Origin: a plasmid
Length of the DNA stretch: 4,996 bases
Direction: 5' to 3' (one strand)
Assembly (NCBI RefSeq): GCF_055900595.2
Contig: NZ_JBVWEU010000010.1
In this document: one piece after another, positions 1 through 4,996 of the stretch
Layout of the letters: each line of letters begins with the position of its first letter
How positions within the stretch are numbered: the stretch's first letter is position 1
Position numbers and translations under genes: made by a program
The notes under the pieces: generated by a model
The model's database searches: none
Told to the model about the DNA's origin: nothing
Seen by the model: the letters and a program-made list of their open reading frames with translations, nothing else

Positions 1-139
1 ATGCACGAACCCCCGTTCAGTCCGACTGCTGCGCCTGTTCCGGTAACTTTCGACTTGAGTCCAACCCGGAAGGCACGACAAAACGCCACTGGCAGCAGCC
101 ACTGGTAAGGGGTGTACAAGAATTACTGGTGCAGAGTTC

Positions 140-169
140 TTGAAGTTACAGCCTAACTACAGCTAAACT
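140..169 (+). promoter_or_regulatory. RNA I promoter (-35 TTGAAG 140-145, -10 TAAACT 164-169)
   Basis: TTGAAG is identical to the pMB1 RNA I -35 and sits in the conserved agagttcttgaag context; 18-bp spacer to TAAACT. Hexamers read directly from sequence; function inferred. Confidence 0.55.
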
Positions 170-175
170 GAAAGG

Positions 176-280
176 ACAGATTTGGTGGCAGCGGTCTTGT
201 ACACCCTGTTACCACGGTTCAGAAGTTCCCCAACTTACTGATCCTTCGAAAAACCACCTCCCCAGGTGGTTTTTTCGTTT
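176..280 (+). ncRNA. RNA I antisense copy-number control RNA (ColE1-type)
   Basis: Starts at ACAGA (cf. pMB1 ACAGTATTTGG) about 7 nt downstream of a TAAACT -10 box; ends at an intrinsic terminator (stem accacct 253-259 / aggtggt 264-270, then a T-run). Length ~105 nt and position relative to the RNA II promoter match ColE1 RNA I. Stem-loop sequences differ from pMB1. Confidence 0.75.
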
Positions 281-290
281 ACAGAGCAAA

Positions 291-319
291 AGATTACATC
301 CCGCAGGTTAGGATCTCAA
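291..319 (-). promoter_or_regulatory. RNA II primer promoter (-35 TTGAGA = rc of 314-319, -10 TAATCT = rc of 291-296)
   Basis: Reverse complement of ggatctcaagaagatcc..agatta gives TTGAGA - 17 bp - TAATCT, the same hexamers and spacing as the pMB1 RNA II promoter (ggatctcaagaagatcc is conserved). Confidence 0.6.
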
Positions 320-495
320 GAAGATCCTTTTAATCGGAATTCGACAACTCCAGATAAGTCATGGTGAGCCAGCCAACCCCTTCGACTGAATATCGTTCCA
401 AAAAAAGGCAGTCAGCTGAAAGAAACTAACAGTAGAACAATAATCTCTAGTACCCTGAATCTAAGCTAACAACAAAACTAGATTAGGAGTTATAG

Positions 496-1554
496 ATGGC
501 GATCTATGCCGTATGGAATAACAAGGGTGGTGTAGGGAAAAGTTACCTTACTTTTCAGTTAGCCTCTGAATATGCCAGACAGAACCCTACTAAAAAGGTC
601 CTGGTGGTTGACCTGTGCCCACAAGCGAACTCGTCCTCTATGTTACTTGGTGGAATGATAAATGGCGAAAACACACTAAACCAGATTCATTCAGCAATAC
701 AGAGAAAGACAATATCTGGATATATTGAGGATAGGATCAGAAGTCCATATATTCCTACCAACACTGGTTCTAGCTATGTAATAAATGTATCTACACACAA
801 TAGTAAAGTTCCAAATAATCTATATCTTGTCACTGGCGATGAACAATTAGAACTCCAAGCATCAAGAGTTGTTGGGGCATCATTTCCAGGTCCCCATGAT
901 GCATGGCGTACTGTTCACCTCTGGATTAATGATTTAATCAGTGACATTTGCAACTCATGGAATAATGAAGATAGCTGCGTATTCATTGACTGCAACCCTA
1001 GCTTCTCTATTTATACAGAGTTAGCTTTAACCGCAGCAGAGCGCCTTTTAATTCCTTTCTCTGCCGATGGTTCATCAAAGAGAGCAGTTAAGGCTGTACT
1101 TTCTTTAGTTTATGGTGAGCGTCGCCATCAGAATGAACCACAATCAGATTTCTATCTTAATAGCAATCGTTATTCTATGTCGCTACCACAAATATATATG
1201 TATGTTGGAAATAGATTAACGCAAATGAACAATTCATCTGCCAGTGCATTTAAGACGGTAGTAACCGAAATTGGTGATGAAATTTGGAAAGTATGGCAAA
1301 CAAAACCAAGTCTGTTTTGTATTCACCCAAATGGGAGCTCAACGCCAAATAATAAAAGATCTTTCAGGAATATGTTTCAGTATGAAGTAAATGATGCAAA
1401 CACAGCATCTGTCGTATCTGGAGCCTTAGGTATTCCAATCGCGACATTAACTGCAGGAAATAAAACTGTTTCAGGAAAAATAATAAAGGTTAATCAGACG
1501 CAGCTAGATAAACAAGTCCCCAACATTGTAGCTCTCGCTGGTATGATCGAATAA
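496..1554 (+). CDS. ParA/MinD/Soj-superfamily P-loop ATPase, 352 aa, with ~90-aa C-terminal extension of unknown function
   Basis: ATG preceded by AGGAG (484-488, 7-nt spacer). Deviant Walker A KGGVGKS at residues 10-16 (nt 523-543); ParA-type VLVVDLCPQANSS segment; Walker B-like CVFID (nt 976-990) followed by NPSFSIYTELALTAAERLLIPFSAD. Long uninterrupted ORF ending at a strong intrinsic terminator. AT-rich compared with the backbone. No symbol assigned because the specific family is not recognised. Confidence 0.85.
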   Translation: MAIYAVWNNKGGVGKSYLTFQLASEYARQNPTKKVLVVDLCPQANSSSMLLGGMINGENTLNQIHSAIQRKTISGYIEDRIRSPYIPTNTGSSYVINVSTHNSKVPNNLYLVTGDEQLELQASRVVGASFPGPHDAWRTVHLWINDLISDICNSWNNEDSCVFIDCNPSFSIYTELALTAAERLLIPFSADGSSKRAVKAVLSLVYGERRHQNEPQSDFYLNSNRYSMSLPQIYMYVGNRLTQMNNSSASAFKTVVTEIGDEIWKVWQTKPSLFCIHPNGSSTPNNKRSFRNMFQYEVNDANTASVVSGALGIPIATLTAGNKTVSGKIIKVNQTQLDKQVPNIVALAGMIE

Positions 1555-1556
1555 AA

Positions 1557-1590
1557 TAGCAAGGCCCTTAAAAGGGCCTTTTTTTATTTG
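1557..1590. terminator. Bidirectional intrinsic terminator between convergent genes
   Basis: Perfect 7-bp GC-rich stem aaggccc (1561-1567) / gggcctt (1574-1580) with 6-nt loop, followed on the plus strand by a T-run (1581-1585 and beyond) and flanked on the minus strand by a weaker U-rich stretch. Lies 3 nt after the ParA-like stop and just after the stop of the 1584-1841 minus-strand ORF. Confidence 0.7.
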
Positions 1591-1841
1591 TTTTTCTTTA
1601 CTGCTTGCAGCGCCCTGCCAGCACTAGAGGCCAACTCTTTGATTACATTATCTTTACTTTCAACAACCTCAGTAAGCAACTCGTTTTCGTTTTCCAGTTT
1701 ATTCAAAGCGTTCTGAGTATCTTCAATAGCATCATCATACCCTTCGGCATAGCCATCCATCCAACCAAGAGTATACGTTTGGTCCAAAAGATCAGCTTGC
1801 TTATCCTGCAGATCTTTATTCTGATTATTGTTAGAGCCCAT
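1584..1841 (-). CDS. Small acidic hypothetical protein, 85 aa (D/E/N/Q-rich, probably helical)
   Basis: ATG at 1841 preceded on the minus strand by TGAGGAAAAAAC (GAGG about 8 nt upstream); ends at the shared terminator. The plus-strand antisense ORF (1605-1901) starts with TTG, lacks an SD and is hydrophobic, so the minus-strand reading is preferred. No recognisable family. Confidence 0.6.
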   Translation of the reverse strand: MGSNNNQNKDLQDKQADLLDQTYTLGWMDGYAEGYDDAIEDTQNALNKLENENELLTEVVESKDNVIKELASSAGRALQAVKKNK

Positions 1842-2016
1842 GTTTTTTCCTCATTTGTTGGCGCATCTGAGTTTTCAAACCAGGAGGAATTCCATTTCTA
1901 AGTTTCTCACTTAGTCTGACTGGTGGTGTGTTTCCTGAGACTGGATTACAGTCAGCATCCACCCCGACATCTTTCTTTTTATAGTCGCCAATATTCCTAA
2001 CGTTATCTGTAGTCAT
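1831..2016 (-). CDS. Possible small basic protein, 61 aa, overlapping the start of the 85-aa ORF by 11 nt
   Basis: ATG at 2016 downstream of the AT-rich divergent promoter region; its last codons contain the SD of the next ORF (translational-coupling geometry). No convincing SD of its own and no recognisable motif; may be only a 5' leader. Confidence 0.3.
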   Translation of the reverse strand: MTTDNVRNIGDYKKKDVGVDADCNPVSGNTPPVRLSEKLRNGIPPGLKTQMRQQMRKKHGL

Positions 2017-2179
2017 AGAAAACCACGCCCATTGCTGTGAATAACCGAACTATAAACCAGAAAAAAAACGTACGGCTTATCATAACACTTGACACAAAAA
2101 AACACCGCTACTCTCCAAGCAAAAAACATAAAATTGGAAAAACAAAATCACAAGCACATGATAACAATAGATATTAATA

Positions 2180-2207
2180 TTTACTTACATTTAGTGAGTT
2201 TTATAAT
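2180..2207 (+). promoter_or_regulatory. Candidate sigma70 promoter for the 143-aa ORF (-35 TTTACT 2180-2185, -10 TATAAT 2202-2207)
   Basis: Exact TATAAT hexamer with a 16-bp spacer to a TTTACT -35-like hexamer, ~50 nt upstream of the ATG at 2259, inside a 240-bp AT-rich divergent intergenic region. Prediction by eye only. Confidence 0.35.
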
Positions 2208-2258
2208 TAGAAAAACAATGTAATTTAATAATCACAAACATTACCTAAGGACGAACTG

Positions 2259-2690
2259 ATGAAAATACCCGCGCATTTGAAGCATAAACCAATTATTCAA
2301 GTCGAAAATTACGACCGCATTGACGGCCCACATGCCGATGACACTGATGCTATGGGGCTATCTGTAGGTATTGCTCAATGGAACACTCCTGGATGGACTG
2401 AGCTTTCGGCAAAGGTTTGGCGAAACACAGGAGAAAAATGGTCAAGACAATCAGAAGAGCTGCCTCTTCACCGGGTAATCGACCTTGCAACTCTGATCTG
2501 TATCACCATGGACTACAGTAAAAATGGGCGACTTTCATCCAGTGATGATTTTCCCGTGACTCGCTCAACTGATAACCCTGAGCTAGCACATCACACTGAG
2601 TTTATGAAAAAAGAGTTAAAACAAAATAAAAGCAATCTTGATGTAAGCCTCAAACGCCTCTCGACTGAATTGAAGAGACTTGGCTATTAA
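2259..2690 (+). CDS. Hypothetical protein, 143 aa, unknown function
   Basis: ATG preceded by TAAGGA (2246-2251, 7-nt spacer); candidate promoter upstream; ORF ends 38 nt before the first Xer-like site. No recognisable catalytic motif; C-terminus is K/E/L-rich. Confidence 0.65.
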   Translation: MKIPAHLKHKPIIQVENYDRIDGPHADDTDAMGLSVGIAQWNTPGWTELSAKVWRNTGEKWSRQSEELPLHRVIDLATLICITMDYSKNGRLSSSDDFPVTRSTDNPELAHHTEFMKKELKQNKSNLDVSLKRLSTELKRLGY

Positions 2691-2727
2691 AACTAGCTTT
2701 AGAAATGTCTACCTACTTCACAGACGA

Positions 2728-2755
2728 ATTTACCATAACATCCGTTTTTCGAACC
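2728..2755 (-). other. XerC/XerD-type site-specific recombination site (cer/dif-like, 6-bp central region), site 1
   Basis: Minus-strand reading GGTTCGAAAAA-CGGATG-TTATGGTAAAT (11-6-11). The XerD arm is identical to the cer XerD arm TTATGGTAAAT; the XerC arm matches consensus GGTGCGnAnAA at about 7 of 11 positions. Shares an identical 20-bp core (aatttaccataacatccgtt, 2727-2746) with site 2. Confidence 0.6.
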
Positions 2756-2760
2756 ATAAT

Positions 2761-2778
2761 GGCAGGCTATAGCCTGCC
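2761..2778. repeat. Perfect 18-bp palindrome ggcaggctatagcctgcc
   Basis: The sequence equals its own reverse complement; lies between Xer-like site 1 and the stop codon (2784) of the 134-aa minus-strand ORF. No strong T-run, so a terminator role is uncertain; could be a protein-binding site. Confidence 0.5.
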
Positions 2779-2783
2779 GTAAT

Positions 2784-3188
2784 TCACCGGAAAAAATCAT
2801 CCACAGAGTCGCTCCACTCATGCCCGGAAAGAGACCACACCTTGTTTATAGGGGGAGGATAACCACTCCTGCAGTACCCGTTTTTTCCCACGAAATCGAA
2901 TGCCCCGTGCGGGTATCCATTGATCAGGAGTACGCACTTCTGACTGTCTTCTGACCAGCCAATTTTAACATCAGAAGGAATGTGACCGTCTGAAACGTCT
3001 TCGGCATTGTAGATGTGTACTGCGTCCATAATCGGGTTTCCCTCGACGGACTCATCGAGCGCATAGAAATACCCGGTCCGGCCATCGTCTTCGAACACGG
3101 CGGCCAGCATGCCCTCAGGAGCGAGGCTCTTTATAACCTGTTCCTCCCCGACAACGAGCTGGGCCTGTATCGTCACTAAAATGGTCAT
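2784..3188 (-). CDS. Hypothetical protein, 134 aa, GC-rich, cargo of the Xer-bounded cassette
   Basis: ATG at 3188 with AAGGAG about 10 nt upstream on the minus strand; the ORF fills almost all of the interval between the two Xer-like sites. No motif recognised. The overlapping 70-aa minus-strand ORF (3115-3327) is judged spurious. Confidence 0.6.
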   Translation of the reverse strand: MTILVTIQAQLVVGEEQVIKSLAPEGMLAAVFEDDGRTGYFYALDESVEGNPIMDAVHIYNAEDVSDGHIPSDVKIGWSEDSQKCVLLINGYPHGAFDFVGKNGYCRSGYPPPINKVWSLSGHEWSDSVDDFFR

Positions 3189-3245
3189 CAGGTCTGTTCT
3201 CCTTTCCTTGGTTGCTTCGGCAGCCAGCTTTCAGACAAGCGGATA

Positions 3246-3273
3246 ATTTACCATAACATCCGTTATCAGCATC
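3246..3273 (-). other. XerC/XerD-type site-specific recombination site (cer/dif-like), site 2; candidate plasmid multimer-resolution site
   Basis: Minus-strand reading GATGCTGATAA-CGGATG-TTATGGTAAAT; central region and XerD arm identical to site 1, XerC arm about 8 of 11 to consensus. About 300 bp of GC-rich sequence with no credible ORF lies on its XerC side (3274-3580), where cer-type accessory sequences would be expected. Confidence 0.6.
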
Positions 3274-3594
3274 GTCAGAAACGCGCTGAGGGCGTTTCTG
3301 ACGGGAAACCGGTAAAACAGGCAACAAACCACCCGAAAACCCGCCAGAAACGCGCAGGCTCTGTTTTTATGGCATGCATGAGTATGCACGCAAGTGCATA
3401 GCGCGAATATTCACGCCATTCAGACAGGGTAAGTCCTGTTTCCGGCGTTCTTCCCATCCGAAAACGGTGAACGGGGACGCAATTTATTGCGTGGCCGTGA
3501 AGCGTTGCCGGCGCAGCCGGAAAACCGGTTTTCAGCACGTTCAGGAATCGGGTTCGTCGACGGCCGGCAATCACGTTATGGCAAGTCGCCGGAC

Positions 3595-3784
3595 GACTCA
3601 CCACACGATTCACCGGCGACTCTGCACTAGAGTCGTACCTAGAGTCGCCGCGACTAAAAAACAACCAAACGGGGAGTCGGGTCTAGAGTCGGGTCGTTAT
3701 TAACTCATTGTTTTTATAGCCCTGAGTCGTTACCGACTCTATGACGACTCGCCGGGGACTCTATGACGAGTCGTCATAGAGTCG
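3595..3784. repeat. Array of 12 GAGTC/GACTC motifs (11 as the hexamer GAGTCG/CGACTC), including two pairs of tandem 12-bp repeats and nested inverted repeats
   Basis: Counted directly: GAGTC at 3630, 3642, 3674, 3686, 3724, 3768, 3779; GACTC at 3595, 3618, 3735, 3746, 3757. Tandem ctagagtcg at 3627 and 3639; tandem gagtcgggtc at 3674 and 3686; 13-bp gactctatgacga at 3735 and 3757 (direct) and 3771 (inverted). Chance expectation for a 5-mer on both strands in ~190 bp is under 1. Confidence 0.7.
3757..3783. repeat. 27-bp perfect palindrome gactctatgacgagtcgtcatagagtc (13-bp arms around a central G)
   Basis: Every position i pairs with position 28-i; sits at the end of the GAGTCG array, immediately before an AT-rich stretch (3786-3860). 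Confidence 0.75.
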
Positions 3785-3982
3785 GATCTATATAAATAAA
3801 ATTTAAAAAACGAAATCTCAGGAAAGTAAACTACTGATATTAAATACAAATCTGCAAAATTTTAATTTTGCGTGGGGTGTGGGTATTTTTAGTGGTGAGG
3901 AGCGTTCAGAGATCTGACTATTTTTGGGAAGGTTCAGGAACTCCCCGGGATGGCCGGAGAGGAAAACTGAAGCATGACAGGG

Positions 3983-4384
3983 TCAGGATTTTTTCCAGAA
4001 TTTCCACCATGGCGCCGGGGATTCAGTTAATTTTGCCTGGTGATTTTCAAGAAGGAGCATGGCCTGTTTCAGGCTGTCAATGTGCGAATCTTTGGACAAA
4101 AGTAAAGTGTTCAGGTGTTCAATCTCCTGTTTCAGATGACGAATCACCTGTTCACACTGGTCAACAGAGGCTGTATCGCGCTGTTCAGAGACCTGTCCAG
4201 AATGGTGTTCACCCTTCAGTTGTTCAAAGGGACCAAAGACACGTAAAAGCTCTGAAGTATCTACCATTTTTGCATTGCGCTCACCGCTACAGGTGGACAG
4301 GTCACCTGCTTTAATTAACCTGTGCAGTGTTGTTCTACTCTTACCCGTCAGTCGGGCTGCCTCACTAATAGACACTCTGGCCAT
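3983..4384 (-). CDS. HTH DNA-binding protein (excisionase/MerR-like HTH_17-type N-terminus) with C-terminal coiled-coil-like region, 133 aa
   Basis: N-terminus SISEAARLTGKSRTTLHRLIKAGDLS fits the excisionase-family HTH pattern (EAAxLxGxSxxTxxRLIxxGxL); the C-terminal half is heptad-like and Q/E/L-rich. Start ATG overlaps the rop stop (TGATG at 4382-4386), implying co-transcription and translational coupling. Its antisense 148-aa ORF is Arg-rich and judged spurious. Confidence 0.7.
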   Translation of the reverse strand: MARVSISEAARLTGKSRTTLHRLIKAGDLSTCSGERNAKMVDTSELLRVFGPFEQLKGEHHSGQVSEQRDTASVDQCEQVIRHLKQEIEHLNTLLLSKDSHIDSLKQAMLLLENHQAKLTESPAPWWKFWKKS

Positions 4385-4575
4385 CAGTTACCATCCTGTA
4401 ATGCATCCAGTCTCGAGGACAGTGTACGGAAAAGATGCTCCGCATCATCGTGGAGTTTCTCACAAAGGTCGGCCTCGACATCAAGATCAAGCTCGTTAAG
4501 CTTCTCCAGCAGGAGCAGAGATTGATGCTGGATGAATTTAGCCATGTTCAGCGCTGTTTTCTGTTGTTTCGTCAT
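4384..4575 (-). CDS. rop: Rop/Rom RNA I-RNA II interaction modulator, 63 aa
   Basis: Translation MTKQQKTALNMAKFIQHQSLLLLEKLNELDLDVEADLCEKLHDDAEHLFRTL... closely matches ColE1/pMB1 Rop (MTKQEKTALNMARFIRSQTLTLLEKLNELDADEQADICESLHD..., recalled from memory), with identical length of 63 aa; located just downstream of the origin in replication direction. Confidence 0.9.
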   Translation of the reverse strand: MTKQQKTALNMAKFIQHQSLLLLEKLNELDLDVEADLCEKLHDDAEHLFRTLSSRLDALQDGN

Positions 4576-4599
4576 AAGAGGCCTCAGAGCGTCAGTGCT

Positions 4600-4996
4600 C
4601 AGTGTAGGGATGTTCTCTCTTCCGCTTCCTCGCTCACTGACTCGCTACGCTCGGTCGTTCGGCTGCGGCGAGCGGCAGGAGCATACGTTATGAAAGCTCG
4701 AGAAAACCGAGCGATCATGTAATTAAGCAAAGGGCAACGAAAGGCCGCGCCGCTGGCGTTTTTCCATAGGCTCCGCCCCCCTGACGAGCATCACAAAAAT
4801 TGACGCTCAAGTCAGAGGTGGCGAAACCCGACAGGACTATAAAGATACCAGGCGTTTCCCCCTGGAAGCTCCCTCGTGCGCTCTCCTGTTCCGACCCTGC
4901 CGTTTACCGGTGTCATTCCGCTGTTATGGCCGCGTTTGTCTCATTCCACGCCTGACACTCAGTTCCGGGTAGGCAGTTCGCTCCAAGCTGGACTGT
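4600..4996. other. ColE1-type origin of replication region (RNA II 3' domain, primer RNA-DNA transition, conserved origin-proximal hairpin region); continues at 1-330
   Basis: Near-identity by eye to pMB1 over cttccgcttcctcgctcactgactcgct.cgctcggtcgttcggctgcggcgagcgg and ggccgcg..gctggcgtttttccataggctccgcccccctgacgagcatcacaaaaat.gacgctcaagtcagaggtggcgaaacccgacaggactataaagataccaggcgtttccccctggaagctccctcgtgcgctctcctgttccgaccctgcc. The RNA-DNA switch is expected near 4735-4745 (inference, not mapped). Confidence 0.85.
4738..4996 (-). ncRNA. RNA II replication primer precursor, 3' portion up to the origin
   Basis: Continuation of the minus-strand RNA II from position 1 across the circular junction; the 3' boundary is approximate and placed by analogy with pMB1, where the primer ends near the ggccgcg..gctggcgttttt motif. 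Confidence 0.65.

What the first reader, a model, noticed from the sequence alone, without database searches (positions are those of the whole stretch)
1..4996. The window is a complete ~5-kb ColE1-type replicon, circularly permuted so that the ori is split across both ends
The final 16 bases and the first 20 bases together reconstitute the contiguous pMB1 ori sequence ctccaagctgg(g/a)ctgt(gt/at)gcacgaacccc with only two substitutions. RNA II therefore starts near position 284 on the minus strand, runs off the left edge and re-enters at 4996. Every other feature must be read as sitting on a 4,996-bp circle with no Rep protein, no relaxase and no selectable marker, i.e. a cryptic host-Pol I-dependent plasmid.
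Basis: partly seen in the sequence, partly recalled or inferred. Interest (0 to 1): 0.5.

Follow-up and report, generated by a model that had tools for sequence, protein, structure and literature searches.

The report
Known small ColE1-type plasmid, complete
The window is one full turn of an already catalogued 5-kb ColE1-type plasmid of Klebsiella and related gut bacteria, so the find is ordinary, though the plasmid also carries a borrowed F-type transfer origin that standard typing tools miss.

Summary
Joining window end to window start gives an uninterrupted ColE1 origin region. It aligns with authentic ColE1 in one piece across the junction (E 3e-134). The junction is internal in independent circular database records.

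The window is a unit-length copy, 99.2-99.4% identical, of about 25 circular plasmids of 4986-4994 bp (most 4991 bp). These come from Klebsiella, E. coli and Enterobacter and are typed ColRNAI_rep_cluster_1987.

The replicon parts are all present:
- RNA I (Rfam, 101.8 bits).
- RNA II, starting near 282 on the minus strand.
- The RNA-to-DNA switch near 4759-4763.
- Rop.
- A cer-type Xer site.

No Rep initiator, relaxase or resistance gene was found. The break point is a coordinate convention: another circular record starts and ends at the same bases.

"Cryptic" is too bare a description. Positions 3595-3895 are an orphan F-type oriT, homologous to the traM-proximal oriT of pKpQIL-like plasmids. 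A natural recombinant switches partner within about 50 nt around its nic site. The DUF2251 gene is a 518-bp cassette flanked by Xer sites. A very conserved solitary ParA-fold ATPase of unknown role is also carried.

This is an already known kind and low in interest.

The parts
291..319 (-). RNA II promoter P2 (-35 TTGAGA at 319-314, -10 TAATCT at 296-291, 17-nt spacer)
   Evidence: Read from the sequence. The hexamers sit in the same places as in ColE1 in the alignment. Their assignment as promoter elements rests on established knowledge of ColE1.
1..282 (-). RNA II preprimer, 5' part (+1 near 282), running off the left edge
   Evidence: Contiguous alignment to ColE1 and pMB1. It is antisense to the Rfam RNA I hit.
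4759..4996 (-). RNA II preprimer, 3' part, re-entering at 4996. The RNA-to-DNA switch (ori proper) falls at the T-run 4759-4763 (an A-run on the RNA II strand). Total RNA II length is about 515-520 nt.
   Evidence: Alignment to ColE1. The position of the switch is taken from established knowledge of ColE1/pMB1 and mapped by homology.
140..169 (+). RNA I promoter P1 (-35 TTGAAG at 140-145, -10 TAAACT at 164-169)
   Evidence: Sequence and homology to ColE1.
176..281 (+). RNA I antisense copy-number regulator
   Evidence: Rfam RF00106 at 177-278, 101.8 bits, E 3.4e-19. Three stem-loops, -39.8 kcal/mol, z -5.3.
4618..4675 (.). Conserved block downstream of ori, homologous to the ColE1/pBR322 primosome-assembly (n') region
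   Evidence: 97% identical to ColE1 1367-1309. The functional label comes from general knowledge and was not tested.
4384..4575 (-). rop (rom), the RNA I-RNA II kissing-complex stabiliser
   Evidence: phmmer against PDB Rop chains gives 1rop E 1.6e-19 over residues 1-56. The sibling CDS is annotated as Rop family.
3983..4384 (-). 133-aa HTH protein, an Exc1-like homologue. Its start overlaps the rop stop codon.
   Evidence: Pfam HTH_17, 4e-06. 30% identical to ColE1 'entry exclusion protein 1', E 9e-11. NCBIfam NF038291 scores 63 bits, below its cut-off of 85. In the rows listed from 2002 plasmid records it usually lies next to rop.
3851..3895 (+). F-type oriT nic region. The inferred nic lies between 3880 and 3881 (..TTTTGCGTGGGGTGT|GGGTA..).
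   Evidence: Identical to pKpQIL over the 33 aligned nt 5' of nic and close to plasmid F. The nic position is transferred from plasmid F by knowledge and was not measured.
3786..3850 (.). AT-rich spacer of the oriT, occupying the position of the IHF/TraY sites in F-like oriTs
   Evidence: Alignment to the pKpQIL oriT and composition. The binding sites themselves were not tested.
3595..3783 (.). Array of 13 GANTC motifs (GACTC/GAGTC), six of them at exact 11-bp spacing (3724-3779). These are TraM-type (sbm-like) binding sites of the oriT.
   Evidence: 13 of the window's 24 GANTC motifs fall in 190 bp, and they align with the pKpQIL array between traM and the SLT gene. pED208 TraM binds GANTC (PMC3159463).
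3246..3460 (-). cer-type multimer-resolution site. XerD arm 3246-3256, 6-bp centre 3257-3262, XerC arm 3263-3273. Accessory sequences follow, with an ArgR-box-like motif at 3373-3390.
   Evidence: Aligns with the ColE1 cer core and proximal accessory DNA. The ArgR-like box is at the same offset (127) as in ColE1.
2728..3245 (.). 518-bp cassette flanked by Xer sites. It has a second Xer site (XerD arm 2728-2738, XerC arm 2745-2755) and carries the DUF2251 gene (2784-3188, minus strand).
   Evidence: Exact 20-nt direct repeat 518 bp apart. The 4473-bp siblings lack exactly this unit. The same cassette lies between two Xer sites in an unrelated Leclercia plasmid. Pfam DUF2251, 8.8e-35.
2259..2690 (+). 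DUF6530 gene (cargo)
   Evidence: Pfam PF20140, 3e-44. 4573 homologues, some in chromosomal islands.
1584..2016 (-). Two overlapping small ORFs: 61 aa (1831-2016) and 85 aa coiled-coil (1584-1841)
   Evidence: ORF list. Both are annotated and conserved in the E. coli plasmid NZ_CP122863.1, at 59% and 80% amino-acid identity. No family match.
1561..1580 (.). Bidirectional terminator-like hairpin between the convergent ParA-like and 85-aa genes
   Evidence: Consensus scan, 8-bp stem with T-runs on both strands.
496..1554 (+). 352-aa ParA/MinD-fold ATPase (cargo, partner unknown)
   Evidence: Pfam AAA_31, 1.2e-17. AlphaFold2 pLDDT 91. Foldseek top hits are Soj, ParA and McdA, with TM about 0.8 normalised by target length. 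Under strong purifying selection.

Best explanation
The window is one complete, unit-length copy of a known small ColE1-family plasmid (PLSDB/MOB-suite cluster ColRNAI_rep_cluster_1987). It is written with its zero point inside the RNA II gene.

Replication (inferred from homology to ColE1):
- RNA II is transcribed from P2, starting near 282 on the minus strand.
- It runs through the coordinate junction.
- It forms a persistent hybrid at the origin near 4759-4763.
- RNase H cuts it and host DNA polymerase I extends it.
- No plasmid initiator protein is needed.

Copy number is set by the antisense RNA I (176-281, + strand) and by Rop. Multimers are resolved by host XerCD at a cer-type site, with ArgR/PepA-type accessory DNA.

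The plasmid has no relaxase, but it carries an orphan F-type oriT made of a nic site and a TraM-type GANTC array. It is therefore most likely moved in trans by co-resident F-like (IncFII(K), pKpQIL-type) conjugative plasmids.

The rest is AT-rich cargo:
- a ParA-fold ATPase with two small ORFs;
- a DUF6530 gene;
- a DUF2251 gene, which sits in a 518-bp cassette inserted by Xer recombination.

What is shown here: identity, completeness, gene content, the homologies, and the recombinant joints.

What is inferred: Pol I dependence, Xer/ArgR function, and mobilisation.
For: Unit-length circle:
- About 25 circular records of 4986-4994 bp match at 99.1-99.4% over 100% of the window.
- Coverage is reciprocal and full, with the junction internal.
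- NZ_OY856408.1 starts and ends at the same bases as the window.

ColE1 replicon:
- RNA I matches Rfam at 101.8 bits.
- A single HSP to ColE1 crosses the junction, E 3e-134.
- Rop matches 1ROP at 1.6e-19.
- The cer core and accessory DNA are homologous to ColE1, with an ArgR-like box at the same offset.
- Siblings are typed ColRNAI and non-mobilizable.

No Rep, relaxase or resistance gene.

oriT:
- 3394 of the 5000 best matches to window 3580-3960 are conjugative plasmids.
- In pKpQIL-531 the match lies between traM and the SLT gene.
- The nic core is identical and the 11-bp-phased GANTC arrays align.
- pRHBSTW-00138_3 is 95% identical to the window for 600 nt on one side of nic. It is 100% identical to pKpQIL for 1000 nt on the other side.
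- Precedent: the mob-less ColE1-like pSe-Kan, with an F-type oriT, is mobilised by F at 0.69 (PMC9282650).

Cassette.
Against: - There is no read-level evidence of circularity for this particular molecule.
- This exact sequence is not in PLSDB; the best match is 99.4%.
- 36 of the 37 differences from a sibling cluster in 4619-4901, inside the origin region. This could be real gene conversion or an assembly chimera of co-resident ColE1 plasmids.
- The C-run at 10-14 is one base short of every relative.
- Pol I dependence, Xer resolution and oriT function are all untested.
- The bases just 3' of nic differ from the helper plasmids: GGGTATTTTTAGTGG against GGTGATTTTGTGG.
- pKPHS5 carries the same nic variant, although with a different TraM-site array. 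It was not seen to transfer with the IncFII helper pKPHS2 in one study (PMC10691111).
- MOB-suite calls the family non-mobilizable.
Confidence: 0.93

Rival explanations
1. The 4996 bases are not a free monomer. They are one repeat unit cut out of a plasmid multimer, or out of a larger cointegrate in which this ColE1 replicon is embedded.
For: The same replicon does occur embedded in larger molecules: a 23-kb plasmid with Tn5403 copies, and IS26-bounded fragments in IncFII plasmids of 117 kb and 126 kb.
Against: The ends join without loss or duplication to give exactly the sibling unit length. The whole sibling circle is covered, with no transposon or IS sequence. The embedded copies are truncated or lack the DUF2251 cassette. 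An independent circular record has identical end points.
Confidence: 0.04
2. The plasmid has a second, protein-dependent replicon. In this reading the HTH protein (weakly similar to NCBIfam 'plasmid replication DNA-binding protein' NF038291) binds the repeated GAGTC/GACTC hexamers as iterons next to an AT-rich tract.
For: NF038291 hit of 63 bits, E 4e-17. There are 13 repeated hexamers and an adjacent AT-rich stretch.
Against: The score is below the family cut-off of 85. The protein is a homologue of ColE1 Exc1. The repeat array and AT-rich tract are homologous, in order and phase, to the oriT between traM and the SLT gene of pKpQIL, and they end in an F-type nic site. No initiator-family protein is present.
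Confidence: 0.03
3. The origin-proximal patch (4612-4905), and perhaps the short C-run at 10-14, are assembly or sequencing artefacts produced by a co-resident ColE1-type plasmid. On this reading the true molecule is identical to the 4991-bp siblings.
For: 36 of 37 differences fall in 283 bp. Sub-segments 4612-4675 and 4757-4905 are 97-98% identical to ColE1 but only about 90% identical to the sibling, while the flanks are 100% sibling. No PLSDB record carries the whole patch. Homopolymer length errors are common.
Against: The middle of the patch (4676-4756) is of sibling type, not ColE1 type. A simple switch of path to another plasmid is therefore not enough. Natural gene conversion between co-resident ColE1 origins would give the same picture. 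This rival does not affect the identification.
Confidence: 0.15

Closest known systems
4991-bp ColRNAI plasmids such as pS471P_P6 (NZ_CP079178.1), NZ_CP035127.1 and NZ_CP093918.1, and the 4473-bp form (NZ_CP055190.1, NZ_OY856408.1)
   Same: Same gene order and content and the same unit length. 99.2-99.4% identity over the whole circle, with identical cargo (100% over 340-2726).
   Different: A 283-bp patch in the origin region carries 36 differences, including a 6-bp indel. There is one fewer C at 10-14. The 4473-bp form lacks the 518-bp DUF2251 cassette.
ColE1 (NC_001371.1) and pMB1/pBR322
   Same: RNA II/RNA I origin (74% over 786 columns), Rop, and a cer-type Xer site with an ArgR-like box at the same offset.
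   Different: No colicin, immunity or lysis genes. The Exc1-like gene sits directly after rop. The transfer origin is F-type. RNA II is about 35 nt shorter.
pSe-Kan and pKPN2 (ColE1-like, no mob genes, with an F-type oriT)
   Same: A ColE1-type replicon plus an orphan F-type oriT, used by a relaxase supplied in trans. pSe-Kan was mobilised by F tra genes at 0.69 (PMC9282650).
   Different: Their oriT is about 90% identical to that of plasmid F itself. Here only the nic core resembles F. The TraM-site array is of the GANTC (pED208/pKpQIL) type, and the closest conjugative relatives are Klebsiella IncFII(K) plasmids. Transfer of this plasmid has not been tested.
pKPHS5 (NC_016847.1) and the second replicon of pKP_FQ61_4
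   Same: The same rop - Exc1-like HTH - F-type nic - GANTC array backbone.
   Different: The HTH protein of this variant type is only about 41% identical. The TraM-site motifs are GATTC/GAATC. The pKP_FQ61_4 copy has what, from memory, is the R100-type nic allele GCGTAGTGTGT. pKPHS5 was not seen to transfer with pKPHS2.
Xer-bounded gene modules (Acinetobacter pdif modules; recombination at Xer sites in small qnrB19 plasmids, Tran et al. 2012, cited in PMC6764390)
   Same: A single gene bracketed by two directly repeated XerC/XerD sites. It is present or absent precisely at those sites and is found in unrelated backbones.
   Different: The cargo is a DUF2251 gene of unknown function, not a resistance gene. 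The host site is the plasmid's own cer-type resolution site.

Membership tests
ColE1-type (RNA II-primed, Pol I-dependent) replicon | Antisense RNA I with three stem-loops, complementary to the 5' end of the primer transcript | tested here: met
   Rfam RF00106, 101.8 bits against a gathering score of 47, full model 1-102. Fold shows three hairpins, z -5.3.
ColE1-type (RNA II-primed, Pol I-dependent) replicon | RNA II preprimer region and origin homologous to, and colinear with, ColE1/pMB1 | tested here: met
   Single HSP to NC_001371.1 from the P2 promoter to beyond the origin, 584/786 identical, E 3e-134, crossing the window junction.
ColE1-type (RNA II-primed, Pol I-dependent) replicon | No plasmid-encoded replication initiator | tested here: met
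   No Rep family reached threshold in NCBIfam, Pfam or PHROGs for any ORF. The only near-hit is NF038291 at 63 bits, below its cut-off of 85, on an Exc1-like HTH protein. The short 'replication initiation protein' ORF of relatives lies inside RNA II and is frameshifted here.
ColE1-type (RNA II-primed, Pol I-dependent) replicon | Replication depends on host RNase H and DNA polymerase I | not testable with these tools
   Inferred from sequence homology only. Needs polA and rnhA host tests.
ColE1-type (RNA II-primed, Pol I-dependent) replicon | Rop/Rom accessory regulator (optional; found in 59% of enterobacterial ColE1 plasmids according to PMC8683028) | tested here: met
   63-aa protein, E 1.6e-19 to 1ROP over residues 1-56.
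cer-type XerCD multimer-resolution site | 11-bp XerD and XerC arms around a 6-8-bp centre, with about 200 bp of accessory DNA and an ArgR box on the XerC side | tested here: met
   The XerD arm ATTTACCATAA is identical to that of ColE1 cer. The core and proximal accessory DNA align with ColE1 3938-3844. An ArgR-like box (12/18 to consensus) lies at offset 127, where ColE1 has its box (14/18). Recombination activity was not tested.
F-type (MOBF12) oriT carried without a relaxase (relaxase-in-trans, 'pOriT' plasmids) | nic-site sequence of F-like plasmids | tested here: met
   TTTTGCGTGGGGTGT|GG is identical to pKpQIL-531 and to the part of plasmid F compared. The bases from +3 onward differ.
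F-type (MOBF12) oriT carried without a relaxase (relaxase-in-trans, 'pOriT' plasmids) | Homology to the oriT of a conjugative plasmid in its native place, between traM and the leading-region SLT gene | tested here: met
   Window 3709-3902 matches pKpQIL-531 between traM and the SLT gene at 72%. 3394 of the 5000 best-matching records are conjugative.
F-type (MOBF12) oriT carried without a relaxase (relaxase-in-trans, 'pOriT' plasmids) | Phased binding sites for the relaxosome protein TraM | tested here: inconclusive
   13 GANTC motifs in 190 bp, six of them at 11-bp spacing, aligned with the pKpQIL array. GANTC is the pED208 TraM motif (PMC3159463). Binding by a Klebsiella TraM was not tested.
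F-type (MOBF12) oriT carried without a relaxase (relaxase-in-trans, 'pOriT' plasmids) | Absence of a relaxase gene on the plasmid | tested here: met
   No relaxase family hit. MOB-suite reports no relaxase for the siblings.
F-type (MOBF12) oriT carried without a relaxase (relaxase-in-trans, 'pOriT' plasmids) | Actual mobilisation by a helper plasmid | not testable with these tools
   Indirect support: a natural recombinant switches from this lineage to pKpQIL within the roughly 50-nt identical stretch that contains nic. Indirect doubt: pKPHS5 transfer was not detected (PMC10691111).
Type I (ParA/ParB/parS) plasmid partition system | Walker-type ParA ATPase fold | tested here: met
   KGGVGKS motif. 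Pfam AAA_31 and CbiA. AlphaFold2 pLDDT 91. Foldseek hits Soj, ParA and McdA with TM about 0.8 by target length.
Type I (ParA/ParB/parS) plasmid partition system | Adjacent co-directional centromere-binding protein gene (ParB) and centromere repeats | tested here: not met
   No ParB-family gene is present. The neighbouring 85-aa and 61-aa ORFs are convergent and match no family. The homologues in the three chromosomal contexts examined stand alone. Scores against curated ParA models are far below cut-off: 52 bits against 180.

The most novel reading that the evidence does not exclude
The plasmid may not be cryptic. Its 352-aa ParA/MinD-fold ATPase could be a self-sufficient, horizontally mobile function that pays for the plasmid's upkeep. 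Candidates are a single-gene exclusion or defence factor against phages or competing plasmids, or a partner-less positioning ATPase for a high-copy plasmid.

The protein is 75-80% identical across Vibrio, Dickeya, Methylomonas, Thiomargarita and Electrothrix. It is 352 aa in nearly all of the listed homologues. It occurs as a lone gene in a Vibrio cholerae cassette array and beside the integrases of satellite-like islands.
Probability: 0.2. Interest if true: 0.6.

Novelty: already known. Interest (0 to 1): 0.15.

Why it matters
As a finding it matters little. It correctly recognises a complete ColE1-type plasmid that is already present many times in public databases.

Three side observations have some practical value:
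- A few hundred small Klebsiella plasmids that standard typing calls "non-mobilizable" carry this F-type oriT. A natural recombinant switches partner within about 50 nt around its nic site. Their contribution to gene flow alongside pKpQIL-type plasmids may therefore be underestimated.
- The cer site of this lineage collects single-gene cassettes by Xer recombination.
- Near-identical records labelled Enterococcus faecium probably reflect contamination or mislabelling.

Tried and rejected
A ColE1-type oriT was therefore dropped.
- Iteron/Rep hypothesis: I first read the GAGTC/GACTC array plus the HTH protein as a possible iteron-and-Rep module, prompted by the NF038291 hit. I rejected this once the array proved homologous to F-type oriT DNA and the protein proved to be an Exc1 homologue.
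- Defence systems: PADLOC gave only noise-level hits for all seven proteins. PHROGs gave only a generic ParA family.
- Donor of the origin patch: no PLSDB record carries it whole; the best is 87.7-91.2%.
- Literature: the review of small K. pneumoniae plasmids does not list a 4.99-kb or 4.47-kb plasmid.
- Small-ORF checks: the 51-aa ORF at 4800-4955 is not the ORF that RefSeq labels 'replication initiation protein' in ColE1. That ORF begins at window base 1.
- High-identity copies of the GANTC array in a large conjugative plasmid: the one such copy examined is an embedded ColE1 fragment, not a native oriT.
- Structure search on the ParA-like protein: it returned only the generic ParA/Soj/MinD fold.

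Full report
**Observation.**
The window ends in ctccaagctggactgt and begins with atgcacgaacccccgttcag. I rotated the sequence (4301-4996 followed by 1-500) and compared it with authentic ColE1 (NC_001371.1, fetched). The result is a single alignment that runs from the region downstream of the origin, through the junction, to the RNA II promoter: 584 of 786 columns identical, E 3e-134. Immediately after it the C-run is five long, where ColE1, pMB1 and all siblings have six.

**Completeness and circularity.**
A megablast of the whole window against PLSDB finds about 25 circular plasmids of 4986-4994 bp, most of them 4991 bp. They come from Klebsiella pneumoniae, K. quasipneumoniae, K. oxytoca, E. 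coli and Enterobacter cloacae. All cover 100% of the window at 99.1-99.4% identity, each in two pieces, as expected for a different zero point. Against NZ_CP079178.1, window 1237-4996 equals record 1-3754 and window 1-1236 equals record 3755-4991. Every base of both molecules is therefore used, and the window junction is the internal step 3754|3755. MOB-suite types these records as ColRNAI_rep_cluster_1987, non-mobilizable, with no relaxase.

The zero point is not arbitrary. The window starts at the ATG of a short ORF (MHEPP...) that lies inside the RNA II gene. RefSeq labels this ORF 'replication initiation protein' in several relatives. An independent circular record, NZ_OY856408.1, begins and ends at exactly the same bases. 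I infer that a re-orientation step of an assembly pipeline set the start there. In the window that ORF is frameshifted by the short C-run. I could not examine reads, so the physical circularity of this particular molecule remains an inference.

**Replicon anatomy.**
- Rfam places RNA I at 177-278 on the + strand, at 101.8 bits against a gathering score of 47. It folds into the three classical hairpins, z -5.3.
- By colinearity with ColE1, the RNA II promoter is TTGAGA (319-314) and TAATCT (296-291).
- The transcript leaves the window at base 1, re-enters at 4996, and reaches the RNA-to-DNA switch at the T-run 4759-4763. That gives a primer of about 515-520 nt.
- The origin proper therefore lies about 235 nt inside the right end. 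The ends split the RNA II body.
- Downstream lie a block 97% identical to the ColE1 region known as the primosome-assembly site (4618-4675) and rop (4384-4575, minus strand; E 1.6e-19 to 1ROP).
- The position of the switch and the roles of RNase H and Pol I come from established knowledge of ColE1 and were not tested here.

**Absence claims.**
I scanned the seven plausible proteins against NCBIfam, PADLOC, PHROGs and Pfam. No replication initiator, relaxase or resistance family was found. The one suggestive hit is the 133-aa HTH protein (3983-4384, minus strand) against NF038291, 'plasmid replication DNA-binding protein'. It scores 63 bits, below the cut-off of 85. That protein is 30% identical (E 9e-11) to ColE1 'entry exclusion protein 1'. 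It occurs in 2002 plasmid records, and in most of the rows listed it lies directly next to rop. Its start overlaps the rop stop codon. Its function is unknown.

**An orphan F-type oriT.**
Downstream of the HTH gene lie an AT-rich tract and a dense array of GAGTC/GACTC motifs, which I first took for iterons. The tract ends in TTTTGCGTGGGGTGT|GGGTA (3866-3885), which resembles the F nic site. Several results identify this region as an F-type oriT.

- A sensitive BLAST of 3580-3960 returned at least 5000 records, 3394 of them conjugative and mostly large Klebsiella IncF plasmids.
- In pKpQIL-531 the match lies exactly between traM and the leading-region SLT gene, which is the oriT position. In plasmid F the same sequence precedes traM.
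- The alignment shows an identical nic core.
- Thirteen of the window's 24 GANTC motifs lie in 3595-3783. Six are at exact 11-bp spacing (3724-3779) and are in register with five such motifs in pKpQIL.
- GANTC is the motif bound by pED208 TraM (PMC3159463).

One database record gives a natural experiment. The 55-kb plasmid pRHBSTW-00138_3 is 95% identical to the window for 600 nt on the TraM-site side of nic. It is 100% identical to pKpQIL for 1000 nt on the leading side. The switch is confined to the roughly 50-nt stretch around nic that the two parents share. That is the footprint expected of relaxase-catalysed recombination between two oriTs. It suggests that an F(K)-type relaxase acts on the oriT of this ColE1 lineage.

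A direct precedent exists. The mob-less ColE1-like plasmid pSe-Kan carries an F-type oriT and is mobilised by F at 0.69, and pKPN2 has the same oriT (PMC9282650). Plasmids with oriT only are now recognised as common (PMC10123127 abstract; bioRxiv 10.1101/2024.01.30.577996).

There is also evidence against function. The bases from +3 after nic differ from the helpers. pKPHS5 shares this nic variant but has a GATTC-type array, and it was not seen to transfer with the IncFII helper pKPHS2 (PMC10691111). I put mobilisation in trans at roughly 0.6.

**cer site and a Xer cassette.**
An exact 20-nt repeat, AATTTACCATAACATCCGTT, occurs at 2727-2746 and 3245-3264, 518 bp apart. ATTTACCATAA is identical to the corresponding arm of ColE1 cer, the XerD-binding arm. 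Window 3246-3340 aligns with the ColE1 cer core and proximal accessory DNA. An ArgR-box-like motif lies at offset 127, exactly where ColE1 has its ArgR box.

The 4473-bp siblings lack precisely the 518-bp unit and keep a single hybrid site. The same cassette, 97% identical, sits between two Xer sites 518 bp apart in an unrelated MOBP plasmid of Leclercia, with different flanks. In a further relative a GNAT acetyltransferase gene lies between two such arms. The DUF2251 gene (Pfam 8.8e-35) is therefore cargo of a Xer-mobilised cassette inserted in the plasmid's own resolution site. This is a known kind of event in small plasmids (Tran et al. 2012, as cited in PMC6764390).

**Cargo.**
Positions 340-2726 are AT-rich, with GC 0.32-0.42 against 0.50-0.57 in the backbone. 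This fits the variable region described for ColE1 plasmids (PMC5864857).

*The ParA-like protein.*
The 352-aa protein has a KGGVGKS Walker A motif and Pfam AAA_31. The AlphaFold2 model is confident (pLDDT 91), and its best PDB matches are Soj, ParA and McdA. It scores far below curated ParA cut-offs and has no ParB partner. It has thousands of homologues that are 75-80% identical and, in nearly all the listed cases, 352 aa long. They come from Vibrio, Methylomonas, Dickeya, Thiomargarita and Electrothrix. In the three contexts I examined it stands alone: in a V. cholerae cassette array, and next to integrases of satellite-like islands in Dickeya and Methylomonas.

*The three-gene block.*
On small plasmids the ParA-like gene travels with the convergent 85-aa and 61-aa ORFs. 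The block recurs at 84-86% nucleotide identity in MbeA-type 5-kb plasmids. There the ParA-like protein is 95.5% identical, and 125 of 149 nucleotide differences fall at third codon positions.

*DUF6530.*
Homologues of DUF6530 (Pfam 3e-44) sit in islands beside an AAA_15/AAA_21 ATPase, an EcoRII-type restriction-modification system and integrases.

None of these genes has a known function. A defence, exclusion or positioning role is speculation.

**The origin patch.**
Of 37 differing alignment columns between the window and NZ_CP079178.1, 36 lie in 4619-4901. They include a 6-bp indel next to the switch point. Segments 4612-4675 and 4757-4905 are 97-98% identical to ColE1 but about 90% identical to the sibling. 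The middle segment and both flanks are of sibling type. No PLSDB record has the whole patch. Gene conversion between co-resident ColE1 origins is the likeliest cause. An assembly chimera cannot be excluded without reads.

**Verdict.**
The object is an already catalogued small ColE1-family plasmid. The refinements are these:
- the origin proper is not at the junction;
- the junction is a coordinate convention;
- the plasmid is probably mobilisable in trans through an orphan F-type oriT;
- part of its cargo is a Xer cassette.

Interest is low. The only open questions are the functions of the cargo genes and whether the oriT works.

Noticed in passing
window 3595-3895: Orphan F-type oriT. The nic core TTTTGCGTGGGGTGT|GG is followed on its 5' side by 13 GANTC (TraM-type) motifs, homologous to the oriT between traM and the SLT gene of pKpQIL-like plasmids. 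MOB-suite nevertheless calls the plasmid family non-mobilizable.
   Followed up: yes
L005 (NZ_CP058133.1) around locus position 2801, against window 3880|3881: A 55-kb plasmid is 95% identical to the window for 600 nt on one side of nic and 100% identical to pKpQIL for 1000 nt on the other. This is a recombinant joint within the roughly 50-nt shared stretch that contains nic, as expected from relaxase-mediated oriT-oriT recombination.
   Followed up: yes
window 2727-3273: The DUF2251 gene lies in a 518-bp cassette bounded by two directly repeated Xer sites with identical XerD arm and centre and different XerC arms. The cassette is absent from the 4473-bp siblings and present between Xer sites in an unrelated Leclercia plasmid. 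A GNAT gene occupies the same kind of slot in L004.
   Followed up: yes
window 4612-4905: 36 of 37 differences from the nearest sibling cluster here. Two sub-segments are ColE1-like (97-98%) rather than sibling-like (about 90%). This is either a recombinant origin patch or an assembly chimera.
   Followed up: partly
window 1-150 and 10-14: The window starts at the ATG of a short ORF inside RNA II that RefSeq labels 'replication initiation protein' in relatives. NZ_OY856408.1 has identical end points. The C-run is 5 here and 6 everywhere else, which frameshifts that ORF.
   Followed up: yes
window 496-1554: A solitary 352-aa ParA/MinD-fold ATPase with very high conservation across distant bacteria (75-80% identity, nearly always 352 aa). 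It is found alone in a Vibrio cassette array and beside integrases. There is no ParB and no known defence family match.
   Followed up: partly
window 390-2054; L018 (NZ_CP122863.1) 1805-3323: The ParA-like gene and the convergent 85-aa and 61-aa ORFs form a block that recurs at 84-86% nucleotide identity on MbeA-type mobilisable 5-kb plasmids of E. coli, Enterobacter and Salmonella. The 61-aa ORF is not annotated in the closest siblings.
   Followed up: partly
window 2259-2690; L015-L017: DUF6530 homologues lie in chromosomal islands next to an AAA_15/AAA_21 ATPase, an EcoRII-type restriction-modification system and integrases. This hints at a defence-island association.
   Followed up: partly
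window 3983-4384: The HTH protein after rop is a distant homologue of ColE1 Exc1 (30% identity). It scores sub-threshold against an NCBIfam family named 'plasmid replication DNA-binding protein'. Its start codon overlaps the rop stop, and in every locus examined the gene lies about 100 bp from nic.
   Followed up: partly
L003 (NZ_CP091816.1) 600-1127; L020 (pKPHS5): Related ColE1 backbones carry other oriT 'alleles'. L003 has GCGTAGTGTGT, which from memory is the R100-type nic. Both L003 and pKPHS5 have GATTC/GAATC TraM-site motifs. This suggests that small plasmids track the specificity of different F-like helpers.
   Followed up: partly
PLSDB records NZ_CP059753.1, NZ_CP072739.1, NZ_CP072728.1; protein P0121: Near-identical copies of this enterobacterial ColE1 plasmid, or fragments of it, are deposited under Enterococcus faecium. 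A DUF6530 fragment is deposited under Mycobacterium tuberculosis. These are probably contamination or mislabelling.
   Followed up: no
window 1561-1580: A GC-rich hairpin flanked by T-runs on both strands lies between the convergent ParA-like and 85-aa genes. It looks like a bidirectional terminator.
   Followed up: no

Follow-up and report, generated by a model that had tools for sequence, protein, structure and literature searches.

Introduction

In the classical ColE1 inc/svir mutants, point mutations in RNA I alter plasmid compatibility. Replicons of the ColE1 family depend on DNA polymerase I and RNase H, encode no Rep initiator and have Rop as an optional component; their RNA II measures about 500–555 nt, and their RNA I acts in trans against primer formation. 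The specificity of the ColE1 mechanism is set by loop complementarity: the loops of RNA I and RNA II engage in a kissing interaction, Rop stabilises the complex, pairing zippers from the 5′ tail, and primer formation is blocked (PMC8683028, PMC9458437). ColE1, p15A, CloDF13 and RSF1030 constitute separate incompatibility groups, and compatibility can shift through single point mutations in RNA I; loop differences are nevertheless an unreliable predictor of compatibility (PMC9458437).

In this study, we analyzed the replication control region of a small plasmid, using the term window for the whole stretch of DNA examined (4,996 bases). We are fairly confident that positions 176–284 encode RNA I of a functional ColE1-family replicon nearest to CloDF13 and p15A, carrying the common, previously sequenced loop allele CUUGUAC/UCCCCA/UCCCCA and expected not to cross-react with pMB1/ColE1 or p15A. 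Compatibility, with CloDF13 as with the other replicons, is what we infer.

The plasmid and its relatives

The window represents an entire circular plasmid of about 5 kb; its two ends meet within a ColE1-type origin and are joined there as in p15A-type origins. In PLSDB, 36 records match 80% or more of the window length, with the top matches reaching 99.3–99.4% identity, and these are mostly 4,991-bp plasmids from Klebsiella pneumoniae, K. quasipneumoniae, Escherichia coli and Enterobacter. One match from this 4,991-bp family, plasmid p5 of K. pneumoniae ARLG-3135, is 100% identical to the window at 130–330 and is described by MOB-suite as ColRNAI_rep_cluster_1987 and non-mobilizable. The PLSDB record NZ_CP059753.1, labelled Enterococcus faecium, holds an enterobacterial plasmid with 98.8% identity to the window, and its label is probably the result of contamination or mislabelling.

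A Pfam scan of seven open reading frames (ORFs) identified Rop, a ParA-like ATPase, DUF6530, DUF2251 and HTH_17, together with two small ORFs lacking a Pfam match. None of the seven contains a Rep domain, and no other replicon was found. The product of rop stabilises the kissing complex of RNA I and RNA II. The coordinates of the control elements and of the genes adjoining the origin are summarized in Table 1.

Table 1 Control elements and origin-proximal genes of the window plasmid
Feature	Position	Strand	Details	Basis
RNA I promoter	140–168	+	−35 TTGAAG 140–145; 17-nt spacer; −10 CTAAAC 163–168; start A176	Alignment to ColE1, pMB1, p15A and CloDF13
RNA I, antisense inhibitor	176–284	+	~108 nt; U-rich 3′ end	Rfam RF00106, RNAfold; 5′ end by homology to ColE1 ACAGUAUUUGG
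RNA I 5′ tail	176–183	+	Single-stranded	
Stem-loop I	184–213	+	Loop CUUGUAC 196–202	Fold and alignment
Stem-loop II	216–244	+	Loop UCCCCA 227–232	Rfam, fold and alignment
Stem-loop III and U-run	247–277	+	Loop UCCCCA 259–264; predicted RNA I terminator	Rfam and alignment
RNA II (primer) promoter	291–319	−	−35 TTGAGA (complement of 314–319); 17-nt spacer; −10 TAATCT (complement of 291–296)	Alignment
RNA II, 5′ part	1–282	−	First ~107 nt (282 down to 176) exactly complementary to RNA I, with the target loops	Homology
RNA II, 3′ part	4759–4996	−	Across the circular junction to the conserved ori; T-run 4759–4763 corresponds to the A-run at the primer 3′ end	
rop (rom)	4384–4575	−	63 aa; Rop family protein in near-identical records	Pfam PF01815 Rop, E 5.6e-29
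HTH_17 gene	3983–4384	−		Pfam

Identity and structure of RNA I

The original prediction identified 176–284 as an RNA I/RNA II control region, and this assignment is confirmed by a full-length match to the Rfam family RNAI (RF00106) and by a fold with three hairpins; the sequence quoted in that prediction lies at 184–231. The Rfam match spans 177–278 on the plus strand and covers the full model with 101.8 bits (E 3.4e-19; gathering score 47), exceeding the scores of CloDF13 (82.8) and ColE1 (73.8). Folding of the ~108-nt RNA (176–284) with RNAfold yielded three stem-loops at −39.8 kcal/mol, with z = −5.4 relative to shuffled sequences. Compared with other family members, stem-loop I exhibits compensatory changes at columns 15/32 (U–A to A–U) and 19/29 (C–G to G–C), and the base of stem II contains a U·U mismatch (218/242) that is absent in most relatives. 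When a consensus fold was computed by RNAalifold from a MAFFT alignment, stem I and a portion of stem III were recovered and stem II was missed, because the ColE1-type and CloDF13-type versions of stem II were misaligned; the structure comparisons were therefore based on Rfam alignments and single-sequence folds.

Promoters, RNA II and the origin

Conservation of the promoter hexamers and overall layout had also been claimed, and by homology both are indeed in register with ColE1, pMB1, p15A and CloDF13. A generic promoter scan of the window called neither the RNA I nor the RNA II promoter, as CTAAAC and TAATCT fail its −10 rule, and the promoter assignment is therefore one of homology only. 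The RNA II start was placed near 282 on the minus strand by homology to the ColE1 start GCAAACAAAAAAACC, for which the window has GUAAACGAAAAAACC. The ori motif CTGGCGTTTTTCCATAGG occupies 4753–4770, and RNA II totals approximately 520 nt. By homology, RNA I lies inside the 5′ end of RNA II in antisense orientation, and the two promoters are convergent and overlapping. In some plasmid records, short ORFs over a ColE1-type origin are annotated as “replication initiation protein”; since ColE1-type replicons need no Rep protein, these calls are likely spurious.

For transcription and copy control, we infer a scheme of the ColE1 kind. RNA II would be transcribed from the minus strand from near 282 and processed at the origin near 4759–4763 to give the replication primer. 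RNA I, a plus-strand transcript, would use its three loops to form kissing contacts with their complements on nascent RNA II, assisted by Rop, and would then zip up from its 5′ tail, thereby blocking primer formation and setting both copy number and incompatibility.

Comparison with classical replicons

The ColE1 and CloDF13 (NC_002119) sequences were taken from PLSDB, the p15A reference showed 100% identity to vectors and to natural plasmids of 2.3 kb across 234 nt, and the pMB1 RNA I was confirmed against pUC-type contaminant contigs. A pUC-type pMB1 origin, with the G-to-A change that lies immediately upstream of RNA I, was observed in contigs of a Nitrospira metagenome-assembled genome, Pseudoalteromonas and Pseudoflavonifractor capillosus, and its presence in these three assemblies is most likely due to cloning-vector contamination.

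Structure prediction and loop comparison with ColE1, pMB1, p15A and CloDF13, as originally proposed, gave three stem-loops and identified CloDF13 as the closest of these four classical relatives (Table 2). The claim that the RNA I body and its stem-loops have diverged from pMB1 is borne out, with all three loops differing. As for identity with the loops of a known family member, two of the three (II and III) are those of CloDF13 and all three are those of many sequenced natural plasmids. Loop I is unlike that of CloDF13 and is matched by none of the four classical replicons.

Table 2 RNA I of the window and of classical ColE1-family replicons
Replicon	RNA I identity to window	Loop I	Loop II	Loop III	Loops shared with window
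Window		CUUGUAC	UCCCCA	UCCCCA	
CloDF13	84.5%	CUGCGAA	UCCCCA	UCCCCA	2/3
p15A	73%	CCUCCA	UUGGUAG	CUGCAA	0/3
ColE1	65%	CUGCUGA	UUGGUAG	UUGGUAG	0/3
pMB1	65%	CUGCUGA	UUGGUAG	CUGGUAG	0/3

The window RNA I and that of CloDF13 have the same 5′ tail (ACAGAUUUGGU) and identical loops II and III; stem-loop III agrees throughout its upper stem and loop, and the hairpin architecture matches down to a bulged A in stem II. The window differs from CloDF13 at four of the seven positions of loop I, in the U·U mismatch at the base of stem II, in the lower part of stem III (one indel and one substitution) and in the RNA II promoter spacer. Seventeen differences separate the two RNAs, four of them in loop I and none in loops II and III. 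Eight form four compensatory pairs, divided equally between stem I and stem II, those of stem II being C–G versus A–U and A–U versus C–G; two others change a mismatch, one affects an internal bulge of stem I, and two fall in lower stem III. A functional RNA under structural constraint would be expected to show this pattern after divergence in one of its recognition loops. An RNA I identical to that of CloDF13 is carried by the 10,077-bp cloacin-type K. pneumoniae plasmid NZ_CP028998 (MOB-suite ColRNAI_rep_cluster_1857).

With p15A, as found in pACYC vectors, the window shares the RNA I −10 hexamer CTAAAC, the lower part of stem III (CCUUCGAAAAACC...UUUUUUCG) and p15A-like sequence across the window junction, whereas all three loops differ. 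Mechanism and layout are those of pMB1/ColE1 (pBR322, pUC), as are the −35 hexamer of the RNA I promoter and the two hexamers of the RNA II promoter, whereas no loop is shared and stem-loop III is longer in ColE1/pMB1. Duplex energies between window loops and pMB1/ColE1 loops are near zero or positive. Judged by its sequence, the window RNA I is a member of the CloDF13/p15A-like branch of the ColE1 family, for which pMB1 is the wrong yardstick.

Distribution and mosaic structure of RNA I alleles

In PLSDB, 95 records contain the 109-nt RNA I at 99% identity or better, and a further 124 contain it at 95–99% (219 together); among complete E. coli genomes, the corresponding numbers are 16 and 37 records (53 together). 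The allele is thus common, previously sequenced and ordinary, and does not represent a new specificity. Within the 4,991-bp family of Klebsiella, E. coli and Enterobacter, exemplified by NZ_CP033951 (ColRNAI_rep_cluster_1987), the RNA I region is 100% conserved. Unchanged loops within an RNA I of 97–100% identity also occur in Tatumella morbirosei pTmo1 and in an Enterobacter asburiae contig, and the same allele is found in Salmonella and E. coli on plasmids ranging from 2.8 to 7.5 kb, including a set of 3.8 to 6.4 kb. These natural plasmids differ from the window in their backbones and RNA II promoter regions. A near-identical allele is present on a plasmid named pCol440I by its submitters, this single name being the only link to “Col440I”. 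A contig scan with the 16-mer CCACTGGCAGCAGCCA returned approximately 18 ColE1-like loci among at least 120; the others were mostly chance matches in unrelated genomes, since the pattern is too short for so large a collection.

Natural RNA I alleles are mosaic, with stem-loop I assorting independently of stem-loops II and III between plasmids. Plasmids from E. hormaechei, Shigella and E. coli combine a stem-loop I bearing the loop CGCACAA with window-type stem-loops II and III, and a 2.5-kb E. hormaechei plasmid combines a window-type stem-loop I with other stem-loops II and III (UUGCC, UGCC). At least three stem-loop I modules (CUUGUAC, CGCACAA and CUGCGAA) are therefore found on one loop II/III pair (UCCCCA/UCCCCA). 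The mosaic alleles suggest module exchange or repeated diversification of a single hairpin. A more specific proposal, which we offer tentatively and hold at somewhat below even chances, is that the alleles of this branch constitute a modular RNA I series in which stem-loop I alone sets specificity within the clade and modules are swapped by recombination between co-resident plasmids. If true, this series would allow the question of which hairpin determines ColE1-type incompatibility to be tested on natural plasmids.

Natural co-residence

K. pneumoniae ARLG-3135 harbors p5, whose RNA I is 100% identical to that of the window, and p3, which carries p15A loops in its RNA I. K. pneumoniae WRC11_S471PC carries a 4,991-bp plasmid alongside a 5,251-bp plasmid with the loops CCCUCUA/UUGGUAG/UUGGUAG, and the 23-kb Tn5403 cointegrate NZ_CP091816 contains a window-type origin and a second ColE1-type origin with three different loops. 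Co-residence in an assembly is not proof of stable compatibility without selection; with that proviso, these data support a specificity separate from that of p15A-type and ColE1-type loops.

Most telling are the complete genomes of E. coli MB10 and O111:H11 88-19539, each of which contains two relevant plasmids. The first is 100% identical to the window over 181–240, which spans stem-loop I and most of stem-loop II, and 99% identical over RNA I; the second matches the CGCACAA-variant RNA I at 100% or 98% identity over the first 104–105 nt of the latter. Apart from stem-loop I and a single stem base, this variant agrees with the window. The pairing of a window-type with a CGCACAA-variant plasmid recurs in strain 2022CK-00450, with one extra mismatch. 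Such natural co-residence suggests that a difference in stem-loop I is enough to separate alleles.

Among 12 neighbouring records probed, no strain paired a window-type with a CloDF13-type RNA I. The neighbouring records were mostly a 6.1-kb ColKP3 OXA-232 plasmid, which encodes a Rep protein and has no RNA I, or large plasmids; the window-type plasmid often accompanies the ColKP3 OXA-232 plasmid. Another record, pEC25-5 (NZ_CP035128), contains rop and mbe genes and no origin, and was therefore set aside.

Both plasmids of WRC11_S471PC (one of them NZ_CP079177) are assigned to MOB-suite cluster 1987 despite their wholly different RNA I loops, and one member of the 4,991-bp family is assigned to cluster 2335; RNA I specificity is therefore not reflected in MOB-suite cluster names. 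Present replicon typing thus lumps the window allele with others able to co-reside, as the two cluster-1987 plasmids of a single strain illustrate, and RNA I loop typing would therefore predict compatibility better than cluster names. The practical value is small. As a marker, the allele identifies a group of small plasmids that is widespread among clinical Klebsiella and E. coli.

Incompatibility specificity

No loop is common to the window and pMB1/ColE1 or p15A, and compatibility with these replicons is therefore expected; a specificity distinct from pMB1/ColE1 is well supported. To this extent the distinct specificity originally proposed stands. The specificity is no new one, and a separation from CloDF13 would depend on stem-loop I alone. 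Because loops II and III and the 5′ tail are common to both RNAs, only stem-loop I sets the window apart from CloDF13. As far as sequence can indicate, the window probably has a specificity distinct from the pMB1/ColE1, p15A and CloDF13 groups, with stem-loop I alone providing the CloDF13 separation, and compatibility with CloDF13 is reasonably likely. If compatible with CloDF13, the origin could serve as a further compatible vector origin.

It is conceivable, though in our assessment unlikely, that the window allele belongs functionally to the CloDF13 incompatibility group, in which case cross-inhibition would prevent stable co-maintenance. The shared loops, 5′ tail and upper stem-loop III at 84.5% overall identity speak for such a grouping, as does a crude cofold estimate in which the heterologous duplex gain of window with CloDF13 (−62 to −67 kcal/mol, ~45% of cognate) exceeds that of known compatible combinations of ColE1, p15A and CloDF13 (−23 to −40 kcal/mol). 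The lack of a co-resident CloDF13-type RNA I among the neighbours probed points the same way, and divergence in sequence is not sufficient for compatibility (PMC9458437). However, four of the seven loop I positions and two flipped pairs in stem I distinguish the two RNAs, single RNA I point mutations can alter compatibility (PMC9458437), and at least two complete E. coli genomes contain pairs of plasmids whose RNA I differs essentially only in stem-loop I. Moreover, p15A and ColE1 have loop II in common and yet are compatible (PMC9458437).

Two further readings fare considerably worse. A previously unseen incompatibility specificity might be suspected from a loop I absent from ColE1, pMB1, p15A and CloDF13, and our literature search found no paper reporting an incompatibility test of this allele; the idea is nevertheless very improbable, as identical or near-identical RNA I sequences occur in the 219 PLSDB and 53 E. 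coli records on many backbones and in many genera, the plasmid already falls within ColRNAI_rep_cluster_1987, and a near-identical allele is present on pCol440I. Least credible of all, to the point of being nearly negligible, is a decayed control region in a plasmid replicating by other means. The U·U mismatch at the base of stem II, unlike most relatives, could be taken as a sign of decay, but promoters, three hairpins, terminator, origin and rop are all intact, the region is 100% conserved in the 4,991-bp family, no Rep protein or other replicon was found, and the Rfam score is above that of ColE1. A functional replicon, with a specificity probably separate from CloDF13 through stem-loop I, remains the preferred interpretation.

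A divergent patch at the origin

The window differs from the 4,991-bp family at 42 positions, 36 of which are concentrated in a stretch of about 285 bp (4619–4901) comprising the 3′ half of RNA II and the origin; outside this stretch, three substitutions are found in the remaining plasmid. In this particular plasmid, the ori-proximal 165 bp (4741–4905) are 97.6% identical to pMB1 and 95.8% identical to ColE1, but only 88.5% identical to the 4,991-bp family. No full-length match to window positions 4600–4920 above 88.8% was found in PLSDB. From these comparisons, the segment 4619–4901 appears to be either a patch acquired by recombination from a plasmid of the ColE1/pMB1 type or a chimera created in assembly.

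Cargo genes and a repeat cluster

Four cargo ORFs are located at 496–1554, 1584–1841, 2259–2690 and 2784–3188, and their products are a 352-aa ParA-like ATPase (AAA_31), an 85-aa protein without a Pfam match, a DUF6530 protein and a DUF2251 protein. All four are predicted products, encoded on a plasmid that is widespread in clinical isolates. Downstream of the HTH_17 gene, 12 of the 17 GAGTC/GACTC sites in the window are clustered at 3595–3783; 8.5 such sites would be expected window-wide, and none of 200 shuffled sequences reached 17. The sites are repeated in both direct and inverted orientation, with one perfect inverted repeat of 19 nt (3733–3751/3767–3785), and the cluster may constitute a protein-binding array.

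Follow-up and report, generated by a model that had tools for sequence, protein, structure and literature searches.

The window, by which is meant the whole 4,996-nucleotide stretch of plasmid DNA that was analysed (contig NZ_JBVWEU010000010.1), holds the replication-control region of a ColE1-type plasmid at its left end, followed by a series of small genes and two Xer sites. Three gene units are distinguished within it, namely unit A (409-2057), unit B (2175-2692) and unit C (2728-3245); the first two lie in the block at 330-2730. Related plasmids and loci are denoted by numbers beginning with L. The features, with coordinates and strand where one applies, are as follows.

1..329, minus strand: backbone with the 5' portion of the RNA II/RNA I replication-control region; it bounds the cargo on the left, ColE1 homology ending at 329-334
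177-278, plus strand: RNAI, Rfam match of 101.8 bits
319-314 (-35, TTGAGA) and 296-291 (-10, TAATCT), minus strand: RNA II promoter, hexamers read from the sequence, just within the backbone
330..408, no strand: lineage-specific junction between ori and unit A, with no blastn match in L001 or L002 and no Xer-like core
409..495, plus strand: upstream region of the ParA-like gene, with a promoter-like CTAACA, 16 nt, TAGTAC at 426-453
496..1554, plus strand: core of unit A, a deviant Walker-A ATPase of the ParA/Soj/McdA fold, 352 aa (Pfam AAA_31 at 1e-17, and CbiA)
1561..1580, no strand: bidirectional intrinsic terminator with an 8-bp stem and T tracts on both strands, separating the ParA-like gene from orf85, which converges on it; kept in L001 and L002
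1584..1841, minus strand: orf85, encoding an acidic protein of 85 aa (dN/dS 0.08); it is the second of two genes in an operon that converges on the ParA-like gene
1831..2016, minus strand: orf61, 61 aa, first gene of the orf61-orf85 operon, overlapping orf85 by 11 nt; annotated in L001 and L002
2017..2057, no strand: right end of unit A; in the L001/L002 homologue the XerD arm of cer follows within about 5 nt
2058..2174, no strand: A-rich A/B junction of about 30% GC, matching neither set of relatives and with no credible Xer core
2175..2258, plus strand: DUF6530 promoter region and left end of unit B, with TTTACT, 16 nt, TATAAT at 2180-2207 (10/12 matches)
2259..2690, plus strand: core of unit B, DUF6530 protein, 143 aa
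2728..2755, minus strand: Xer site 1, which bounds the block on the right and is the distal site of the DUF2251 cassette (XerC arm GGTTCGAAAAA, spacer CGGATG, XerD arm TTATGGTAAAT)
2756..3245, minus strand: DUF2251 cassette body, outside the block, with the gene at 2784-3188 and a terminator-like hairpin at 2761-2778
3246..3273, minus strand: Xer site 2, cer-type backbone core (GATGCTGATAA-CGGATG-TTATGGTAAAT), with accessory-sequence homology to its right
4384-4575: rop, a backbone gene outside the block

The genes of the block are real and under constraint, with dN/dS values between 0.02 and 0.28. The ParA-like gene (dN/dS 0.02) encodes a protein whose AF2 model has a pLDDT of 91 and whose top Foldseek matches are Soj, McdA and ParA (E about 1e-12); within its KGGVGKS motif, K10, G12, G14 and K15 are invariant. 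Its score against the NCBIfam ParA_partition model, 52 bits, falls far below the cut-off of 180 bits. Homologues in Vibrio, Methylomonas, Dickeya, Thiomargarita and Electrothrix are exactly 352 aa long and 75-80% identical. A TAACAGTA...TAGTA-type motif stands 59-71 nt upstream of the ATG in 13 loci (Klebsiella, Proteus, Vibrio, Dickeya, Methylomonas, Hydrogenophaga and others), and a putative promoter element thus appears to accompany the gene in all hosts examined. No ParB partner or centromere was found, the ParA-like gene being followed by the terminator and the convergent ORFs, and no repeat arrays were seen in 300-2800.

By tblastn, orf85 occurs in 65 plasmid records, all of them carriers of unit A, and it is found only with that unit; apart from a weak FliH-like similarity (E 0.002) it matched no family. 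The orf61 protein shares 59-67% amino acid identity with its relatives, with a dN/dS of 0.19-0.28. In unit B, DUF6530 is strongly conserved (dN/dS 0.02), and homology to L003, L004 and L012 begins at 2175-2179 and includes a conserved block around TTACATTTAGT; a search of the literature on DUF6530 returned no papers. NCBIfam and PHROGs gave only generic ParA matches for the block, and nothing for orf61, DUF6530 or DUF2251. Assignment of the block proteins to a defence system was rejected, as the best PADLOC-DB 2.0 matches (E 0.006-0.009) were short and partial, none of them significant. As to the role of the ParA-like ATPase, the best guess, and a tentative one, is that it functions in defence against phages or in competition among mobile elements; a part in element maintenance comes second and seems rather unlikely.

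The preliminary description had taken 330-2730 to be clearly richer in AT than the backbone, and computation bears this out: GC content is 39.2% over these 2401 nt versus 50.5% in the other 2595 nt. When the circular sequence was segmented by maximum likelihood with two unconstrained breakpoints, the low-GC segment fell at 271-2760 (39.1% versus 51.0%) with a log-likelihood ratio of 35.9; in 30 base shuffles the ratio averaged 4.7 and reached at most 7.6. The step is therefore present near both of the proposed edges, and codon usage divides likewise, GC3 being 31% in the ParA-like gene, 36% in orf61, 40% in orf85 and 40% in DUF6530, versus 60% in DUF2251, 53% in rop and 46% in the HTH gene beyond the block. 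Composition is uneven within the block (28% GC at 2101-2300 versus 49.5% at 2301-2500), and an AT-rich patch of 37% GC lies beyond it as well, at 3701-3900. The three AT-rich genes first attributed to the block are all there, but the count fell short by a fourth selected ORF, orf61. The left limit coincides with the end, at 329-334, of the ColE1-type homology shared with at least 5000 other plasmids.

There is about an even chance that the GC step is a stable, selected trait of small mobile-element cargo genes rather than a mark of recent foreign origin. The ParA-like gene keeps a GC content of 35-43% and a GC3 of 20-38% in every host examined, irrespective of flanks that range from 34 to 58% GC, and a synonymous divergence of about 1 between ColE1 lineages has accumulated without amelioration. 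Low and variable GC is also a published general pattern of ColE1 variable regions, at 32.4-52.5% versus 51.7-59.4% in the conserved regions (Ares-Arroyo et al. 2018, PMC5864857). AT-richness would be a property of the travelling genes themselves, rather than of one donor genome. If the GC content is a stable and selected property of the cargo genes, it reveals little on the route or date of the block's arrival; such an explanation agrees with the one preferred below rather than opposing it, and leaves the junctions at Xer cores unaddressed.

These junctions are clearest at the right of the block, where the boundary had been placed at a first Xer-like site; the site is a genuine XerC/XerD-type core at 2728-2755. 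It stands in direct orientation to Xer site 2, and the sequence at 3245-3345 is homologous to the cer regions of many ColE1 plasmids. Exactly 518 bp are missing from the 4473-bp variants, a length equal to the distance between the starts of sites 1 and 2, and the same difference of 518 bp separates the window from L007. The same DUF2251 cassette, with its own XerC arm (GGTTCGAACAA), is found in the unrelated backbone of L008. These alignments point clearly to a precise Xer-core-to-Xer-core insertion or deletion of unit C (2728-3245). The DUF2251 cassette is the youngest unit, with both flanking Xer sites still present. Also on the backbone is a gene for an OrfX-like HTH protein (28% identity, E 3e-11). 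A tie between this gene and multi-site plasmids was considered and rejected: the window, L007 and L008 have the gene, but tblastn (E <= 1e-3) gave no match to it in L003, L012 or L014, although these plasmids likewise possess two Xer cores.

At the left edge no second Xer-like site had been noticed by eye, and a systematic scan for degenerate sites, allowing up to 3 XerD-arm and 6 XerC-arm mismatches with spacers of 6-8 nt, agrees in finding none at 330-495. No XerD-arm-like 11-mer in phased position with 3 or fewer mismatches was found in 330-408, and nothing in 330-2727 had 2 or fewer XerD-arm mismatches, leaving the block with no second bounding 28-bp core. Look-alikes with 3 XerD-arm mismatches occur around the A/B junction at 2052, 2075, 2087 and 2121; this is the background level, since 21 positions on this strand of the window match the XerD arm at 3 or fewer mismatches and two of the 21 are the true sites. 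Degenerate sites at the left edge and the A/B junction were accordingly rejected. In L001 and L002 the counterpart of the look-alike at 2052 is the end of unit A itself, not the XerD arm, and a phased XerD-like 11-mer (7/11) upstream of the ParA gene in L002 is missing from L001 and from the window. Neither the block nor any of its units proved to be bounded by inverted or direct repeats. Site integrity in the window thus declines away from cer, sites 2 and 1 being intact and none being seen at 2058-2174 or 330-408.

The distribution of the block among plasmids is revealing of its composite nature. Only 68 PLSDB records match any part of it, versus at least 5000 that match ori, so that the block is variable cargo, of foreign appearance, among ColE1-like plasmids and universal conservation is ruled out. 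Different cargo occupies the same slot in L003, L004, L008, L012 and L014. Unit A is found at about 84% identity, and without DUF6530, in the Enterobacter and E. coli plasmids L001 and L002, where homology begins at 409 and the copy leads directly into the XerD arm of cer. Conversely, unit B is found without the ParA unit at 77-78% identity in L003, L004, L005 and L012-L015, adjoining cer in several of them. In other ColE1 plasmids each of the two thus occurs alone, in every case with the RNA II promoter on one side and the XerD arm of cer on the other. The whole block is 99.8-100% identical in the 33 records that carry all of it, 4473-bp variants and larger plasmids included. The block is an ordinary variable cargo compartment, a real AT-rich stretch built of at least two independent gene units. 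Judged from sequence comparison, the accessory compartment of this 5-kb ColE1-type plasmid appears as a mosaic of independently travelling units, and the occurrences listed here clearly indicate that units A, B and C circulate independently among plasmids.

In several relatives the same genes are associated with Xer cores on both sides. In Citrobacter and Enterobacter plasmids DUF6530 lies between two direct Xer cores; those of L003 are at 3871-3898 and 4593-4620, and L012 has the same arrangement. The Proteus qnrD plasmid pRS12-78 (L009) differs from the empty pRS12-11 (L035) by a 1603-bp ParA insert, already reported without a mechanism (Guillard 2014, PMC3913671). The 20-bp overlap at the L009/L035 junction corresponds to a XerD arm and spacer that have been duplicated, and beside the ParA promoter stands a new XerC arm. 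Xer sites around the ParA gene are at 977-1004 (minus), 2141-2168 (plus) and 2580-2607 in L009, and pdif sites at 3005-3032 and 5468-5495 in the Acinetobacter locus L010; inverse orientation of sites was seen only in L009 (977-1004 minus and 2141-2168 plus) and L010. A homologue of 68% nucleotide identity lies within the Acinetobacter pdif module of pK09-14. In Erwinia the ParA-like gene stands immediately after the XerD arm of cer, with the ParA unit oppositely oriented, and in V. fluvialis about 700 bp from the chromosomal dif. Elsewhere it is an attC-flanked cassette in the V. cholerae superintegron or sits beside integrases; in the V. cholerae cassette and the Proteus and Erwinia plasmids it is solitary. 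These alignments consistently indicate that in other plasmids units A and B have Xer sites at their flanks or are inserted at such sites, and a cassette geometry can be read from them three times, in window/L007/L008, in DUF6530 of L003 and L012, and in L009/L035. No occupied/empty site pair was found for unit A or B on the window's ColE1 backbone.

The explanation that is favoured, at somewhat better than even odds, is that the block was not acquired as one piece. It would instead consist of gene units complete in themselves and equipped with promoters, stacked in the interval from the RNA II promoter to the XerD side of a cer-type Xer locus, and each would have entered by XerCD recombination at the cer core. 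Unit A would comprise the orphan ParA/Soj-like ATPase gene with its conserved promoter, the bidirectional terminator and the convergent orf61-orf85 operon, and unit B the DUF6530 gene with its own promoter. Every unit would have reached the lineage as a circular cassette. Integration would duplicate the XerD arm and spacer and leave the cassette-derived XerC arm on the far side, and the newcomer would settle beside cer, shifting older units toward ori. Units A and B, being older, would since have lost their far-side sites by decay or deletion and would thereby have become fixed in place.

Several observations weigh against this preferred explanation. Units A and B have no second Xer core in the window plasmid, where the 3-mismatch look-alikes occur at background frequency, and the weak 11-mer of L002 is not common to L001 or the window. 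Because the ParA unit is reversed in Erwinia and the sites are inverted, not direct, in Proteus and Acinetobacter, no single geometry holds. The argument from decay with distance is based on one plasmid. Furthermore, the copies of unit A in L001 and L002 have a synonymous divergence of about 1 from that of the window, so that this unit has long been resident in ColE1 plasmids and the acquisition event itself is beyond reconstruction. Finally, the window and L007 have exchanged backbone with breakpoints at about 3624 and 4901, away from Xer cores, and homologous recombination is thus clearly active in the window plasmid's family.

This last observation bears on a more doubtful alternative, in which cargo is swapped between co-resident ColE1 plasmids by RecA-dependent exchange or by cointegrate formation and resolution. 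The ori and cer/accessory region would then serve as homology anchors, and the Xer cores would be mere landmarks at the edge of conserved DNA. Between the window and L007 there are 2 mismatches from 4902 via the numbering origin to 3623 and 73 in 3624-4901; Xer-core recombination was rejected as the source of this contrast (99.9% versus 95.4% identity), the breakpoints lying there and not at 3246-3273. L002 is collinear with the window over ori and unit A in one gapped alignment (window 2-2054), with only 330-408 unmatched, and the left boundary of the block falls, site-less, exactly at the end of ori homology. The absence of a recognisable site at the left edge and A/B junction likewise makes a homologous-recombination route via the conserved ori and cer flanks possible. 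However, exchange of this kind leaves unexplained the junctions that fall inside 28-bp cores, with a duplicated XerD arm and spacer and a cassette-specific XerC arm (window/L007/L008 and L009/L035), as well as the doubly flanked DUF6530 of L003 and L012. The junction repeats are only 20 bp, and hence a poor RecA substrate.

The preliminary description had suggested that the whole of 330-2730 was one element, gained in a single Xer-site-associated acquisition. The right boundary at Xer site 1 and the near-identity of the block as a unit in 33 records of its plasmid family would suit such an origin, which is nevertheless highly improbable. Outside that family the distributions of units A and B are disjoint, unit A in L001 and L002 ends right at cer with DUF6530 absent, the 2058-2174 junction matches neither group of relatives, and a left-hand Xer site is absent. 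A single acquisition is already contradicted by this mosaic distribution, and the Xer idea holds only for each unit separately, by analogy with relatives. Insertion by a transposon, insertion sequence or integron can practically be dismissed, as its sole link is the attC-flanked ParA-like cassette of the V. cholerae superintegron, and the window contains no transposase or integrase ORF, no bounding inverted or direct repeats of block or units, and no attC-like element that could be seen.

Small ColE1-type plasmids are abundant in clinical Enterobacterales, often with resistance genes, and to our knowledge their gain of cargo without transposons or integrons is poorly documented. The window plasmid and its relatives provide sequence-level examples of one-gene units entering or leaving at Xer cores (the 518-bp DUF2251 and 1603-bp ParA units), and the cargo compartment may be viewed as a layered record of such insertion and loss events. 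More broadly, and tentatively, small RNA-primed plasmids of Enterobacterales (ColE1-type in Klebsiella, Enterobacter and Citrobacter; Col3M in Proteus) may possess an integron-like, XerCD-driven cassette system. The cer core would be the entry point for circular one-gene units, each equipped with a promoter and a non-canonical XerC arm; successive units would stack toward ori, and older ones would become fixed as their distal site decays. Their cargo pool might be common to Acinetobacter dif modules, Vibrio integron cassettes, dif-integrated elements and integrase-adjacent island slots, and would include, equally tentatively, the 352-aa orphan ParA-like ATPase (75-80% identical across phyla), DUF6530, DUF2251 and toxin-antitoxin pairs. 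If so, mobility of the dif-module type would not be unique to Acinetobacter, and the orphan ParA-like gene would represent an undescribed and highly successful accessory function of mobile elements, whether in defence, exclusion or maintenance. In any case, two conserved and widely mobile genes are flagged here, the orphan ParA-like ATPase and DUF6530.

Comparison with known systems places these findings in context. With type I ParABS loci the window shares the ParA/Soj/McdA fold and the deviant Walker A motif (KGGVGKS) in a 352-aa protein; in contrast to such loci, it has no gene for ParB or another centromere-binding protein in the operon and no centromere-like repeats, and the ParA-like gene resides on a high-copy ColE1 replicon here and elsewhere alone in chromosomal integron cassettes or beside integrases. 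Integron gene cassettes are likewise one-gene units inserted beside a fixed recombination site with the newest nearest, and the same ParA-like gene is attC-flanked in the V. cholerae superintegron; however, the window has no integrase, attC or attI, its sites are Xer cores and its units have their own promoters.

Xer-site-mediated evolution of small enterobacterial plasmids has been described for qnrB19 plasmids (Tran et al. 2012) and pECL18/pKPN2 (Zakharova et al. 2002), as cited in PMC6764390, PMC7399989 and PMC8683028. As far as their titles and the citing papers indicate, these plasmids are also ColE1-like, with cargo boundaries at Xer sites and XerCD proposed for the gain and loss of modules, whereas the window's cargo would differ from theirs in having no resistance or restriction-modification genes. 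The dif modules of Acinetobacter Rep_3/OrfX plasmids (Blackwell and Hall 2017; PMC13141974) are similarly small units that have 28-bp XerC/XerD-type cores at their ends and are exchanged between small plasmids; a ParA-like homologue lies inside the pK09-14 module, and the window backbone has an OrfX-like HTH protein. These modules have inversely oriented sites and are said to be confined to Acinetobacter, whereas DUF2251, the window's sole doubly flanked unit, has direct sites; and their replicon is of the Rep_3 type, whereas that of the window is RNA-primed ColE1, with units A and B having at most one site.

The closest counterpart in general layout is the ColE1 variable region (Ares-Arroyo et al. 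2018, PMC5864857; 2021, PMC8683028). The block lies outside the replication region, differs from it in GC and varies in content; as in the published cases, it is placed outside the conserved ori and rop, has a lower and heterogeneous GC content (39% versus 50.5% in the window), differs among plasmids that share the replicon and carries accessory genes other than resistance genes. Those papers describe a two-compartment pattern with no cassette substructure tied to the cer core, whereas in the window the compartment divides into separate units, each a gene with its promoter, that are stacked next to cer on its XerD side.

The 4,996-bp sequence is a complete small ColE1-type plasmid, and Klebsiella, E. 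coli and Enterobacter have yielded 4991-bp plasmids 99.2-99.4% identical to it, annotated with ParA family, DUF6530, DUF2251, HTH and Rop proteins. All of the ColE1-type plasmids examined in which an Xer core was detected share one architecture, which runs from the RNA II promoter through the cargo to cer (XerD-spacer-XerC), and then through accessory sequences to mob or rop. The cargo itself varies by plasmid and comprises toxin-antitoxin pairs, hypothetical genes, DUF6530, ParA and DUF2251 among those examined. In the present plasmid the cargo compartment is most likely a layered stack of separately acquired, expression-ready units, each of which was probably brought in as a cassette circle that XerCD recombined with the cer core.

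Features of the plasmid
177-278, plus strand: RNAI (Rfam, 101.8 bits)
319-314 (TTGAGA) and 296-291 (TAATCT), minus strand: RNA II promoter, hexamers read from the sequence
409-2057: module A, with the ParA-like gene, a bidirectional terminator (1561-1580) and the convergent orf61-orf85 operon
2175-2692: module B, DUF6530 with its own promoter
2728-2755, minus strand: Xer site 1, GGTTCGAAAAA-CGGATG-TTATGGTAAAT
2784-3188, minus strand: DUF2251 gene, between sites 1 and 2 (2728-3273)
3246-3273, minus strand: Xer site 2, GATGCTGATAA-CGGATG-TTATGGTAAAT
3983-4384, minus strand: HTH protein gene, its start codon overlapping the rop stop codon
4384-4575, minus strand: rop

Some PLSDB records of this plasmid are short or oddly labelled. 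Those designated complete at less than 4991 bp are NZ_CP079813.1 (3264 bp), NZ_CP079651.1 (3518 bp) and NZ_CP072418.1 (3724 bp), and NZ_CP059753.1 is grouped with them; four records carry the label Enterococcus faecium, a species in which a ColE1 replicon is implausible. The 3264-bp record spans positions 27-3290 only, so that the ori proper, rop and the HTH gene are all missing from it; the shortening is most likely an assembly artefact.

The block at 330-2730, marked by eye in the preliminary description as AT-rich, is 39.2% GC compared with 50.5% elsewhere, and an unconstrained circular two-breakpoint likelihood segmentation placed the compositional steps at 271-2760 (log-likelihood ratio 35.9; maximum in shuffles 7.6). 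The distinction extends to third codon positions, with GC3 values of 31% for the ParA-like gene, 36% for orf61, 40% for orf85 and 40% for DUF6530; DUF2251 and rop have 60% and 53%, respectively. Within the block GC content is uneven (28% to 49.5% in 200-nt windows), and an AT-rich patch is also found outside it (3701-3900). On the left, homology to at least 5000 ColE1-type plasmids stops at 329-334, some 10-15 nt past the RNA II -35 hexamer, and on the right lies a good XerC/XerD-type core (2728-2755, minus strand). The three unknown genes attributed to the block are all present, together with a fourth, orf61 (1831-2016, minus strand).

The comparison with related plasmids bears out the proposal of variable cargo, as only 68 PLSDB records match any part of 330-2730 and the ori is shared with at least 5000; 44 of the 68 match at 99% identity or more and constitute the plasmid's own family, and the remaining 24 match at 80-90%. 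Thus the earlier interpretation holds for the variable cargo and for the Xer core at the right edge, but not for acquisition of the whole block as a single unit, since sensitive searching splits it into two modules that are found apart. Module A occurs at approximately 84% identity, without DUF6530, in mobilizable ColE1 plasmids of Enterobacter and E. coli (L001 and L002), where the XerD arm of cer follows within about 5 nt. Module B occurs at 77-78% identity, without module A, in seven small plasmids (L003, L004, L005, L012-L015); in L003, L004 and L012 a gap of 36-46 nt separates the module and the cer XerD arm, an extra small ORF separates it from the nearest Xer core in L005, L014 and L015, and no Xer core was found in L013. 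Neither the left junction (330-408, 79 nt) nor the junction between the modules (2058-2174, 117 nt) has a match in either set of relatives. Synonymous divergence between module A of the window and the copies in L001 and L002 is about 1, which shows that the module has long been resident in ColE1 plasmids; its original insertion event can only be inferred.

Within the window, the direct evidence of Xer involvement comes solely from the DUF2251 unit next to the block. The two sites that bound it (1 and 2) are direct repeats with a spacing of 518 bp, have the XerD arm and CGGATG spacer in common, and are the only places in the whole plasmid where an XerD arm matches the consensus; the sole further 11-mer with two or fewer XerD mismatches is at 2963, inside the DUF2251 gene and outside the block. 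The 518 bp from one core start to the next are precisely what plasmids of the 4473-bp variant (L007) lack; their single core combines the common XerD arm and CGGATG spacer with the site 2 XerC arm, GATGCTGATAA. The DUF2251 cassette also adjoins cer on an unrelated mobilizable K. variicola backbone (L008), where it keeps its own XerC arm, GGTTCGAACAA, and homologues at 81-83% identity occur on large virulence-type plasmids of Klebsiella, pK2044 among them.

Under the proposed mechanism, a cassette circle would recombine with the cer core via XerCD, and the insertion would duplicate the XerD arm and spacer and leave the cassette-derived XerC arm distally. The newest units would thus adjoin cer, earlier ones would be displaced toward the ori, and older units would become fixed through decay of the distal core. 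In the window, the sequence of units (ParA without a site, DUF6530 without a site, DUF2251 with both sites intact) fits such stacking as a single example.

For module A, the clearest example is the Proteus vulgaris plasmid pRS12-78 (L009), which is the 2683-bp qnrD plasmid pRS12-11 (L035) with an added 1603 bp that carry a ParA homologue, an insert (ORF5) reported without a mechanism by Guillard et al. 2014 (PMC3913671). Positions 1-995 of pRS12-78 correspond to 1-995 of pRS12-11, and 2579-4286 to 976-2683; the 20-bp overlap is thus a duplicated XerD arm, GTTTAACATAA, and spacer, AAGGGA. The Xer-bounded region is 977-2607, compared with the pRS12-11 core at 976-1003, and a new XerC arm, AATGCAATTAA, adjoins the ParA promoter, giving a cassette-type core of AATGCAATTAA-TCCCTT-TTATGTTAAAC. 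A third, inverted core (2141-2168) directly follows the ParA stop codon, such that the cores alternate D/C, C/D, D/C, the pattern typical of Acinetobacter dif modules, here in a Col3M plasmid from another genus.

The main rival explanation is that cargo is exchanged by homologous recombination, anchored in the conserved flanks at ori and cer. Such recombination is plainly active in this plasmid family: between the window and L007 there are 2 differences over 4902-(numbering origin)-3623, including cargo and cer, and 73 within 3624-4901 (OrfX-like gene, rop and ori proper; 5.7% diverged), indicating a homologous swap of the replication backbone with breakpoints away from the Xer cores. Also speaking against a simple Xer history of the block, scans found no credible Xer core at the left edge (330-495) or at the A/B junction (2058-2174). 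Three-mismatch XerD look-alikes occur at background frequency in the window, and one at 2052 was rejected as an Xer site because its homology is to the end of module A itself. The block is not flanked by inverted or direct repeats. However, homologous exchange is opposed by the duplicated XerD arm and spacer, with a distal cassette XerC arm, found in two cases, the window with L007 and L008, and L009 with L035.

Other replicons show further links to Xer sites. In L003 and L012, DUF6530 lies between two direct Xer cores, of which the distal one is AGGGCGCAATA-CGGATG-TTATGGTAAAT. ParA homologues are found within a pdif module of A. baumannii pK09-14 (sites 3005-3032 and 5468-5495), directly after the cer XerD arm of an Erwinia plasmid, and, in V. 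fluvialis, as the end gene of an element, some 700 bp away from the chromosomal dif, AGTGCGCATTA-TGTATA-TTATGTTAAAT. In pB1021 (L014, 169-1065) a RelE/ParE-type toxin-antitoxin pair is flanked by two direct Xer cores, the distal one (GATGTTGACAA-CGGATG-TTATGGTAAAT) sharing 93% identity with the window's site 2; this arrangement makes the pair a further candidate for a ColE1-borne Xer cassette.

The 352-aa ParA-like protein is, on its predicted structure, a ParA/Soj/McdA-fold ATPase: it matches Pfam AAA_31 (1e-17), conserves the KGGVGKS motif, and has an AF2 model (pLDDT 91) for which Foldseek matches Soj, McdA and ParA (E ~1e-12). No ParB partner or centromere-like repeats accompany the gene in the window. 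It is unusually conserved and mobile, with a dN/dS of 0.02, AT-rich composition in all hosts examined, and 352-aa copies 75-80% identical in Vibrio, Methylomonas, Dickeya, Thiomargarita and Candidatus Electrothrix. A conserved promoter-like element of its own (TAACAGTA, then TAGTA) lies 59-71 nt upstream of the ATG at 13 loci (426-453 in the window). Apart from the contexts listed here, one of them dif-linked, the gene occurs within pdif modules and on Col-type plasmids.

Further contexts of the ParA-like gene
3764-5195 (L017): attC-flanked cassette, V. cholerae chromosome 2 superintegron
4001-5059 (L019, L020): gene adjoining P4-type integrases, Methylomonas and Dickeya
4001-5785 (L023): gene near the chromosomal dif, V. 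fluvialis

PADLOC has no model for this protein; competition between mobile elements or phage defence is a tentative candidate role, and element maintenance a slightly less likely one. The accompanying orf85 and orf61 are under purifying selection and are found solely together with module A in enterobacterial plasmids. In L001 (3768-4274) and L002 (2451-2954), orf61-orf85, which begins about 45 nt past the XerD arm, is directed away from the core, and thus a promoter within or overlapping cer could drive the operon. In ColE1, the cer region contains the Pcer promoter.

DUF6530 is strongly constrained (dN/dS 0.02), and its AF2 model is confident yet without a fold neighbour in the PDB. Homologues are found at a Pseudomonas prophage end, in a Pectobacterium integrase island and beside ArdA in Acinetobacter. 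Its promoter is predicted from sequence at 2180-2207 (TTTACT, 16 nt, TATAAT) and is overlapped, in 4 of 4 plasmids compared, by a conserved block (TTACATTTAGT..., window 2196-2235, alignment columns 196-235). This contains a 16-bp palindrome, TTAGTAAATTTACTAA, in L003, L004 and L012, degenerate in the window, and the palindromic block may be an operator.

The HTH protein is homologous to OrfX from Acinetobacter Rep_3/OrfX plasmids (NF038291, E 4e-17; 28% identity to pK09-14 OrfX, E 3e-11), and OrfX is reportedly suspected by the Hall laboratory of a part in dif-module movement. In L008, a 33%-identical relative directly adjoins the DUF2251 cassette at its distal Xer core; the gene is absent from three other two-core plasmids (L003, L012 and L014). 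Separately, positions 3591-3790 hold dense direct and inverted repeats containing GAGTC/GACTC, including a perfect 19-nt inverted repeat (3733-3751/3767-3785), and are followed by a very AT-rich stretch (3790-3870); the array may act in binding, or as a site connected with transfer or replication.

The two-compartment structure of ColE1 plasmids has already been published (PMC5864857; PMC8683028), with 51.7-59.4% GC in conserved and 32.4-52.5% in variable regions (PMC5864857). According to papers citing Tran 2012 and Zakharova 2002, these proposed that Xer sites contribute to how small enterobacterial plasmids evolve, and dif modules are well described in Acinetobacter, to which they have been stated to be unique (PMC13141974). 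Aspects that may be new are the cassette-like cargo substructure tied to cer, the insertion mechanism of the Proteus ParA insert, and the spread of an orphan ParA-like gene over several kinds of recombination platform.

Follow-up and report, generated by a model that had tools for sequence, protein, structure and literature searches.

The plasmid locus analysed here raises the question of what a lone ATPase of the ParA/MinD family does on a small replicon that offers it no partition partner, and whether a role in exclusion, defence or the positioning of another factor, which the original prediction offered as speculation, can be given substance. The window (the whole stretch of 4,996 nucleotides under analysis) is a complete ~4.99-kb plasmid in circularly permuted form, and the absence of a ParB/ParG/ParR-like gene after the ATPase gene, as first observed from the sequence, therefore holds for the entire replicon: none of the ORFs of the complete plasmid gave a ParB-like match. 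The replicon is of the ColE1 type, as had been supposed, with RNAI at 177-278 (RF00106, 101.8 bits), Rop at 4384..4575 (Rop is also annotated in identical plasmids) and PLSDB replicon type ColRNAI_rep_cluster_1987.

The stand-alone ATPase gene spans positions 496..1554 on the plus strand and encodes a protein of 352 aa; the ORF call agrees with the original prediction, and RefSeq holds the identical protein as WP_042109829.1, annotated 'ParA family protein'. Reading of the upstream sequence identified a Shine-Dalgarno AGGAG (485..489, plus strand) six nucleotides before the ATG and, further upstream, a weak sigma-70-like promoter, CTGAAA-17-AATAAT (416..444, plus strand, matching at 9/12 positions), which is a candidate only, the number of sigma-70-like sites in the surrounding region being not above chance. 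Downstream, a bidirectional intrinsic terminator hairpin at 1561..1580 (8-bp stem with five GC pairs, T-runs on both strands) is common to the ATPase gene and to the next gene, which encodes 85 aa at 1584..1841 on the opposite strand and is convergent, as already noted; the ATPase gene is therefore a monocistronic unit. Its GC content of 39%, against 48% in the rest of the plasmid, agrees with the earlier description of an AT-rich gene unlike the backbone. The foreign origin proposed at the same time is supported by sibling plasmids that carry the same ori-rop-HTH backbone with different cargo genes in the ATPase slot, pointing to the ATPase gene as foreign, swappable cargo. The product of one of these slot genes is a DUF3226 protein with a match (4e-11) to the PADLOC candidate PDC-M38B.

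The fold of the encoded protein is that of ParA. It combines the motifs of the ParA/MinD (SIMIBI) superfamily, namely KGGxxGK[ST] with the signature lysine, the switch I D39 and the Walker B D165, with the corresponding three-dimensional fold. The deviant Walker A box K10-G-G-V-G-K15-S16 (523..543, plus strand, read from the translation) lies at the extreme N-terminus, as predicted, with KGGVGKS at residues 10-16; the 'signature' lysine of ParA/MinD proteins is K10, and that of the P-loop is K15. The Walker B region D165-C-N167-P168-S-F (988..1005, plus strand) aligns to IIDCPPS of Soj, and K10, K15, D39 and D165 together make up a complete set of catalytic and dimerisation residues. A further motif, N239-R240-L-T242 (1210..1221, plus strand), follows strand beta6 in the secondary structure of the predicted model; from its position, rather than from a tool alignment, we infer that R240 is the counterpart of the non-specific-DNA-binding Arg189 of Bacillus subtilis Soj. 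More than 20 residues are invariant in the family. Across 84 members drawn from all clades, residues N8, N9, K10, K15, D39, C41, P42, Q43, N108, D165, N167, P168, T174, P187, D191, S194, P231, N239, D300 and G312 are invariant, and R240 and T242 are conserved in 78/84 and 76/84 members, respectively.

Two of these invariant residues belong to a C-terminal motif, D300...G312-x-P314 (1393..1437, plus strand; P314 in 82/84 members), located inside what had been described as a ~90-aa N/S/T-rich C-terminal extension. That description, of a short type Ib ParA followed by a low-complexity tail, turned out to be wrong. The combined N, S and T content is 24.7% in residues 260-352 vs 25.9% in residues 1-259, alignments of relatives with 30-45% identity reach approximately residue 340, and the AlphaFold model comprises one compact domain (pLDDT 91.5, pTM 0.92) in which the sole weak 10-residue block is residues 241-250 (mean pLDDT 58). 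A low-complexity or disordered C-terminal tail is ruled out by the model and the residue composition. The protein has no enzymatic effector domain, and a search of BFVD viral folds with it returned nothing informative. DIP2308 of Corynebacterium diphtheriae (PDB 3pg5), an uncharacterised ParA-like protein of 361 aa, aligns by sequence only over the N-terminal 200 residues and adds no functional information for the window protein.

The window protein resembles the type Ib partition ATPases (TP228 ParA/ParF, pSM19035 delta, Soj-like ParA) in its N-terminal Walker A box with signature lysine, its DPQ-type switch I and its Walker B, but it is considerably longer (352 aa vs ~200-260 aa), its gene lacks both a ParB/ParG gene and adjacent centromere repeats, and its family also occurs in integrated elements and alongside separate short ParA operons. 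The latter arrangement is seen with two copies of the window's own clade, one on an Acidovorax plasmid, adjoining an annotated ParA-ParG operon, and one on an Aeromonas plasmid, where the neighbour is a short ParA accompanied by a small unnamed gene. Against the NCBIfam partition model NF041546 (ParA_partition) the window protein scores 52.2 bits vs a cutoff of 180 bits, and it falls far below the cutoffs of the RepA and PrgP models. No repeat array that could serve as a centromere was detected within or flanking positions 300-1600; the sole array of the plasmid, an iterated GAGTC/palindrome array at 3590-3800, belongs to the backbone that sibling plasmids without the gene also carry. We therefore reject an ordinary partition ParA, since the protein lies below the curated cutoff, has neither ParB nor centromere on its plasmid and coexists elsewhere with separate short ParA operons; the possibility that a cognate centromere-binding gene is simply present elsewhere on this plasmid falls with it. 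A concealed ParB/parS pair, formed by a 133-aa HTH protein and the GAGTC array, is likewise rejected: the HTH gene belongs to the backbone and turns up in 1448 plasmid records, compared to 160 with any ATPase homologue (~65 at >=90% identity), and the backbone stretch holding it and the array (3279-4996) is kept in sibling plasmids without the ATPase. The labels 'ParA family protein' and 'chromosome partitioning protein', which thousands of genome records carry for such proteins, are very probably wrong for this family.

The genes closest to the ATPase gene on the plasmid were considered as partners as well. Convergent to it lies an overlapping two-gene operon on the minus strand (1584..2016), encoding a 61-aa basic protein (1831..2016) and the 85-aa acidic coiled-coil protein (1584..1841). 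The 85-aa protein occurs in 64 plasmid records, all of them small enterobacterial plasmids, and the linkage of the operon to the ATPase gene is confined to enterobacterial ColE1-type plasmids, the operon being absent from Proteus, Erwinia, Acinetobacter and every other family locus. Because the block common to these plasmids runs contiguously with the origin and the two genes are missing at all other loci, we judge the 64 co-occurrences to reflect linkage by descent, and the operon is probably not a functional partner of the ATPase. DUF6530 and DUF2251 were also rejected as partners, both being absent from all other family loci.

The gene is not the one-off orphan suggested by the original prediction, but a member of a large, widespread and strongly conserved family of ~350-aa proteins. 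These are single-gene ParA-fold ATPases whose genes form part of the cargo of plasmids, integrons, islands and prophages. The clade of the window protein (~350 aa, 58-80% identical) spans at least eight phyla with saturated dS, and amino-acid identity of 73-80% is maintained from Bacteroidota to Cyanobacteria to Enterobacteria; the clade is under strong purifying selection over the full length of the protein. Recent horizontal spread as the cause of this cross-phylum identity is ruled out because synonymous sites are saturated. A neighbourhood survey of homologues, proposed together with the original prediction, covered ~45 loci of the window clade and found no conserved neighbouring gene among them. 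Clade members occur as a lone gene on plasmids of 2.9-8 kb, 120 of 160 plasmid matches to the family are to non-mobilizable plasmids, and on a 2872-bp Erwinia plasmid the family gene fills more than one third of the DNA. Distribution is patchy and horizontal, mostly on mobile elements, with a GC content averaging ~9 points below that of the flanks across hosts.

The settings of integrated copies are equally varied. In Vibrio cholerae a window-clade copy forms a single-gene integron cassette whose stop codon is followed, 13 nt further on, by an attC/VCR repeat, and in Dickeya and Methylomonas copies of this clade adjoin P4-type integrases. A Falsiroseomonas prophage holds a window-clade copy less than 600 bp from an S24/HTH repressor gene; members of sister clades come immediately after the phage cI repressor gene, as in phi297 of Pseudomonas, in a phage of Klebsiella, in a Salmonella fragment and in prophages of E. 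coli, and in a P1-like IncY phage-plasmid the family gene follows antirepressor and HTH genes. In phage lambda, rexAB occupies the position directly downstream of cI. Some family members thus share with RexAB and other lysogen exclusion genes a co-oriented location directly 3' of the repressor; the analogy is positional only, without sequence or fold relationship to RexAB, and the window copy itself is on a plasmid. Several other copies stand alone among housekeeping genes, without a mobile-element or defence neighbour. On two to three plasmids the family gene adjoins partition (parA-parG) and toxin-antitoxin genes, in two cases within a plasmid maintenance region, and VbhA-family antitoxin-like genes lie near it on two plasmids.

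A distant relative with tested activity is GiPD474 (STM474_RS13505, WP_000368620.1), a 361-aa protein with GGVGKT at residues 29-34 encoded by a single gene beside cII/cro/cI of the Gifsy-1 prophage in Salmonella Typhimurium 4/74 (Bosma, Noireaux & Bowden 2025; PMC12724215). Its deletion restores plating of Felix O1, and its expression in Salmonella LT2 and E. coli K-12 reduces plating of T4, Alf5 and FO1 by ~5 logs (PMC12724215). Our comparison with GiPD474 was made on a proxy rather than on the WP_000368620.1 sequence: a 361-aa E. coli prophage protein chosen for its identical length and motif position (GGVGKT at 29-34) and because it clusters at 90% identity with proteins of S. Typhimurium. 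The window protein is homologous to this proxy over its full length, with 35% identity over 342 residues (E 4e-66), which is well below the minimum of 70% identity that, together with at least 70% coverage, defines GiPD474 homologues in the original study (PMC12724215). The window protein agrees with GiPD474 in size (~350-360 aa), in consisting of one ParA/AAA_31-fold domain with the deviant Walker A at its N-terminus, and in lacking an effector domain; all family-invariant residues are common to both, and both are encoded by a lone gene on a mobile element. The window gene is monocistronic on its plasmid, and its clade, which includes the lone integron cassette, has no conserved neighbour. 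The two differ in that they fall into separate clades of a neighbour-joining tree, the ~18-residue N-terminal leader of GiPD474 is missing from the window protein, and the window copy is located on a ColE1-type plasmid instead of a cII/cro/cI prophage immunity region.

One sister clade within this ATPase family, with 34-38% identity to the window protein, shows a different organization: in 12 loci a RiboL-PSP-HEPN gene lies 19-50 nt downstream of the ATPase gene. The placement of this and the other clades rests on a rough neighbour-joining tree. A tblastn search with the HEPN partner matched these 12 loci only and none in the window clade, and no HEPN ORF is present in the window. ParA/Soj-HEPN dyads have been predicted to be toxin-antitoxin conflict modules in which the ATPase is proposed to act as the antitoxin (Anantharaman et al. 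2013; PMC3710099). The sister clade would represent a similarly predicted conflict system, with the differences that the published dyad uses the MAE_18760 HEPN family (PMC3710099) while the partner found here matches RiboL-PSP-HEPN, and that the window clade as a whole lacks a HEPN partner.

Taken with the defence-like settings of the family, the full-length homology to the GiPD474 proxy gives real support to the exclusion or defence idea. The reading we place ahead of the others, though at roughly even confidence, is that the window gene encodes a self-sufficient ParA-fold NTPase, carried as accessory cargo, that guards the host, and with it the plasmid, against phages or other invading DNA in the manner of GiPD474. 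From homology and genomic context, a defence function appears probable for the window clade, and the gene would then probably join a recently described kind of stand-alone defence or exclusion gene that is GiPD474-like. In favour of this reading count the GiPD474 homology and the shared invariant residues, the repressor-adjacent, integron and integrase-associated positions, the HEPN-paired sister clade, the evidence against partition, the GC content below that of the flanks and the swappable slot. Against it count the separation of the clade from that of GiPD474 and an identity of 35%, from which equal activity does not necessarily follow; the PADLOC 2.0 models, which gave only noise-level matches to the window; a cross-phylum identity of 73-80%, unusually high for a defence gene; the lone copies between housekeeping genes; and the copies beside parA-parG and toxin-antitoxin genes, which are also compatible with a stability role. 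Our literature search on the window clade, integron-cassette screens included, found nothing.

If the gene acts in defence, its product may function as a switch by forming an ATP-sandwich dimer, as other ParA/MinD ATPases do. In its dimer state the protein might bind DNA, through R240 if this residue corresponds to Soj R189, or else some conserved component of the cell or the phage, and such binding would block a step of infection after adsorption. Specificity could be provided by the family-specific insertions at approximately residues 56-105 and 241-295, together with the C-terminal hairpin and helix at 321-349. Since the protein has no effector domain, interference would be expected to involve binding or occlusion and not cleavage, whereas in the HEPN-paired sister clade the RNase would be the effector. 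A bolder version, to which we assign a low probability, is that the protein is a self-contained antiviral or anti-foreign-DNA module that works across bacterial phyla, its ATP-dimer reading or occupying a universally conserved substrate (the nucleoid or incoming DNA, for instance) and not a fast-evolving phage protein. That version would explain how such high identity persists from Bacteroidota to Cyanobacteria to Enterobacteria at saturated synonymous sites and, if true, would make the partition-ATPase switch the basis of a mechanistically new class of immunity.

The distribution of the family as mobile-element cargo, its presence in the immunity regions of prophages and of a phage-plasmid, and a conservation strong enough to fit a target that is itself conserved, DNA or the nucleoid for example, would also suit a weapon in competition between mobile elements, that is, an exclusion or incompatibility factor disturbing the partition, replication or establishment of rivals by poisoning ParABS or coating incoming DNA. 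Excess or orphan ParA is indeed known to destabilise plasmids. We regard this reading as unlikely, somewhat more so than the universal-substrate version, given that the activity shown for GiPD474 is directed against T4 and Felix O1-type phages, which are lytic and lack ParABS (PMC12724215). Slightly less likely again is partner-less plasmid maintenance, in which the ATPase would spread or retain the small plasmid on the nucleoid, either without ParB or by way of a DNA-binding protein of the backbone, such as the 133-aa HTH protein, and the GAGTC array at 3590-3800. The ParA fold with its putative Soj R189 counterpart, the enrichment of the family on non-mobilizable plasmids that are very small and belong to several replicon types, the Erwinia plasmid given over to the family gene for more than a third of its length and the partition and toxin-antitoxin genes adjoining some copies all speak for maintenance. 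They are countered by homologues in settings where partition is meaningless (integrated prophages, the integron cassette, integrase-bounded islands and housekeeping contexts), by the short ParA operon already beside the gene on two plasmids, with an annotated ParG in one, by the score far under the partition equivalog cutoff and by the abundance of the HTH backbone without the ATPase. P1-like phage-plasmids, moreover, have their own parAB, and we know of no need for partition in high-copy ColE1 plasmids.

Two further readings seem to us improbable. The tight ATPase-HEPN dyad of the sister clade, the antitoxin role proposed for the ATPase of such dyads (PMC3710099) and the VbhA-family antitoxin-like genes nearby on two plasmids would be expected if the ATPase were a HEPN-controlling regulator, and its solo form an orphan antitoxin, an addiction-related factor or another remnant of a toxin-antitoxin or abortive-infection system. 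Yet neither a HEPN nor any other toxin gene is adjacent to the ATPase gene among the ~45 window-clade loci, GiPD474 acts alone in a heterologous host, and strong purifying selection over the full length does not fit decay. Marginally less credible still is a cellular ATPase of the McdA, MipZ or FlhG type that positions cargo or regulates host physiology and merely hitch-hikes on the plasmid: copies between housekeeping genes agree with it, but the surveyed loci contain no conserved adaptor gene, and the patchy, horizontal distribution, the lowered GC content and the predominance of mobile elements argue against it.

Should the plasmid copy be a defence or exclusion gene, phage resistance would be carried by the small cryptic ColE1-type plasmids found in clinical Klebsiella, E. 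coli and Enterobacter, which would bear on phage therapy and help to explain the persistence of such plasmids. Defence by a ParA switch alone would work without a nuclease, protease or membrane effector. The window clade offers a convenient model, being highly conserved and combining a compact protein of 352 aa with a natural high-copy vector, and the HEPN-paired sister clade provides the natural comparison between a sensor-plus-effector and a sensor-only version.

Alignment to the Klebsiella quasipneumoniae plasmid p3B2663 (4991 bp) revealed that the window spans an entire small plasmid in circularly permuted form. Window positions 1-4546 correspond to 445-4991 of p3B2663 at 99.98% identity, and the origin-proximal segment, 4547-4996, matches its first 444 bases at 92% (28 mismatches, 5 gaps); this divergence, set against the near-identity of the remaining 4546 bp, suggests that the origin region may be of recombinant or mosaic descent. 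In PLSDB, 36 records cover at least 80% of the window; most are Klebsiella records, and E. coli and Enterobacter also contribute. The replicon is of ColE1 type, with RNAI (177-278; RF00106, 101.8 bits) and rop (4384..4575), and is typed in PLSDB as ColRNAI_rep_cluster_1987, non-mobilizable. The 352-aa ATPase is encoded at 496..1554 (+), with a Shine-Dalgarno AGGAG read in the sequence 6 nt ahead of its ATG, a weak promoter-like site upstream (416-444) and a bidirectional terminator hairpin (1561-1580) between it and a convergent gene for an 85-aa protein. The original prediction that no ParB/ParG/ParR-like gene follows the ATPase gene was upheld: no ORF of the plasmid matches such a gene in NCBIfam, PADLOC or PHROGs and, since the window is the whole plasmid, this absence holds for the entire replicon.

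The encoded protein is a ParA-superfamily ATPase, not a partition ParA, and its labeling as a partition protein is very probably a misannotation. Pfam places AAA_31 at residues 3-205 (1.2e-17), together with a CbiA match, and PHROG 164 ('ParA-like partition protein') matches at 7e-35; against the NCBIfam partition-ATPase equivalog the protein scores 52 bits, with a cutoff of 180. AlphaFold2, given an alignment of 34 sequences, confidently models one compact domain (pLDDT 91.5, pTM 0.92), and the protein contains no effector domain. The description of residues 260-352 as an N/S/T-rich C-terminal extension was not borne out, with an N+S+T share of 24.7% versus 25.9% in the rest of the protein; the region is well folded and holds invariant D300 and G312 and near-invariant P314. 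Against Soj, hhalign pairs residues 1-206 with Soj 1-166; the extra length is spread along the chain, the last 146 residues standing in for the last 87 of Soj. The catalytic and dimerization residues K10, K15, D39 and D165 are invariant. R240, in an N-R-x-T motif after strand beta6, is present in 78 of 84 members, and from its position we infer that it matches the DNA-binding R189 of Soj.

More than 3800 matches came from a word-indexed search. Among the best 120, nearly all have a length of exactly 352 aa and 74-100% identity to the window protein; their sources are Vibrio, Methylomonas, Dickeya, Thiomargarita and Electrothrix. When 50%-identity representatives were searched exhaustively, 1883 proteins reached E ≤ 1e-3, and 102 reached E ≤ 1e-30. 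Many of these relatives have 330-370 aa and 30-45% identity and align over residues ~3-340, so the whole ~350-aa architecture is a family trait and not, as first proposed, that of an atypical orphan ParA. A one-genome-per-species scan confirmed at least 466 relatives among the first 600 pattern matches listed. Among those matches, the clade of the window protein (58-80% identical, about 350 aa) spans Bacteroidota, Desulfobacterota, Cyanobacteria, Acidobacteria, Chlorobi, Magnetococcales and Alpha-, Beta- and Gammaproteobacteria. Members of the clade differ from one another with dN of 0.14-0.27 and saturated dS, a sign of ancient divergence under strong purifying selection rather than of a recent sweep. 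In close and distant clades alike, the GC content of the ATPase gene averages ~9 points below that of its flanks.

The neighborhood survey of homologues proposed with the original prediction, in which ORFs were called in ~95 loci and all neighbors within 5 kb clustered, yielded no conserved partner gene within that distance in the window clade. The gene stands alone on very small plasmids with unrelated replicons (ColRNAI; Col3M in Proteus, 4044 bp; a 2872-bp Erwinia plasmid; Acinetobacter repM plasmids) and forms a single-gene cassette between VCR/attC repeats in the integron of V. cholerae chromosome 2. In Dickeya and Methylomonas it directly adjoins P4-type integrases at the edges of islands; it also closes a phage-like block in V. 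fluvialis, adjoins an S24/HTH repressor in a Falsiroseomonas prophage and, in Electrothrix, a cyanobacterium, Zoogloea and a Thiotrichaceae genome, stands by itself among housekeeping genes. Its neighbor on an Acidovorax plasmid of 12.4 kb is an annotated parA-parG operon, and on an Aeromonas plasmid of 39.6 kb a short ParA gene accompanied by a small unnamed one; its product is clearly not the partition ATPase of either plasmid. VbhA-family antitoxin-like genes lie near the ATPase gene on the Acidovorax (L108:4885-5076) and Erwinia (L011:2063-2263) plasmids, with no Fic toxin gene annotated near either; the two are dissimilar by BLAST, and no such gene occurs at the other loci.

Beyond the enterobacterial ColE1 lineage, the ATPase gene is found without any of the window plasmid's other genes. 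Overlapping genes for a 61-aa basic and an 85-aa acidic coiled-coil protein (1584..2016, -) occur together with the ATPase gene in 64 enterobacterial plasmids. The shared block runs unbroken from the origin (window 1-2054), so common descent probably explains this linkage. The layout of the pair resembles that of a toxin-antitoxin system; across related plasmids the 85-aa protein is just 78-83% identical and the ATPase 95-96%.

In distant clades (33-39% identical), the ATPase gene lies immediately downstream of, and co-oriented with, a phage repressor gene, as in Pseudomonas phage phi297, Klebsiella phage ST11-VIM1phi8.2, a Salmonella Infantis cII-cro-cI fragment and E. coli prophages (71/5426 complete genomes); in P1-like IncY phage-plasmids it follows antirepressor and HTH genes. 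The position downstream of cI is that of rexAB in lambda. A monophyletic group of 12 loci (L043, L046, L047, L049-L053, L055, L056, L058 and L061), from Poribacteria, cyanobacteria, Entotheonella, Rhizobiales and others, pairs the ATPase gene in a tight two-gene operon with a ~200-aa gene that follows it after 19-50 nt. This partner matches RiboL-PSP-HEPN (PF18735) at 3.4e-10 and carries an R-x4-H motif (RVRHSFAHG); no PADLOC model was significant for either gene. ParA/Soj-HEPN dyads have been noted earlier and proposed as toxin-antitoxin conflict modules (Anantharaman et al., PMC3710099).

A single-gene ParA-fold phage-defense protein, from one enterobacterial prophage clade, was published in November 2025. 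GiPD474, the 361-aa product of a single gene in the immunity region of Gifsy-1 (S. Typhimurium 4/74), has a ParA/AAA_31 fold and GGVGKT at residues 29-34. Deleting the gene restores plating of Felix O1; when it is expressed in LT2 or E. coli K-12 on a low-copy vector, T4 and Alf5 plating falls by ~5 logs, T7, SP6, S16 and others being unaffected (Bosma, Noireaux and Bowden, AEM 2025, PMC12724215). We made the comparison with a proxy for GiPD474 (WP_000368620.1), an E. coli O157 prophage protein of 361 aa with GGVGKT at exactly 29-34, encoded downstream of a cI-like repressor and belonging to a 90%-identity cluster that holds S. Typhimurium sequences. The window protein is homologous to this proxy (35% identity over 342 residues; 4-338 versus 22-348, E 4e-66), and the two have all family-invariant residues in common. 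A neighbor-joining tree places them in different clades; unlike GiPD474, the window gene belongs to a much more widespread clade and is carried by a plasmid rather than an enterobacterial prophage, which would make it a new candidate member on a different vehicle.

The best-supported reading is that the window gene may be stand-alone defense or exclusion cargo of the GiPD474 type. Our confidence in it is about even. Function is carried over from a protein at 35% identity, and the fit is poorer for the extreme conservation of the window clade, the copies between housekeeping genes and the maintenance genes adjoining the ATPase gene on some plasmids. The ParA fold's ATP-dependent dimer switch would drive this defense, which, as there is no effector domain, would proceed by binding rather than cleavage. 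A role in competition between mobile elements, the vehicles on which many copies are found, is rather unlikely. Partner-less plasmid maintenance, for which the lone copies on very small plasmids and the adjoining maintenance genes could speak, is unlikely; the integron cassette and chromosomal copies speak against it. That the gene is an orphan of a HEPN-type module is quite improbable; such pairing in the 12-locus group speaks for it, and against it stands that the window clade has no conserved neighbor. Least probable is a host positioning ATPase, to which the copies between housekeeping genes could point and against which stand the copies on plasmids, at integrases and in a prophage. As GiPD474-type cargo, the window gene would be a tractable model for the mechanism of this defense.

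Sibling plasmids with the same backbone hold other cargo at the position of the ATPase gene, which fits a variable accessory slot. In one sibling with the same ColRNAI_1987 ori-rop-HTH backbone, NZ_CP137354.1, the slot holds a DUF3226 protein (L109:850-1482), which matches the PADLOC candidate defense family PDC-M38B (3.9e-11) and, weakly, MADS mad4. A perfect 20-nt direct repeat, AATTTACCATAACATCCGTT, at 2727-2746 and 3245-3264, 518 bp apart, flanks a DUF2251 gene (2784..3188, -); as 4473-bp plasmid variants (4991 minus 518) are without DUF2251 annotation, this module looks to have been inserted or deleted between the repeats. PLSDB also contains the same 4991-bp plasmid deposited under Enterococcus faecium, probably through contamination or mis-assignment, and a 3264-bp 'complete plasmid' record with cargo genes only and no typed replicon, probably an assembly artefact (records listed for both: NZ_CP059753.1 and NZ_CP079813.1, the latter our locus L012).

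The 133-aa HTH protein (3983..4384, -), the first base of whose start codon is also the last of the rop stop codon, is a backbone gene product found across 1448 plasmid records. Resemblance was seen to NF038291, the Acinetobacter 'plasmid replication DNA-binding protein' family (63 bits, under the 85-bit cutoff), and to the MADS mad1 HTH (2.9e-6). Downstream of the rop-HTH operon, in a backbone stretch common to sibling plasmids, positions 3590-3800 hold a dense array of GAGTCG, CTAGAGTCG and GACTCTATGACGACTCG motifs, with a perfect 19-nt palindrome (3733-3751 / 3767-3785) among them; the array could serve in multimer resolution or be bound by the HTH protein.

Follow-up and report, generated by a model that had tools for sequence, protein, structure and literature searches.

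Two small overlapping genes that are translated together are the familiar layout of type II toxin-antitoxin operons such as HicAB, HigBA, RelBE, and PemIK. These operons occupy small plasmids and chromosomal islands beside toxin-antitoxin and defense genes, show a patchy horizontal spread, and encode oppositely charged partners, of which the upstream one is disordered and faster evolving. Other small proteins also offer points of comparison: the type Ib adaptors ParG and omega have a flexible basic N terminus and are encoded beside a ParA-family gene on a plasmid, and Ocr, ArdA, and DinI are small, acidic, helical proteins of mobile elements. A pair of genes on a small plasmid, here called Up and Dn, resembles the toxin-antitoxin operons in all of the traits listed above. 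It differs from them in that Up and Dn match no toxin or antitoxin superfamily and give only nonspecific coiled coils as fold matches, in that Dn is a simple predicted coiled coil, and in that neither a DNA-binding domain in Up nor an operator palindrome could be detected.

The window, that is, the whole stretch of 4,996 bases that was analyzed, is a complete circular ColE1-type plasmid of ~5 kb that is common in Klebsiella. More than 20 plasmids of 4,991 bp from Klebsiella, Escherichia coli, and Enterobacter match it at 99.3% identity over 100% of the length. The genes annotated in an identical record encode a 352-aa ParA-family protein, a hypothetical 85-aa protein, DUF6530, DUF2251, an HTH protein, and Rop, and the record lists no ParB-like gene. 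The original prediction had placed at 1584-2016 an 85-aa ORF converging on the ParA-like gene and, as a possibility, a 61-aa ORF ahead of it; both are present on the minus strand with these lengths and overlap by 11 nt. The features of the plasmid that bear on the pair are as follows.

177-278: RNAI, by Rfam match
496-1554, plus strand: ParA-like gene, encoding the 352-aa ParA-family protein
1561-1580, between the ParA-like gene and the Up-Dn operon: GC-rich hairpin, candidate bidirectional terminator
1584-1841, minus strand: Dn, ORF for an 85-aa acidic, predicted coiled-coil protein (pI 4.3), listed in the annotation of identical plasmids under WP_042109830.1, a hypothetical protein
1599-1706, minus strand: heptad (leucine-zipper-like) segment of Dn, residues 46 to 81, with a conserved Asn in LNxLENENELL, from the alignment and hydrophobic pattern
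1719-1778, minus strand: conserved core of Dn, residues 22 to 41 (TYTLGWMDGYAEGYDDAIED), from invariant alignment columns
1831-1841, minus strand: 11-nt overlap of the Up TAA and the Dn ATG, putative translational-coupling junction
1831-2016, minus strand: Up, ORF for a 61-aa basic, mostly disordered protein (pI 10.0)
1840-1917, minus strand: predicted basic C-terminal helices of Up, residues 34 to 59 (RLSEKLR..GLKTQMRQQMRKKHG), conserved among Enterobacterales, Vibrio, and a metagenome-assembled genome (MAG)
1848-1852, minus strand: GAGGA Shine-Dalgarno sequence for Dn, 6 nt before its ATG, within Up codons R56-K57
1981-2004, minus strand: N-terminal motif of Up, residues 5 to 12, N-[VI]-x-x-[FY] followed by K/R, from the alignment
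2017-2072, minus strand: 5' leader of Up, about 55 nt, partly conserved among Enterobacterales plasmids in the upstream-region alignment
2079-2087, minus strand: tentative extended -10 element, TGtTATGAT, just upstream of the leader, read directly from the sequence
3983-4384: HTH gene, adjoining a GAGTC repeat array
4384-4575: Rop

Could the two short frames be chance ORFs or part of a conserved noncoding region? The sequence is AT rich, Up has no annotation in the RefSeq plasmid records identical to the window, and its Shine-Dalgarno sequence is weaker in the window (GGGCGTGG) than in relatives, which have AGGAG; this weaker site is the likely reason why Up was missed in the annotation of the identical plasmids. 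Up is annotated in plasmids ~80% identical to the window: those of Citrobacter, Enterobacter, E. coli, and Salmonella, 78 to 81% identical in DNA over the region, carry annotations for both ORFs, again overlapping by 11 nt, and neither frame is interrupted in any of the 16 sequence-distinct homologous loci. Between lineages, at dS of about 0.8 to 1.5, the dN/dS values obtained by the Nei-Gojobori method are 0.05 to 0.10 for Dn and 0.18 to 0.28 for Up, meaning that Up is the faster evolving of the two, and ParA is far more constrained than the pair (0.013 to 0.024). Length differences among Up homologs are in-frame indels, and protein motifs persist even where synonymous divergence is saturated. 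A 98-aa antisense ORF (1605-1901, plus strand) is open only in the window and not conserved in relatives, and is regarded as spurious. Values of dN/dS well below 1 at dS of about 1, together with open frames and in-frame indels, place both ORFs far beyond chance. Conservation analysis excludes the chance-ORF reading, which we consider to have next to no likelihood, and confirms, by comparison of homologous sequences, that Up and Dn are both real protein-coding genes under purifying selection. The 61-aa frame once listed as merely possible is thereby upgraded to a gene, and the synonymous-site patterns in homologous plasmids, which had been suggested as a check, fit coding for both ORFs.

A good Shine-Dalgarno sequence had been expected within the 3' end of the upstream ORF, and GAGGA is found there; distant loci have GAGGA or GGAGG at the same place ahead of Dn. 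From this organization, Up and Dn are read as one translationally coupled operon. A programmed frameshift that would fuse Up to Dn at the A-run of the junction was considered and rejected, since distant loci lack the A-run and a stop codon lies in the Dn frame 4 codons upstream of the Dn ATG. Upstream of the leader, TGtTATGAT is a tentative candidate for an extended -10 element, and the promoter scan did not flag these positions. No operator-like palindromes or inverted repeats were found upstream of Up in 10 loci. Downstream, convergence of the operon on the ParA-like gene with a common terminator was borne out by the terminator scan, in which the hairpin scores as terminator-like on either strand, with a weak T-tract on the minus strand (GCTATTTTAT).

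The Dn protein was expected to be dominated by D, E, N, and Q and to be helical, and both traits hold: these four residues make up 33 of its 85 positions (39%), and AF2, given a fusion of the form Up-linker-Dn and a paired alignment of 14 sequences, predicts Dn as one helix of ~80 residues. With 17 acidic and 9 basic residues, Dn has a pI of 4.31 and a net charge of -8.5. Its invariant core, Y-x-L-G-W-M-D-G-Y-x-E-G-Y-D-D-A-(I/V)-E-D, has a pLDDT of 62 to 71 in the fusion model, and small residues are set four apart along it (T22-G26-G30-G34-A38). The core is followed by LNxLENENELL and then by the heptad-patterned segment, which ends in ASNAGKSLQAVKK, reaches a pLDDT of 77 to 92, and gives weak GCN4-type matches. 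Since a lone 80-residue helix cannot be stable, Dn as modeled must oligomerize.

Two resemblances of the Dn core deserve comment. The spacing of its small residues, with flanking aromatic and acidic residues and a subsequent coiled coil, recalls the AxxxG(xxxG)nxxxA glycine repeat of FliH/SctL and accounts for the weak FliH matches (E about 1e-3), which were the only NCBIfam matches. However, Dn scores 13.9 to 17.8 bits against curated cutoffs of 149 to 260 bits, its 85 aa include no C-terminal ATPase-binding domain, and its loci have no flagellar or type III secretion context. Among solved structures, the best match of the core is to the histone chaperone NASP (E = 2.5e-4; SHNi-TPR, PDB 7V1K/7V1M), in its last TPR motif (TPR4) and the capping helix, where TYTLGWMDGYAEGYDDAI corresponds to HYQLGLAYGYNSQYDEAV of Dn and a long helix likewise comes next. 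The acidic NASP binds a basic helical peptide of histone H3, which would make it a functional analogy to Dn binding Up. Homology is nevertheless unlikely because NASP is eukaryotic; Dn has room for one 34-residue TPR-like motif at most rather than a tandem array, and AF2 gives a continuous helix without a hairpin. As far as these alignments and scores indicate, neither the FliH nor the NASP resemblance amounts to family membership.

The Up protein is basic (pI 10.0; charge, +5.6), with 8 K/R versus 1 D/E in its C-terminal half. Across 20 Up sequences, N5 of the N-terminal motif is invariant and V6 nearly so, and the motif is present in loci L042 and L043 too. The middle of the protein is variable and indel rich. 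The conserved basic C terminus reads LSEKLR..I..GLKQQMR(Q/E)QMRKKHG(L/F), and its terminal H/Y-G is partly forced because the Dn start codon is embedded there. In the fusion model, Up has a disordered N terminus and helices at residues 35 to 42 and 45 to 59 (pLDDT, 57 to 68), and we describe it as a predicted disordered chain with a basic C-terminal helix-turn-helix arrangement. Profile searches detected no HTH, RHH, AbrB, or other DNA-binding domain in Up or Dn.

How widespread is the pair? A collection of 5.8 billion proteins contains 44 Dn homologs, and a Dn profile search of 1.84 billion cluster representatives returned 11 matches at E < 1e-3, which marks a very narrow family without annotated distant relatives. 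Searches of Pfam, NCBIfam, PHROGs, and PADLOC gave no toxin, antitoxin, or defense profile match for Up or Dn and no family beyond coiled-coil noise and the weak FliH matches; PDB profile searches for toxin or antitoxin homology were negative; and no papers were found in a literature search on DUF6530, the protein accessions, or the sequence motifs, while two papers on ColE1 plasmids make no mention of the locus. Of the profile searches and structure prediction proposed for both products, the former gave no family and the latter returned a helical Dn. By all of these searches, the Up and Dn proteins fall in no described family. Matches in viral contigs and Actinomycetota were not counted as family members, being long hyperacidic low-complexity proteins that have only EGYxDGYDDA(V/I)ED in common with Dn. 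Complete E. coli genomes carry the pair in 6 of 5,426 cases, always on ~5-kb plasmids.

The 16 sequence-distinct loci comprise six Enterobacterales plasmid lineages, Rep3/MobA plasmids, the chromosomes of Vibrio alginolyticus, Pseudoalteromonas luteoviolacea, Parathalassolituus penaei, and a gammaproteobacterial MAG, and four loci from other assemblies, including metagenomic ones, one of them on a 4.7-Mb contig. All 16 have an Up-type ORF of 52 to 75 aa ahead of Dn with an overlap of 11 to 23 nt and an internal Shine-Dalgarno sequence, even where the gene caller missed Up. Opposite charge is kept in all 14 pairs for which it was computed (pI 8.2 to 10.4 for Up and 4.05 to 4.7 for Dn). The neighbors of the pair are variable and typical of mobile or defense islands. 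They include, in Vibrio, HipA, DUF4365, and a DUF87 ATPase; in the MAG, DUF4160/DUF2442, ParE, and a TIR protein; on Rep3 plasmids, a PemK-like toxin without an antitoxin ORF of its own; and HNH and SNIPE/T5orf172 nucleases. The pairing is obligate across these loci, and its occurrence on ColE1 and Rep3/MobA plasmids as well as in chromosomal islands shows the pair to be autonomous and horizontally mobile.

The Vibrio gene immediately upstream of the pair encodes a 94-aa protein in which a Dn-like core (AYTKGYRDGFESAY..LADLENQ) is followed by an HTH. Its Dn-like part scores 13.9 bits against the Dn profile, a value reached by 1 of 5,000 shuffles, which is suggestive. Profile-profile comparison with the small family of this protein (hhalign) gave nonsignificant probabilities of 1.4% and 15.8%. 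The idea that the protein is a Rosetta-stone fusion of Dn-like and Up-like parts is kept here as a hint only, the score of the Up-like part being reached by 49 of 5,000 shuffles.

To approach the possible complex, an Up-linker-Dn fusion and a tandem (Up-linker-Dn)x2 construct were compared. The fusion model has a pTM of 0.29, and the best tandem model has a pTM of 0.46 with about half of the chain being artificial linker. In the 2:2 construct, the pLDDT of the Up C-terminal helix rises from 64-68 to 76-80 and that of the Dn core from 62-65 to 85-87, a gain seen in one of five models, built from a 14-sequence alignment with artificial linkers. This modeled gain gives weak support to a 2:2 assembly built on the Up C-terminal helix docked to the aromatic/glycine core of Dn. 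Fold searches returned no matches for the monomeric fusion model and only nonsignificant SMC and EnvC coiled coils for the 2:2 model.

In the divergent L026/L028 clade, an apparent charge swap (Dn D29 to R, Up R40 to E/D) traces to a single evolutionary event and fits the proposed interface of the Dn core with the C-terminal helix of Up.

What might such a pair do? We tentatively favor, with confidence well short of even, an autonomous toxin-antitoxin-like or partner-sequestration cassette that aids persistence of its carrier, with a complex in which the C-terminal helix of Up would contact the Dn core. In this mechanism, Dn would form a coiled-coil dimer, and the basic C-terminal helix of Up would dock on the acidic conserved core of Dn to give a 2:2 complex. 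The stop/start overlap would keep Up and Dn made together, so that a stable, better-conserved Dn and a disordered, faster-evolving Up could restrain one another. One of the partners, when free, would act on a host target, and the cassette would thereby help small plasmids and genomic islands to persist. The obligate pairing, the conserved opposite charge, the mobility among toxin-antitoxin and defense genes, the 2:2 AF2 gain, and the charge swap together lean toward this possibility without making it probable. The rate asymmetry of the pair also resembles that of toxin-antitoxin pairs, in which the disordered protein encoded first changes more quickly than the one encoded downstream. Against it stands the plain predicted coiled coil of Dn, which is no known toxin fold. 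The toxin-antitoxin status of the pair is therefore offered as a hypothesis drawn by analogy. Of the earlier comparison with toxin-antitoxin or regulator-effector modules, the geometry stands, since the pair is a coupled, mobile two-gene unit and the analogy is reasonable; what did not materialize is a known toxin or antitoxin fold, a DNA-binding domain, or an operator palindrome. A bolder version is rather unlikely in our estimate: the pair may be the founding member of an unrecognized class of modules in which an acidic coiled-coil dimer sequesters a basic disordered effector carrying an N-[VI]-x-x-[FY] host-docking motif, with a toxin-antitoxin, addiction, or antidefense role that is nonenzymatic and unrelated to known folds.

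The main rival to the toxin-antitoxin-like cassette is a split transcription regulator, in which Dn would be the dimerizing zipper and Up the basic DNA-contacting helix, or Dn an HTH-less antagonist of a DNA-binding relative, controlling a divergent variable gene (DUF6530 in the window). Five contexts have a variable cargo gene transcribed divergently from the pair, with a promoter region in common, the cargo genes encoding DUF6530, a 183-aa protein, a PemK-like toxin, an HNH-like protein, and a 580-aa protein, and the Vibrio 94-aa neighbor joins a Dn-like core to an HTH. However, several loci have no divergent partner, conserved operator repeats were not found, neither Up nor Dn has a detectable DNA-binding domain, and the profile-profile link to the HTH family is the nonsignificant one given above; on balance we hold this regulator to be unlikely. 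Less probable still is the earlier suggestion that acidic Dn is an antidefense protein or nucleic acid mimic, which would imitate DNA and block a host restriction or DNA-binding protein with the help of Up. Like Ocr, ArdA, and DinI, Dn is small, acidic, helical, and carried on mobile elements, often near defense-type genes, but its charge of -8.5 with 9 K/R is modest and its charge density much lower than theirs, its predicted shape is a long coiled coil, and it matches no anti-restriction family. It is also always coupled to a basic partner gene, unlike the stand-alone Ocr and ArdA, and no Dn copy was found among 50,697 phage records, the viral-contig matches being low-complexity acidic proteins. 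Its hosts are small nonconjugative plasmids and chromosomal islands rather than the leading regions of conjugative plasmids. The mimic idea thus fared poorly.

A functional tie to the ParA-like gene fared worse. The pair could be a partner or adaptor of the ParA-like ATPase, centromere binding or ATPase stimulating, in place of ParB/ParG. In all pair-bearing Enterobacterales ColE1-type plasmids, the convergent arrangement of ParA and the pair around one terminator is conserved as a block, at dS of about 1 to 2.8, and the plasmid has no annotated ParB-like gene. As with ParG and omega, a small protein with a flexible basic N terminus is encoded on a plasmid beside a ParA-family gene; unlike those adaptors, the pair is convergent to ParA rather than in one operon with it, and no RHH or HTH centromere-binding fold was detected in Up or Dn. 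The distributions are uncoupled: in 8 contexts the fetched flanks of the pair contain no ParA-type gene, and the 352-aa ParA type (62 to 81% identity) occurs without a Dn match on Proteus, Erwinia, Acinetobacter, Aeromonas, and Acidovorax plasmids, at least five plasmid lineages. A better adaptor candidate on the plasmid is the HTH gene next to the GAGTC repeat array. Since ParA and the pair are each repeatedly found alone, they are separate modules inherited together in one plasmid lineage, and the adaptor reading is largely refuted and very improbable.

The analysis thus sets the pair apart from the ParA-like ATPase, itself an unexplained orphan on very small plasmids. The architecture is that of the familiar two-small-gene cassette of mobile elements, and the proteins themselves belong to no described family. 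Many clinical isolates of Klebsiella, Enterobacter, and E. coli carry this ~5-kb cryptic plasmid, whose reference annotation lacks one of the two genes, and related copies of the pair lie in genomic islands of marine gammaproteobacteria. If the pair merely regulates neighboring cargo genes, it would be of local interest. Should it prove to be a module for addiction or regulation, it would help to explain the persistence of these small plasmids and would add a nonenzymatic, protein-only family to the repertoire of toxin-antitoxin systems and defense islands.

The small protein Up (61 aa, basic) is systematically under-annotated. For plasmids identical to the window, RefSeq (PGAP) annotation lacks its gene (1831 to 2016), relatives about 80% identical to the window plasmid have it annotated, and in the related locus L043 it was again overlooked by the gene caller. 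The Up gene and that of its acidic 85-aa partner, Dn, are retained together with the ParA-family, DUF6530, and DUF2251 genes in shorter plasmids deposited as complete, of 3,264 bp (NZ_CP079813.1, without an assigned replicon type), 3,518 bp, and 3,724 bp, which may be deletion derivatives or assembly artifacts. The ColE1-type plasmid of the window was also deposited under Enterococcus faecium (NZ_CP059753.1); this host label probably reflects contamination or mislabeling, since a ColE1 replicon is implausible in a Gram-positive host.

On Rep3/MobA plasmids (loci L022 to L025), the Up/Dn pair lies divergently, across a gap of 170 nt, from a toxin-like gene:

L023, 131-514: PemK/MazF-like gene, 127 aa (also in L022, L024, and L025)

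No antitoxin ORF was found on the own strand of this gene in these four loci, and the Up/Dn pair might be a neutralizer or regulator of the PemK/MazF-like protein. The short motif of the Dn core, the conserved aromatic/glycine segment of that protein, recurs as EEGYEDGYDDA(V/I)ED in hyperacidic proteins of about 200 aa encoded at about 5900 to 6650 of IMG/VR viral contigs (L034 to L037), but its surroundings there are low-complexity acidic sequence, and the resemblance is probably convergent.

Two regions of the window carry repeats. The first flanks the predicted promoter of the DUF6530 gene, the divergent neighbor of the pair, for which it is a possible operator:

2163-2242: AT-rich direct and inverted repeats (e.g., 2178-2191/2217-2230)
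2180-2207: predicted sigma-70 promoter of the DUF6530 gene (TTTACT-16-TATAAT)

An HTH gene (3983 to 4384, minus strand) encodes a product with a likeness to the rep_pAB02_ORF2 ("plasmid replication DNA-binding protein") family (E = 4e-17, below the cutoff). The second region, a dense array, lies upstream of this gene, at a distance of about 190 bp from its start:

3577-3796: GAGTC/GACTC-cored repeats in both orientations, at least 12 copies
3733-3751/3767-3785: perfect 19-nt inverted repeat inside the array

This array could be an iteron, an operator, or a centromere-like site.

The 352-aa ParA-family ATPase (window 496 to 1554) is under very strong constraint, with a dN/dS of about 0.02, and is carried by very small plasmids, 2.9 to 8 kb in size, from Klebsiella, Proteus, Erwinia, and Acinetobacter. 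It is an orphan there: no ParB-like gene is annotated on these plasmids. As the element through which this orphan ParA acts, the GAGTC/GACTC array could be a better candidate than the Up/Dn pair. Active partition in high-copy ColE1-type plasmids would be unexpected.

Follow-up and report, generated by a model that had tools for sequence, protein, structure and literature searches.

A probable module junction in a ColE1-type plasmid, with a decayed TTA[G/C]TAA array at the predicted promoter of DUF6530

We have analysed the 242-bp interval that separates a minus-strand operon of two small genes (61 and 85 aa) from the plus-strand gene of a DUF6530 protein in a small plasmid. The interval is probably a mosaic junction of two independently mobile modules and not a single control element. 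Its right part carries the predicted promoter of DUF6530, overlapped by a decayed copy of a tandem array of TTA[G/C]TAA units that is found intact upstream of DUF6530 in distantly related bacteria. The anatomy of the interval (Table 1) is given with high confidence. The explanation as a whole, in which the junction adjoins a DUF6530 promoter with a decayed repressor operator, DUF6530 would be the likeliest binder of that operator, and the gene would be de-repressed on this plasmid, commands somewhat better than even confidence on our part.

The window, by which we mean the whole stretch of DNA that was analysed (4,996 nt), is a complete circular ColE1/ColRNAI-type plasmid. In PLSDB, at least 36 records match it over at least 80% of its length; those that match best are 4,991-bp plasmids of Klebsiella, E. 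coli and Enterobacter with 99.2-99.4% identity, and this plasmid type is common in Klebsiella and E. coli. Two PLSDB records with near-identical copies or fragments of the plasmid (NZ_CP059753.1 and NZ_CP072728.1) were deposited as Enterococcus faecium plasmids, and these may represent mixed cultures or contamination instead of true hosts. At a permissive threshold, RNAI was the sole Rfam match in the window, with none in 2017-2258. The genes on the two sides of the interval are divergent, as the preliminary description of this DNA had it.

Table 1. Features of the plasmid and of the interval, in window coordinates
Feature	Position	Strand	Details
RNAI	177-278		
ParA-like ATPase gene	496-1554	+	352 aa
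85-aa gene	1584-1841	-	downstream gene of the minus-strand operon; acidic product (pI 4.3); hypothetical protein in RefSeq
61-aa gene	1831-2016	-	basic product, pI 10.0; start at 2016; 11-nt overlap with the start of the 85-aa gene
Conserved 5' leader of the 61-aa gene	2017-2048	-	nearly invariant alignment columns with L002-L005
Candidate promoter of the 61/85-aa operon	2049-2088	-	-35-like GTGTTA (2088-2083) and -10-like TATAGT (2054-2049), 28 bp apart
A8 tract	2061-2068	+	within the ~11 extra bp of the minus-strand promoter spacer; A7 in OW968045.1
A-rich, poorly constrained spacer	~2089-2170		aligns with neither the ParA-module relatives nor other DUF6530 upstream regions
Orphan TTGACA	2089-2094	+	overlapping minus-strand GTGTCA (2095-2090) is the -35 of the weak candidate GTGTCA-17-TACGTT
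A7 tract	2096-2102	+	
A6 tract	2121-2126	+	
A5 tract	2138-2142	+	
Predicted sigma-70 promoter of DUF6530	2180-2207	+	-35 TTTACT (2180-2185), 16-bp spacer, -10 TATAAT (2202-2207)
Decayed TTA[G/C]TAA array	2181-2231		TTACTtA (2181), TTAGTgA (2191), TTtaTAA (2200), TTAGaAA (2207), TTAaTAA (2225)
TATAAT	2202-2207	+	
A5 tract	2211-2215	+	
Shine-Dalgarno AAGGA	2247-2251	+	7 nt before the ATG; read from the sequence
DUF6530 gene	2259-2690	+	143 aa; Pfam PF20140, E = 6e-46
DUF2251 gene	2784-3188	-	
HTH protein gene	3983-4384	-	
Rop gene	4384-4575	-	

The left part of the interval belongs, by alignment, with the genes to its left. Four diverged ColE1 plasmids (L002-L005) share the ParA-like/85-aa/61-aa module at 73-77% DNA identity, and their homology with the window runs into the interval to ~2075-2088, where it stops. 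In these plasmids the 61-aa protein retains 59-67% amino-acid identity, its frame is kept across an in-frame indel, and its C-terminus is invariant (LSEKLRN..P.GL..QMRQQMR.KHG). Judged by this conservation, the 61-aa ORF is a real gene, and it is predicted to be translationally coupled with the 85-aa gene. It is annotated as a CDS in L002-L005 and missing from the RefSeq records of the window's plasmid, an omission that is corrected here. The 85-aa protein is 81-85% identical at the amino-acid level in four diverged ColE1 plasmids and has no family match; neither small protein was assigned by PADLOC, PHROGs or NCBIfam. Basic 61-aa, acidic 85-aa and convergent 352-aa ParA-like ATPase genes make up a conserved three-gene module.

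Within the leader of the 61-aa gene, the block ATTGCTGTGAATAACC (2031-2046) is unique in the window. Upstream of the leader, L002-L005 share (G/A)TGTTA-17-TATATT, and in 4/4 the distance from the end of the -10 to the ATG is 32 nt. The corresponding elements of the window are separated by 28 bp, as opposed to 17 bp in the relatives, and the ~11 extra bp include the A8 tract; we infer that this is the candidate promoter of the operon. The other minus-strand candidates, GTGTCA-17-TACGTT (score 7.4) and TTGTGA-17-TATGTT (score 9.6), are weak or distant. A strong promoter is predicted for the plus strand; for the minus strand what is present is the relatives' candidate with its 28-bp spacer.

On the right, homology with other DUF6530 upstream regions starts at ~2171 in the alignment, and these last ~90 bp (2171-2258) would comprise promoter, operator and leader of DUF6530. 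The predicted promoter there, TTTACT-16-TATAAT, has 10/12 consensus matches and was the top site on both plasmid strands in two independent scans. The promoters of RNAI and RNAII, used as a positive control, were matches 2 and 3 of the sigma-70 matrix scan. Transcription would start near 2214, with 51 nt from the end of the -10 to the ATG. By eye, the stretch from -38 to -59 (2155-2176) is AT-rich but resembles the UP consensus poorly. The TATAAT hexamer alone among the motifs singled out earlier is given meaning by its context, because the TTTACT lying 16 bp upstream completes the plasmid's top sigma-70 site. The TTGACA hexamer, listed with it, falls in no recognisable plus-strand promoter: no -10 partner scoring at least 3 lies 15-19 bp downstream of it, and so it has no usable -10. 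Neither hexamer is over-represented, TTGACA occurring twice in the window against 3.8 expected, and TATAAT once against 2.5.

Between the two sides lies the A-rich spacer. The plasmid was compared with OW968045.1, a 98.8%-identical variant, and 5/5 differences fell at 2061-2217 (A8 to A7, 2119, 2136, 2165 and 2217), three of the five (2119, 2136, 2165) in the spacer and none in a 175-bp coding stretch or the core promoter. The segment 2129-2156 possibly arose by duplication of 2202-2240 and subsequent decay: the two align with a score of 25, where shuffles gave 17.4 +/- 2.8 (P = 0.026). The flanks of the interval have evolved separately, and the limits of their modules fall within it; it is therefore not a control region that both shared ancestrally. 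Two short ORFs within the interval (46 and 44 aa) were dismissed for want of support. A centromere of parS/parC-type iterons for the ParA-like gene was also considered and rejected, as 1950-2300 holds only two-copy repeats of low significance, with the dense repeat field of the plasmid at 3577-3796. That field, of the GAGTC/GACTC type with at least 10 copies, includes a perfect 19-nt inverted repeat (3733-3751/3767-3785), is the most curved stretch of the plasmid in a wedge model (end-to-end ratio 0.55-0.63), and could be an iteron, centromere or oriT-like site.

The right-hand gene is a mobile cassette. DUF6530 was found on 118 plasmids as a stand-alone cassette with varied neighbours, so that the horizontal mobility attributed to the plus-strand gene is upheld by its presence in many unrelated plasmid contexts. 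The family comprises at least 4,576 clusters; no assignment was obtained from PADLOC, PHROGs or NCBIfam, and no paper on DUF6530 was found in the searchable literature. It is a widespread family without an assigned function and is often the sole cargo gene of small clinical plasmids. In an alignment of 51 homologues, the copy in the window is intact and has all family-invariant residues, the invariant core being KVWR...KWSRQSEELP...R..DL. An AlphaFold2 model (pLDDT 93.4) has a beta-sheet followed by three helices, with no recognisable DNA-binding fold, and the protein is not basic (pI 5-7). As modelled, the structure would speak neither for nor against DNA binding. In the genome loci (L019-L098), DUF6530 has recurrent downstream neighbours: at 33 loci, a gene of ~130 aa with weak similarity to GIY-YIG homing endonucleases follows it directly on the same strand (e.g., L087, 2005-2397), at 8 a MoxR-type AAA_5 ATPase comes after it (e.g., L080, 2077-3231), and at 5 a VWA/CobT-like protein.

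Upstream of DUF6530, a block of TTTACTAA/TTAGTAAA octamers is conserved in Enterobacterales, Aeromonas, Acinetobacter, Moraxella and Enterococcus. The same octamer was recovered from a genome sample made up of the best 80 of at least 589 loci in species-representative genomes, which is dominated by Bacillota and spans Bacillota, Spirochaetota, Verrucomicrobiota, Desulfobacterota, Planctomycetota and Pseudomonadota. In an unbiased 8-mer count over these best 80 loci, TTAGTAAA/TTTACTAA was the top word, present in 68 of 78 upstream regions, compared with 8 occurrences in 242,530 background positions. The core of the array is the 7-bp palindrome TTA[G/C]TAA, of which perfect copies occur at 16.7 per kb upstream of DUF6530 and at 0.11 per kb elsewhere. 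At least two perfect units were present at 63/78 genome loci; three units were the commonest number (29/78), and many loci had only two. Successive units were spaced exactly 8 bp apart in 88/123 cases. Intact arrays consist of 2-5 units and usually extend from just after the -10 to about +30. Where a strong promoter was predicted (54 loci), the array begins a median of 10 nt past the -10 and ends ~33 nt past it, ~26 nt short of the start codon. Spacing is not uniform across the family, which would have at least two array geometries: Acinetobacter plasmids L012 and L017 have a 12-bp period (e.g., -84, -72, -60, -48, -36, -24). The enterobacterial arrays have a 9/7 spacing, and no one fixed binding geometry accommodates all of these arrays.

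The centre base of the units bears on how the array is read. On the sense strand it was G in 92 units and C in 50, and a G or C centre was kept in 33/37 near-perfect flanking units, their AT-rich context notwithstanding. The use of both centre bases and the retention of a G/C centre point to recognition as double-stranded DNA, and would make an RNA element, or a cassette that only supplies stop codons, less likely. Given the position of the array in the transcribed leader, a role at the RNA level is possible.

The association of array and gene also emerged from a search that used no protein information. A metagenome scan for three tandem units gave 120 matches, of which 48 were directly upstream of DUF6530. 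Among the arrays with mixed G and C centres (n=38), 31 adjoin DUF6530, 4 lie at contig ends and 3 are exceptions; one of the exceptions precedes the gene of a MoxR-type ATPase, such as is found after DUF6530 in Paenibacillus, and another is upstream of a secreted protein. The remaining metagenome matches were mostly homogeneous 8-bp microsatellites in AT-rich DNA, and in a scan of viral contigs 31/31 matches were homogeneous microsatellites, with DUF6530 absent. Such homogeneous TTAGTAAA/TTACTAAA microsatellites, of 3-11 units and unrelated to DUF6530, were observed in metagenome and viral contigs (L099-L249), including giant-virus contigs; they are frequent where DNA is very AT-rich, and they confound scans for the array. 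At one locus (L135), the MoxR-type ATPase gene has a second array immediately before it. The scans gave no indication that the array serves a wider regulon. A search of the literature for the array sequence, and for the motif in an operator or repressor sense, found nothing relevant in what is searchable, and the array is apparently undescribed. On the plasmid lineage, the literature search gave general works on ColE1 plasmids only.

In the window this array has decayed. The segment 2181-2231 aligns column by column with the intact TTAGTAAATTTACTAATTAGTAAA of plasmids L007/L015 and with p5217 (intact arrays are also exemplified by OW969727.1 and pB1021). Its five units carry 1, 1, 2, 1 and 1 mismatches, and no perfect TTA[G/C]TAA occurs anywhere in the window; 4 of the window's 15 sites with one mismatch cluster in this segment. 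We class the copy as decayed because it is located like the arrays and homologous to them, yet is without perfect units. Where relatives of 90% identity have TTAGTAAATTTACTAATTAGTAAA, the window has TTAGTgAgTTTtaTAATTAGaAAA, and the substitutions in the middle unit turn TACTAAT into a perfect TATAAT. The promoter scores 12.7 in the window, compared with 8.5-8.7 at best in the closest relatives, p5217 and L007. A similarly decayed array was seen in L016, where the DUF6530 match is split into two pieces and possibly represents a pseudogene.

These observations suggest the following mechanism. The array would be a repressor operator recognised as double-stranded DNA, a function to which we attach moderate confidence. 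Its binder would most likely be DUF6530 itself, making the system autoregulatory. DUF6530 is the likeliest candidate because only the array and this gene always travel together, whereas the neighbours vary; that the protein is not basic speaks against it, and we put DUF6530 as the binder at about even. In the lineage of the window, where all units are mismatched, DUF6530 would be largely freed from that repression, and the perfect TATAAT created by the same substitutions would give stronger expression of the gene. The window allele is thus predicted to be operator-down and promoter-up under a repressor model, the opposite of a silenced gene. In the left ~70 bp, the -35 and -10 of the 61/85-aa operon would have been pushed out of register by the ~11 extra bp.

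A different account of the interval, in keeping with the preliminary description, is that of an A-tract-rich, curved or AT-rich nucleation site for H-NS that silences horizontally acquired genes in both directions. The listed motifs are all present at the positions given for them, and GC content reaches its plasmid minimum in the interval (0.285-0.31 in 242-bp windows), where the strand skew is strong (114 A, 55 T). H-NS prefers AT-rich DNA, DUF6530 is a mobile cassette, and occupancy by H-NS at 29% GC is possible. The specific features fare less well. Five runs of five or more A were counted, compared with 2.9 (mononucleotide) or 3.1 (dinucleotide) in shuffles of the region (P = 0.11-0.12), so the supposed A-tract richness lies within what the composition gives. 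The A-tracts look unremarkable, reflecting base composition with one local duplication possible. Neither AA/TT steps nor A-tracts have a 10-11 bp periodicity in the interval, and the wedge model predicts no curvature. With wedge angles that served relative comparison only, the interval ranks 146/250 among windows for bend (end-to-end ratio 0.938), and 82% of the shuffles made from it are more bent. The H-NS nucleation motif TCGATAAATT has no match of at least 8/10 in the interval, and 2 of the plasmid's 51 weaker matches (7/10) fall there, in proportion to its length. Moreover, within the region conservation is lowest in the A-rich block, the core promoter has shifted toward the consensus and not away from it, and silencing by titratable H-NS would be less certain on a multicopy plasmid. 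The sequence points to a promoter-up, operator-down state in place of the silencing that had been suggested for the flanking genes, and we regard H-NS nucleation as an unlikely explanation.

Two other readings concern the array itself. It could be an operator for a conserved host factor and not for DUF6530, the decayed copy in the window having escaped host control. Such a factor would suit a protein that is neither basic nor endowed with a recognisable DNA-binding fold; some universal regulators (e.g., DnaA and NrdR) keep their site specificity across phyla, and one mixed array precedes a MoxR-type ATPase and one a secreted protein. A host factor would be expected to have a regulon, yet 31/34 mixed arrays with a determinable neighbour adjoin DUF6530, and one of the exceptions lies in a DUF6530-linked cluster. 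The array also accompanies the gene into plasmids of Enterobacterales, Aeromonas, Moraxellales and Enterococcus. We know of no regulator with a TTA[G/C]TAA site, and the array sequence did not turn up in the searchable literature; binding by a host factor is, in our estimate, quite improbable. The array could instead act as a translational insulator or leader element, without being a protein site, and shield the mobile cassette from read-through translation. It sits in the leader between promoter and ribosome-binding site, and three units, the commonest number, place TAG/TAA stops in all frames of both strands at an 8-bp period. TTAATAA would provide equal stops, however, and the centre is nonetheless G or C in 33/37 near-perfect units; a specific 7-mer is kept across phyla when countless other sequences provide stops; the 12-bp period of Acinetobacter, a multiple of three, puts all stops in one frame; and many loci have only two units. 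This reading is very improbable. A repressor operator, most likely bound by DUF6530, is the interpretation that we prefer.

In its broadest form, this interpretation would make DUF6530 an unrecognised, cross-phylum, sequence-specific DNA-binding protein with a fold unlike solved structures. By coating the TTA[G/C]TAA array over the transcription start, it would repress the promoter of its own gene, together with a small linked operon in some genomes (GIY-YIG-like or MoxR/VWA genes), and the 5-kb plasmid of Klebsiella and E. coli would be a natural operator-down, promoter-up allele. We offer this proposal tentatively, its chance of being right falling somewhat short of even. The sharply defined cross-phylum cis-element makes the family directly testable as a new kind of DNA-binding autoregulator, with the plasmid of the window as a natural decayed-operator allele for comparison. 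The original description in terms of AT-richness, A-tracts and H-NS is ordinary, and its specific claims mostly fail.

The junction and the array can be set beside several known systems. H-NS-silenced regions such as proU and bgl resemble the interval in having a low GC content relative to the replicon and in lying upstream of a mobile gene. They differ from it in that the interval is without predicted curvature, phased A-tracts or a nucleation-motif match, its AT-rich block being an unconserved spacer.

Modules bounded by Xer sites (pdif-like) are a second point of comparison, as this plasmid too combines small cassettes in a mosaic. An exact 20-mer, AATTTACCATAACATCCGTT, occurs at 2727-2746 and 3245-3264 in direct orientation on both sides of DUF2251 (chance expectation 0), and once in plasmid L007 (1002-1020), 224 bp upstream of DUF6530. 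Its reverse complement contains TTATGGTAAAT, which we take to be the XerD arm of ColE1 cer. This cer-like flanking of DUF2251 suggests modules bounded by Xer sites, which would account for the shuffling of cassettes. Unlike such modules, the interval 2017-2258 holds no site of the AATTTACCATAACATCCGTT type, and the left edge of the plasmid's DUF6530 cassette is without a recognisable recombination site.

The closest parallels to the proposed regulation are MraZ, whose targets are GTGGG repeats ahead of the mraZ operon to which it belongs, and CtsR, which recognises heptad repeats. In these systems, as at DUF6530, a short unit recurs in tandem across the core promoter of the regulator's gene or operon, or immediately past it, the arrangement is kept across wide phylogenetic distances, and the gene is often the first in its operon. 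The DUF6530 array differs in that its 7-bp unit is palindromic, the centre may be either G or C, and the usual period of 8 bp places successive sites on different faces of the helix. DUF6530 further differs in being a putative binder only, without a recognised DNA-binding domain, and the copy in the window is degenerate. The unit itself has a counterpart in eukaryotes, TTA[C/G]TAA being the yeast Yap1 response element (AP-1/Yap type) that is bound by bZIP proteins. The 7-bp sequence and its symmetry are identical, and two 3-bp half-sites abut a central C/G, as suits a dimer that reads adjacent major grooves. DUF6530, by contrast, is modelled with helices after a beta-sheet, and no basic region precedes the C-terminal helices, so that the resemblance is one of sites only and implies no homology.

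Follow-up and report, generated by a model that had tools for sequence, protein, structure and literature searches.

The 143-aa open reading frame (ORF) on the forward strand at 2259-2690 of a complete small ColE1-type plasmid (4996 nt, hereafter the window) encodes a member of the DUF6530 family. Alignment of the regions upstream of DUF6530 genes revealed that a 7-bp palindrome, TTA(G/C)TAA, is repeated there in almost every lineage, and the gene forms, together with its promoter, a module that recurs on unrelated plasmid backbones. We consider that the DUF6530 protein is probably, though by no means certainly, a repressor of its own gene that recognises a specific DNA sequence through a new fold, and we infer that it is this protein itself that binds the array and that its binding is repressive. 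Clinical Enterobacterales very commonly carry small cryptic plasmids of the ColE1 type, on which the majority of ORFs lack a known role. A link to a DNA motif that spans phyla turns this domain of unknown function into a hypothesis that can be checked by gel-shift and reporter assays.

The ORF starts with an ATG and ends with a TAA codon (included in the coordinates above), and its expression signals are those that an earlier note on this DNA had read from the sequence. A sigma-70-type promoter on the forward strand (-35 TTTACT at 2180-2185, a 16-nt spacer and an exact -10 TATAAT at 2202-2207; 10 of 12 matches) is the sole sigma-70-like match within 1500-3300, and the promoter block is conserved in plasmid p5217 and in chromosomal copies of the gene. 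The strong TAAGGA Shine-Dalgarno (SD) sequence occupies 2246-2251 (+) and is separated from the ATG by 7 nt, and the stop codon is indeed close to the first Xer site (37 nt from the site at 2728-2755). Against relatives with 77-78% identical DNA, the gene is under strong purifying selection (pS 0.73-0.88, which is saturated; pN 0.06-0.11), and about 40 plasmid records carry it intact, with a protein of 100% identity. Since synonymous sites are saturated and non-synonymous change is low, the 143-aa ORF is real, and we conclude that it is a genuine, independently expressed gene. It is intact in close relatives and does not belong to a well-characterised housekeeping plasmid family, two points on which the earlier note had let its case depend.

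At least 36 PLSDB records span at least 80% of the window, most of them 4991-bp plasmids of Klebsiella, E. coli and Enterobacter that are about 99% identical to it. Three records filed under Enterococcus faecium (NZ_CP059753.1, NZ_CP072739.1 and NZ_CP061825.1) hold the same enterobacterial plasmid or gene, and protein cluster P0001 includes a partial protein filed under Mycobacterium tuberculosis; these most likely reflect contamination or mislabelling, not real host range. Another record, NZ_CP079813.1 (3264 bp), is labelled a complete plasmid, is 100% identical to 27-3290 of the window and has no replicon typing, and it is probably a truncated assembly.

When the window was compared by blastn with p5217, positions 2175-2692 aligned at 77% identity. 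The homology starts at 2175, at the DUF6530 promoter, and the next common segment is the Xer-site region at 3246-3345. Since the homology begins only at 2175, what lies on the two sides of this point represents two independent modules that are simply juxtaposed. The segment 2175-2692 (+), with promoter, candidate operator and gene, is the portable DUF6530 module common to unrelated plasmid backbones. The gene had previously been paired, as a regulator and its target, with a small acidic gene that would be divergent from it across an AT-rich region with A-tracts. This spacer is real (2017-2258; 242 bp, 70% A+T, five runs of at least five A), but the immediate divergent neighbour is a 61-aa ORF (1831-2016, -); the acidic ORF (85 aa, 1584-1841, -) comes next and overlaps it. 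These two ORFs form a block with a ParA-like gene, and the block and DUF6530 occur separately: plasmid pSUH-5 has the block without DUF6530, and many plasmid backbones have DUF6530 and no such block. The pairing is therefore not supported. The guess that a regulator is involved is probably right for a different reason, its most likely target being its own promoter.

Contrary to the earlier view that the protein has no recognisable domain, it matches Pfam PF20140 (DUF6530) over its full length (156.6 bits against a gathering score of 23.7 bits, E 6.1e-46, residues 1-143 against profile positions 1-159 of 159). The RefSeq annotation agrees, its relatives being named 'DUF6530 family protein'. The two core motifs that we used as scan patterns across phyla, L[ST][IV]G[IL]AQW[NS] and [KR]WSRQSEE, are present as LSVGIAQWN and KWSRQSEE, and both are invariant in our alignment A1 and conserved across phyla. 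The statement that no biochemical function can be read from the sequence stands, and the PF20140 entry itself carries no function. No defence-protein family of PADLOC-DB v2 matched the protein at E <= 1, NCBIfam and PHROGs returned nothing, and there was no PDB match by sequence or profile. Our literature search retrieved no publication on DUF6530 or PF20140, on the RefSeq protein accession or on the array sequence; as far as we found, the operator array, partner genes and plasmid-cargo behaviour of DUF6530 have not been described.

The AlphaFold model of the protein is confident (pLDDT 93) and matched no solved structure. No sequence or structural likeness to known DNA-binding folds (helix-turn-helix, ribbon-helix-helix, AbrB/MazE and others) was seen, and comparison with ArdA and ArdB/KlcA-type anti-restriction proteins gave no Pfam match and no PDB structural match. 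The conserved core, residues 1-88 (2259-2522, +), consists of a four-stranded sheet (strands at residues 9-16, 31-40, 47-56 and 61-63) and the start of a long helix (70-89). It contains the motifs GIAQWN and WSRQSEELP, invariant in A1, and the invariant residues K52, R55, R63, R72, Q40, Q64, S62, S65, W41, W54 and W61. Most distant homologues match residues 1-88 only, and we propose this region as the DNA-reading head. The C-terminal helical hairpin, residues 109-141 (2583-2681, +), is modelled with a pLDDT above 94 (helices 109-122 and 124-141), varies between lineages and shows low conservation in A1; it may serve as a dimerisation or partner-binding element.

The association of the palindrome with the gene was quantified in a scan of 80 species. 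Of the 71 DUF6530 genes, 57 have at least two sites in the 150 nt upstream, whereas only 12 of 958 other genes do (Fisher p 7e-68). Among these 12, ten are divergent neighbours that have the same spacer in common with a DUF6530 gene, and the remaining two (loci L101 and L103) are the first gene of an operon. For 20 proteobacterial genes, exact sites were 96 times denser in the 120 nt upstream of DUF6530 than in the rest of the loci (43 in 2,400 nt versus 39 in 209,938 nt), an enrichment of which base composition explains, by our estimate, only a few-fold. Across all loci analysed, which cover roughly 1.2 Mb by our estimate, all clusters of at least two sites lie at a DUF6530 promoter, barring two. 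One (L101, 6325-6349) stands before the first gene of the partner operon, which encodes an MFS-like transporter, and the other (L066, 3886-3910) is in a second promoter-like stretch of the same design, about 1.2 kb upstream of AAA-VWA-GIY-YIG genes. Outside Proteobacteria, the spacing is 8 bp in 88 of 107 gaps and mostly 16 or 24 in the others, and one Paenibacillus array is TTAGTAAA repeated four times; in Proteobacteria, the spacing is 12, 9 or 13 bp. In 42 of the 57 arrays, the first site starts a median of 10 nt after a TTGACn-16..18-TAnnnT promoter, which is the usual position of a roadblock operator. A search of viral contigs was also made and set aside: it gave 31 matches to three tandem units, none with DUF6530 nearby, and nearly all were simple repeats in a single orientation, from contigs rich in A+T (G+C mostly 22-30%; several contigs were giant-virus bins).

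The array in front of the DUF6530 gene of the window is degenerate. No exact copy of TTA(G/C)TAA is present in the 4996 nt, and the gene does not have two or more exact sites within the 150 nt upstream. However, four of the 15 one-mismatch sites of the whole window fall within 51 nt (2181-2231), namely TTACTTA at 2181, TTAGTGA at 2191, TTAGAAA at 2207 and TTAATAA at 2225, and a copy with a one-base insertion, TTACCTAA (TTAC-C-TAA), lies against the SD sequence at 2241-2248. This candidate operator (2181-2248) runs from the -35 box through the -10 box into the 5′-UTR, with the copy at 2181-2187 overlapping the -35 box and that at 2207-2213 abutting the TATAAT. The exact arrays of relatives hold the same position, and the p5217 promoter has two exact sites. 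The overlap of an operator with the gene's own promoter, which autoregulation would call for, is thus seen at the sequence level, and from this arrangement we would expect the protein to bind the array of the window. Since the window has no second array, any further target of the protein would have to be in trans, in the host chromosome or in other elements of the same cell.

We propose that the DUF6530 protein would recognise TTA(G/C)TAA on duplex DNA and repress its own promoter. The N-terminal sheet-plus-helix core would read the DNA, and the C-terminal hairpin would pair or stack subunits, such that neighbouring sites would be bound cooperatively; the variability of the hairpin could explain the lineage-specific spacing of the arrays. 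In the window, protein on the degenerate sites would cover both promoter boxes and the leader and thereby block RNA polymerase, and partner operons that have a promoter of their own might be repressed in the same way. The module 2175-2692 is a self-contained cargo that has moved between plasmid backbones and lies beside the Xer site of this plasmid. The product of the gene is the simplest candidate for the binder because the protein core and the motif are both kept from Bacillota to Gammaproteobacteria, a range that no single host factor spans. In addition, the palindromic site suits a symmetric dimer, the varied partners on the same strand (GIY-YIG, AAA_5 with VWA, MFS or MATE) are the behaviour of a local regulator, and the layout of long homologues (described below) also speaks for a transcription factor. 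Against a repressor stand the fold, which matches no known DNA-binding fold, the pI, which is neutral overall and acidic for the core, the degenerate sites of the window itself and the lack of an array upstream of the three fusion genes that were checked (described below). If the link holds, DUF6530 would bring a DNA-binding fold that is new and an operator whose conservation is unusual, and it would be a family of regulators that controls GIY-YIG-like, AAA+/VWA and efflux genes in Bacillota, and TTA(G/C)TAA arrays in host genomes would be the place to seek the targets of the plasmid copy.

By analogy, such a protein would work most like the array-binding plasmid repressors, of which omega is an example, or like the units composed of a protein and upstream repeats, such as pSK1 Par and R388 StbA. 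Omega, the repressor encoded by the inc18 plasmid pSM19035, occupies arrayed 7-bp heptads, in either orientation, cooperatively and at its own as well as other promoters. Both omega and DUF6530 are small plasmid-encoded proteins with an array of 7-bp units as the operator, binding being predicted in the case of DUF6530. However, omega is a ribbon-helix-helix protein, whereas the sheet of four strands, the long helix and the hairpin of the DUF6530 model have no structural match, and the units differ in sequence (WATCACW for omega) and in spacing (8 to 12 bp for DUF6530 versus 7 for omega). In pSK1 Par and R388 StbA, repeats are arrayed directly upstream of the gene, which encodes a small, autoregulated DNA-binding protein whose C-terminal part is helical. 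DUF6530 resembles them in the array directly upstream of the gene, the size of the protein, its helical C-terminal part and its presence on plasmids without a dedicated ATPase partner. Their heads are of the helix-turn-helix type, whereas DUF6530 is, outside Proteobacteria, mostly chromosomal and often heads operons of unrelated genes. Finally, like local repressors of efflux pumps and cargo operons (the TetR, MarR and PadR types, and the BrxR-type regulators that precede defence systems), DUF6530 stands first in, or adjoins, variable cargo that includes MFS and MATE transporters, and it has a candidate operator both at its own promoter and at the cargo promoter. Unlike these repressors, it has no helix-turn-helix or Pfam DNA-binding domain, and its operator is a multi-copy array and not a single palindrome. 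Since neither its sequence nor its fold matches those of omega, of Par/StbA or of the local repressors, we place DUF6530 outside all of these families; Pfam DUF6530 is the only membership that is established.

The family is widely distributed. At E <= 0.001, 4,576 clusters at 90% identity and 415 clusters at 50% identity match DUF6530, and it is carried by at least 583 species among species-representative genomes. Carriers include Bacillota, Spirochaetes, Verrucomicrobia, Desulfobacterota, Planctomycetes and Ignavibacteria, with about 45% identity to the plasmid protein. Outside Proteobacteria, the gene is mostly chromosomal, and in Bacillota it is found on long chromosomal contigs beside transporters or enzymes. 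In Gammaproteobacteria, in contrast, the DUF6530 gene stands alone, with its own promoter, as cargo of genomic islands and of plasmids whose backbones are unrelated. It is present on ColE1-type plasmids of 2.6-5.5 kb, on Rep-type mobilisable plasmids and on p5217 of the EPEC strain E2348/69. On a 115-kb Serratia plasmid, it lies inside a Tn3-family transposon, on Pseudomonas conjugative plasmids it directly follows the relaxase gene, and on Acinetobacter phage-plasmids it is beside ArdA and restriction-modification genes; other plasmids with DUF6530 carry viperin, AbiEii and toxin-antitoxin genes. The chromosomal islands hold integrases and restriction-modification systems. In Klebsiella, the chromosomal neighbours are an EcoRII-type restriction-modification system, an AbiH fragment and an HD protein, and in Pectobacterium they are an AAA_15 ATPase operon and integrases. 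Phages nearly lack the family, with three fragmentary records in 50,697 and no PHROG. A conserved downstream partner in Proteobacteria was considered and rejected, as there is no relationship between the 109-aa ORF on the 2.6-kb plasmid and the 108-aa ORF in the Klebsiella island. Two genes downstream of DUF6530 in this island, a 250-aa ORF (locus L002, 8827-9579) has an end that resembles, by eye, an HNH nuclease motif (...FAHIES...NGVIICNHIH...).

On the 2.6-kb plasmids, DUF6530 is accompanied by one other annotated ORF. Since it is one of only two annotated ORFs on such plasmids, it is probably selected. It is conceivable, though unlikely, that DUF6530 and its array constitute a self-contained mobile protein-DNA unit with a DNA-binding fold not seen before, and that this unit is itself the selected function on minimal plasmids. 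It might then act as a single-protein device for maintenance or protection, by tethering or clustering plasmid copies, by forming a nucleoprotein roadblock or by silencing matching promoters of the host or of rival elements.

We also considered that DUF6530 may be an effector, that is, a single-gene defence against phages or plasmids or a counter-defence, with the array bound by another factor or serving as an expression element. The proteobacterial copies do lie in accessory hot-spots, beside the restriction-modification, AbiH, ArdA, viperin, AbiEii and toxin-antitoxin genes listed above. DUF6530 is also the main cargo of the 2.6-kb plasmids, and the very strong conservation of its polar residues might reflect an active site or else a surface that binds a conserved target. 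However, the protein has no PADLOC model, and its near absence from phages also speaks against such a role. In R388-type plasmids, the relaxase gene enters the recipient last, and counter-defence genes are usually found in the leading region; the position of the Pseudomonas gene, after the relaxase gene, is outside this region, and we rejected a leading-region counter-defence gene for this reason. An effector also leaves unexplained that the array goes with the gene in every phylum and recurs before partner operons. We regard an effector as distinctly unlikely, although the effector and regulatory roles are compatible and not mutually exclusive.

The preferred reading, binding of the protein to duplex DNA, has an alternative at the RNA level, in which DUF6530 would bind the UUA(G/C)UAA units of its own 5′ leader and, like TRAP, act on translation or on the stability of the mRNA. 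The central base of the sites is G in 110 cases and C in 61, often mixed inside one array, as is expected of a palindrome read on double-stranded DNA; such a change is neutral on the duplex but alters the RNA sequence. Moreover, the sites of the window and of p5217 overlap the -35 and -10 boxes, which lie outside the transcript, and no Rfam family matches the arrays, RNAI (177-278) being the only Rfam hit in the window. We judge control at the RNA level to be very improbable.

Outside Proteobacteria, the partner genes on the strand of DUF6530 vary. Crude ORF calls in 80 loci were clustered, and in 35 of the 80 a protein of about 118 aa was encoded on the same strand beside DUF6530, at a median distance of 8 nt and usually just downstream. 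Its profile matches the I-TevI GIY-YIG domain (E 8e-11). Since the catalytic residues Y6, R27, H31 and E75 are replaced in most members, nuclease activity is improbable. The same gene run includes, in ten Paenibacillus loci, genes for an AAA_5 (GvpN/MoxR-like) ATPase and for a VWA protein of the CobT-like type, and in other loci an MFS or MATE transporter follows DUF6530. Many loci lack a partner on the same strand, as only 46 of 77 have a gene on that strand that starts within 150 nt downstream. The set of GIY-YIG, AAA_5, VWA and sometimes MFS genes with DUF6530 was noted across Bacillota loci L034-L103 (for example L037, 8507-11004, and L091, 8482-11923), and our literature search found no publication on the GIY-YIG, vWA and MoxR combination. 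Long homologues have DUF6530 at the N-terminus, followed by one membrane-spanning segment and a large outer part in which neither Pfam nor NCBIfam detects an extra domain. They look like membrane-tethered transcription factors, to judge from this architecture. In one locus (L111, 2734-6517), a 412-aa gene is directly upstream of an 838-aa membrane-anchored fusion and both products end in ...YFNEYY, which suggests that they are tandem paralogues.

The frequency of the GIY-YIG-like neighbour raises the question of whether DUF6530 and this gene form a two-gene cassette, of which the plasmid copy would be an orphan regulator or neutraliser that silences chromosomal or rival cassettes, for anti-addiction or exclusion. 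A small autoregulated first gene followed by a nuclease-like second gene is the layout of a type II toxin-antitoxin system, and the C-terminal region differs between paired forms (159 aa) and solo forms (143 aa). However, a partner that has mostly lost its catalytic residues is unlikely to act as a toxic nuclease, GIY-YIG proteins of a similar kind are widespread without DUF6530, no homologue of the partner was found in the proteobacterial DUF6530 loci, and antitoxins are rarely 45% identical across phyla. In the window, no toxin gene is adjacent to and co-transcribed with DUF6530, the next gene downstream, DUF2251, being on the opposite strand and beyond the Xer site. The cassette is, in our opinion, a highly doubtful explanation.

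The remaining features of the window are those of a small ColE1-type plasmid. In addition to RNAI, there is a Rop gene (4384-4575, -; Pfam profile match) and a gene for a helix-turn-helix protein (3983-4384, -), which has a weak NCBIfam match to 'plasmid replication DNA-binding protein' (63 bits, below the 85-bit cut-off). The 352-aa ParA-like ATPase (496-1554) terminates at a strong bidirectional terminator (1561-1580) and faces the overlapping reverse-strand 85-aa and 61-aa ORFs; within 496-2016, no ParB-like partner or centromere was identified for it. These two ORFs separate the ATPase gene from DUF6530, with which it is neither co-operonic nor co-inherited, unlike the genes of a ParABS partition system. 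High-copy ColE1 plasmids normally need no partition. That DUF6530 and a centromere-like array are a single-protein plasmid stabilisation unit, perhaps serving this ATPase, is suggested by the pSK1 Par/R388 StbA layout, by the presence of the gene as one of only two annotated ORFs on 2.6-kb plasmids and by a ParA without an obvious ParB, but it has hardly any likelihood in view of the independent occurrence of ParA and DUF6530, the separate ParA and partner gene on larger DUF6530 plasmids, the location of most members on long Bacillota chromosomal contigs beside transporters or enzymes and the rarity with which high-copy ColE1 plasmids need partition.

On the right-hand side, the DUF6530 module is followed by two Xer-like core sites in direct orientation, with the DUF2251 gene (2784-3188, -) between them. 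Site 1 (2728-2755) reads ATTTACCATAA-CATCCG-TTTTTCGAACC, site 2 (3246-3273) is a second copy of it, and the two have 20 identical bases in common (direct repeat 2727-2746/3245-3264). A 4473-bp relative, NZ_OY856408.1, corresponds to the window minus exactly 2747-3244, and the 518-bp DUF2251 cassette looks to have been gained or lost by site-specific recombination at these sites. Site 1 is the right-hand boundary of the module and no part of the function of the DUF6530 gene. A role of the gene as a Xer accessory sequence was rejected, since, by analogy with cer, such sequences lie on the side of the XerC arm, which points away from the gene. Upstream of the helix-turn-helix gene, the region 3600-3790 is dense in GAGTCG/CGACTC repeats. 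Among them are several direct copies of TAGAGTCG and an inverted repeat of 19 nt without mismatches (3733-3751 and 3767-3785), and the region may be a cluster of binding sites or an oriT-like region.

Follow-up and report, generated by a model that had tools for sequence, protein, structure and literature searches.

We identified a 518-bp single-gene module in a small ColE1-like plasmid of Enterobacteriaceae. The host recombinases XerC and XerD probably inserted this module into the core of the cer-type site at which multimers of the plasmid would be resolved. We place the probability of this reading at roughly three in four, with the formation of a cointegrate followed by its resolution considered to be the most likely route. 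The first-pass annotation had proposed that the gene is a candidate Xer-mobilised cassette, and this reading finds support, at the level of sequence, in the existence of precise empty siblings, in the identical ends of the module in many plasmids, and in similar units carrying other cargo.

The window, by which we mean the whole stretch of 4996 bp analysed here, is a complete circular ColE1-like plasmid of ~5 kb. It contains RNAI on the plus strand (177-278, Rfam) and Rop on the minus strand (4384-4575), along with genes for an HTH DNA-binding protein, an orphan ParA-like ATPase and a DUF6530 protein, and the 134-aa DUF2251 ORF that forms the cargo of the module. Plasmids of ~4991 bp from Klebsiella, E. 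coli and Enterobacter aligned with the window end to end, with ~99.3% identity, and the filled plasmid was found to be stably present among isolates of several hosts and sources.

Two 28-bp Xer cores flank the cargo gene. Site 1, the core borne by the module (2728-2755, minus strand; GGTTCGAAAAA-CGGATG-TTATGGTAAAT), consists of a XerD arm at 2728-2738 (TTATGGTAAAT), a central region at 2739-2744 (CGGATG) and a XerC arm at 2745-2755 (GGTTCGAAAAA). Site 2, the core of the probable cer-type site (3246-3273, minus strand; GATGCTGATAA-CGGATG-TTATGGTAAAT), consists of a XerD arm at 3246-3256, a central region at 3257-3262 (CGGATG) and a XerC arm at 3263-3273 (GATGCTGATAA), the latter reading GGTGCTGATAA in the sibling plasmid L003. 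The two sites form a direct repeat on the same strand with a start-to-start distance of 518 bp, their central regions are the same, and the XerD arms of both are identical to the XerD arm of ColE1 cer. This layout was as described in the first-pass annotation, as was the position of the 134-aa ORF, which at 2784-3188 lies wholly between the two sites. The XerC arms, in contrast, were less degenerate than had been claimed: that of site 1 is one base removed from GGTTCGAACAA, the arm shared by every other copy of the module, and GGTTCGAACAA itself matches the ColE1 cer XerC arm at 9 of 11 positions in a manual count. The base in question, which adjoins the central region, has undergone a single C-to-A change in the plasmid family of the window, and this change may weaken site 1.

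The two sites share an exact 20-nt repeat (AATTTACCATAACATCCGTT, at 2727-2746 and 3245-3264), and no other exact direct repeat in the window is as long. The longest repeat in 300 first-order Markov simulations had a mean length of 11.7 nt and was never longer than 18 nt, and the analytic expectation for a shared 20-mer is ~1e-5. Matches to the XerD-arm motif alone, with at most two mismatches, were not above chance (3 matches, versus 1.7 expected in the window), and the significance of the pair therefore lies in the two exact copies in full site architecture, rather than in this motif alone. A possible third Xer site at 3576-3586, which is XerD-like with two mismatches, was rejected, as it has no adjoining XerC-like arm and was not recovered in the combined scan.

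The two sites had been considered as a compatible pair, and their cores are indeed compatible, but the sites are not equivalent. Site 2 adjoins a cer-type accessory sequence on the minus strand, identified by alignment with ColE1 cer (3274-3470, the end being approximate). Over 180 nt this accessory DNA showed 63% identity to that of ColE1 cer, compared to a mean of 49.7% and a maximum of 54.7% for shuffled sequences; it contains the block GGGTGGTTTGTTGCC in common with ColE1 cer, and a predicted ARG-box-like element (TGCATACTCATGCAT, around 3372-3391, minus strand). Sites of the cer type are reported to have an invariant orientation relative to the origin, and to point in the same direction as RNAII (PMC2831885). 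As RNAI of the window is on the plus strand, RNAII is on the minus strand, and the order of accessory sequence, XerC arm and XerD arm in site 2 also reads on the minus strand, in the RNAII direction, as in known cer sites. Site 2 is thus presumably the plasmid's own multimer-resolution site, given its cer-like accessory homology and its orientation to the origin; by homology, it has the core layout, the ~180 bp of accessory sequence with an ArgR-box-like element, and the orientation typical of such sites. No cer-type accessory sequence was found on the XerC side of site 1. Upstream of its XerC arm, the end of the DUF2251 gene and the terminator take up the 180 nt compared, which show 52% identity to cer accessory DNA, which is the level of shuffled sequences. 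As the adjoining DNA is without accessory homology, site 1 is a bare core carried by the module, and not a cer site.

We identified plasmids with and without the module on closely similar backbones. A unit of 518 bp (2727-3244) was absent as one block from the plasmids L001, L002, L003 and L056; the ends of this unit are ambiguous within the 20-nt repeat, hence 2747-3264 is an equivalent description. Within PLSDB, we found ~25 plasmids of ~4991 bp that possess the module, along with 11 close relatives without it, of which one is 23 kb in size and the other ten are 4471-4473 bp; the gap between 4991 and 4473 bp is exactly 518 bp. Each of the four empty plasmids examined (L001, L002, L003 and the Tn5403-bearing L056) has one hybrid site, in which the left flank of site 1 is joined through the shared core to the XerC arm of site 2 and the DNA on its right. 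Outside the 518-bp block, only 2 substitutions across 1-3623 separate the window from L001 and L002 in the whole-plasmid alignment. We additionally identified a filled and an empty plasmid (L008 and L017, respectively), with an identical left flank, on a second backbone that has a restriction-modification system. For the backbone of L009 and L011 we could not find an empty relative in PLSDB, where only half-matches were returned. The more divergent L003 is also empty, making one gain in the lineage of the window slightly more parsimonious than repeated loss; this weakly suggests a single gain, within the limits that plasmid mosaicism sets on such an inference.

We investigated the distribution of the module in PLSDB plasmids and metagenome contigs, and found 26 copies. 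The spacing of the sites was 518 bp in each of the 24 copies that had both ends visible, and the two flanking sites were in direct repeat in all copies. Among these copies we could distinguish 15 left flanks and 11 partner XerC arms, and one left flank occurred with four distinct right-hand sites. Every copy became homologous to the window exactly at 2728, where the XerD arm has its outer end; in L013 and L014, in which the neighbouring DNA is unrelated, the homology ended at 3264. The cores that hold the module were cer-type plasmid cores in all copies, and the plasmids or contigs carrying them were small. The module was 95-100% identical in many other small plasmids of differing gene content, whose genes include MbeB/MbeD or MobA/MobC mobilisation functions, a methyltransferase, a NERD protein and toxin-antitoxin systems; one carrier is a 20-kb plasmid named for GES-24 (pmS2H5-GES24_2). 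The module thus shows features of Xer modules, as a gene unit bounded by Xer cores, found in varied contexts, with homology that breaks at the cores.

The module's own site is constant outside the family of the window, in the form GGTTCGAACAA-CGGATG-TTATGGTAAAT. The exact 28-mer of this canonical site was found in 11 plasmids in PLSDB, all of which carry the DUF2251 module, and the module site had 0 matches in species-representative genomes. When metagenomes were scanned for cores with a GGTTC-type arm, 29 contigs were returned, 15 of which had a DUF2251 tblastn match; a further contig, L046, carries a module end at the contig edge. The central regions of the paired sites differed in 19 copies, where the module arm was found with CGGATG and the partner arm with CAGATG, indicating that the effective crossover fell between position 2 of the central region and the outer end of the XerD arm. 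L042 is an exception, with the module arm joined to CAGATG, and we draw no conclusion on the order of strand exchange from this linkage.

Sites of the same type were also found around different cargo, as the first-pass annotation had suggested should be looked for. These included a ~430-bp unit with a 56-aa ORF (L020 and L036), a 94-aa ORF (L044), and a YdgH/BhsA-like gene in L013 that is in tandem with the DUF2251 module, between the module and the full cer-type site. Further units bounded in this way were identified in L010 and L018.

We propose that the mobile unit would consist of the DUF2251 gene, complete with ribosome-binding site and terminator, and an accessory-less XerC half-site with central region (GGTTCGAA[C/A]AA-CGGATG). 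Host XerC and XerD would bind both the module core and the plasmid core, and catalyse exchange within the stretch of central region and XerD arm that the two have in common. The product would have the order accessory DNA, plasmid XerC arm, central region, XerD arm, gene, module XerC arm, central region, XerD arm and backbone, giving a pair of direct repeats resembling attL and attR. Recombination at cer-type sites normally requires that both partners have accessory sequence, which site 1 lacks; in older work on ColE1 cer derivatives, this need is reportedly relaxed when the central region is 6 bp long. Transfer could proceed in two steps. A rare, accessory-independent intermolecular exchange between the module core of a donor and the cer core of a co-resident plasmid would generate a cointegrate, and the ordinary, efficient and accessory-dependent resolution of this cointegrate at its two full cer sites would then leave the donor empty and the recipient filled at its cer core. 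Such activities have precedents, as XerCD of E. coli delete genes lying between directly repeated Xer sites (PMC9113270), Acinetobacter plasmids form Xer-dependent cointegrates, for which a model of cointegration and resolution has been proposed (PMC11705084), and Xer sites have been implicated in the evolution of ColE1-type plasmids (Tran et al. 2012 and Zakharova et al. 2002, as cited in other work). We infer the dependence on Xer, the route, and the direction of any single event from sequence comparisons.

The empty siblings are alone insufficient to prove the action of Xer, since the 20-nt exact repeat could allow a deletion that is independent of any recombinase. Two identical stretches of this length, 518 bp apart on a multicopy plasmid, are a plausible substrate for replication slippage or short-homology recombination, and the 4473-bp siblings could have formed in this way with the same empty-site sequence. 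We nonetheless consider this origin to be very improbable, as it provides no account of how the same module entered the cer core in so many plasmids (15 left flanks and 11 partner arms, the break always falling at the core), of the full architecture of XerC arm, central region and XerD arm on both sides, or of the private, conserved XerC arm of the module and the occurrence of the same type of site around other cargo. It is hardly credible, likewise, that the module belongs to the conventional mobile elements, as a transposon with target duplication or as an integron cassette, and has ends that are like Xer sites only by coincidence. The core is duplicated at both ends of the module, which is superficially like a target-site duplication, but the duplicated sequence is the recombination core that pre-exists in the empty plasmid, and not a random target. 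We rejected a transposon or insertion sequence, as the sole ORF of the module is DUF2251, with no transposase or integrase, and no terminal inverted repeats were found; and we rejected an integron gene cassette, as the window contains neither an intI integrase gene nor an attC-like element, and the ends of the module are Xer cores and not attC. As slippage cannot give many insertions at cer cores, and no transposase, integrase, terminal inverted repeat or attC was found, we consider host XerC and XerD to be probably responsible.

The excision of the module as a circle, followed by its re-insertion elsewhere, had been predicted in the first-pass annotation. In this case, XerCD would recombine site 1 with site 2 intramolecularly, to form a non-replicating 518-bp circle with one hybrid core, which would later enter another cer core. 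The empty siblings are exactly the deletion product that this predicts. Direct repeats with identical central regions are moreover the geometry that normally permits Xer excision (PMC11705084), and engineered cassettes with directly repeated psi sites and accessory sequences leave as minicircles (PMC9113270). The circle itself left no trace, however: its junction, which leads from the module end through the core to the module start and is also that of a tandem, had 0 matches in each of two scans, of metagenome contigs and of representative genomes, although this is weak negative evidence. In addition, accessory sequence is present at only one of the two sites, and natural Acinetobacter cassettes, including one that is directly repeated with the same central region, formed Xer-dependent cointegrates but showed no excision in vivo (PMC11705084). 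A 518-bp circle would also be short-lived, and would need an intermolecular, accessory-independent integration, and the filled plasmid is stable in isolates from several hosts and sources. We therefore regard the free circle as unlikely. The one-sided accessory DNA, the Acinetobacter experiments and, to a lesser degree, the missing junctions all favour cointegration followed by resolution, as do the cointegrate models that had already been proposed for ColE-type plasmids (Tran et al. 2012 and Zakharova et al. 2002, as cited in other work). We consider the cointegrate route to be at least as likely as the free circle.

Xer modules in the literature come overwhelmingly from Acinetobacter, with few cases elsewhere. 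The DUF2251 module resembles the pdif/dif modules of Acinetobacter Rep_3 plasmids, which are also small gene units between 28-bp XerC/XerD cores without accessory sequence; in both systems the same unit is found in varied plasmid contexts, arrays occur, and mobility is attributed to host XerCD. In contrast to these modules, it is found in Enterobacteriaceae on a ColE1-like replicon, its cargo, a DUF2251 gene, is uncharacterised and confers no known resistance, and exact filled and empty pairs are available. A full cer-type site, with accessory DNA of the ArgR/PepA type as judged by homology, is paired here with a private bare core, and the module adjoins cer on its XerD side, a position that allows tandem arrays to form. 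The flanking sites are also direct repeats, whereas those of Acinetobacter are mostly inverted or have differing central regions. As its flanking sites are direct and not inverted, we call the DUF2251 module a variant, and not a member, of the Acinetobacter class.

Site 2 resembles other cer-type sites, such as ColE1 cer and pJHCMW1 mwr, in having the XerD arm of cer, a cer-like XerC arm, homology in the accessory DNA, and the usual orientation. Its central region of 6 bp (CGGATG) differs from the 8-bp central region of ColE1 cer. Other cer-like sites, for example mwr, have 6-bp central regions that end in GATG. Unlike in cer-type resolution systems, a second, accessory-less core, not needed for resolution, is found 518 bp away.

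Three further systems have elements in common with the module. In the oriT/Xer model of ColE-type plasmid evolution, proposed for qnrB19 plasmids (Tran et al. 2012) and for pECL18 and pKPN2 (Zakharova et al. 2002) and known here as summarised in other work, Xer sites of small enterobacterial plasmids are also breakpoints, and exchange occurs via cointegrates; in that model, however, oriT is the second breakpoint and large variable regions are swapped, whereas the module studied here has Xer cores at its two breakpoints and is a discrete unit of 518 bp, with one gene and a half-site of its own. In IMEX, the integrative mobile elements exploiting Xer (such as CTX-phi, VGJ-phi, TLC-phi and the gonococcal island), as here, an element with one dif-like site enters a resident Xer site and becomes flanked by two direct sites. 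The target of the DUF2251 module is a plasmid cer site and not chromosomal dif, which places it outside the IMEX, and the element is only 518 bp, without replication, phage or transfer functions. The engineered Xer-cise and X-mark cassettes similarly contain a gene between directly repeated Xer sites, where native XerCD delete it (PMC9113270), but X-mark has accessory sequence at both psi sites, and the natural module at one only. We found no prior description of the DUF2251 module in the openly readable literature on Xer modules and ColE-type plasmids, although an earlier report may exist.

In the very common Col-type plasmids of clinical origin, cer may thus be a hotspot for gene capture, with a bearing on how small plasmids acquire accessory genes. 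We tentatively extend this to the possibility that the cer core of small ColE1-like plasmids of Enterobacteriaceae serves as an attI-like docking site for a family of one-gene Xer cassettes, each with a private, accessory-less half-site, which would stack in tandem on the XerD side and be shuffled between co-resident plasmids by host XerCD. The half-site of such a cassette would consist of a XerC arm starting with GGTTC, and a central region that is usually CGGATG or CAGATG. If this is true, it would amount to a gene-capture system that is free of any recombinase of its own, in the best-studied Xer host, for which natural filled and empty substrates exist. Recent work in Acinetobacter found cointegrates, and neither excision nor gene exchange (PMC11705084). 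The DUF2251 module, with its filled and empty pairs and its many independent insertion contexts, is a tractable natural system in which to study how Xer modules move, in hosts (E. coli and Klebsiella) with mature genetics and biochemistry of XerC, XerD, PepA, ArgR and FtsK. The combination of a full cer site with a bare core is also a configuration suited to separating cointegration and resolution from the excision of a circle.

Finally, we investigated the cargo. The gene (2784-3188, minus strand) is preceded by the Shine-Dalgarno sequence AAGGAG (3199-3204, minus strand), and a terminator-like hairpin (GGCAGGCTATAGCCTGCC, 2761-2778, minus strand) lies inside the module just past the stop codon. 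A consensus scan of 2600-3500 returned no promoter for the gene; by eye, TGGTAAATT, which is the XerD arm and the next base, resembles an extended -10 element reading into it, an observation to which we attach little weight. The 134-aa protein had been described as having no recognisable function, which was nearly right: it is a clear member of Pfam DUF2251 (E 8.8e-35), but the family itself has no assigned function, and the cargo has no known clinical importance. We found no match to the protein in NCBIfam, PADLOC or PDB sequences, and its AlphaFold model, which is confident and all-beta, had no informative structural neighbour. The DUF2251 family is widespread in Enterobacterales and Pseudomonas, with members that are almost always ~134 aa in length. 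A homologue in Providencia was found in an unrelated context. In Citrobacter chromosomes, a 79%-identical homologue ends arrays of Hcp-linked DNase toxin and immunity genes, and a homologue on a Klebsiella IncFIB plasmid is located near a bacteriocin immunity gene and a GIY-YIG nuclease, which is a hint, and only that, of an immunity-like role for the DUF2251 protein.

We identified further small modules bounded by Xer cores (XerC arm, central region and XerD arm) among the comparison plasmids and contigs. Cores of the type that flank the DUF2251 module enclose a 56-aa ORF in L020 (1691-2147) and in L036 (758-1202), and a 94-aa ORF in L044 (2044-2514), and a mini-module with a YdgH/BhsA-like gene lies in tandem with the DUF2251 module in L013 (3519-4099). 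The 56-aa ORF is conserved, its sequence beginning MSKxPIGTTASTGQKCPESG..., and an NCBIfam search of the 56-aa and 94-aa cargo ORFs returned no matches.

Homologues of the DUF2251 gene, 82-84% identical to that of the module, were found on two large Klebsiella IncFIB plasmids (L006 and L007). Each plasmid retains a remnant XerD arm and central region, AATCTACCATAACATCCC, directly upstream of the gene (approximately 3480-3510 in L006 and 3475-3505 in L007). The XerC arm is absent beside this relic, and the opposite end of the locus has no site; because both are missing, the locus looks like either an old, decayed insertion or the source of the module.

The neighbourhoods of DUF2251 homologues hint at an immunity-like role for the protein. 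On Citrobacter chromosomes (L052-L055), these homologues terminate arrays of Hcp-pyocin/colicin DNase toxin and Colicin_Pyocin immunity genes, and in L006 the homologue is located near a bacteriocin immunity gene as well as a GIY-YIG nuclease. However, the Providencia homologue occurs in an unrelated gene context.

In the plasmid backbone, an HTH gene (3983-4384, minus strand), with a weak match to NF038291 (plasmid replication DNA-binding protein), is followed 3' of its stop codon by a stretch of dense, GACTC-rich repeats (3590-3800), including direct repeats (3614-3691) and a perfect 19-nt inverted repeat (3733-3751 / 3767-3785). The HTH protein may bind at these repeats; alternatively, the stretch may be an oriT-like region. 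The Tn3-family transposon Tn5403 is present in two relatives of this backbone, lying inside the GACTC-rich repeats (~3761-3773 in window coordinates) in L056, which lacks the module at its cer-type site, and at the window equivalent of ~4440-4448 in L057, which carries it; the two insertions are independent events.

In alignment, the window differs from a 4991-bp sibling (L004) by 29 substitutions and small indels, every one of which falls within ~280 bp of the RNAII/origin region (4619-4901). The two plasmids are otherwise identical, and this interval has the appearance of a recombinant patch within the replication-control region. The window, a plasmid of the high-copy ColE1 type, also encodes a 352-aa ParA-like ATPase (496-1554) with no obvious ParB partner or centromere. 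Two small ORFs, 85 and 61 aa long, come after it on the opposite strand.

Finally, PLSDB records labelled Enterococcus faecium (NZ_CP059753.1, NZ_CP072739.1, NZ_CP072728.1 and NZ_CP061825.1) contain either this enterobacterial ColE1-like plasmid itself or a 2574-bp fragment of it, probably reflecting contamination or mislabelling of those assemblies.

Follow-up and report, generated by a model that had tools for sequence, protein, structure and literature searches.

A 518-bp one-gene cassette carrying DUF2251 between two XerC/XerD recombination cores at the dimer-resolution site of small enterobacterial plasmids

We identified a 518-bp DNA cassette with a single gene that sits between two direct XerC/XerD recombination cores at the dimer-resolution site of a small ColE1-type plasmid, and of at least seven other plasmid backbones. 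The cargo is a widely conserved and strongly constrained member of DUF2251, a family with no known function. The window, i.e. the whole stretch of 4,996 nucleotides that was analysed, is essentially one complete ColRNAI plasmid, as it matches a set of 4,991-bp plasmids from Klebsiella, E. coli and Enterobacter over its full length at about 99.3% identity. Besides the DUF2251 gene, the plasmid encodes a Rop protein, an HTH protein, a ParA-family ATPase and a DUF6530 protein. A preliminary description, based on the sequence alone, had reported a GC-rich 134-aa ORF as the only gene of a Xer-bounded interval and read it as independently acquired cargo. The observation itself proved correct, and the comparison with other plasmids supports the reading as cassette cargo, with two corrections and with any adaptive role of the cargo remaining hypothetical. 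The coordinates of the features are collected in Table 1.

Table 1. Features of the cassette and its surroundings (window positions; the sequences of the Xer cores are given as XerC arm-centre-XerD arm on the minus strand)
Position	Strand	Feature	Description
177-278		RNAI	
2727-2746 and 3245-3264		Exact 20-bp direct repeat	AATTTACCATAACATCCGTT; the copies lie 518 bp apart
2728-2755	-	Inner Xer core (site A)	GGTTCGAAAAA-CGGATG-TTATGGTAAAT; XerD arm 2728-2738, 6-bp centre 2739-2744, weak cassette-borne XerC-type arm 2745-2755; no accessory sequences next to the XerC arm
2761-2778	-	Terminator-like perfect hairpin, part of the cassette	GGCAGGCTATAGCCTGCC, just after the stop codon; MFE -19.4 kcal/mol, fold z = -2.8
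2784-3188	-	DUF2251 gene	ATG to stop, 134 aa, 14.8 kDa, pI 4.4
3189-3245	-	57-bp leader, part of the cassette	RBS GGAAAGGAG at 3199-3207; homologous to the 5' region of chromosomal and large-plasmid copies
3246-3273	-	Outer Xer core (site B), the plasmid's mwr/cer-type site	GATGCTGATAA-CGGATG-TTATGGTAAAT; XerD arm 3246-3256, centre 3257-3262, backbone XerC arm 3263-3273
3274-3507	-	Accessory sequences of the backbone's dimer-resolution site	Not part of the cassette; window 3246-3507 is 90% identical over 263 bp to the region next to mwr in pJHCMW1
2747-3264		518-bp insertion/deletion as placed by alignment	Exact position ambiguous within the 20-bp repeat
2745-3262		Mobile unit if exchange is at the XerC-arm/centre boundary	

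The ORF is a full-length member of the Pfam family DUF2251 (PF10008), with an E-value of 8.8e-35 over residues 24-111 (model positions 6-93 of 94), all 120 homologues listed carry PF10008, and in near-identical 4,991-bp plasmids the gene is annotated as a DUF2251 protein (WP_008321396.1). The statement of the preliminary description that no motif could be recognised was therefore wrong. The gene is under strong purifying selection, with dN/dS values of 0.03-0.08 against eight homologues, including 0.078 between two cassette variants. The hairpin behind the stop codon was found as a terminator-like site on the minus strand; it is conserved in all cassette copies and, in diverged form, in homologues outside cassettes. 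No other conserved ORF lies in the interval. By simple calculation, an exact 20-mer repeat such as the one bracketing the gene is expected about 1e-5 times by chance in 5 kb, and each copy is part of a 28-bp core with an 11-bp XerC-type arm, a 6-bp centre and the XerD arm. The second correction regards composition. The GC values are numerically right (52% for the ORF, 30% for the adjacent AT-rich stretch and 39% for the parA-DUF6530 block), but the cassette (51%) matches the replication/cer half of the plasmid (50.6%), so that the AT-rich block is the compositional outlier and the argument for independent acquisition from base composition is weak.

Three lines of comparison indicate that the interval is a cassette. 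First, natural empty sites exist. Sister plasmids of 4,473 bp, such as L001, lack exactly these 518 bp and join window position 2746 directly to 3265, with 20 shared bases. They carry a single hybrid core, GATGCTGATAA-CGGATG-TTATGGTAAAT, followed by the outer flank of site A, and show no differences in the 236 bp to the left and the 552 bp to the right of the indel. We considered a mosaic boundary at the Xer core between the window and the empty plasmid, but rejected it because the differences cluster at 3817-4901 and not at the core. Exact empty-site versions of two further occupied backbones (L005 and L012) were not found in the plasmid collection, in which only close relatives were present. 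Second, the same unit (97-100% identical) lies with identical limits in at least eight different backbones, belonging to four replicon clusters, whose other cargo includes restriction-modification, NERD, toxin-antitoxin, mobilisation and GES-24 genes. On one side, the order is backbone accessory region, backbone XerC arm (GGTGCnnnCAA, different in each backbone), CAGATG, TTATGGTAAAT and cassette; on the other side it is cassette hairpin, GGTTCGAACAA, CGGATG, TTATGGTAAAT and a different backbone flank. This inner core follows the cassette in seven backbones other than the window. Absence or degradation of the ORF in related cassettes had been named beforehand as grounds for refutation, but the ORF is intact in every copy examined (12 loci: the window plus L002, L005 and L007-L016).

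Third, the outer core is an mwr-type site. The experimentally studied mwr core (PMC2699498), read directly from pJHCMW1, is GGTGCACGCAA-CAGATG-TTATGGTAAAT. The XerD arm of site B is identical to it and the centre differs at 1 of 6 positions, whereas the XerC arm matches the mwr arm at only 6 of 11 positions and is the weakest element. The accessory sequences next to this arm, about 180 bp in sites of the cer/mwr type, are assigned on the overall similarity to pJHCMW1 rather than on an ArgR box; their role has been described (PMC2699498; PMC5357621). Site A is instead a bare 28-bp core, since its XerC-type arm abuts the hairpin and the 3' end of the ORF. Given that the unit contains no recombinase or transposase gene and no terminal inverted repeats, host XerCD is the obvious agent of movement, although this is inferred from the anatomy of the sites.

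The 518-bp difference could alternatively have arisen by RecA-dependent or replication-slippage deletion or duplication between two chance 20-bp repeats, with incidental Xer-like sequences. A repeat of this length could support rare homologous or slipped deletion, and a mismatch-tolerant search for the XerD arm alone is not statistically distinctive. Nonetheless, we regard this as very unlikely. Deletion cannot explain the insertion of the identical unit, with identical ends, next to seven different backbone XerC arms and eight different outer flanks, nor can it explain the tandem array and the analogous pJHCMW1 cassette described below. Moreover, the repeats are full 28-bp XerC/centre/XerD cores, one of which is an mwr orthologue.

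The DUF2251 unit is not alone. In L015, a Leclercia plasmid, it is the second member of a tandem array that reads backbone core, a 552-bp unit encoding a 69-aa BhsA/YdgH-like secreted protein, core, DUF2251 cassette, core and then a PH-domain module. In pJHCMW1 a different small ORF follows mwr and ends with a hairpin and CCGGCGGACAA-CGGATG-TTATGGTAAAT, which is the same build, interrupted by Tn1331. A restriction-modification module also starts right at a XerD arm (plasmid loci L011 and L118). Hundreds of plasmids share the accessory region plus core and lose homology within 14 nt after the XerD arm. A recent survey of enterobacterial Xer sites states that all such sites on small plasmids have accessory sequences and does not mention cassettes; the bare inner cores seen here fall outside that description.

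Where the strands exchange is favoured, but not settled, by two near-isogenic comparisons. In seven backbones the centre next to the backbone XerC arm is CAGATG and the inner centre is CGGATG. An unoccupied plasmid (L119) with the same accessory region and XerC arm as the occupied L012 has GGTGCGCCCAA-CGGATG where L012 has GGTGCGCCCAA-CAGATG, and L118 has CGGATG and the XerD arm joined to the same flank as the inner site of L011. Both observations fit exchange at the XerC-arm/centre boundary, with the centre travelling with the XerD arm, as in the XerC-only mode of cer and mwr (PMC5357621). However, resident cores are polymorphic at the one centre position that differs (L120 has CAGATG) and in the window both centres are CGGATG, so the exchange point is not fixed by the data.

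By inference, the XerD arm of the cassette descends from a conserved motif upstream of copies that are not in cassettes. Such homologues (83-85% DNA identity) occur on more than 750 large Klebsiella plasmids and on chromosomal contigs of Enterobacter, Raoultella, Kluyvera and Klebsiella. At the position of the centre plus XerD arm they conserve GGGATG-TTATGGTAGAT, a 10 of 11 match to the arm. These copies are themselves gene-sized islands of homology, and two island edges coincide with the ends of the cassette: L039 at -71 to -74 from the ATG and L003 at +30 to +34 after the stop. The motif reads TG-n-TATGGT (TG-T-TATGGT in the centre plus XerD arm of site B), or TG-n-TATAGT in one chromosome, which is a possible extended -10 box. 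We infer that a promoter element resembling a XerD half-site was co-opted as the recombination arm and probably still drives the gene, which would then carry its promoter with it. Against this, a consensus scan found no sigma-70 promoter and the -35 region is poor. A separate, 84%-identical allele with an unrelated leader sits about 60 bp downstream of a canonical core on a Cronobacter colicin plasmid, and the association of DUF2251 with Xer sites is therefore recurrent.

Taken together, we explain the ORF as a real, functional DUF2251 gene and the only cargo of a mobile cassette that is inserted at the plasmid's mwr/cer-type site and, in gene orientation, is made up of a 6-bp centre plus XerD arm, leader, ORF, terminator-like hairpin and its own weak XerC-type arm. 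Host XerC/XerD would recombine the core of the cassette with a resident plasmid core, either from an excised 518-bp circle or through plasmid cointegrate formation at one core and resolution at the other. The result would be a cassette flanked by two direct hybrid cores, and the reverse reaction would restore the single-core 4,473-bp plasmid. The empty and occupied forms, the shared limits across backbones, the mwr-type anatomy, the tandem array, and the conservation and constraint of the gene come directly from our sequence comparisons, whereas XerC/XerD binding and strand exchange, the route of movement, the built-in promoter and its origin, and any activity of the protein are inferred. We hold the cassette and its mobility with good confidence, which does not extend to the function. 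By cer/mwr rules recombination with the outer site should be inefficient, because the inner core has no accessory sequences and its XerC-type arm matches the mwr arm at only 6-7 of 11 positions, and no excised circle was observed.

These points leave room for a second reading, in which the arrangement is a fossil: assembled and spread by past Xer-mediated cointegration and resolution, but today effectively immobile because the inner core lacks accessory sequences, with the 4,473-bp and 4,991-bp forms being old sister lineages and not interconverting states. Indeed, by cer/mwr rules both partners need accessory sequences (PMC5357621), the window and L001 differ at 65 positions in 3817-4901 and are thus not very recent derivatives of one another, and non-cassette copies keep only a degenerate half-site. 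On the other hand, the cassette is 99-100% identical across many backbones and genera, which implies recent spread, and the flanks of the empty and occupied forms are identical for hundreds of bases. Cores with 6-bp centres can in principle recombine without accessory factors. We consider the fossil reading unlikely.

The DUF2251 protein has no signal peptide or membrane segment evident in its sequence. AlphaFold predicts, with confidence (pLDDT 90 and 95), nine beta strands plus a C-terminal helix. Searches of NCBIfam, PADLOC and PHROGs gave nothing for the ORF, sequence searches of the PDB with a 21-sequence and a 77-sequence profile gave nothing meaningful, no solved structure matches the fold specifically, and AFDB50 returned only other DUF2251 proteins, from many phyla. 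In a deep search the family has 713 representative clusters (at 50% identity). Across divergent members the near-invariant residues are the FEDDG-x-TGYFY hairpin, D55, Y60, W78, D98-F99, C106-R107 and P111. A His/His/Cys/His metal site was suggested by the 21-sequence alignment, but we rejected it as a universal feature because H58, H94 and H123 are replaceable across 76 divergent members; the conserved residues look like an acidic and aromatic binding surface more than a metal centre. An internal two-blade repeat, suggested by the resemblance of the FEDDG and WSEDS motifs, was not supported by profile-profile comparison of the two halves (probability about 0). We found no experimental literature on the family. 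The single functional statement attached to 'DUF2251' concerns YebY (PMC11923076), which does not match this family by sequence, and the label is likely a slip, given that no solved structure, including YebY, matches the family.

Genomic context is mostly uninformative. The gene is always solitary, 294 flanking ORFs from 80 genomes fall into 254 clusters without a recurrent neighbour, Pfam scans of 133 immediate neighbours show no enrichment, and N-terminal extensions of longer family members are uninformative. Within Enterobacterales, however, copies repeatedly lie beside toxin loci: after Hcp-pyocin-S/DNase toxins with Im immunity arrays in Citrobacter, on a DNase-colicin plasmid in Cronobacter, 65 bp after a Tle1-like ORF in a type VI secretion cluster, and near bacteriocin, immunity and toxin-antitoxin genes on large plasmids. 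Our best guess, which is tentative, is that DUF2251 is a cytoplasmic acidic binding protein that would neutralise an incoming basic toxin, such as a nuclease bacteriocin or a type VI effector, with the multicopy plasmid supplying dosage. The low pI and the conserved acidic/aromatic patch would fit this view. Against it stand the lack of a recurrent neighbour, of Pfam enrichment among the immediate neighbours and of any PADLOC, PHROG or NCBIfam hit; moreover, the very strong cross-phylum conservation is unusual for immunity proteins, and bacteriocin and T6SS loci accumulate mobile genes anyway.

Alternatively, and only slightly less plausibly, DUF2251 could be a self-contained small-molecule-binding or enzymatic protein, for example one that sequesters or modifies a cationic antibiotic or metabolite. 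Its solitary occurrence, cross-phylum conservation with fixed length, conserved acidic plus aromatic cluster, Cys-Arg pair, and small, acidic and apparently cytoplasmic nature would agree with this. Against it, there is no similarity to any enzyme or binding-protein family by sequence or fold, the candidate His ligands are not universally conserved and no metabolic operon context was found. Improbable, finally, is that the cargo is an anti-restriction or anti-defence factor (an acidic DNA mimic) helping incoming plasmids, or simply a passenger with no benefit to host or plasmid. The protein is acidic, frequent on plasmids and, in Xenorhabdus, lies in an island with antirestriction genes. However, besides the lack of PADLOC and PHROG hits there is no fold resemblance to known DNA mimics, a pure passenger would not show dN/dS below 0.1 across plasmid and chromosomal copies, and chromosomal copies are widespread in genomes and are not on plasmids.

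How Xer-bounded modules move is still largely inferred from sequence comparison, mostly in Acinetobacter. The present cassette is a minimal one-gene example with natural empty and occupied sites, in hosts (E. coli, Klebsiella) whose XerCD, PepA, ArgR and FtsK genetics are well developed and with one partner site (mwr) already characterised experimentally, so that excision, capture, strand-exchange order and the need for accessory sequences are open to direct testing. It also suggests that small "cryptic" ColE1-type plasmids exchange single genes at their dimer-resolution site, a route that could also carry resistance genes. DUF2251 becomes an attractive uncharacterised target, as the family spans many phyla, is under very strong purifying selection, has a confident but unmatched predicted fold and travels on multicopy plasmids of clinical Klebsiella. 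More speculatively, and possible rather than probable, enterobacterial ColE1-type plasmids might use this site as an integron-like platform that captures, stacks and releases promoter-carrying single-gene cassettes (DUF2251, a BhsA-like gene, the pJHCMW1 ORF and probably others), each ending in a hairpin and a weak private XerC arm. In this view the DUF2251 cassette was born when a pre-existing -10 motif resembling a XerD half-site was co-opted, and the cargo would be a broadly protective orphan immunity-type protein amplified by plasmid copy number.

Among known systems, recombination at cer/Xer sites has already been proposed to shuffle segments of ColE1-like plasmids (PMC8683028; PMC6764390). 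The cases of the qnrB19 plasmids (Tran 2012) and of pECL18/pKPN2 (Zakharova 2002) reportedly concern exchange of large backbone segments between a Xer site and oriT, whereas here a discrete single-gene cassette has its own second core, natural empty sites and tandem arrays; we found no description of this in the literature examined, which did not extend to two key papers. The pdif modules of Acinetobacter plasmids are likewise gene-sized to few-gene units bounded by XerC/XerD cores, encode no recombinase, occur in different plasmid contexts and are thought to move using host XerCD (PMC7399989; PMC6449649; PMC9947245). pdif modules are bounded by cores in inverted orientation. Here the two cores are direct repeats on the same strand, as expected from single-site integration, the host is Enterobacteriaceae, the target is a ColE1-type dimer-resolution site with accessory sequences, and the inner core has a cassette-specific weak XerC arm. 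IMEX (integrative mobile elements exploiting Xer), especially those of the VGJ-phage type, are circular elements with one dif-like site that integrate using host XerCD and end up flanked by two direct cores that allow excision (PMC5357621), and the empty and occupied forms of our cassette show this flanking arrangement. IMEX, however, integrate at chromosomal dif and are phages or islands of kilobases to tens of kilobases, while the 518-bp unit targets plasmid mwr/cer-type cores and all its 27 matching places in complete E. coli genomes are on plasmids. Finally, like integron gene cassettes, the unit is a single promoter-proximal gene with one recombination site, inserted at a fixed platform site and able to form tandem arrays. 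It has no attC, attI or IntI, and the 5-kb plasmid has no integrase gene; its boundaries are XerCD cores, its inferred recombinase is chromosomal and it appears to carry its own -10 element.

The region between the cer-type accessory region and the HTH gene holds a dense array of GAGTCG/CGACTC hexamers. Of the 12 copies in the window, 11 lie here, and 0 of 200 shuffles reached 12. The array includes a perfect 19-nt inverted repeat and looks like an iteron, centromere or operator array for the HTH or the ParA-family protein. Further along, in the HTH-rop-RNAII region, we found all but three of the 68 differences between the window and the empty-site plasmid L001, while the rest of the two sequences is nearly identical. 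This suggests recombination or faster divergence in the replication-control segment. On the other side of the cassette, an AT-rich block (39% GC, against 51% for the rest) encodes a 352-aa ParA-family ATPase, two small minus-strand ORFs (85 and 61 aa) and a DUF6530 protein. This block ends exactly at the inner Xer core and is the real compositional outlier of the plasmid, and it may itself be an acquired module of unknown function.

Coordinates of features in the window and in the compared plasmids
Record	Position	Feature
Window	300-2726	AT-rich block
Window	3594-3784	GAGTCG/CGACTC hexamer array
Window	3733-3751 / 3767-3785	perfect 19-nt inverted repeat
Window	3817-4901	cluster of differences from L001
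L015 (NZ_CP152491.1)	7957-9027	two Xer cassettes in tandem
L011 (NZ_CP110101.1)	839 onward	type II restriction-modification module after a XerD arm
L118 (NZ_AP027820.1)	about 4467	type II restriction-modification module after a XerD arm
L132 (pJHCMW1)	about 458-485 and 71-370	second Xer-like core, preceded by a hairpin and a 100-aa ORF

Four records labelled Enterococcus faecium (NZ_CP059753.1, NZ_CP072739.1, NZ_CP072728.1 and NZ_CP061825.1) carry this enterobacterial ColRNAI plasmid or fragments of it, most likely through contamination or mislabelling. Additionally, shorter 'complete' plasmids of 2,574, 3,264, 3,518 and 3,724 bp (records L007-L009 and H102) consist of sub-segments of the 4,991-bp plasmid, and some of them lack an annotated replication region. 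These could be assembly artefacts or deletion derivatives. In the literature, one paper calls E. coli YebY a member of DUF2251 (PMC11923076). No solved structure, including YebY, matches this family by sequence, and the label is therefore probably a slip for another DUF number.

DUF2251 genes also occur in other settings. In Pseudomonas cichorii (loci L025-L028) the Pseudomonas orthologue lies next to variable sets of small genes (DUF1963, cyclophilin-like 2) that differ between strains, and the region looks like a variable island. In Cronobacter, contigs of about 4.7-5 kb (L121-L123) represent a ColE-type plasmid with a pyocin-S/colicin DNase gene, immunity and lysis genes and a LexA-box-like promoter. 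An 84%-identical DUF2251 allele sits between the single Xer core of this plasmid and the colicin operon, and no second core was found there.

Xer cores border further units in the plasmids that we compared. In L015, two Xer cassettes are arranged in tandem between three direct cores: a 552-bp unit encoding a 69-aa BhsA/YdgH-like secreted protein, followed by the DUF2251 cassette. This record holds five cores in all and a duplicated integrase segment. In L011 and L118, two different backbones with different XerC arms, a type II restriction-modification module (HTH, endonuclease, methyltransferase) begins immediately after a XerD arm, which suggests that this module is also exchanged at Xer cores. 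Finally, the reference mwr plasmid pJHCMW1 has a second Xer-like core, CCGGCGGACAA-CGGATG-TTATGGTAAAT. Together with mwr, this core and the hairpin and ORF that precede it form a cassette of the same build as the DUF2251 unit, and Tn1331 splits this pJHCMW1 cassette 19 bp after the mwr XerD arm.

Follow-up and report, generated by a model that had tools for sequence, protein, structure and literature searches.

A probable cer/mwr-type multimer-resolution site with an Rcd-type hairpin on a common small ColE1-type plasmid

Multimer-resolution sites of the cer/mwr family are defined by (i) a core of 28–30 bp, (ii) ~180–200 bp of accessory DNA on the XerC side of that core, (iii) an ArgR site whose position is fixed, and (iv) PepA binding without a recognisable motif (PMC2699498, PMC2655662, 10.1101/2024.04.05.588136, PMC5357621). 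Both cer and mwr require ArgR as well as PepA, and their ~180-bp accessory sequences adjoin the XerC site (PMC2699498, PMC2655662, 10.1101/2024.04.05.588136). The accessory DNA of cer also encodes rcd, an RNA of ~70 nt that forms a single stem-loop (PMC4393325, PMC5357621). In the ColE1 family the orientation of the site follows a rule: read-through from RNAII arrives first at the ArgR/PepA side, and rcd runs in the direction of RNAII (PMC2831885). Phasing of A/T tracts at ~10.5 bp has been reported for cer-like sites (PMC2831885). In E. coli kept at normal osmolarity, mwr is a poor resolver of dimers, and a weak ARG box is part of the reason (PMC2699498). The Xer modules of Acinetobacter have cores without accessory sequences (PMC7399989).

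The window analysed here, a stretch of 4,996 bases, is a complete small ColE1-type plasmid that is matched end to end, at 99.3% identity, by plasmids of 4991 bp hosted by Klebsiella, Enterobacter, and E. coli. It is a very common small plasmid of Klebsiella and the Enterobacteriaceae. The annotated genes encode a ParA-family ATPase (496–1554), a DUF6530 protein, a DUF2251 protein, an HTH protein, and Rop (4384–4575, minus strand). An Rfam scan of the whole window (E ≤ 1) returned RNAI (RF00106; 177–278, plus strand) as the sole real match, left 3274–3580 empty, and reported no Rcd-type family. Two Xer cores, referred to as site 1 and site 2, are found in the window. An earlier note on this DNA had proposed that a GC-rich stretch beside site 2 (3274–3580) may be cer-type accessory sequence, which would make site 2 the true multimer-resolution site. 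The stretch is GC-rich, with 55.0% versus 45.1% for the whole window, and the proposal gains support, with corrected boundaries, from accessory homology to mwr, CloDF13, and cer. Positions 3246–3453 of the minus strand, comprising a core and ~180 bp of accessory DNA, very likely constitute the plasmid's resident multimer-resolution site, of the cer/mwr type, with its function assigned by homology.

The Xer core of site 2 (3246–3273, minus strand) is 28 bp long, reads GATGCTGATAA-CGGATG-TTATGGTAAAT, and has the layout expected of the family, with two 11-bp arms around a central region of 6–8 bp. Its XerD arm, TTATGGTAAAT (3246–3256, minus strand), is identical to the XerD arm of ColE1 cer at 11/11 positions, and its XerC arm, GATGCTGATAA (3263–3273, minus strand), agrees with dif and CloDF13 at 8/11 positions and with cer at 7/11. 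The central region of 6 bp, CGGATG (3257–3262, minus strand), was placed by alignment to mwr (CAGATG) and CloDF13 (GGGATG) and is identical in site 1. Read along the minus strand, the order is XerC arm, central region, XerD arm, which confirms that the interval in question lies on the XerC side of site 2. One residue of the core counts against an efficient site: position 2 of the XerC arm, which is G in at least 90% of 30 cer-like sites, is A in site 2.

Site 1, GGTTCGAAAAA (2728–2755, minus strand), is a bare Xer core made up of a XerD arm (2728–2738), a central region (2739–2744), and a XerC arm (2745–2755). Like site 2 it spans 28 bp, and the XerD arms and central regions of the two cores are identical. 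A 20-nt direct repeat common to both (2727–2746 and 3245–3264, 518 bp apart) covers the central region of site 2. A third Xer-like arm, TTATGGCAAGT at 3576–3586, with 2 mismatches, was rejected: chance alone should yield three matches of this quality (50/200 shuffles), and visual inspection showed no plausible XerC arm at a distance of 6–8 bp.

The accessory sequence assigned to site 2 occupies ~180 bp on the XerC side of its core (3274–3453, minus strand) and was recognised by homology to studied sites. The comparison set consisted of records of experimentally studied Xer sites, of which mwr, CloDF13, and cer are ArgR/PepA-dependent and psi is ArcA-dependent. Global alignment of the 180 bp gave 165/180 identities (~92%) with mwr of pJHCMW1, 120/180 with CloDF13, and 113/180 with ColE1 cer, at z values against shuffles of 27.5, 16.8, and 10.7, respectively. 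The psi site of pSC101 reached 92/180 identities with a z of 1.0, and had no blastn match in the accessory part. By blastn, the minus strand of the window matches the mwr region of pJHCMW1 at 90% over 263 bp (3246–3507), the CloDF13 site at 76% over 157 bp, and ColE1 cer at 71% over 98 bp. In the alignment to cer, psi, and related accessory regions, which the earlier note had itself suggested, cer, mwr, and CloDF13 are thus homologous to the stretch and psi is not similar. In large plasmids the matches extend no further than 3453, covering the core plus 180 bp. The label of accessory sequence, first given to all of 3274–3580, consequently holds for 3274–3453 but not for 3454–3580, which is a different, highly conserved segment.

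In the multiple alignment, the ARG box of cer, GTTGCATAGGTATTCATA, stands over window positions 3390–3373, CGTGCATACTCATGCATG. This ARG-box homologue (3373–3390, minus strand), with the core TGCAT-N4-ATGCA, is a presumed ArgR site that aligns column for column with the ARG box of cer. The distance from its centre to the XerC arm is 108 bp, equal to that in mwr and CloDF13; in cer it is 106 bp. The consensus score of the homologue, 10/16, is not significant by itself, as the window has 342 matches at 10/16 or better; the cer ARG box scores 12/16. A de novo scan with the consensus WNTGAATWWWWATTCANW is, with that many matches, not discriminating, so the call rests on positional homology and not on motif strength. 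The earlier note had recognised no canonical ARG box, and on this point it is to be amended: a homologue is present, and it overlaps the first of two palindromes described there. That palindrome, TATGCAC-GCAA-GTGCATA, does stand at 3383–3400 and is composed of the left half of the ARG box and an inverted ATGCA half-site 6 bp upstream. The second, GAATATTC, is also real, but its position is 3405–3412, one base off the 3404–3411 given for it. The half-site columns are nearly invariant over the 30 cer-like sites (C14, A15, T18, G19, and G23–T26). At one column the C of mwr is replaced by T in the ARG box of the window. A C-to-T change has been engineered into the ArgR site of mwr, and the product, termed 'mwrT', serves as a working substrate (PMC7399989); the column in question is probably the one altered there. 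Given this T, the ARG box of the window is probably better than that of mwr.

By analogy with cer and mwr, ArgR would bind the ARG-box homologue at 3373–3390 and PepA would bind the DNA on both sides of it. As expected of the family, recombination would need XerC and XerD alongside ArgR and PepA and would be confined to direct repeats within a single molecule. Between the ARG box and the core, A/T tracts are phased at ~10–10.5 bp, with centre spacings of 11.5, 10.5, 11.5, 8.5, and 11 bp; their periodicity power was reached by 3.5% of 1000 dinucleotide shuffles (p ~0.035). RNAI lies on the plus strand, which places RNAII on the minus strand. Along the latter the ARG box comes first, followed by the hairpin, the XerC arm, and the XerD arm, such that RNAII read-through meets the ArgR side first, and the orientation of site 2 relative to RNAII obeys the published rule for the ColE1 family. 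Every family feature that can be checked in the letters was found, and the site 2 element is on these grounds assigned to the well-known cer/mwr family.

The hairpin in this series is of the Rcd type (3286–3358, minus strand) and is co-directional with RNAII. Its 14-bp stem pairs 3340–3353 with 3292–3305, and its loop holds a 15-nt block, GGGTGGTTTGTTGCC (3320–3334, minus strand), that is identical to that of ColE1. Scanning 100,044 species genomes with the block GGGTGGNTTGTTGCNNNTTTTA yielded 48 loci, most of which have a XerD arm 78–79 nt downstream of the block, and 30 distinct sites were aligned. The block served as the search query for these 30 sites, and its invariance among them is by construction. 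RNAalifold of the 30 cer-like sites gave the 14-bp stem (window positions 3353–3340 with 3305–3292), with compensatory changes in 8/14 pairs. In the stem, 99.3% of the cells are paired, and the observed covariation was reached by 0/500 shuffles; as a control, sliding the partner by 1–3 columns brought pairing down to 36–60%. Four stem sequence types, those of ColE1, CloDF13, mwr, and L043, occupy the same columns, and G-U pairs, which are frequent, occur on the minus strand only. Folding energies are −34.5 kcal/mol (z −4.65) for the RNA of this strand and −26.0 for that of the plus strand, and the shape of the hairpin matches that of ColE1 (fold z −5.35). Between CloDF13 and ColE1 the 15-nt block differs at 2/15 positions, in agreement with the 86.7% given in the literature for the conserved Rcd 15-mer (PMC5935869). 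Sequence, position, and covariation together identify the hairpin as a putative homologue of rcd. In ColE1, the Rcd RNA delays cell division while dimers persist. The earlier note had held that an RNA with covariation in the interval would speak against accessory DNA, and to the letter such an RNA is present in the 14-bp stem. The accessory reading nevertheless stands, because cer-type sites encode Rcd RNA in their accessory DNA (PMC4393325, PMC5357621).

A candidate Pcer-like promoter may lie at 3364–3389 (minus strand), where GTGCAT and TAAAAA are separated by 14 bp; it overlaps the ARG box. ColE1 has TTGCAT and TAAAAT at these columns, 15 bp apart, a motif that we infer to be Pcer and that fits the reported spacer of 15 bp (PMC5935869). 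The 14-bp spacer at the Pcer-equivalent hexamers makes expression of the Rcd-like RNA uncertain. A scan of 3150–4000 found neither a sigma-70-like promoter nor an intrinsic terminator; it accepts promoter spacers of 16–18 bp only and is uninformative for those of 14–15 bp. A U-tract terminator is absent after the Rcd-type hairpin. A second, perfect hairpin with a 12-bp stem (3273–3303, minus strand) abuts the XerC arm, has no U-run after it, and shares one arm with the Rcd stem, with which it competes. The 17 bp adjoining the XerC arm (3274–3290) differ from mwr and from most relatives. These unusual 17 bp and the competing 12-bp-stem hairpin count against the main reading, namely that site 2 is a resident resolution site of the cer/mwr type.

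The interval holds no ORFs other than overlapping ones, on either strand, namely ORF129 (129 aa; 3275–3664, minus strand), ORF109 (109 aa; 3374–3703, plus strand), and shorter ones, with an arginine content of 12–15%. That it encodes a protein, in either ORF129 or ORF109, is very improbable. Both frames are open in the window, some database records show a 'hypothetical protein' over the homologous stretch, and ORF109 is intact in 2/7 relatives, with 11/20 variable sites at codon position 3. Yet stops or frameshifts break ORF129 in 7/7 relatives and ORF109 in 5/7, no overlapping ORF of the interval matches a Pfam family at E ≤ 0.1, and none of these ORFs, including the two named, has a Shine-Dalgarno sequence in the 20 nt upstream. 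Both ORFs also span the accessory region, the spacer beyond it, and the array of TraM sites, which have separate evolutionary histories, and the conservation is explained by the DNA and RNA features instead. The description of the interval as noncoding, with arginine-rich overlapping ORFs that lack ribosome-binding sites, is borne out by the Pfam search, by the lack of Shine-Dalgarno sequences, and by the broken frames of the relatives.

Outside the 180-bp accessory unit follows a conserved spacer (3454–3589) with an imperfect palindrome at 3458–3511. Conservation of the spacer is ~98–99% even in a set of relatives with strong divergence from position 3620 onwards. In pJHCMW1 and pLAO95 (to 3507) and in pEc42_4 (to 3553) the spacer accompanies the resolution site, and elsewhere it accompanies the oriT block. 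Folding of 3454–3560 as RNA gave no signal (z −0.34 and +0.17), and tblastn with the TraM of IncFII(K) found no traM remnant in 3400–3590 (nothing at E ≤ 10).

An orphan IncF-type oriT is located at 3590–3905. This borrowed oriT should let resident conjugative plasmids mobilise the window plasmid.

It is highly improbable that the whole of 3274–3580 belongs to this neighbouring oriT and not to the Xer site, as could be thought from the beginning of the F-type oriT at ~3590 and from some plasmids that contain 3460–3600 but lack the cer-like part. The stretch homologous to the IncFII(K) oriT is limited to 3590–3905, and 3274–3453 is homologous to cer/mwr accessory DNA, which already excludes the oriT reading there. 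The part from 3454 to 3553, in turn, travels with the resolution site in plasmids without this oriT.

The XerC side of site 1 is taken up by a coding sequence, as the earlier note had it: the 134-aa ORF found there (2784–3188, minus strand) encodes, by Pfam, a DUF2251 protein. On alignment, this flank has no homology to cer, and no ARG-like box stands at the expected distance from site 1 (best 8/16). The 518 bp between the cores are exactly what sets plasmids of 4991 bp apart from their sister plasmids of 4473 bp. The latter have one site, whose left flank is that of site 1 (299/300) and whose XerC arm and accessory flank are those of site 2 (300/300). The DUF2251 unit is also present, at 96.8% identity, in the Leclercia plasmid pCOL314-5, which has a different backbone with mbe genes and in which the unit lies on the XerD side of its own, different cer-like site. 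Taken together, the comparisons with the sister plasmids and with pCOL314-5 point to site 2 as the resident site and to site 1 as a bare hybrid core left by insertion of a cassette. The DUF2251 cassette measures 518 bp (2747–3264, minus strand), with a boundary register that is ambiguous within the 20-nt repeat. Judged from these sequence comparisons, site 1 is the apparent scar of an Xer-mediated DUF2251 insertion on the XerD side of the resident site, and, having no accessory DNA, it should not support selective dimer resolution.

The same evidence bears on the reading in which both Xer cores are equivalent, for example as FtsK-activated 28-bp sites, and the flank of site 2 is irrelevant. 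The two 28-bp cores with their identical XerD arms and central regions would agree with it, and FtsK-dependent recombination has been shown for 28-bp sites only (10.1101/2024.04.05.588136). The equivalence is improbable, however: that same survey associates the Xer sites of small plasmids with accessory DNA, and its tested example depended on PepA (10.1101/2024.04.05.588136). In the plasmid studied here, the flank of site 2 is a conserved accessory region whereas that of site 1 is coding sequence, and single-site relatives always keep the XerC arm and flank of site 2. The view that the two sites are not functionally equivalent is upheld by the lack of cer homology beside site 1 and by the site 2 arm and flank at the single site of the 4473-bp relatives.

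A resident site may also be a decayed or inefficient relic, with stability provided by copy number or by the ParA-family gene (496–1554), and for site 2 this is a rather unlikely reading. In its favour, mwr in E. coli grown in standard broth is too inefficient to stabilise its plasmid (PMC2699498), and a related site of Salmonella, fpr, is called deficient in a title cited by that paper. The XerC arm of site 2 also departs from a nearly invariant G, and its ARG box scores 10/16. On the other hand, the accessory region, the ARG-box half-sites, and the hairpin have remained intact, with strong conservation in thousands of plasmids. The T that replaces the C of mwr, compared with 'mwrT' (PMC7399989), probably makes for a better ARG box than that of mwr, and the single-site plasmids of 4473 bp keep exactly site 2.

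With site 2 as the resident resolution site, two further ideas can be put forward tentatively, at somewhat less than even chances. One is that the DUF2251 unit is an Xer-mobilised cassette that enters ColE1-family plasmids of enterobacteria next to their resident cer-type sites, on the XerD side; the other is that the naturally 'repaired' ARG box makes this allele a variant of mwr that works more efficiently and is less sensitive to osmolarity. If the former is true, gene shuffling of the kind seen with pdif modules would occur outside Acinetobacter. Because only one of the two bracketing cores has kept its accessory DNA, excision between site 1 and site 2 would run against the topological filter of ArgR/PepA; the plasmid would then hold on to the cassette and still resolve dimers at site 2.

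The site 2 element leaves the knowledge of Xer recombination unchanged. It provides a correct annotation for a stretch that pipelines leave blank or label 'hypothetical protein', on a plasmid that is built like ColE1 and appears to use the XerCD, ArgR, and PepA of the host at a single full resolution site. As side observations, the Xer-inserted cargo gene and the borrowed IncF oriT suggest plasmid evolution by module swapping at a few hot spots.

Among the known systems, mwr of K. pneumoniae pJHCMW1, which is ArgR/PepA-dependent and osmolarity-sensitive, shares with the window the replicon cluster ColRNAI_rep_cluster_1987. It agrees with the window in the length of the central region (6 bp), in the XerD arm, in where the ARG box lies, and in the Rcd-type hairpin. 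The differences lie in (i) the XerC arm, GGTGCACGCAA in mwr versus GATGCTGATAA in the window, (ii) the central region, CAGATG versus CGGATG, (iii) the 17 bp by the XerC arm, which in the window form a new hairpin, and (iv) the second, bare core that the window carries 518 bp away.

ColE1 cer resembles the window in its XerD arm (11/11), in the accessory DNA on its XerC side, in the identical 15-nt block, and in the same orientation to RNAII. Its hairpin, which has the same location, differs by compensatory changes, and its ARG box is at 106 bp versus 108 bp in the window. In contrast to the 6 bp of the window, the central region of cer has 8 bp, and the accessory identity amounts to only 113/180. 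The candidate promoter hexamers of the window (GTGCAT, 14 bp, TAAAAA) are weaker than those of cer (TTGCAT, 15 bp, TAAAAT), and, unlike in cer, no U-tract terminator follows the hairpin of the window.

The most similar core is that of the CloDF13 site, also called parB or crl, with the XerC arm GGTACCGATAA and the 6-bp central region GGGATG; past the ARG box, however, its accessory DNA cannot be aligned with that of the window. The ArcA/PepA-dependent psi site of pSC101 has a 28-bp core, a central region of 6 bp, and XerC-side accessory DNA, as does site 2, but this accessory DNA is dissimilar to that of the window and psi uses ArcA and not ArgR.

The arrangement around the DUF2251 gene has its likeness in the pdif modules of Acinetobacter, in which a gene is bracketed by directly repeated Xer cores and the module core is without accessory DNA. 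Presence/absence polymorphism and the occurrence of the DUF2251 module in a second backbone add to the resemblance to Xer-flanked modules, and the module may also be likened to the Xer-site exchange proposed for small qnrB19 plasmids of the ColE1 type. The window differs from these modules in that its cargo is a DUF2251 gene and not a resistance gene, and in that one of the two bracketing sites is, by all appearances, the plasmid's own full cer-type site.

In an alignment of 30 distinct cer-like sites (window 3246-3290), the accessory DNA of the mwr type, named for the Xer site of Klebsiella pneumoniae pJHCMW1, is almost unchanged, while the XerC arms are many and different. Beside this near-identical accessory DNA, the central regions are 6, 7, or 8 bp long, and the XerD-side flanks are likewise many and different. 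A breakpoint at approximately position 3279 is seen repeatedly in database matches. The plasmids with such sites seem to be frequently reshuffled through recombination at or near the core. The underlying loci, recovered by scanning species genomes for a conserved 15-nt block of these sites, include some on short contigs in assemblies filed under Streptococcus, Corynebacterium, Bradyrhizobium, Microbacterium, or Segatella and in a variety of MAGs, which most likely reflect contamination by enterobacterial or cloning-vector plasmids.

Window 2727-3264 holds the DUF2251 gene (CDS at 2784-3188 on the minus strand) as a 518-bp cassette with directly repeated Xer cores on both sides. Sequence comparison with 4473-bp sister plasmids, which do not carry the cassette, reveals an exact gap. 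A Leclercia ColE1-family plasmid with an unrelated backbone carries the cassette at 96.8% identity, again on the XerD side of the host plasmid's own cer-like site. Large Klebsiella plasmids have a DUF2251 gene that is 84-85% identical, the match being confined to window 2761-3188 and devoid of Xer arms.

Between the resolution site and oriT lies a segment (3454-3589) with ~98-99% conservation, containing a palindrome at 3458-3511 and GAAAACCGGTTTTC near 3520-3533. It is tied to mwr-type sites in several backbones, and at one locus (L035) its counterpart lies 60 bp farther away from a diverged cer-like site. RNA folding of this segment yielded nothing significant.

The adjacent orphan IncF-type oriT (3590-3905) contains a GANTC array and a nic region. 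GANTC, the TraM-binding motif of pED208 sbmA (PMC3159463), occurs 13 times in window 3590-3790, compared to 0.76 expected. The nic region, AAATCTGCAAAATTTTAATTTTGCGTGGGGTGTGG, shares a 35-nt identity with the traM-to-SLT intergenic region of the IncFII(K) plasmid p18-29mcr-8.2, and the oriT part of the window is matched by ~2900 conjugative plasmids. Relaxase and traM are both absent from the plasmid, which mobility typing designates "non-mobilizable"; despite this typing, it should be mobilisable by IncF helpers. When window 3620-3850 is compared with four loci from related plasmids (L047, L039, L020, and L031), the positions of the window forms GAGTC/GACTC hold other GANTC variants (GAATC, GATTC) or GACTT, with flanks that are still 98-99% identical. 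These variants look like allele-specific sets of TraM sites, each suited to different F-like helper plasmids.

Elsewhere, the plasmid encodes a 352-aa ParA-family ATPase (496-1554, plus strand) with no adjoining ParB-like gene, and a 133-aa HTH_17 protein (3983-4384, minus strand) directly downstream of rop. The rop gene itself lies on the same strand as RNAII, whereas in pBR322 it occupies the strand opposite RNAII.

Follow-up and report, generated by a model that had tools for sequence, protein, structure and literature searches.

What is the function of a dense array of GAGTC/GACTC motifs in a small plasmid, and which protein reads it? The stretch of DNA analysed here (hereafter the window; 4,996 nucleotides) represents a small plasmid in full length, and plasmids of 4991 bp from Klebsiella pneumoniae, Enterobacter and E. 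coli are nearly identical to it. A preliminary description, made from the letters alone, took the array for a multi-site platform for a sequence-specific protein. It put forward iterons, a centromere or the binding sites of the plasmid's own helix-turn-helix (HTH) protein, and mentioned at the end that an orphan oriT might be served by proteins acting in trans. The platform idea as such holds up, whereas the leading candidates (iteron, centromere, HTH binder) do not; it is the orphan oriT, named last, that gains support, from a nic core and from the register of the motifs.

We propose, with a probability of about 85%, that positions 3594-3907 are a complete orphan F-like oriT (MOBF, F-type pilus) and that the GAGTC/GACTC array represents its TraM sites sbmA, sbmB and sbmC. 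The basis is motif enrichment and phasing, the identity of nic, a register shared with conjugative plasmids, selection on the GA.TC positions, hybrids at the nic core and co-occurrence with a helper; from these we infer TraM binding, nicking and mobilisation of the plasmid. Most likely, then, this small ColE1-type plasmid hitch-hikes on large F-like conjugative plasmids of Klebsiella.

Results and Discussion

The array consists of phased GANTC motifs

The whole window contains 17 GAGTC motifs on its two strands, and 12 of these fall within 3595-3783, where shuffled whole windows (mean 8.46 GAGTC) predict about 0.3 per 190 bp; the dense array of the preliminary description is real. The longer GAGTCG occurs 12 times in the window against 1.59 expected, with 11 of the 12 copies inside the array. 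When GATTC at 3607-3611 is counted in, 13 GANTC motifs lie across 3595-3783, compared with a background of 0.46 per 200 bp of window outside the array (Poisson P about 4e-15).

The array motifs are phased at 11 or 12 bp. The 12-bp pairs reported earlier were confirmed (GAGTC at 3630/3642 and at 3674/3686), and the unit CTAGAGTCG begins at 3627, 3639 and 3683. Six further motifs form an exact 11-bp run (3724, 3735, 3746, 3757, 3768 and 3779), and a perfect 19-nt inverted repeat has its arms at 3733-3751 and 3767-3785. Tandem Repeats Finder reported a weak 11-bp period at 3734-3769 and nothing else. The array is made up of phased motifs and is no true tandem repeat. The preliminary description missed both the 11-bp run and the inverted repeat; the nick sequence at 3867-3880 lies outside the interval it covered.

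The array had also been called noncoding, and this agrees with the RefSeq record for the same plasmid, in which the region carries no annotated gene. Stop-free frames do overlap the G+C-rich left part of the array, in several frames and also across homologues. Two overlapping open reading frames, 3275-3664 on the minus strand and 3374-3703 on the plus strand, have neither a RefSeq annotation nor a family match, and we treat them as probable non-genes. A search of Rfam gave no match in the array, RNAI being the sole match in the window. In a promoter and terminator scan of 3200-4450, the number of sites was not above that in shuffled sequence, and the promoter scan of this interval found no traM-promoter-like site in the array.

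The plasmid is a ColE1-type replicon without transfer genes

The coordinates of the array, its surroundings and the plasmid's landmarks are collected in Table 1.

Table 1. Features of the window. Offsets with a plus sign are distances in bp from nic; sbm-like, IHF and TraY designations are predictions.
Feature	Position	Strand	Basis or remark
Predicted orphan F-like oriT	3594-3907 (right limit approximate)	plus, the transferred (T) strand	nic core and phased GANTC register
nic core TTTGCGTGGGGTGT	3867-3880	plus	predicted cleavage between 3880 and 3881; 14/14 bases as in the F TraI substrate
sbmC-like proximal cluster	3724-3785		six GANTC at 11-bp spacing, +155 to +100
sbmB-like middle pair	3674-3691		pair of GAGTC with 12-bp spacing (+205, +193)
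sbmA-like distal cluster	3594-3647		five GANTC, at +284, +272, +261, +249 and +237
A+T-rich spacer, putative equivalent of IHF site B	3692-3723		between sbmB-like and sbmC-like clusters; position only
A+T-rich stretch, putative sbyA-like TraY site	3786-3826		between sbmC-like cluster and IHF site; position relative to F map only
IHF consensus match TATCAGTAGTTTA (WATCARNNNNTTR), IHF site A-like	3827-3839	minus	+42 to +54
cer-like Xer site, outside the oriT	3245-3339	minus	core GATGCTGATAA-CGGATG-TTATGGTAAAT at 3245-3275
RNAI	177-278		Rfam
ParA-like ATPase gene	496-1554		2 kb from the array
Gene for 133-aa HTH/coiled-coil protein	3983-4384	minus	adjoins rop
Rop gene	4384-4575	minus	RefSeq record of the same plasmid

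The replicon is of the ColE1 type. In addition to having RNAI and Rop, it shares 72-76% identity with the ColE1 origin at window positions 4617-4996 and 2-335. Because a plasmid that replicates in this way is expected to lack a Rep gene, the remark in the preliminary description that there is no Rep is correct but uninformative. The genes of the plasmid encode a ParA-family ATPase, an 85-aa hypothetical protein, DUF6530 and DUF2251 proteins, Rop and the HTH protein. The last has an HTH_17 domain, is 30% identical to the "entry exclusion protein 1" of ColE1, and its gene is found in linkage with rop in about 2000 plasmids.

PADLOC and NCBIfam searches of all open reading frames revealed no relaxase and no defence system, only weak matches, and tblastn found no TraM encoded in the window. 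With all of the plasmid's genes accounted for, none is a coupling-protein or mating-pair gene. An oriT without relaxase, coupling protein or mating-pair genes is what defines a pOriT plasmid, and it is what we find here. Outside the predicted oriT lies a cer-like Xer site; window positions 3246-3339 are 71% identical to the ColE1 cer region, with an identical XerD arm.

The array keeps a constant distance to an F-type nick sequence

The array is located 100-284 bp 5′ of an F-type nick sequence, TTTGCGTGGGGTGT/GG (the slash marks nic). The substrate of F TraI is 5′-TTTGCGTGGGGTGT/GGT (PMC2504302), and window positions 3867-3882 are identical to it, in the 14 bases before nic as well as in the 2 that follow. 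Up to 3880 and beyond, the window reads ...TTTTGCGTGGGGTGT/GGGTATTTTT. The TTTGCGTGGGGTGT core is also contained in the oriTfinder entry OriT_100096, cited for a conjugation-proficient Klebsiella plasmid (PMC13274134). We found the same nic core in the Klebsiella F-like oriTs of three large plasmids (L001, L002 and L019).

A query with 3560-3880 matched 2387 plasmid records, 1270 of which are large conjugative plasmids, mostly from Klebsiella. Those 1270 plasmids align to the window at about 3840-3880 only. In all four large plasmids examined, the nic-region match sits between traM and the gene for an SLT transglycosylase, and hence at the canonical oriT position of F-like plasmids.

In F-like oriTs, a stretch of about 200 bp that separates the traM promoter from nic holds the three TraM sites sbmA, sbmB and sbmC (PMC3159463). 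In the window, the GANTC centres are at +100, +111, +122, +133, +144, +155, +193, +205, +237, +249, +261, +272 and +284 from nic, the spacings within the distal cluster being 12, 11, 12 and 12 bp. Counted from the F sequence, F sbmC, sbmB and sbmA coincide in position with the three window clusters. The inverted repeat of F sbmC, likewise counted from the F sequence, covers about +133 to +100, and at the place equivalent to window 3692-3723 the F oriT is A+T-rich, too. Within the F relaxosome, TraM density extends from +93 to +117, and IHF is bound between +23 and +60 (bioRxiv 10.1101/2024.12.19.629322). The window's IHF consensus match falls within this IHF footprint and is one of only 2 matches in the whole window; as a consensus match, it is a weak indication of the IHF site that an F-like oriT has between nic and the proximal TraM site.

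These observations bear on the idea that the array comprises the iterons of a second origin, or a parS-like centromere serving the ParA-like ATPase or factors supplied in trans. Phased short repeats beside an A+T-rich stretch (3786-3865) do look like an iteron origin, and a ParA-family gene is present. However, replication is of the ColE1 type, as seen from RNAI, Rop and an origin about 75% identical to that of ColE1, and needs no iteron-binding Rep. The plasmid has no Rep or ParB gene, so that the repeats are neither accompanied by an adjacent Rep that binds them, as in an iteron origin, nor placed beside parA-parB and inherited with it, as in a type I centromere. The ParA gene stands 2 kb from the array, and plasmids of 2.1-2.3 kb that have the same array lack it; two of these (L015 and L016) carry the array and nic with two or three annotated genes, none of them for ParA. 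Moreover, the A+T-rich stretch occupies the IHF/TraY position of an F-type oriT and holds the IHF consensus, and neither iterons nor a centromere would explain a fixed distance to an F-type nick sequence. We consider both extremely improbable.

TraM of a co-resident F-like plasmid is the predicted binder

The ribbon-helix-helix domain of TraM from plasmid pED208 reads the pseudo-palindrome GANTC via Lys3, Gln5 and Tyr7 (PMC3159463; PDB 3ON0). One pED208 TraM tetramer contacts two GANTC motifs 12 bp apart, and pairs at 11 bp are bound too (PMC3159463). F TraM, with Asn5, has a different motif, A(G/C)CG(G/C)T (PMC3159463), and GANTC is absent from the corresponding stretch of the F oriT.

The register of the array recurs in two bona fide conjugative plasmids. 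In pNJST258C1 (L001, IncFII), GANTC is found at the window offsets +100, +111, +122, +144 and +237, which are 5 of its own 7 motifs (hypergeometric P = 7.6e-6). In pEC25-1 (L019), it is found at +100, +111, +122, +144, +193, +205 and +261, or 7 of its own 10 motifs (hypergeometric P = 5.7e-8). Further positions of pNJST258C1 hold one-mismatch variants of GANTC (+133, +193, +205 and +249): those at +205/+193 are GACTA and GAGTG, and GACTA at +249 is accompanied by GAGTC at +237. In pEC25-1, GAATC and GATTC stand at exactly +205 and +193, and GAGTC at +261. The TraM of pEC25-1 (WP_004194114.1) begins with MAKIQVYVN, and thus has K3, Q5 and Y7, the base-contacting residues of pED208 TraM; that of pNJST258C1 begins with MPRVQVYIS (R3, Q5 and Y7).

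By BLAST, the window shows no similarity to any conjugative plasmid oriT beyond the roughly 40-bp nic core. The proposed correspondence between the array and TraM sites is therefore one of motif register, in which alignable homology is not involved. Megablast and blastn searches of PLSDB with the array revealed no conjugative plasmid with the same GAGTCG-type array beside traM; they returned small plasmids, cointegrates and hybrids only (L003, L004, L005 and L006). As a result, the cognate helper is suggested by motif register together with co-residence (see below). Because TraM systems are allele-specific, GANTC motifs alone may not ensure productive binding. Taken together, the likely binder is the TraM of a co-resident F-like plasmid.

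The competing candidate is the plasmid's own 133-aa HTH protein, for which the array would be an operator or platform in autoregulation, in copy-number control or as an accessory factor of the relaxosome. Its gene lies about 100 bp past nic in all small array plasmids checked, the HTH_17 domain is a DNA-binding domain, and the protein matches the "plasmid replication DNA-binding protein" family NF038291 at 63 bits, under the 85-bit cut-off. Its homologues, however, occur without array and nick site: plasmid L014 (2062 bp), which lacks both the nic core and a GANTC cluster, encodes a 72%-identical homologue, and homologues at 30% identity are present in a MOBC plasmid (L017) and in ColE1, neither of which has the array. 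In these three plasmids, the densest 200 bp contains at most 3 GANTC. The linkage partner of the HTH gene is rop, not the array. Since HTH homologues occur without the array and array plasmids occur without ParA, the array is coupled to nic and not to the HTH or ParA genes. Furthermore, motif, spacing and nic distance match the TraM sites of conjugative plasmids that have no HTH gene nearby, and ribbon-helix-helix TraM has a documented signature of just this kind, a 5-bp pseudo-palindrome that recurs every 11-12 bp and whose centre is free. To our knowledge, a phased pseudo-palindrome of the GANTC type is no obvious target for an HTH protein of the excisionase type. It is thus very unlikely that this protein, a candidate in the preliminary description, is the binder.

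The GA.TC positions are under selection among small plasmids

We aligned ten small-plasmid oriTs that are 62-96% identical to the window inside the array. The specified columns of the motif, GA.TC, were invariant in 45 of 52 cases, compared with 4 of 13 central N columns (Fisher P = 1.6e-4) and 47 of 131 of all other columns (Fisher P = 3e-10); the ten oriTs are phylogenetically related, and contrasting column classes within one alignment limits, but does not remove, the effect of this kinship on these values. Depending on the lineage, homologous positions read GAGTC, GACTC, GATTC or GAATC. Selection acts on the four specified bases of the motif and leaves its centre free. This pattern is expected if the functional unit is GANTC, as read by a TraM with K/R3, Q5 and Y7.

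The distance from array to nic was fixed in every sampled locus where it could be checked. These loci include the 2.1-2.3 kb plasmids, which hold little beyond a ColE1-type replicon, the HTH gene and the oriT element. The nic core itself has variants that differ between small-plasmid lineages, which suggests that the lineages track different relaxases.

Hybrid origins and co-resident helper plasmids

Two large plasmids, L003 (55 kb) and L005 (135 kb, IncFIB), carry hybrid oriTs. Before nic (5′), these have the sequence type of the small plasmids, and after it (3′) that of the large plasmids, GGTGATTTTGTGGTGAGGAGTGCAT; the SLT gene and leading-region genes come next. The crossover maps inside the roughly 40-bp nic core in both. 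The SLT protein of both hybrids is WP_001568108.1, which is also encoded by pEC25-1. Such junctions fit relaxase-mediated recombination between two oriTs; homologous recombination in the identical 30-40 bp core could produce them as well. L003 is 94% identical to window 3246-3902, a module whose left end is the cer-like site. This homology, which stretches between the Xer core (3246) and nic, suggests an exchange of modules at oriT and Xer sites.

The exact 4991-bp plasmid is present in two of 5426 complete E. coli genomes, EC25 (China) and 1444 (Egypt). Both strains also carry a large plasmid with a pEC25-1-type oriT, whose sequence does not differ between the two helpers. Since only 17 of the 5426 genomes have an oriT of this type, the chance expectation for co-occurrence in two out of two is about 1e-5, although in two E. 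coli genomes it could also mean joint import from Klebsiella by any route. Several other carriers of the pEC25-1-type oriT are laboratory transconjugants, which indicates that plasmids with this oriT conjugate.

A last competing explanation accepts the F-like ancestry and denies a present role: the element would be the decaying fossil of a captured F-like oriT-traM promoter region. This could be argued from the absence of transfer genes, from MOB-suite, which typed 957 of 1105 carrier records as non-mobilizable, and from RefSeq, where the oriT element is not annotated. Decay is not what the alignment records, however; GA.TC columns are nearly invariant among sequences at 62-68% identity, while central base and spacers vary. 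In every lineage examined, the nic core has stayed at the same distance from the array, its lineage-specific variants suggest that different relaxases have been tracked, and the element is retained in 2.1-kb minimal plasmids, from which dispensable DNA should go. Finally, the plasmid is found together with a matching helper. We therefore give little credence to a functionless remnant and retain the reading as an orphan oriT in use.

Proposed mechanism and implications

In the mechanism that we propose for the orphan oriT, a co-resident F-like plasmid of the Klebsiella type would supply TraM, TraY, TraI, TraD and the pilus. The helper's TraM tetramer, a ribbon-helix-helix protein, would read GANTC via Lys/Arg3, Gln5 and Tyr7, and tetramers would load onto the motifs phased at 11 or 12 bp. 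IHF, and probably also TraY, would bend the DNA between array and nic, and the helper's TraI relaxase would cut the plus strand after 3880. Array-bound TraM would then dock the relaxosome to the coupling protein TraD, and the plus strand would move 5′ to 3′ from 3881. With transfer starting there, the HTH gene, rop and the replication origin would enter the recipient first and the array last.

It is also conceivable, though unlikely in our judgement, that the orphan oriT acts as a TraM sink, which would make the small plasmid a hyperparasite that modulates conjugation of Klebsiella F-like resistance plasmids of clinical importance. The helper's autoregulatory TraM could be titrated, traM derepressed, and docking at TraD subjected to competition. 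Each copy of the small plasmid offers 13-14 phased GANTC motifs on a multicopy ColE1 replicon, compared with 7-10 in the two helper oriTs. Were the plasmid such a sink, the nic-core variants would be the outcome of an arms race, or of switches from one helper type to another as host.

If the element is an orphan F-like oriT, roughly a thousand small array plasmids of Klebsiella and other Enterobacteriaceae now typed as "non-mobilizable" probably hitch-hike on F-like plasmids of Klebsiella, which are the chief carriers of carbapenemase genes. An F-type oriT would also explain the cointegrates and hybrids formed at nic, such as L003 and L005. In addition, these plasmids provide a natural test set for TraM specificity, with GANTC conserved, centre and spacers free, and nic cores swapped between lineages. 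The result is useful for plasmid epidemiology and implies no new mechanism. Orphan oriTs in small ColE1 plasmids of Klebsiella are already known in principle (pJHCMW1, PMC6764390); the F-like oriT proposed here is an element of a familiar kind at a site without annotation.

Comparison with known systems

The closest likeness is to the F-like oriTs of Klebsiella plasmids such as pNJST258C1 and pEC25-1. The window shares with them a nic core identical to F on the 5′ side and GANTC at identical offsets from nic. An IHF consensus occurs at the same distance from nic, and three motif clusters at about +100-155, +193-205 and +237-284 take the places of sbmC, sbmB and sbmA; like F sbmC, the cluster nearest to nic includes an inverted repeat. 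Whereas an F-like oriT lies between traM and the SLT gene (gene X) of a tra operon, this one is flanked by a cer-like site and the HTH gene. With no TraM, and with a cer-like site on one side and HTH gene, rop and ColE1 origin on the other, the element would be an orphan copy and not the oriT of a conjugative plasmid. pNJST258C1 and pEC25-1 have 7 and 10 perfect GANTC, respectively, against 13 in the window, and the window mostly has G or C as the central base where pEC25-1 has A or T. The conjugative oriTs read GGTGATTTTGTGG on the 3′ side of nic where the window reads GGGTATTTTTAGTGG, and they have no alignable similarity to it outside the nic core.

The complex of pED208 TraM with sbmA (PDB 3ON0, PMC3159463) resembles the array in its GANTC unit with a free centre, in its 12-bp pairs and in the binding of 11-bp pairs as well, and its Lys3, Gln5 and Tyr7 are kept in the candidate helper TraM WP_004194114.1. 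pED208 is, however, an IncFV plasmid of Salmonella, and its sbmA comprises four staggered motifs for two tetramers, in contrast to the window's runs of 2-6 motifs at single-turn spacing.

Among relaxase-less plasmids, the window resembles the pOriT plasmids (Ares-Arroyo et al., PMC10123127) and the oriT mimics (O'Brien et al. 2015, as summarised in PMC6764390). These are small plasmids with nothing but an oriT, homologous to that of a conjugative plasmid; they occur together with a helper, from which they obtain relaxase, coupling protein and pilus. In the literature searched, we found no description of an F-type, TraM-site-bearing oriT in small plasmids; a 2024 survey includes Klebsiella plasmids of about 4 kb with a Col440I (ColE1-type) replicon and no mobility evidence, not necessarily of the array-carrying family. 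The small ColE1-like pOriTs surveyed mostly have ColE1-type (MOBP) oriTs left after loss of the relaxase gene, while the window would combine a ColE1 replicon with a full-length F-type oriT. By the account in PMC6764390 (and Tran et al. 2012 therein), pJHCMW1 and the qnrB19 ColE1 plasmids likewise have a functional orphan oriT, no relaxosome genes and an Xer site. The oriT of pJHCMW1 was mobilised with RK2 machinery (PMC6764390), whereas the element in the window is predicted to be of the F type, with TraM sites of its own.

Nic-core variation and minimal oriT plasmids

We compared the nic cores of five small-plasmid oriT loci (L009, L010, L011, L015 and L016) with positions 3870-3880 of the window. 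Several variants were found among these oriTs: GCGTGGGGTGT, which is the core of the window and is of the F type, GCGTAGTGTGT, which is of the R100 type, GCGTAGGGTGT and GCGTGGTGTGT. In L016, the GCGTAGTGTGT core is joined to an array of the window type (93% identical). Together, the core variants and this combination of array and core suggest that relaxase specificity has been switched in modular fashion among small-plasmid oriTs.

L015 (2107 bp) and L016 (2299 bp) carry little other than an HTH gene, a ColE1-type replicon and an F-like oriT of ~310 bp with 13 GANTC sites; rop is additionally annotated in L015. Few smaller replicons that would still be mobilisable can be conceived of. Contrary to this oriT content, both are typed as non-mobilizable by MOB-suite.

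Two large plasmids, L003 and L005, carry hybrid oriTs, and traM has been lost from both. On the 5′ side of nic these oriTs belong to the small-plasmid type, and on the 3′ side they continue into the F-like leading region. They appear to be traces of events in which small ColE1 plasmids and F-like plasmids recombined at their oriTs or formed cointegrates.

Features of the window and of the hybrid oriTs
Feature	Position	Strand	Remark
ParA-family ATPase	496-1554	+	352 aa, orphan
Small ORF	1584-1841	minus	adjoins ParA-family gene
Small ORF	1831-2016	minus	adjoins ParA-family gene
Xer-core-like site	2727-2757	minus	one of a pair in direct orientation
Xer-core-like site	3245-3275	minus	one of a pair in direct orientation
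HTH/coiled-coil protein	3983-4384	minus	133 aa
Hybrid oriT, L003	5001-5345		55 kb plasmid
Hybrid oriT, L005	4001-4320		135 kb plasmid

Xer-core-like sites and other genes

The module common to the window and L003 starts exactly at 3246, and positions 3246-3339 share 71% identity with the cer region of ColE1. Two Xer-core-like sequences are present in the window, GGTTCGAAAAA-CGGATG-TTATGGTAAAT and GATGCTGATAA-CGGATG-TTATGGTAAAT, and by sequence comparison the XerD arm of both is that of ColE1 cer. The pair brackets 2784-3188, with a DUF2251 gene (Pfam E = 8.8e-35) lying between the two sites as if it were an Xer-bounded cargo cassette.

Family matches of the ParA-family ATPase are limited to its N-terminal Walker motif, and it is accompanied in the window by neither a ParB gene nor a recognisable centromere. 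ColE1 ‘entry exclusion protein 1’ is homologous to the HTH protein (30% identity, E = 1e-10), which also gave a sub-threshold match to NF038291, an Acinetobacter ‘plasmid replication DNA-binding protein’ family. The HTH gene is adjoined by rop in ~2000 plasmids.

Predicted order of gene entry

Transcription of the HTH gene, rop and RNAII, in the region comprising 3881-4996 and 1-330, runs in the minus-strand sense throughout. The predicted transferred strand is the + strand; thus, the incoming single strand would be the template strand of these genes, and from the strand assignments we infer that they would be the first to enter the recipient. They would thereby follow the orientation logic of the leading-region genes of F-like plasmids.

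What the first reader, a model, noticed from the sequence alone, without database searches (positions are those of the whole stretch)
3757..3783. 27-bp perfect palindrome capping the GAGTCG array, next to an AT-rich unwinding-prone stretch
13-bp perfect arms around a single central base are rare by chance and can form a cruciform or hairpin in single-stranded DNA. The adjacent 3786-3860 stretch is very AT-rich. This hairpin-plus-AT-tract combination resembles nick-site or single-strand initiation/oriT architecture, or a dimeric regulator operator.
Basis: seen in the sequence. Interest (0 to 1): 0.5.

Follow-up and report, generated by a model that had tools for sequence, protein, structure and literature searches.

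The report
TraM-binding sites of an orphan oriT
The palindrome is real, but it is best read as three protein-binding motifs inside a complete F-plasmid-type transfer origin carried by a small Klebsiella plasmid with no transfer genes, a known way for small plasmids to hitch-hike on large conjugative ones.

Summary
The 27-bp palindrome (3757-3783) is confirmed and is far beyond chance. It is not a stand-alone hairpin. It consists of three GANTC motifs 11 bp apart, the nic-proximal half of a six-motif cluster (3724-3783). That cluster belongs to a 13-motif array (3595-3783).

About 97 bp to the right lies an F-type nick site, TTTGCGTGGGGTGT^GG (nic 3880/3881, + strand). The window is a whole ~5-kb ColE1-type Klebsiella plasmid with no relaxase, traM or traY.

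In conjugative IncFII(K)-type plasmids the same nic sequence sits between traM and the SLT transglycosylase gene. Their GANTC motifs lie at the same distances from nic (102, 113, 124, 135, 146, 195, 207, 263 bp). Their TraM proteins carry the K/R3-Q5-Y7 residues that read GANTC in the pED208 TraM-DNA crystal structure.

In relatives about 74% identical the palindrome is lost, but the motifs and their phasing are kept.

Best reading: the palindrome is part of the sbmC-like TraM site of an orphan oriT that lets the plasmid be mobilised in trans. The nick-site-hairpin idea is wrong. This is a new member of a known kind, of modest interest.

The parts
3757..3783 (.). The reported 27-bp palindrome. 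It consists of three GANTC motifs (GACTC 3757, GAGTC 3768, GAGTC 3779) with mutually complementary 6-nt spacers (TATGAC / GTCATA). The dyad centre G3770 is the centre of the middle motif.
   Evidence: (I8)
3724..3783 (.). Nic-proximal GANTC cluster, proposed to be equivalent to sbmC. Six motifs lie exactly 11 bp apart (3724, 3735, 3746, 3757, 3768, 3779), that is 157 to 102 bp upstream of nic. It contains the 19-nt inverted repeat 3733-3751 / 3767-3785.
   Evidence: (I2). Conjugative plasmids L012, L031, L022 and L001 have motifs at the same distances.
3674..3695 (.). Middle cluster, GAGTC-GGGTC-TA-GAGTC-GGGTC. Two perfect and two degenerate motifs are interleaved, with like motifs 12 bp apart. 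The perfect motifs are 207 and 195 bp from nic.
   Evidence: Conjugative plasmids have motifs at 207 and 195.
3583..3646 (.). Distal cluster: AAGTC 3583, GACTC 3595, GATTC 3607, GACTC 3618, GAGTC 3630, GAGTC 3642, spaced 12/12/11/12/12 bp. It occupies the position of the traM-promoter-proximal sites (sbmA/B-like) of conjugative plasmids. It is nearly invariant among the small plasmids.
3786..3860 (.). A+T-rich spacer (80% A+T) between the proximal cluster and nic. It holds IHF-consensus-like sites with one mismatch at 3827-3839 (-) and 3855-3867 (-). It is the presumed IHF/TraY bending region.
   Evidence: The IHF matches are not enriched over chance for the window as a whole.
3840..3902 (+). 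Conserved F-type nic region, holding the TraI recognition sequence TTTGCGTGGGGTGT (3867-3880) and the predicted nick between T3880 and G3881 on the + strand. Transfer would proceed rightwards, so the HTH-rop-ori side enters first and the GANTC array last.
   Evidence: F substrate sequence in PMC2504302. The direction of transfer is inferred from established F biology.
3983..4575 (-). Backbone genes next to the oriT: an HTH DNA-binding protein (3983-4384) and Rop (4384-4575). The order Rop-HTH-nic-array is kept in every small-plasmid relative examined.

Best explanation
The palindrome is the nic-proximal part of a TraM-binding array within an orphan F-like (Klebsiella IncFII(K)-type) origin of transfer on a relaxase-less ColE1-type plasmid.

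Proposed mechanism. A co-resident F-like conjugative plasmid supplies TraM, a tetramer with two ribbon-helix-helix dimers. Each RHH dimer reads one GANTC motif. Motifs 11-12 bp apart lie on one face of the helix, so the six-motif proximal cluster (3724-3783) would load several tetramers, as sbmC does in F. Together with IHF and TraY on the A+T-rich spacer, this builds a relaxosome. The helper's TraI then nicks the + strand at TTTGCGTGGGGTGT^GG (3880/3881). TraM bridges the complex to the coupling protein TraD, and the small plasmid is transferred without encoding any transfer protein.

The dyad symmetry comes from a palindromic core motif with symmetric spacers, as is typical of sbm sites. It does not point to a need for a hairpin.

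Shown here: the sequence features, the homology and positional identity with conjugative oriTs, and the conservation pattern. Inferred: TraM binding, nicking and mobilisation.
For: 1. Plasmid identity. The window is 100% identical over 701 bp to ~4991-bp Klebsiella/E. coli plasmids. It carries RNAI, Rop and ColE1-like ori homology. No ORF matches a relaxase, TraM or TraY.

2. Location in conjugative plasmids. Window 3840-3902 matches about 1360 conjugative plasmids at roughly 90% identity. In each of the 12 such regions retrieved with annotation it lies between traM and the SLT transglycosylase gene. The 14 nt 5' of nic equal the F TraI substrate.

3. Motif positions. GANTC motifs lie at identical distances from nic in the window (102, 113, 124, 135, 146, 157, 195, 207, 239, 251, 263, 274, 286) and in conjugative plasmids. 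Examples are L001 (102, 113, 124, 146, 195, 207, 229, 241, 263, 275), L012 (102, 113, 124, 135, 146, 239, 258) and L022 from Hafnia (102, 113, 124, 135, 146, 195, 207, 229, 241, 263, 275).

4. Reading residues. The TraM proteins of those plasmids have K/R3-Q5-Y7. These are the residues that read GANTC in the pED208 TraM-sbmA crystal structure, where motifs bound by one tetramer are 12 bp apart and an 11-bp spacing also binds (PMC3159463). F- and R100-like plasmids with N5 have no GANTC array.

5. Conservation. Motif columns have a majority fraction of 0.96, spacers 0.60 and the motif centre 0.48. The palindrome itself is not kept in the clade about 74% identical.

6. Independence from ParA. 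The array and nic occur together in a 2.9-kb relative that lacks the ParA-like gene.

7. Precedent. oriT-only plasmids are mobilised by the IncFII helper pKPHS2 in a traI- and oriT-dependent way (PMC10691111). pKPHS2 itself has an 11-bp-phased GA(G/C)TC array and an R3 TraM.

8. Co-residence. Both E. coli genomes that hold the identical plasmid also hold a Klebsiella-type F-like conjugative plasmid. Only 72 of 5426 E. coli genomes match that type of oriT/traM region.
Against: There is no experimental evidence for TraM binding, nicking or transfer of this plasmid. MOB-suite types it as non-mobilizable.

The proximal cluster has one motif per 11 bp. It does not show the four-motif staggered arrangement inferred for crystallised pED208 sbmA, in which adjacent motifs would lie about 6 bp apart (inferred).

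The bases just 3' of nic differ from the helpers (GGGTATTTTT against GGTGATTTT).

IHF-like matches are no more frequent than chance, and no TraY site could be tested.

The window's motifs have a G/C centre. That centre co-varies with R3-type TraM, yet the co-resident helper in both E. coli carriers is K3-type with A/T-centred sites. The cognate helper is therefore unresolved.
Confidence: 0.8

Rival explanations
1. The palindrome works as a DNA hairpin or cruciform. It would be a relaxase recognition hairpin next to nic, a single-strand initiation signal, or a supercoil-driven cruciform beside an unwinding element.
For: The arms are perfect and fold strongly as ssDNA: -11.1 kcal/mol for the 27-mer and -23 kcal/mol for the 19-nt-arm alternative, with z of -5.9 and -7.1. 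The palindrome lies on the transferred strand 5' of nic, so it would be single-stranded during transfer.
Against: The stem is not conserved. In relatives about 74% identical the arms are broken, while the GANTC columns keep their 11-bp register. Conjugative oriTs have motifs at the same positions with different or no dyad symmetry. The nic site is 97 bp away and its surroundings are unstructured. F-family TraI binds its site as extended ssDNA with intrastrand base contacts, not as a distal hairpin (PMC2504302). A 1-nt loop cannot form, so about 12 bp of stem remain.
Confidence: 0.05
2. The array is an operator or centromere for a protein encoded by the small plasmid itself. Candidates are the adjacent HTH protein (3983-4384) and a partner of the ParA-like ATPase (496-1554). 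It would serve copy-number control, partition or gene regulation, not transfer.
For: One-turn-phased short repeats are typical of plasmid centromeres and iterons. The HTH gene is always next to the region in the small plasmids. Its best family match is 'plasmid replication DNA-binding protein', at 63 bits, below the cut-off of 85. A ParA-like gene is present.
Against: The same motifs lie at the same distances from nic in conjugative plasmids that lack this HTH gene and have traM there instead. The array occurs in a 2.9-kb relative with no ParA-like gene. No promoter-like site lies in 3200-4000, and the array is not upstream of any gene on this plasmid. The motif centre co-varies with residue 3 of the helpers' TraM.
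Confidence: 0.07
3. The region is a decaying, non-functional relic of an F-like oriT picked up by recombination. The palindrome would then be a recent local duplication or inversion with no role.
For: No transfer genes are present and the plasmid is typed non-mobilizable. The units GACTCTATGAC and GTCATAGAGTC look like recent duplications (D9). The bases just 3' of nic differ from the helpers.
Against: The nic block is nearly invariant across small-plasmid clades that are only about 74% identical elsewhere. Motif columns are far better conserved than spacers. One relative (L006) has switched to the GCGTAGTGTGT nic variant, which is also found in conjugative plasmids L017, L021 and pKPHS2, as expected if helpers are being tracked. 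About 660 PLSDB records keep at least 80% of the 341-bp region 3570-3910, which spans most of the array and nic.
Confidence: 0.08

Closest known systems
pED208 (IncFV) TraM-sbmA complex (Wong et al. 2011, PMC3159463)
   Same: The core motif is the same (GANTC). It is read by an RHH beta-ribbon with K3-Q5-Y7, and the Klebsiella-type helpers have K/R3-Q5-Y7. Motifs contacted by one tetramer are 12 bp apart, and an 11-bp spacing also binds. The sites show inverted-repeat symmetry.
   Different: By inference from the paper's text, pED208 sbmA packs four motifs about 6 bp apart for two staggered tetramers. The window's proximal and distal clusters have one motif per 11-12 bp, and only the middle cluster (3674-3695) shows an interleaved pattern with degenerate GGGTC. 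The window's motifs have almost only G/C at the centre. No TraM is encoded on this plasmid.
F plasmid oriT (nic, IHF A/B, sbyA, sbmC/B/A)
   Same: The 14 nt 5' of nic are identical (TTTGCGTGGGGTGT). The order is the same: nic, A+T-rich spacer, then three clusters of TraM-type sites spread over about 200 bp. The span of 322-344 bp from nic to traM seen in conjugative relatives would place a traM start at about 3536-3558 in the window.
   Different: F TraM (K3-N5) reads A(G/C)CG(G/C)T, not GANTC, and F-like loci have no GANTC array. The bases 3' of nic differ. In the small plasmid a Xer site and a Rop-HTH backbone replace traM and the leading-region genes.
Klebsiella IncFII(K)-type oriT (putative oriT_FK of Ares-Arroyo et al., bioRxiv 10.1101/2024.01.30.577996; helper pKPHS2 in PMC10691111)
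   Same: The nic block is about 90% identical. GANTC motifs are in base-for-base register with pCTXM15_020035, pKPGJ-2b and a Hafnia plasmid. The pKPGJ-2b, pRHBSTW-00510_4 and pKPHS2 arrays are G/C-centred like the window's.
   Different: The array sequences are too diverged for megablast (only 24 conjugative records match the array even in distant mode). The window has six proximal motifs, where most helpers have four or five perfect ones. Whether the published oriT_FK sequence covers this region was not checked.
oriT-only ('pOriT', relaxase-in-trans) plasmids
   Same: It is a small plasmid with an oriT homologous to that of conjugative plasmids and no relaxase. The general phenomenon is documented in E. 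coli, S. aureus and K. pneumoniae (PMC10123127, PMC10691111, PMC6764390).
   Different: It retains the full set of accessory-protein sites (about 300 bp), not just a nic core. It is a ColE1 replicon with an F-family oriT in place of the usual ColE1/MOBP-type oriT.

Membership tests
F-family (MOBF/MPF-F) origin of transfer | A nic sequence matching the TraI recognition site | tested here: met
   Window 3867-3882, TTTGCGTGGGGTGT^GG, is identical to the F TraI36 substrate 5' of nic (PMC2504302). Positions +3 to +5 differ (GTA against TGC in F).
F-family (MOBF/MPF-F) origin of transfer | Homology to the traM-SLT (gene X) intergenic region of conjugative F-like plasmids | tested here: met
   About 1360 conjugative PLSDB records match 3840-3902. 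All 12 regions retrieved with annotation place the match between traM and the SLT gene.
F-family (MOBF/MPF-F) origin of transfer | Clusters of TraM sites between nic and the traM position | tested here: met
   Three GANTC clusters lie 102-157, 195-207 and 239-298 bp from nic, in register with conjugative plasmids.
F-family (MOBF/MPF-F) origin of transfer | IHF binding sites flanking a TraY site between nic and sbmC | tested here: inconclusive
   One-mismatch IHF consensus matches lie at 3827-3839, 3855-3867 and 3698-3713, but the window total (8) is not above chance (6.5 +/- 2.7). A partly conserved TAAC..ACTG element lies at about -55 to -42 in most loci. No TraY consensus was available.
F-family (MOBF/MPF-F) origin of transfer | Nicking by TraI and transfer that depend on a helper | not testable with these tools
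   This needs mating and nicking assays. The precedent for oriT-only plasmids with helper pKPHS2 is in PMC10691111.
GANTC-type TraM binding site (pED208 class) | GANTC core motifs with conserved G, A, T and C and a free centre | tested here: met
   There are 13 motifs in 3595-3783 against a shuffle mean of 1.5. The majority fraction is 0.96 for G/A/T/C columns and 0.48 for the centre.
GANTC-type TraM binding site (pED208 class) | Spacing of 12 bp (11 tolerated) between motifs bound by one tetramer | tested here: met
   Spacings within clusters are 11 or 12 bp throughout. The 12- and 11-bp data are in PMC3159463.
GANTC-type TraM binding site (pED208 class) | Four staggered motifs allowing two tetramers on opposite faces, as in sbmA | tested here: not met
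   The palindrome and proximal cluster have no interleaved motifs (spacers TATGAC / GTCATA). Only 3674-3695 shows GAGTC-GGGTC-TA-GAGTC-GGGTC. The roughly 6-bp stagger of pED208 sbmA is inferred from the text, because the sequence itself was not retrievable.
GANTC-type TraM binding site (pED208 class) | A cognate TraM with the K3-Q5-Y7 reading head | tested here: met
   It is met in the helpers, not in the window. The TraM proteins of 22 F-like loci carrying GANTC arrays have K/R3 and Q5; 20 of them have Y7 and two (L027, L030) have F7. N5 types have no array (residues named).
GANTC-type TraM binding site (pED208 class) | Direct binding by TraM | not testable with these tools
   EMSA or footprinting is required.

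The most novel reading that the evidence does not exclude
Residue 3 of TraM (Lys or Arg) may set a preference for the centre base of GANTC (A/T or G/C). This would split Klebsiella-type F-like plasmids into mobilisation-specificity groups. Small ColE1 plasmids typed 'non-mobilizable' (roughly 600-1000 PLSDB records) would then be dedicated hitch-hikers whose arrays are tuned to a helper allele. The window's G/C-centred array would suit R3 helpers such as pKPHS2- and pKPGJ-2b-type KPC/ESBL plasmids. The mixed arrays and the switched nic variant in relatives would broaden or shift helper range.
Probability: 0.35. Interest if true: 0.55.

Novelty: new member of a known kind. Interest (0 to 1): 0.3.

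Why it matters
It reclassifies a very common family of small Klebsiella and Enterobacterales plasmids. Standard typing calls them non-mobilizable, but they are probably mobilisable in trans by the F-like plasmids that spread KPC and ESBL genes. It also gives exact coordinates for nic and for the accessory-protein sites, so the prediction can be tested directly. Finally, it yields a testable rule for TraM specificity (K3/R3 against the motif centre) that could predict which helper moves which passenger. The principle of orphan oriTs and relaxase-in-trans mobilisation is already established, so the gain is one of annotation and specificity and not a new mechanism.

Tried and rejected
- Nick-site or ssi hairpin: rejected. 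The palindrome is not conserved, nic is 97 bp away, and the nic surroundings are unstructured.
- Centromere for the ParA-like ATPase: rejected. The array and nic occur in a 2.9-kb relative without that gene.
- Operator of the adjacent HTH protein: unlikely. Conjugative plasmids have the same motif register without that gene, and no promoter-like site lies in 3200-4000.
- Coding explanation: ORFs 3275-3664(-) and 3374-3703(+) overlap the array but match no family and are treated as spurious.
- Rfam: only RNAI at 177-278, nothing in the oriT region.
- IHF consensus scan: not above chance.
- pED208 (AF411480) and the Col440I/II reference records (CP023920, CP023921) could not be fetched. The pED208 site layout rests on the paper's text, and the PlasmidFinder type of this plasmid was not established.
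- A cer site inside 3555-3590, which I first suspected by eye: dropped. blastn against ColE1 places the cer-like core at 3246-3273 instead.
G/C-centred conjugative arrays were found through traM instead.

Full report
**Observation.** The palindrome is real. The arms 3757-3769 and 3771-3783 are 13 nt, perfectly complementary, and flank G3770. None of 300 first-order Markov shuffles of the window gave a perfect inverted repeat of 13 nt or more; the mean longest was 8.1 and the maximum 12. A longer perfect repeat overlaps it, with 19-nt arms at 3733-3751 and 3767-3785. This arises because the unit GACTCTATGACGA occurs at both 3735 and 3757. The neighbouring stretch 3786-3860 is 80% A+T against 55% for the window.

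**What the palindrome is made of.** It consists of three copies of the pseudo-palindromic pentamer GANTC (GACTC 3757, GAGTC 3768, GAGTC 3779). They are separated by 6-nt spacers that are reverse complements of each other (TATGAC and GTCATA). The dyad centre is the middle base of the middle motif.

These three motifs are the right half of a six-motif cluster spaced exactly 11 bp (3724-3783). Further left lie a middle cluster (3674-3695) and a distal cluster (3583-3646) with 11-12-bp spacing. In all there are 13 perfect GANTC motifs in 3595-3783, where local shuffles give 1.5 on average and 6 at most.

**Context.** The window is an entire ColE1-type plasmid. It is 100% identical over the tested 701 bp to ~4991-bp plasmids of Klebsiella pneumoniae, Enterobacter and E. 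coli. It carries RNAI at 177-278, ColE1-like ori homology at both ends of the window, Rop (4384-4575) and an adjacent HTH gene (3983-4384). No ORF matches a relaxase, TraM or TraY, and MOB-suite types these plasmids as non-mobilizable.

**The nick site.** At 3867-3882 the + strand reads TTTGCGTGGGGTGT^GG. The 14 nt 5' of the caret are identical to the F-plasmid TraI substrate (PMC2504302). Window 3840-3902 matches about 1360 conjugative plasmids at roughly 90% identity and about 2400 E. coli plasmids at roughly 80%. In each of the 12 regions retrieved with annotation the match lies between traM and the SLT transglycosylase gene, which is the classical position of the F-family oriT.

**The array is in register with conjugative oriTs.** The array itself is too diverged for megablast. 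When the sequences are anchored at nic, however, the GANTC motifs fall at the same distances.
- Window: 102, 113, 124, 135, 146, 157, 195, 207, 239, 251, 263, 274, 286.
- pCTXM15_020035 (L001): 102, 113, 124, 146, 195, 207, 229, 241, 263, 275.
- pKPGJ-2b (L012): 102, 113, 124, 135, 146, 239, 258.
- A Hafnia plasmid (L022): 102, 113, 124, 135, 146, 195, 207, 229, 241, 263, 275.

In those plasmids traM starts 322-344 bp from nic. The window's array therefore fills the space that holds the TraM sites sbmC, sbmB and sbmA in F (descriptions in PMC3159463, and PMC2504302).

[quoted passage not shown] The two RHH dimers of one tetramer contact motifs 12 bp apart, and an 11-bp spacing also supports binding of a single tetramer (PMC3159463).

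The TraM proteins of all 22 F-like loci here that carry GANTC arrays have K or R at position 3 and Q at position 5. Twenty have Y at position 7, and two pED208-like loci (L027, L030) have F. The F/R100-like TraMs, with N5, come with no GANTC array. TraM is thus the natural candidate reader of the palindrome. It is supplied in trans, because the window encodes none.

**Conservation favours motifs over a hairpin.** Seven small-plasmid relatives form two clades about 74% identical in this region. The nic block is nearly invariant, and the GANTC motifs keep their 11-bp register. The spacers, and with them the palindrome, are not kept (nic-anchored rows).

Across seven small and conjugative sequences the majority fraction is 0.96 for the G, A, T and C columns, 0.48 for the motif centre and 0.60 for spacers. 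Conjugative plasmids show other local dyads at the same place, for example GACTCTATCCAGACTC...GAGTCTGGATAGAGTC in pKPGJ-2b. This fits the published remark that sbm sites have inverted-repeat symmetry. The 44 nt around nic have no predicted structure.

**Mechanism proposed.** A co-resident F-like plasmid provides TraM, TraY, TraI and the type IV secretion system. TraM tetramers load on the one-turn-phased motifs, with the proximal cluster, including the palindrome, acting like sbmC. In F, sbmC is the site most important for transfer. IHF and TraY would occupy the A+T-rich spacer. TraI would nick the + strand at 3880/3881, and TraM would couple the relaxosome to TraD.

These steps are inferred from the F and pED208 systems. 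The sequence anatomy and the homology are what is shown here. There is a precedent: oriT-only plasmids are mobilised by the IncFII helper pKPHS2 in a traI- and oriT-dependent way (PMC10691111). pKPHS2 has an 11-bp-phased GA(G/C)TC array and an R3 TraM.

**Circumstantial support.** Both E. coli genomes that carry the identical plasmid (EC25 and 1444) also carry a Klebsiella-type F-like conjugative plasmid. Only 72 of 5426 E. coli genomes match that type of oriT/traM region.

**A specificity pattern, and a caveat.** Among loci with Q5, residue 3 of TraM tracks the motif centre. Nine K3 loci (MAK, VAK or LAK N-termini) have 84 A/T-centred and 7 G/C-centred motifs. Ten R3 loci have 2 and 57. Three pED208-like MPK loci are mixed.

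When TraM residues 8-87 are clustered, K3 and R3 proteins are interleaved. For example, the nearest neighbours of the R3 Hafnia TraM are K3 proteins at 82% identity. The switch has therefore probably happened several times. Residues 3 and 5 are already known to set F against R100 specificity.

The window's array (12 G/C, 1 A/T) would thus suit R3 helpers. About 250 PLSDB plasmids have a TraM at least 90% identical to the R3 protein of pKPGJ-2b. Yet the co-resident helper in both E. coli carriers is K3-type with A/T-centred sites. The centre base may therefore be a preference and not a barrier, or co-residence may not reflect co-transfer. This remains open.

**Rivals.** The hairpin or cruciform reading fails on conservation and on position. 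A centromere for the ParA-like ATPase fails because a 2.9-kb relative has the array and nic without that gene. An operator for the adjacent HTH protein is unlikely, because conjugative plasmids keep the same motif register without that gene and no promoter-like site is present. A decaying relic is unlikely given the invariant nic block, the motif-selective conservation, and a relative (L006) that has switched to the GCGTAGTGTGT nic variant also used by conjugative plasmids L017, L021 and pKPHS2. From memory, this variant is the R100-type TraI site; that identification was not checked here.

**Comparison with what is known, and novelty.** Orphan oriTs and relaxase-in-trans mobilisation are well documented (PMC10123127, PMC10691111, PMC6764390). 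A Klebsiella F-type oriT (oriT_FK) has been proposed. The finding is therefore a new member of a known kind: a complete F-family oriT, accessory sites included, on a ColE1 replicon.

It differs from pED208 sbmA in having one motif per turn and not a staggered four-motif site. That defining feature of sbmA was tested and is not met for the palindrome. I therefore claim that it works like an sbmC-type TraM site, not that it is an sbmA. Interest is modest. The value lies in correcting the 'non-mobilizable' label of a very common plasmid family and in the testable TraM specificity rule.

Noticed in passing
window 2728-2755 and 3246-3273 (- strand sense): Two cer/mwr-like Xer core sites lie in direct orientation (ATTTACCATAA-CATCCG-TTTTTCGAACC and ATTTACCATAA-CATCCG-TTATCAGCATC). 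Each is a reverse-complemented XerD arm TTATGGTAAAT plus a 6-nt centre. They flank the 134-aa ORF 2784-3188(-). The second aligns with the ColE1 cer core. This may be a Xer-mobilised gene cassette.
   Followed up: partly
traM-oriT loci L001, L010-L012, L014-L034: TraM residue 3 co-varies with the centre base of GANTC. K3 loci have 84 A/T and 7 G/C centres (9 loci). R3 loci have 2 A/T and 57 G/C centres (10 loci). K3 and R3 proteins are interleaved when the rest of the protein is clustered. pED208-like MPK proteins have mixed centres, and N5 proteins have no GANTC.
   Followed up: partly
L006 (OW968368.1, 3991-bp plasmid) nic region; also L017, L021, L034: One small-plasmid relative carries GCGTAGTGTGT^GG in place of GCGTGGGGTGT^GG at nic. 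The same two-base variant occurs in some conjugative Klebsiella/Raoultella plasmids, including pKPHS2. From memory it is the R100-type TraI site. This suggests that small plasmids track helper relaxase specificity.
   Followed up: partly
E. coli EC25 (NZ_CP035127 + NZ_CP035124) and strain 1444 (NZ_CP184056 + NZ_CP184053): Both E. coli genomes with the plasmid identical to the window also hold a Klebsiella-type F-like plasmid. Its TraM (WP_004194114) is K3-type with A/T-centred sites, which does not match the window's G/C-centred array.
   Followed up: partly
L037 (E. coli 13P484A chromosome NZ_CP019280, about 824.6-825.7 kb) and 13 other chromosomal places: The diverged array, nic, HTH and Rop occur in E. 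coli chromosomes inside IS26-bounded resistance or metabolic regions. These are captured fragments of a small ColE1 plasmid that bring an orphan F-type oriT into the chromosome.
   Followed up: partly
window 496-1554 (+), 1584-2016 (-), 2259-2690 (+), 2784-3188 (-): The cargo genes are poorly characterised. A 352-aa ATPase matches ParA-type models only at its N-terminal Walker motif (52 bits against a cut-off of 180). Four further ORFs have no significant NCBIfam match; the only hits are two weak FliH matches for the 85-aa ORF at E about 0.002, far below cut-off. Their function was not pursued.
   Followed up: no
window 3568-3620: The left end of the array and the about 25 bp before it (GGCAAGTCGCCGGACGACTCACCACACGATTCACC) are nearly invariant in all seven small plasmids. 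They are more conserved than the rest of the array, although no traM promoter is needed there. The reason is unknown.
   Followed up: no
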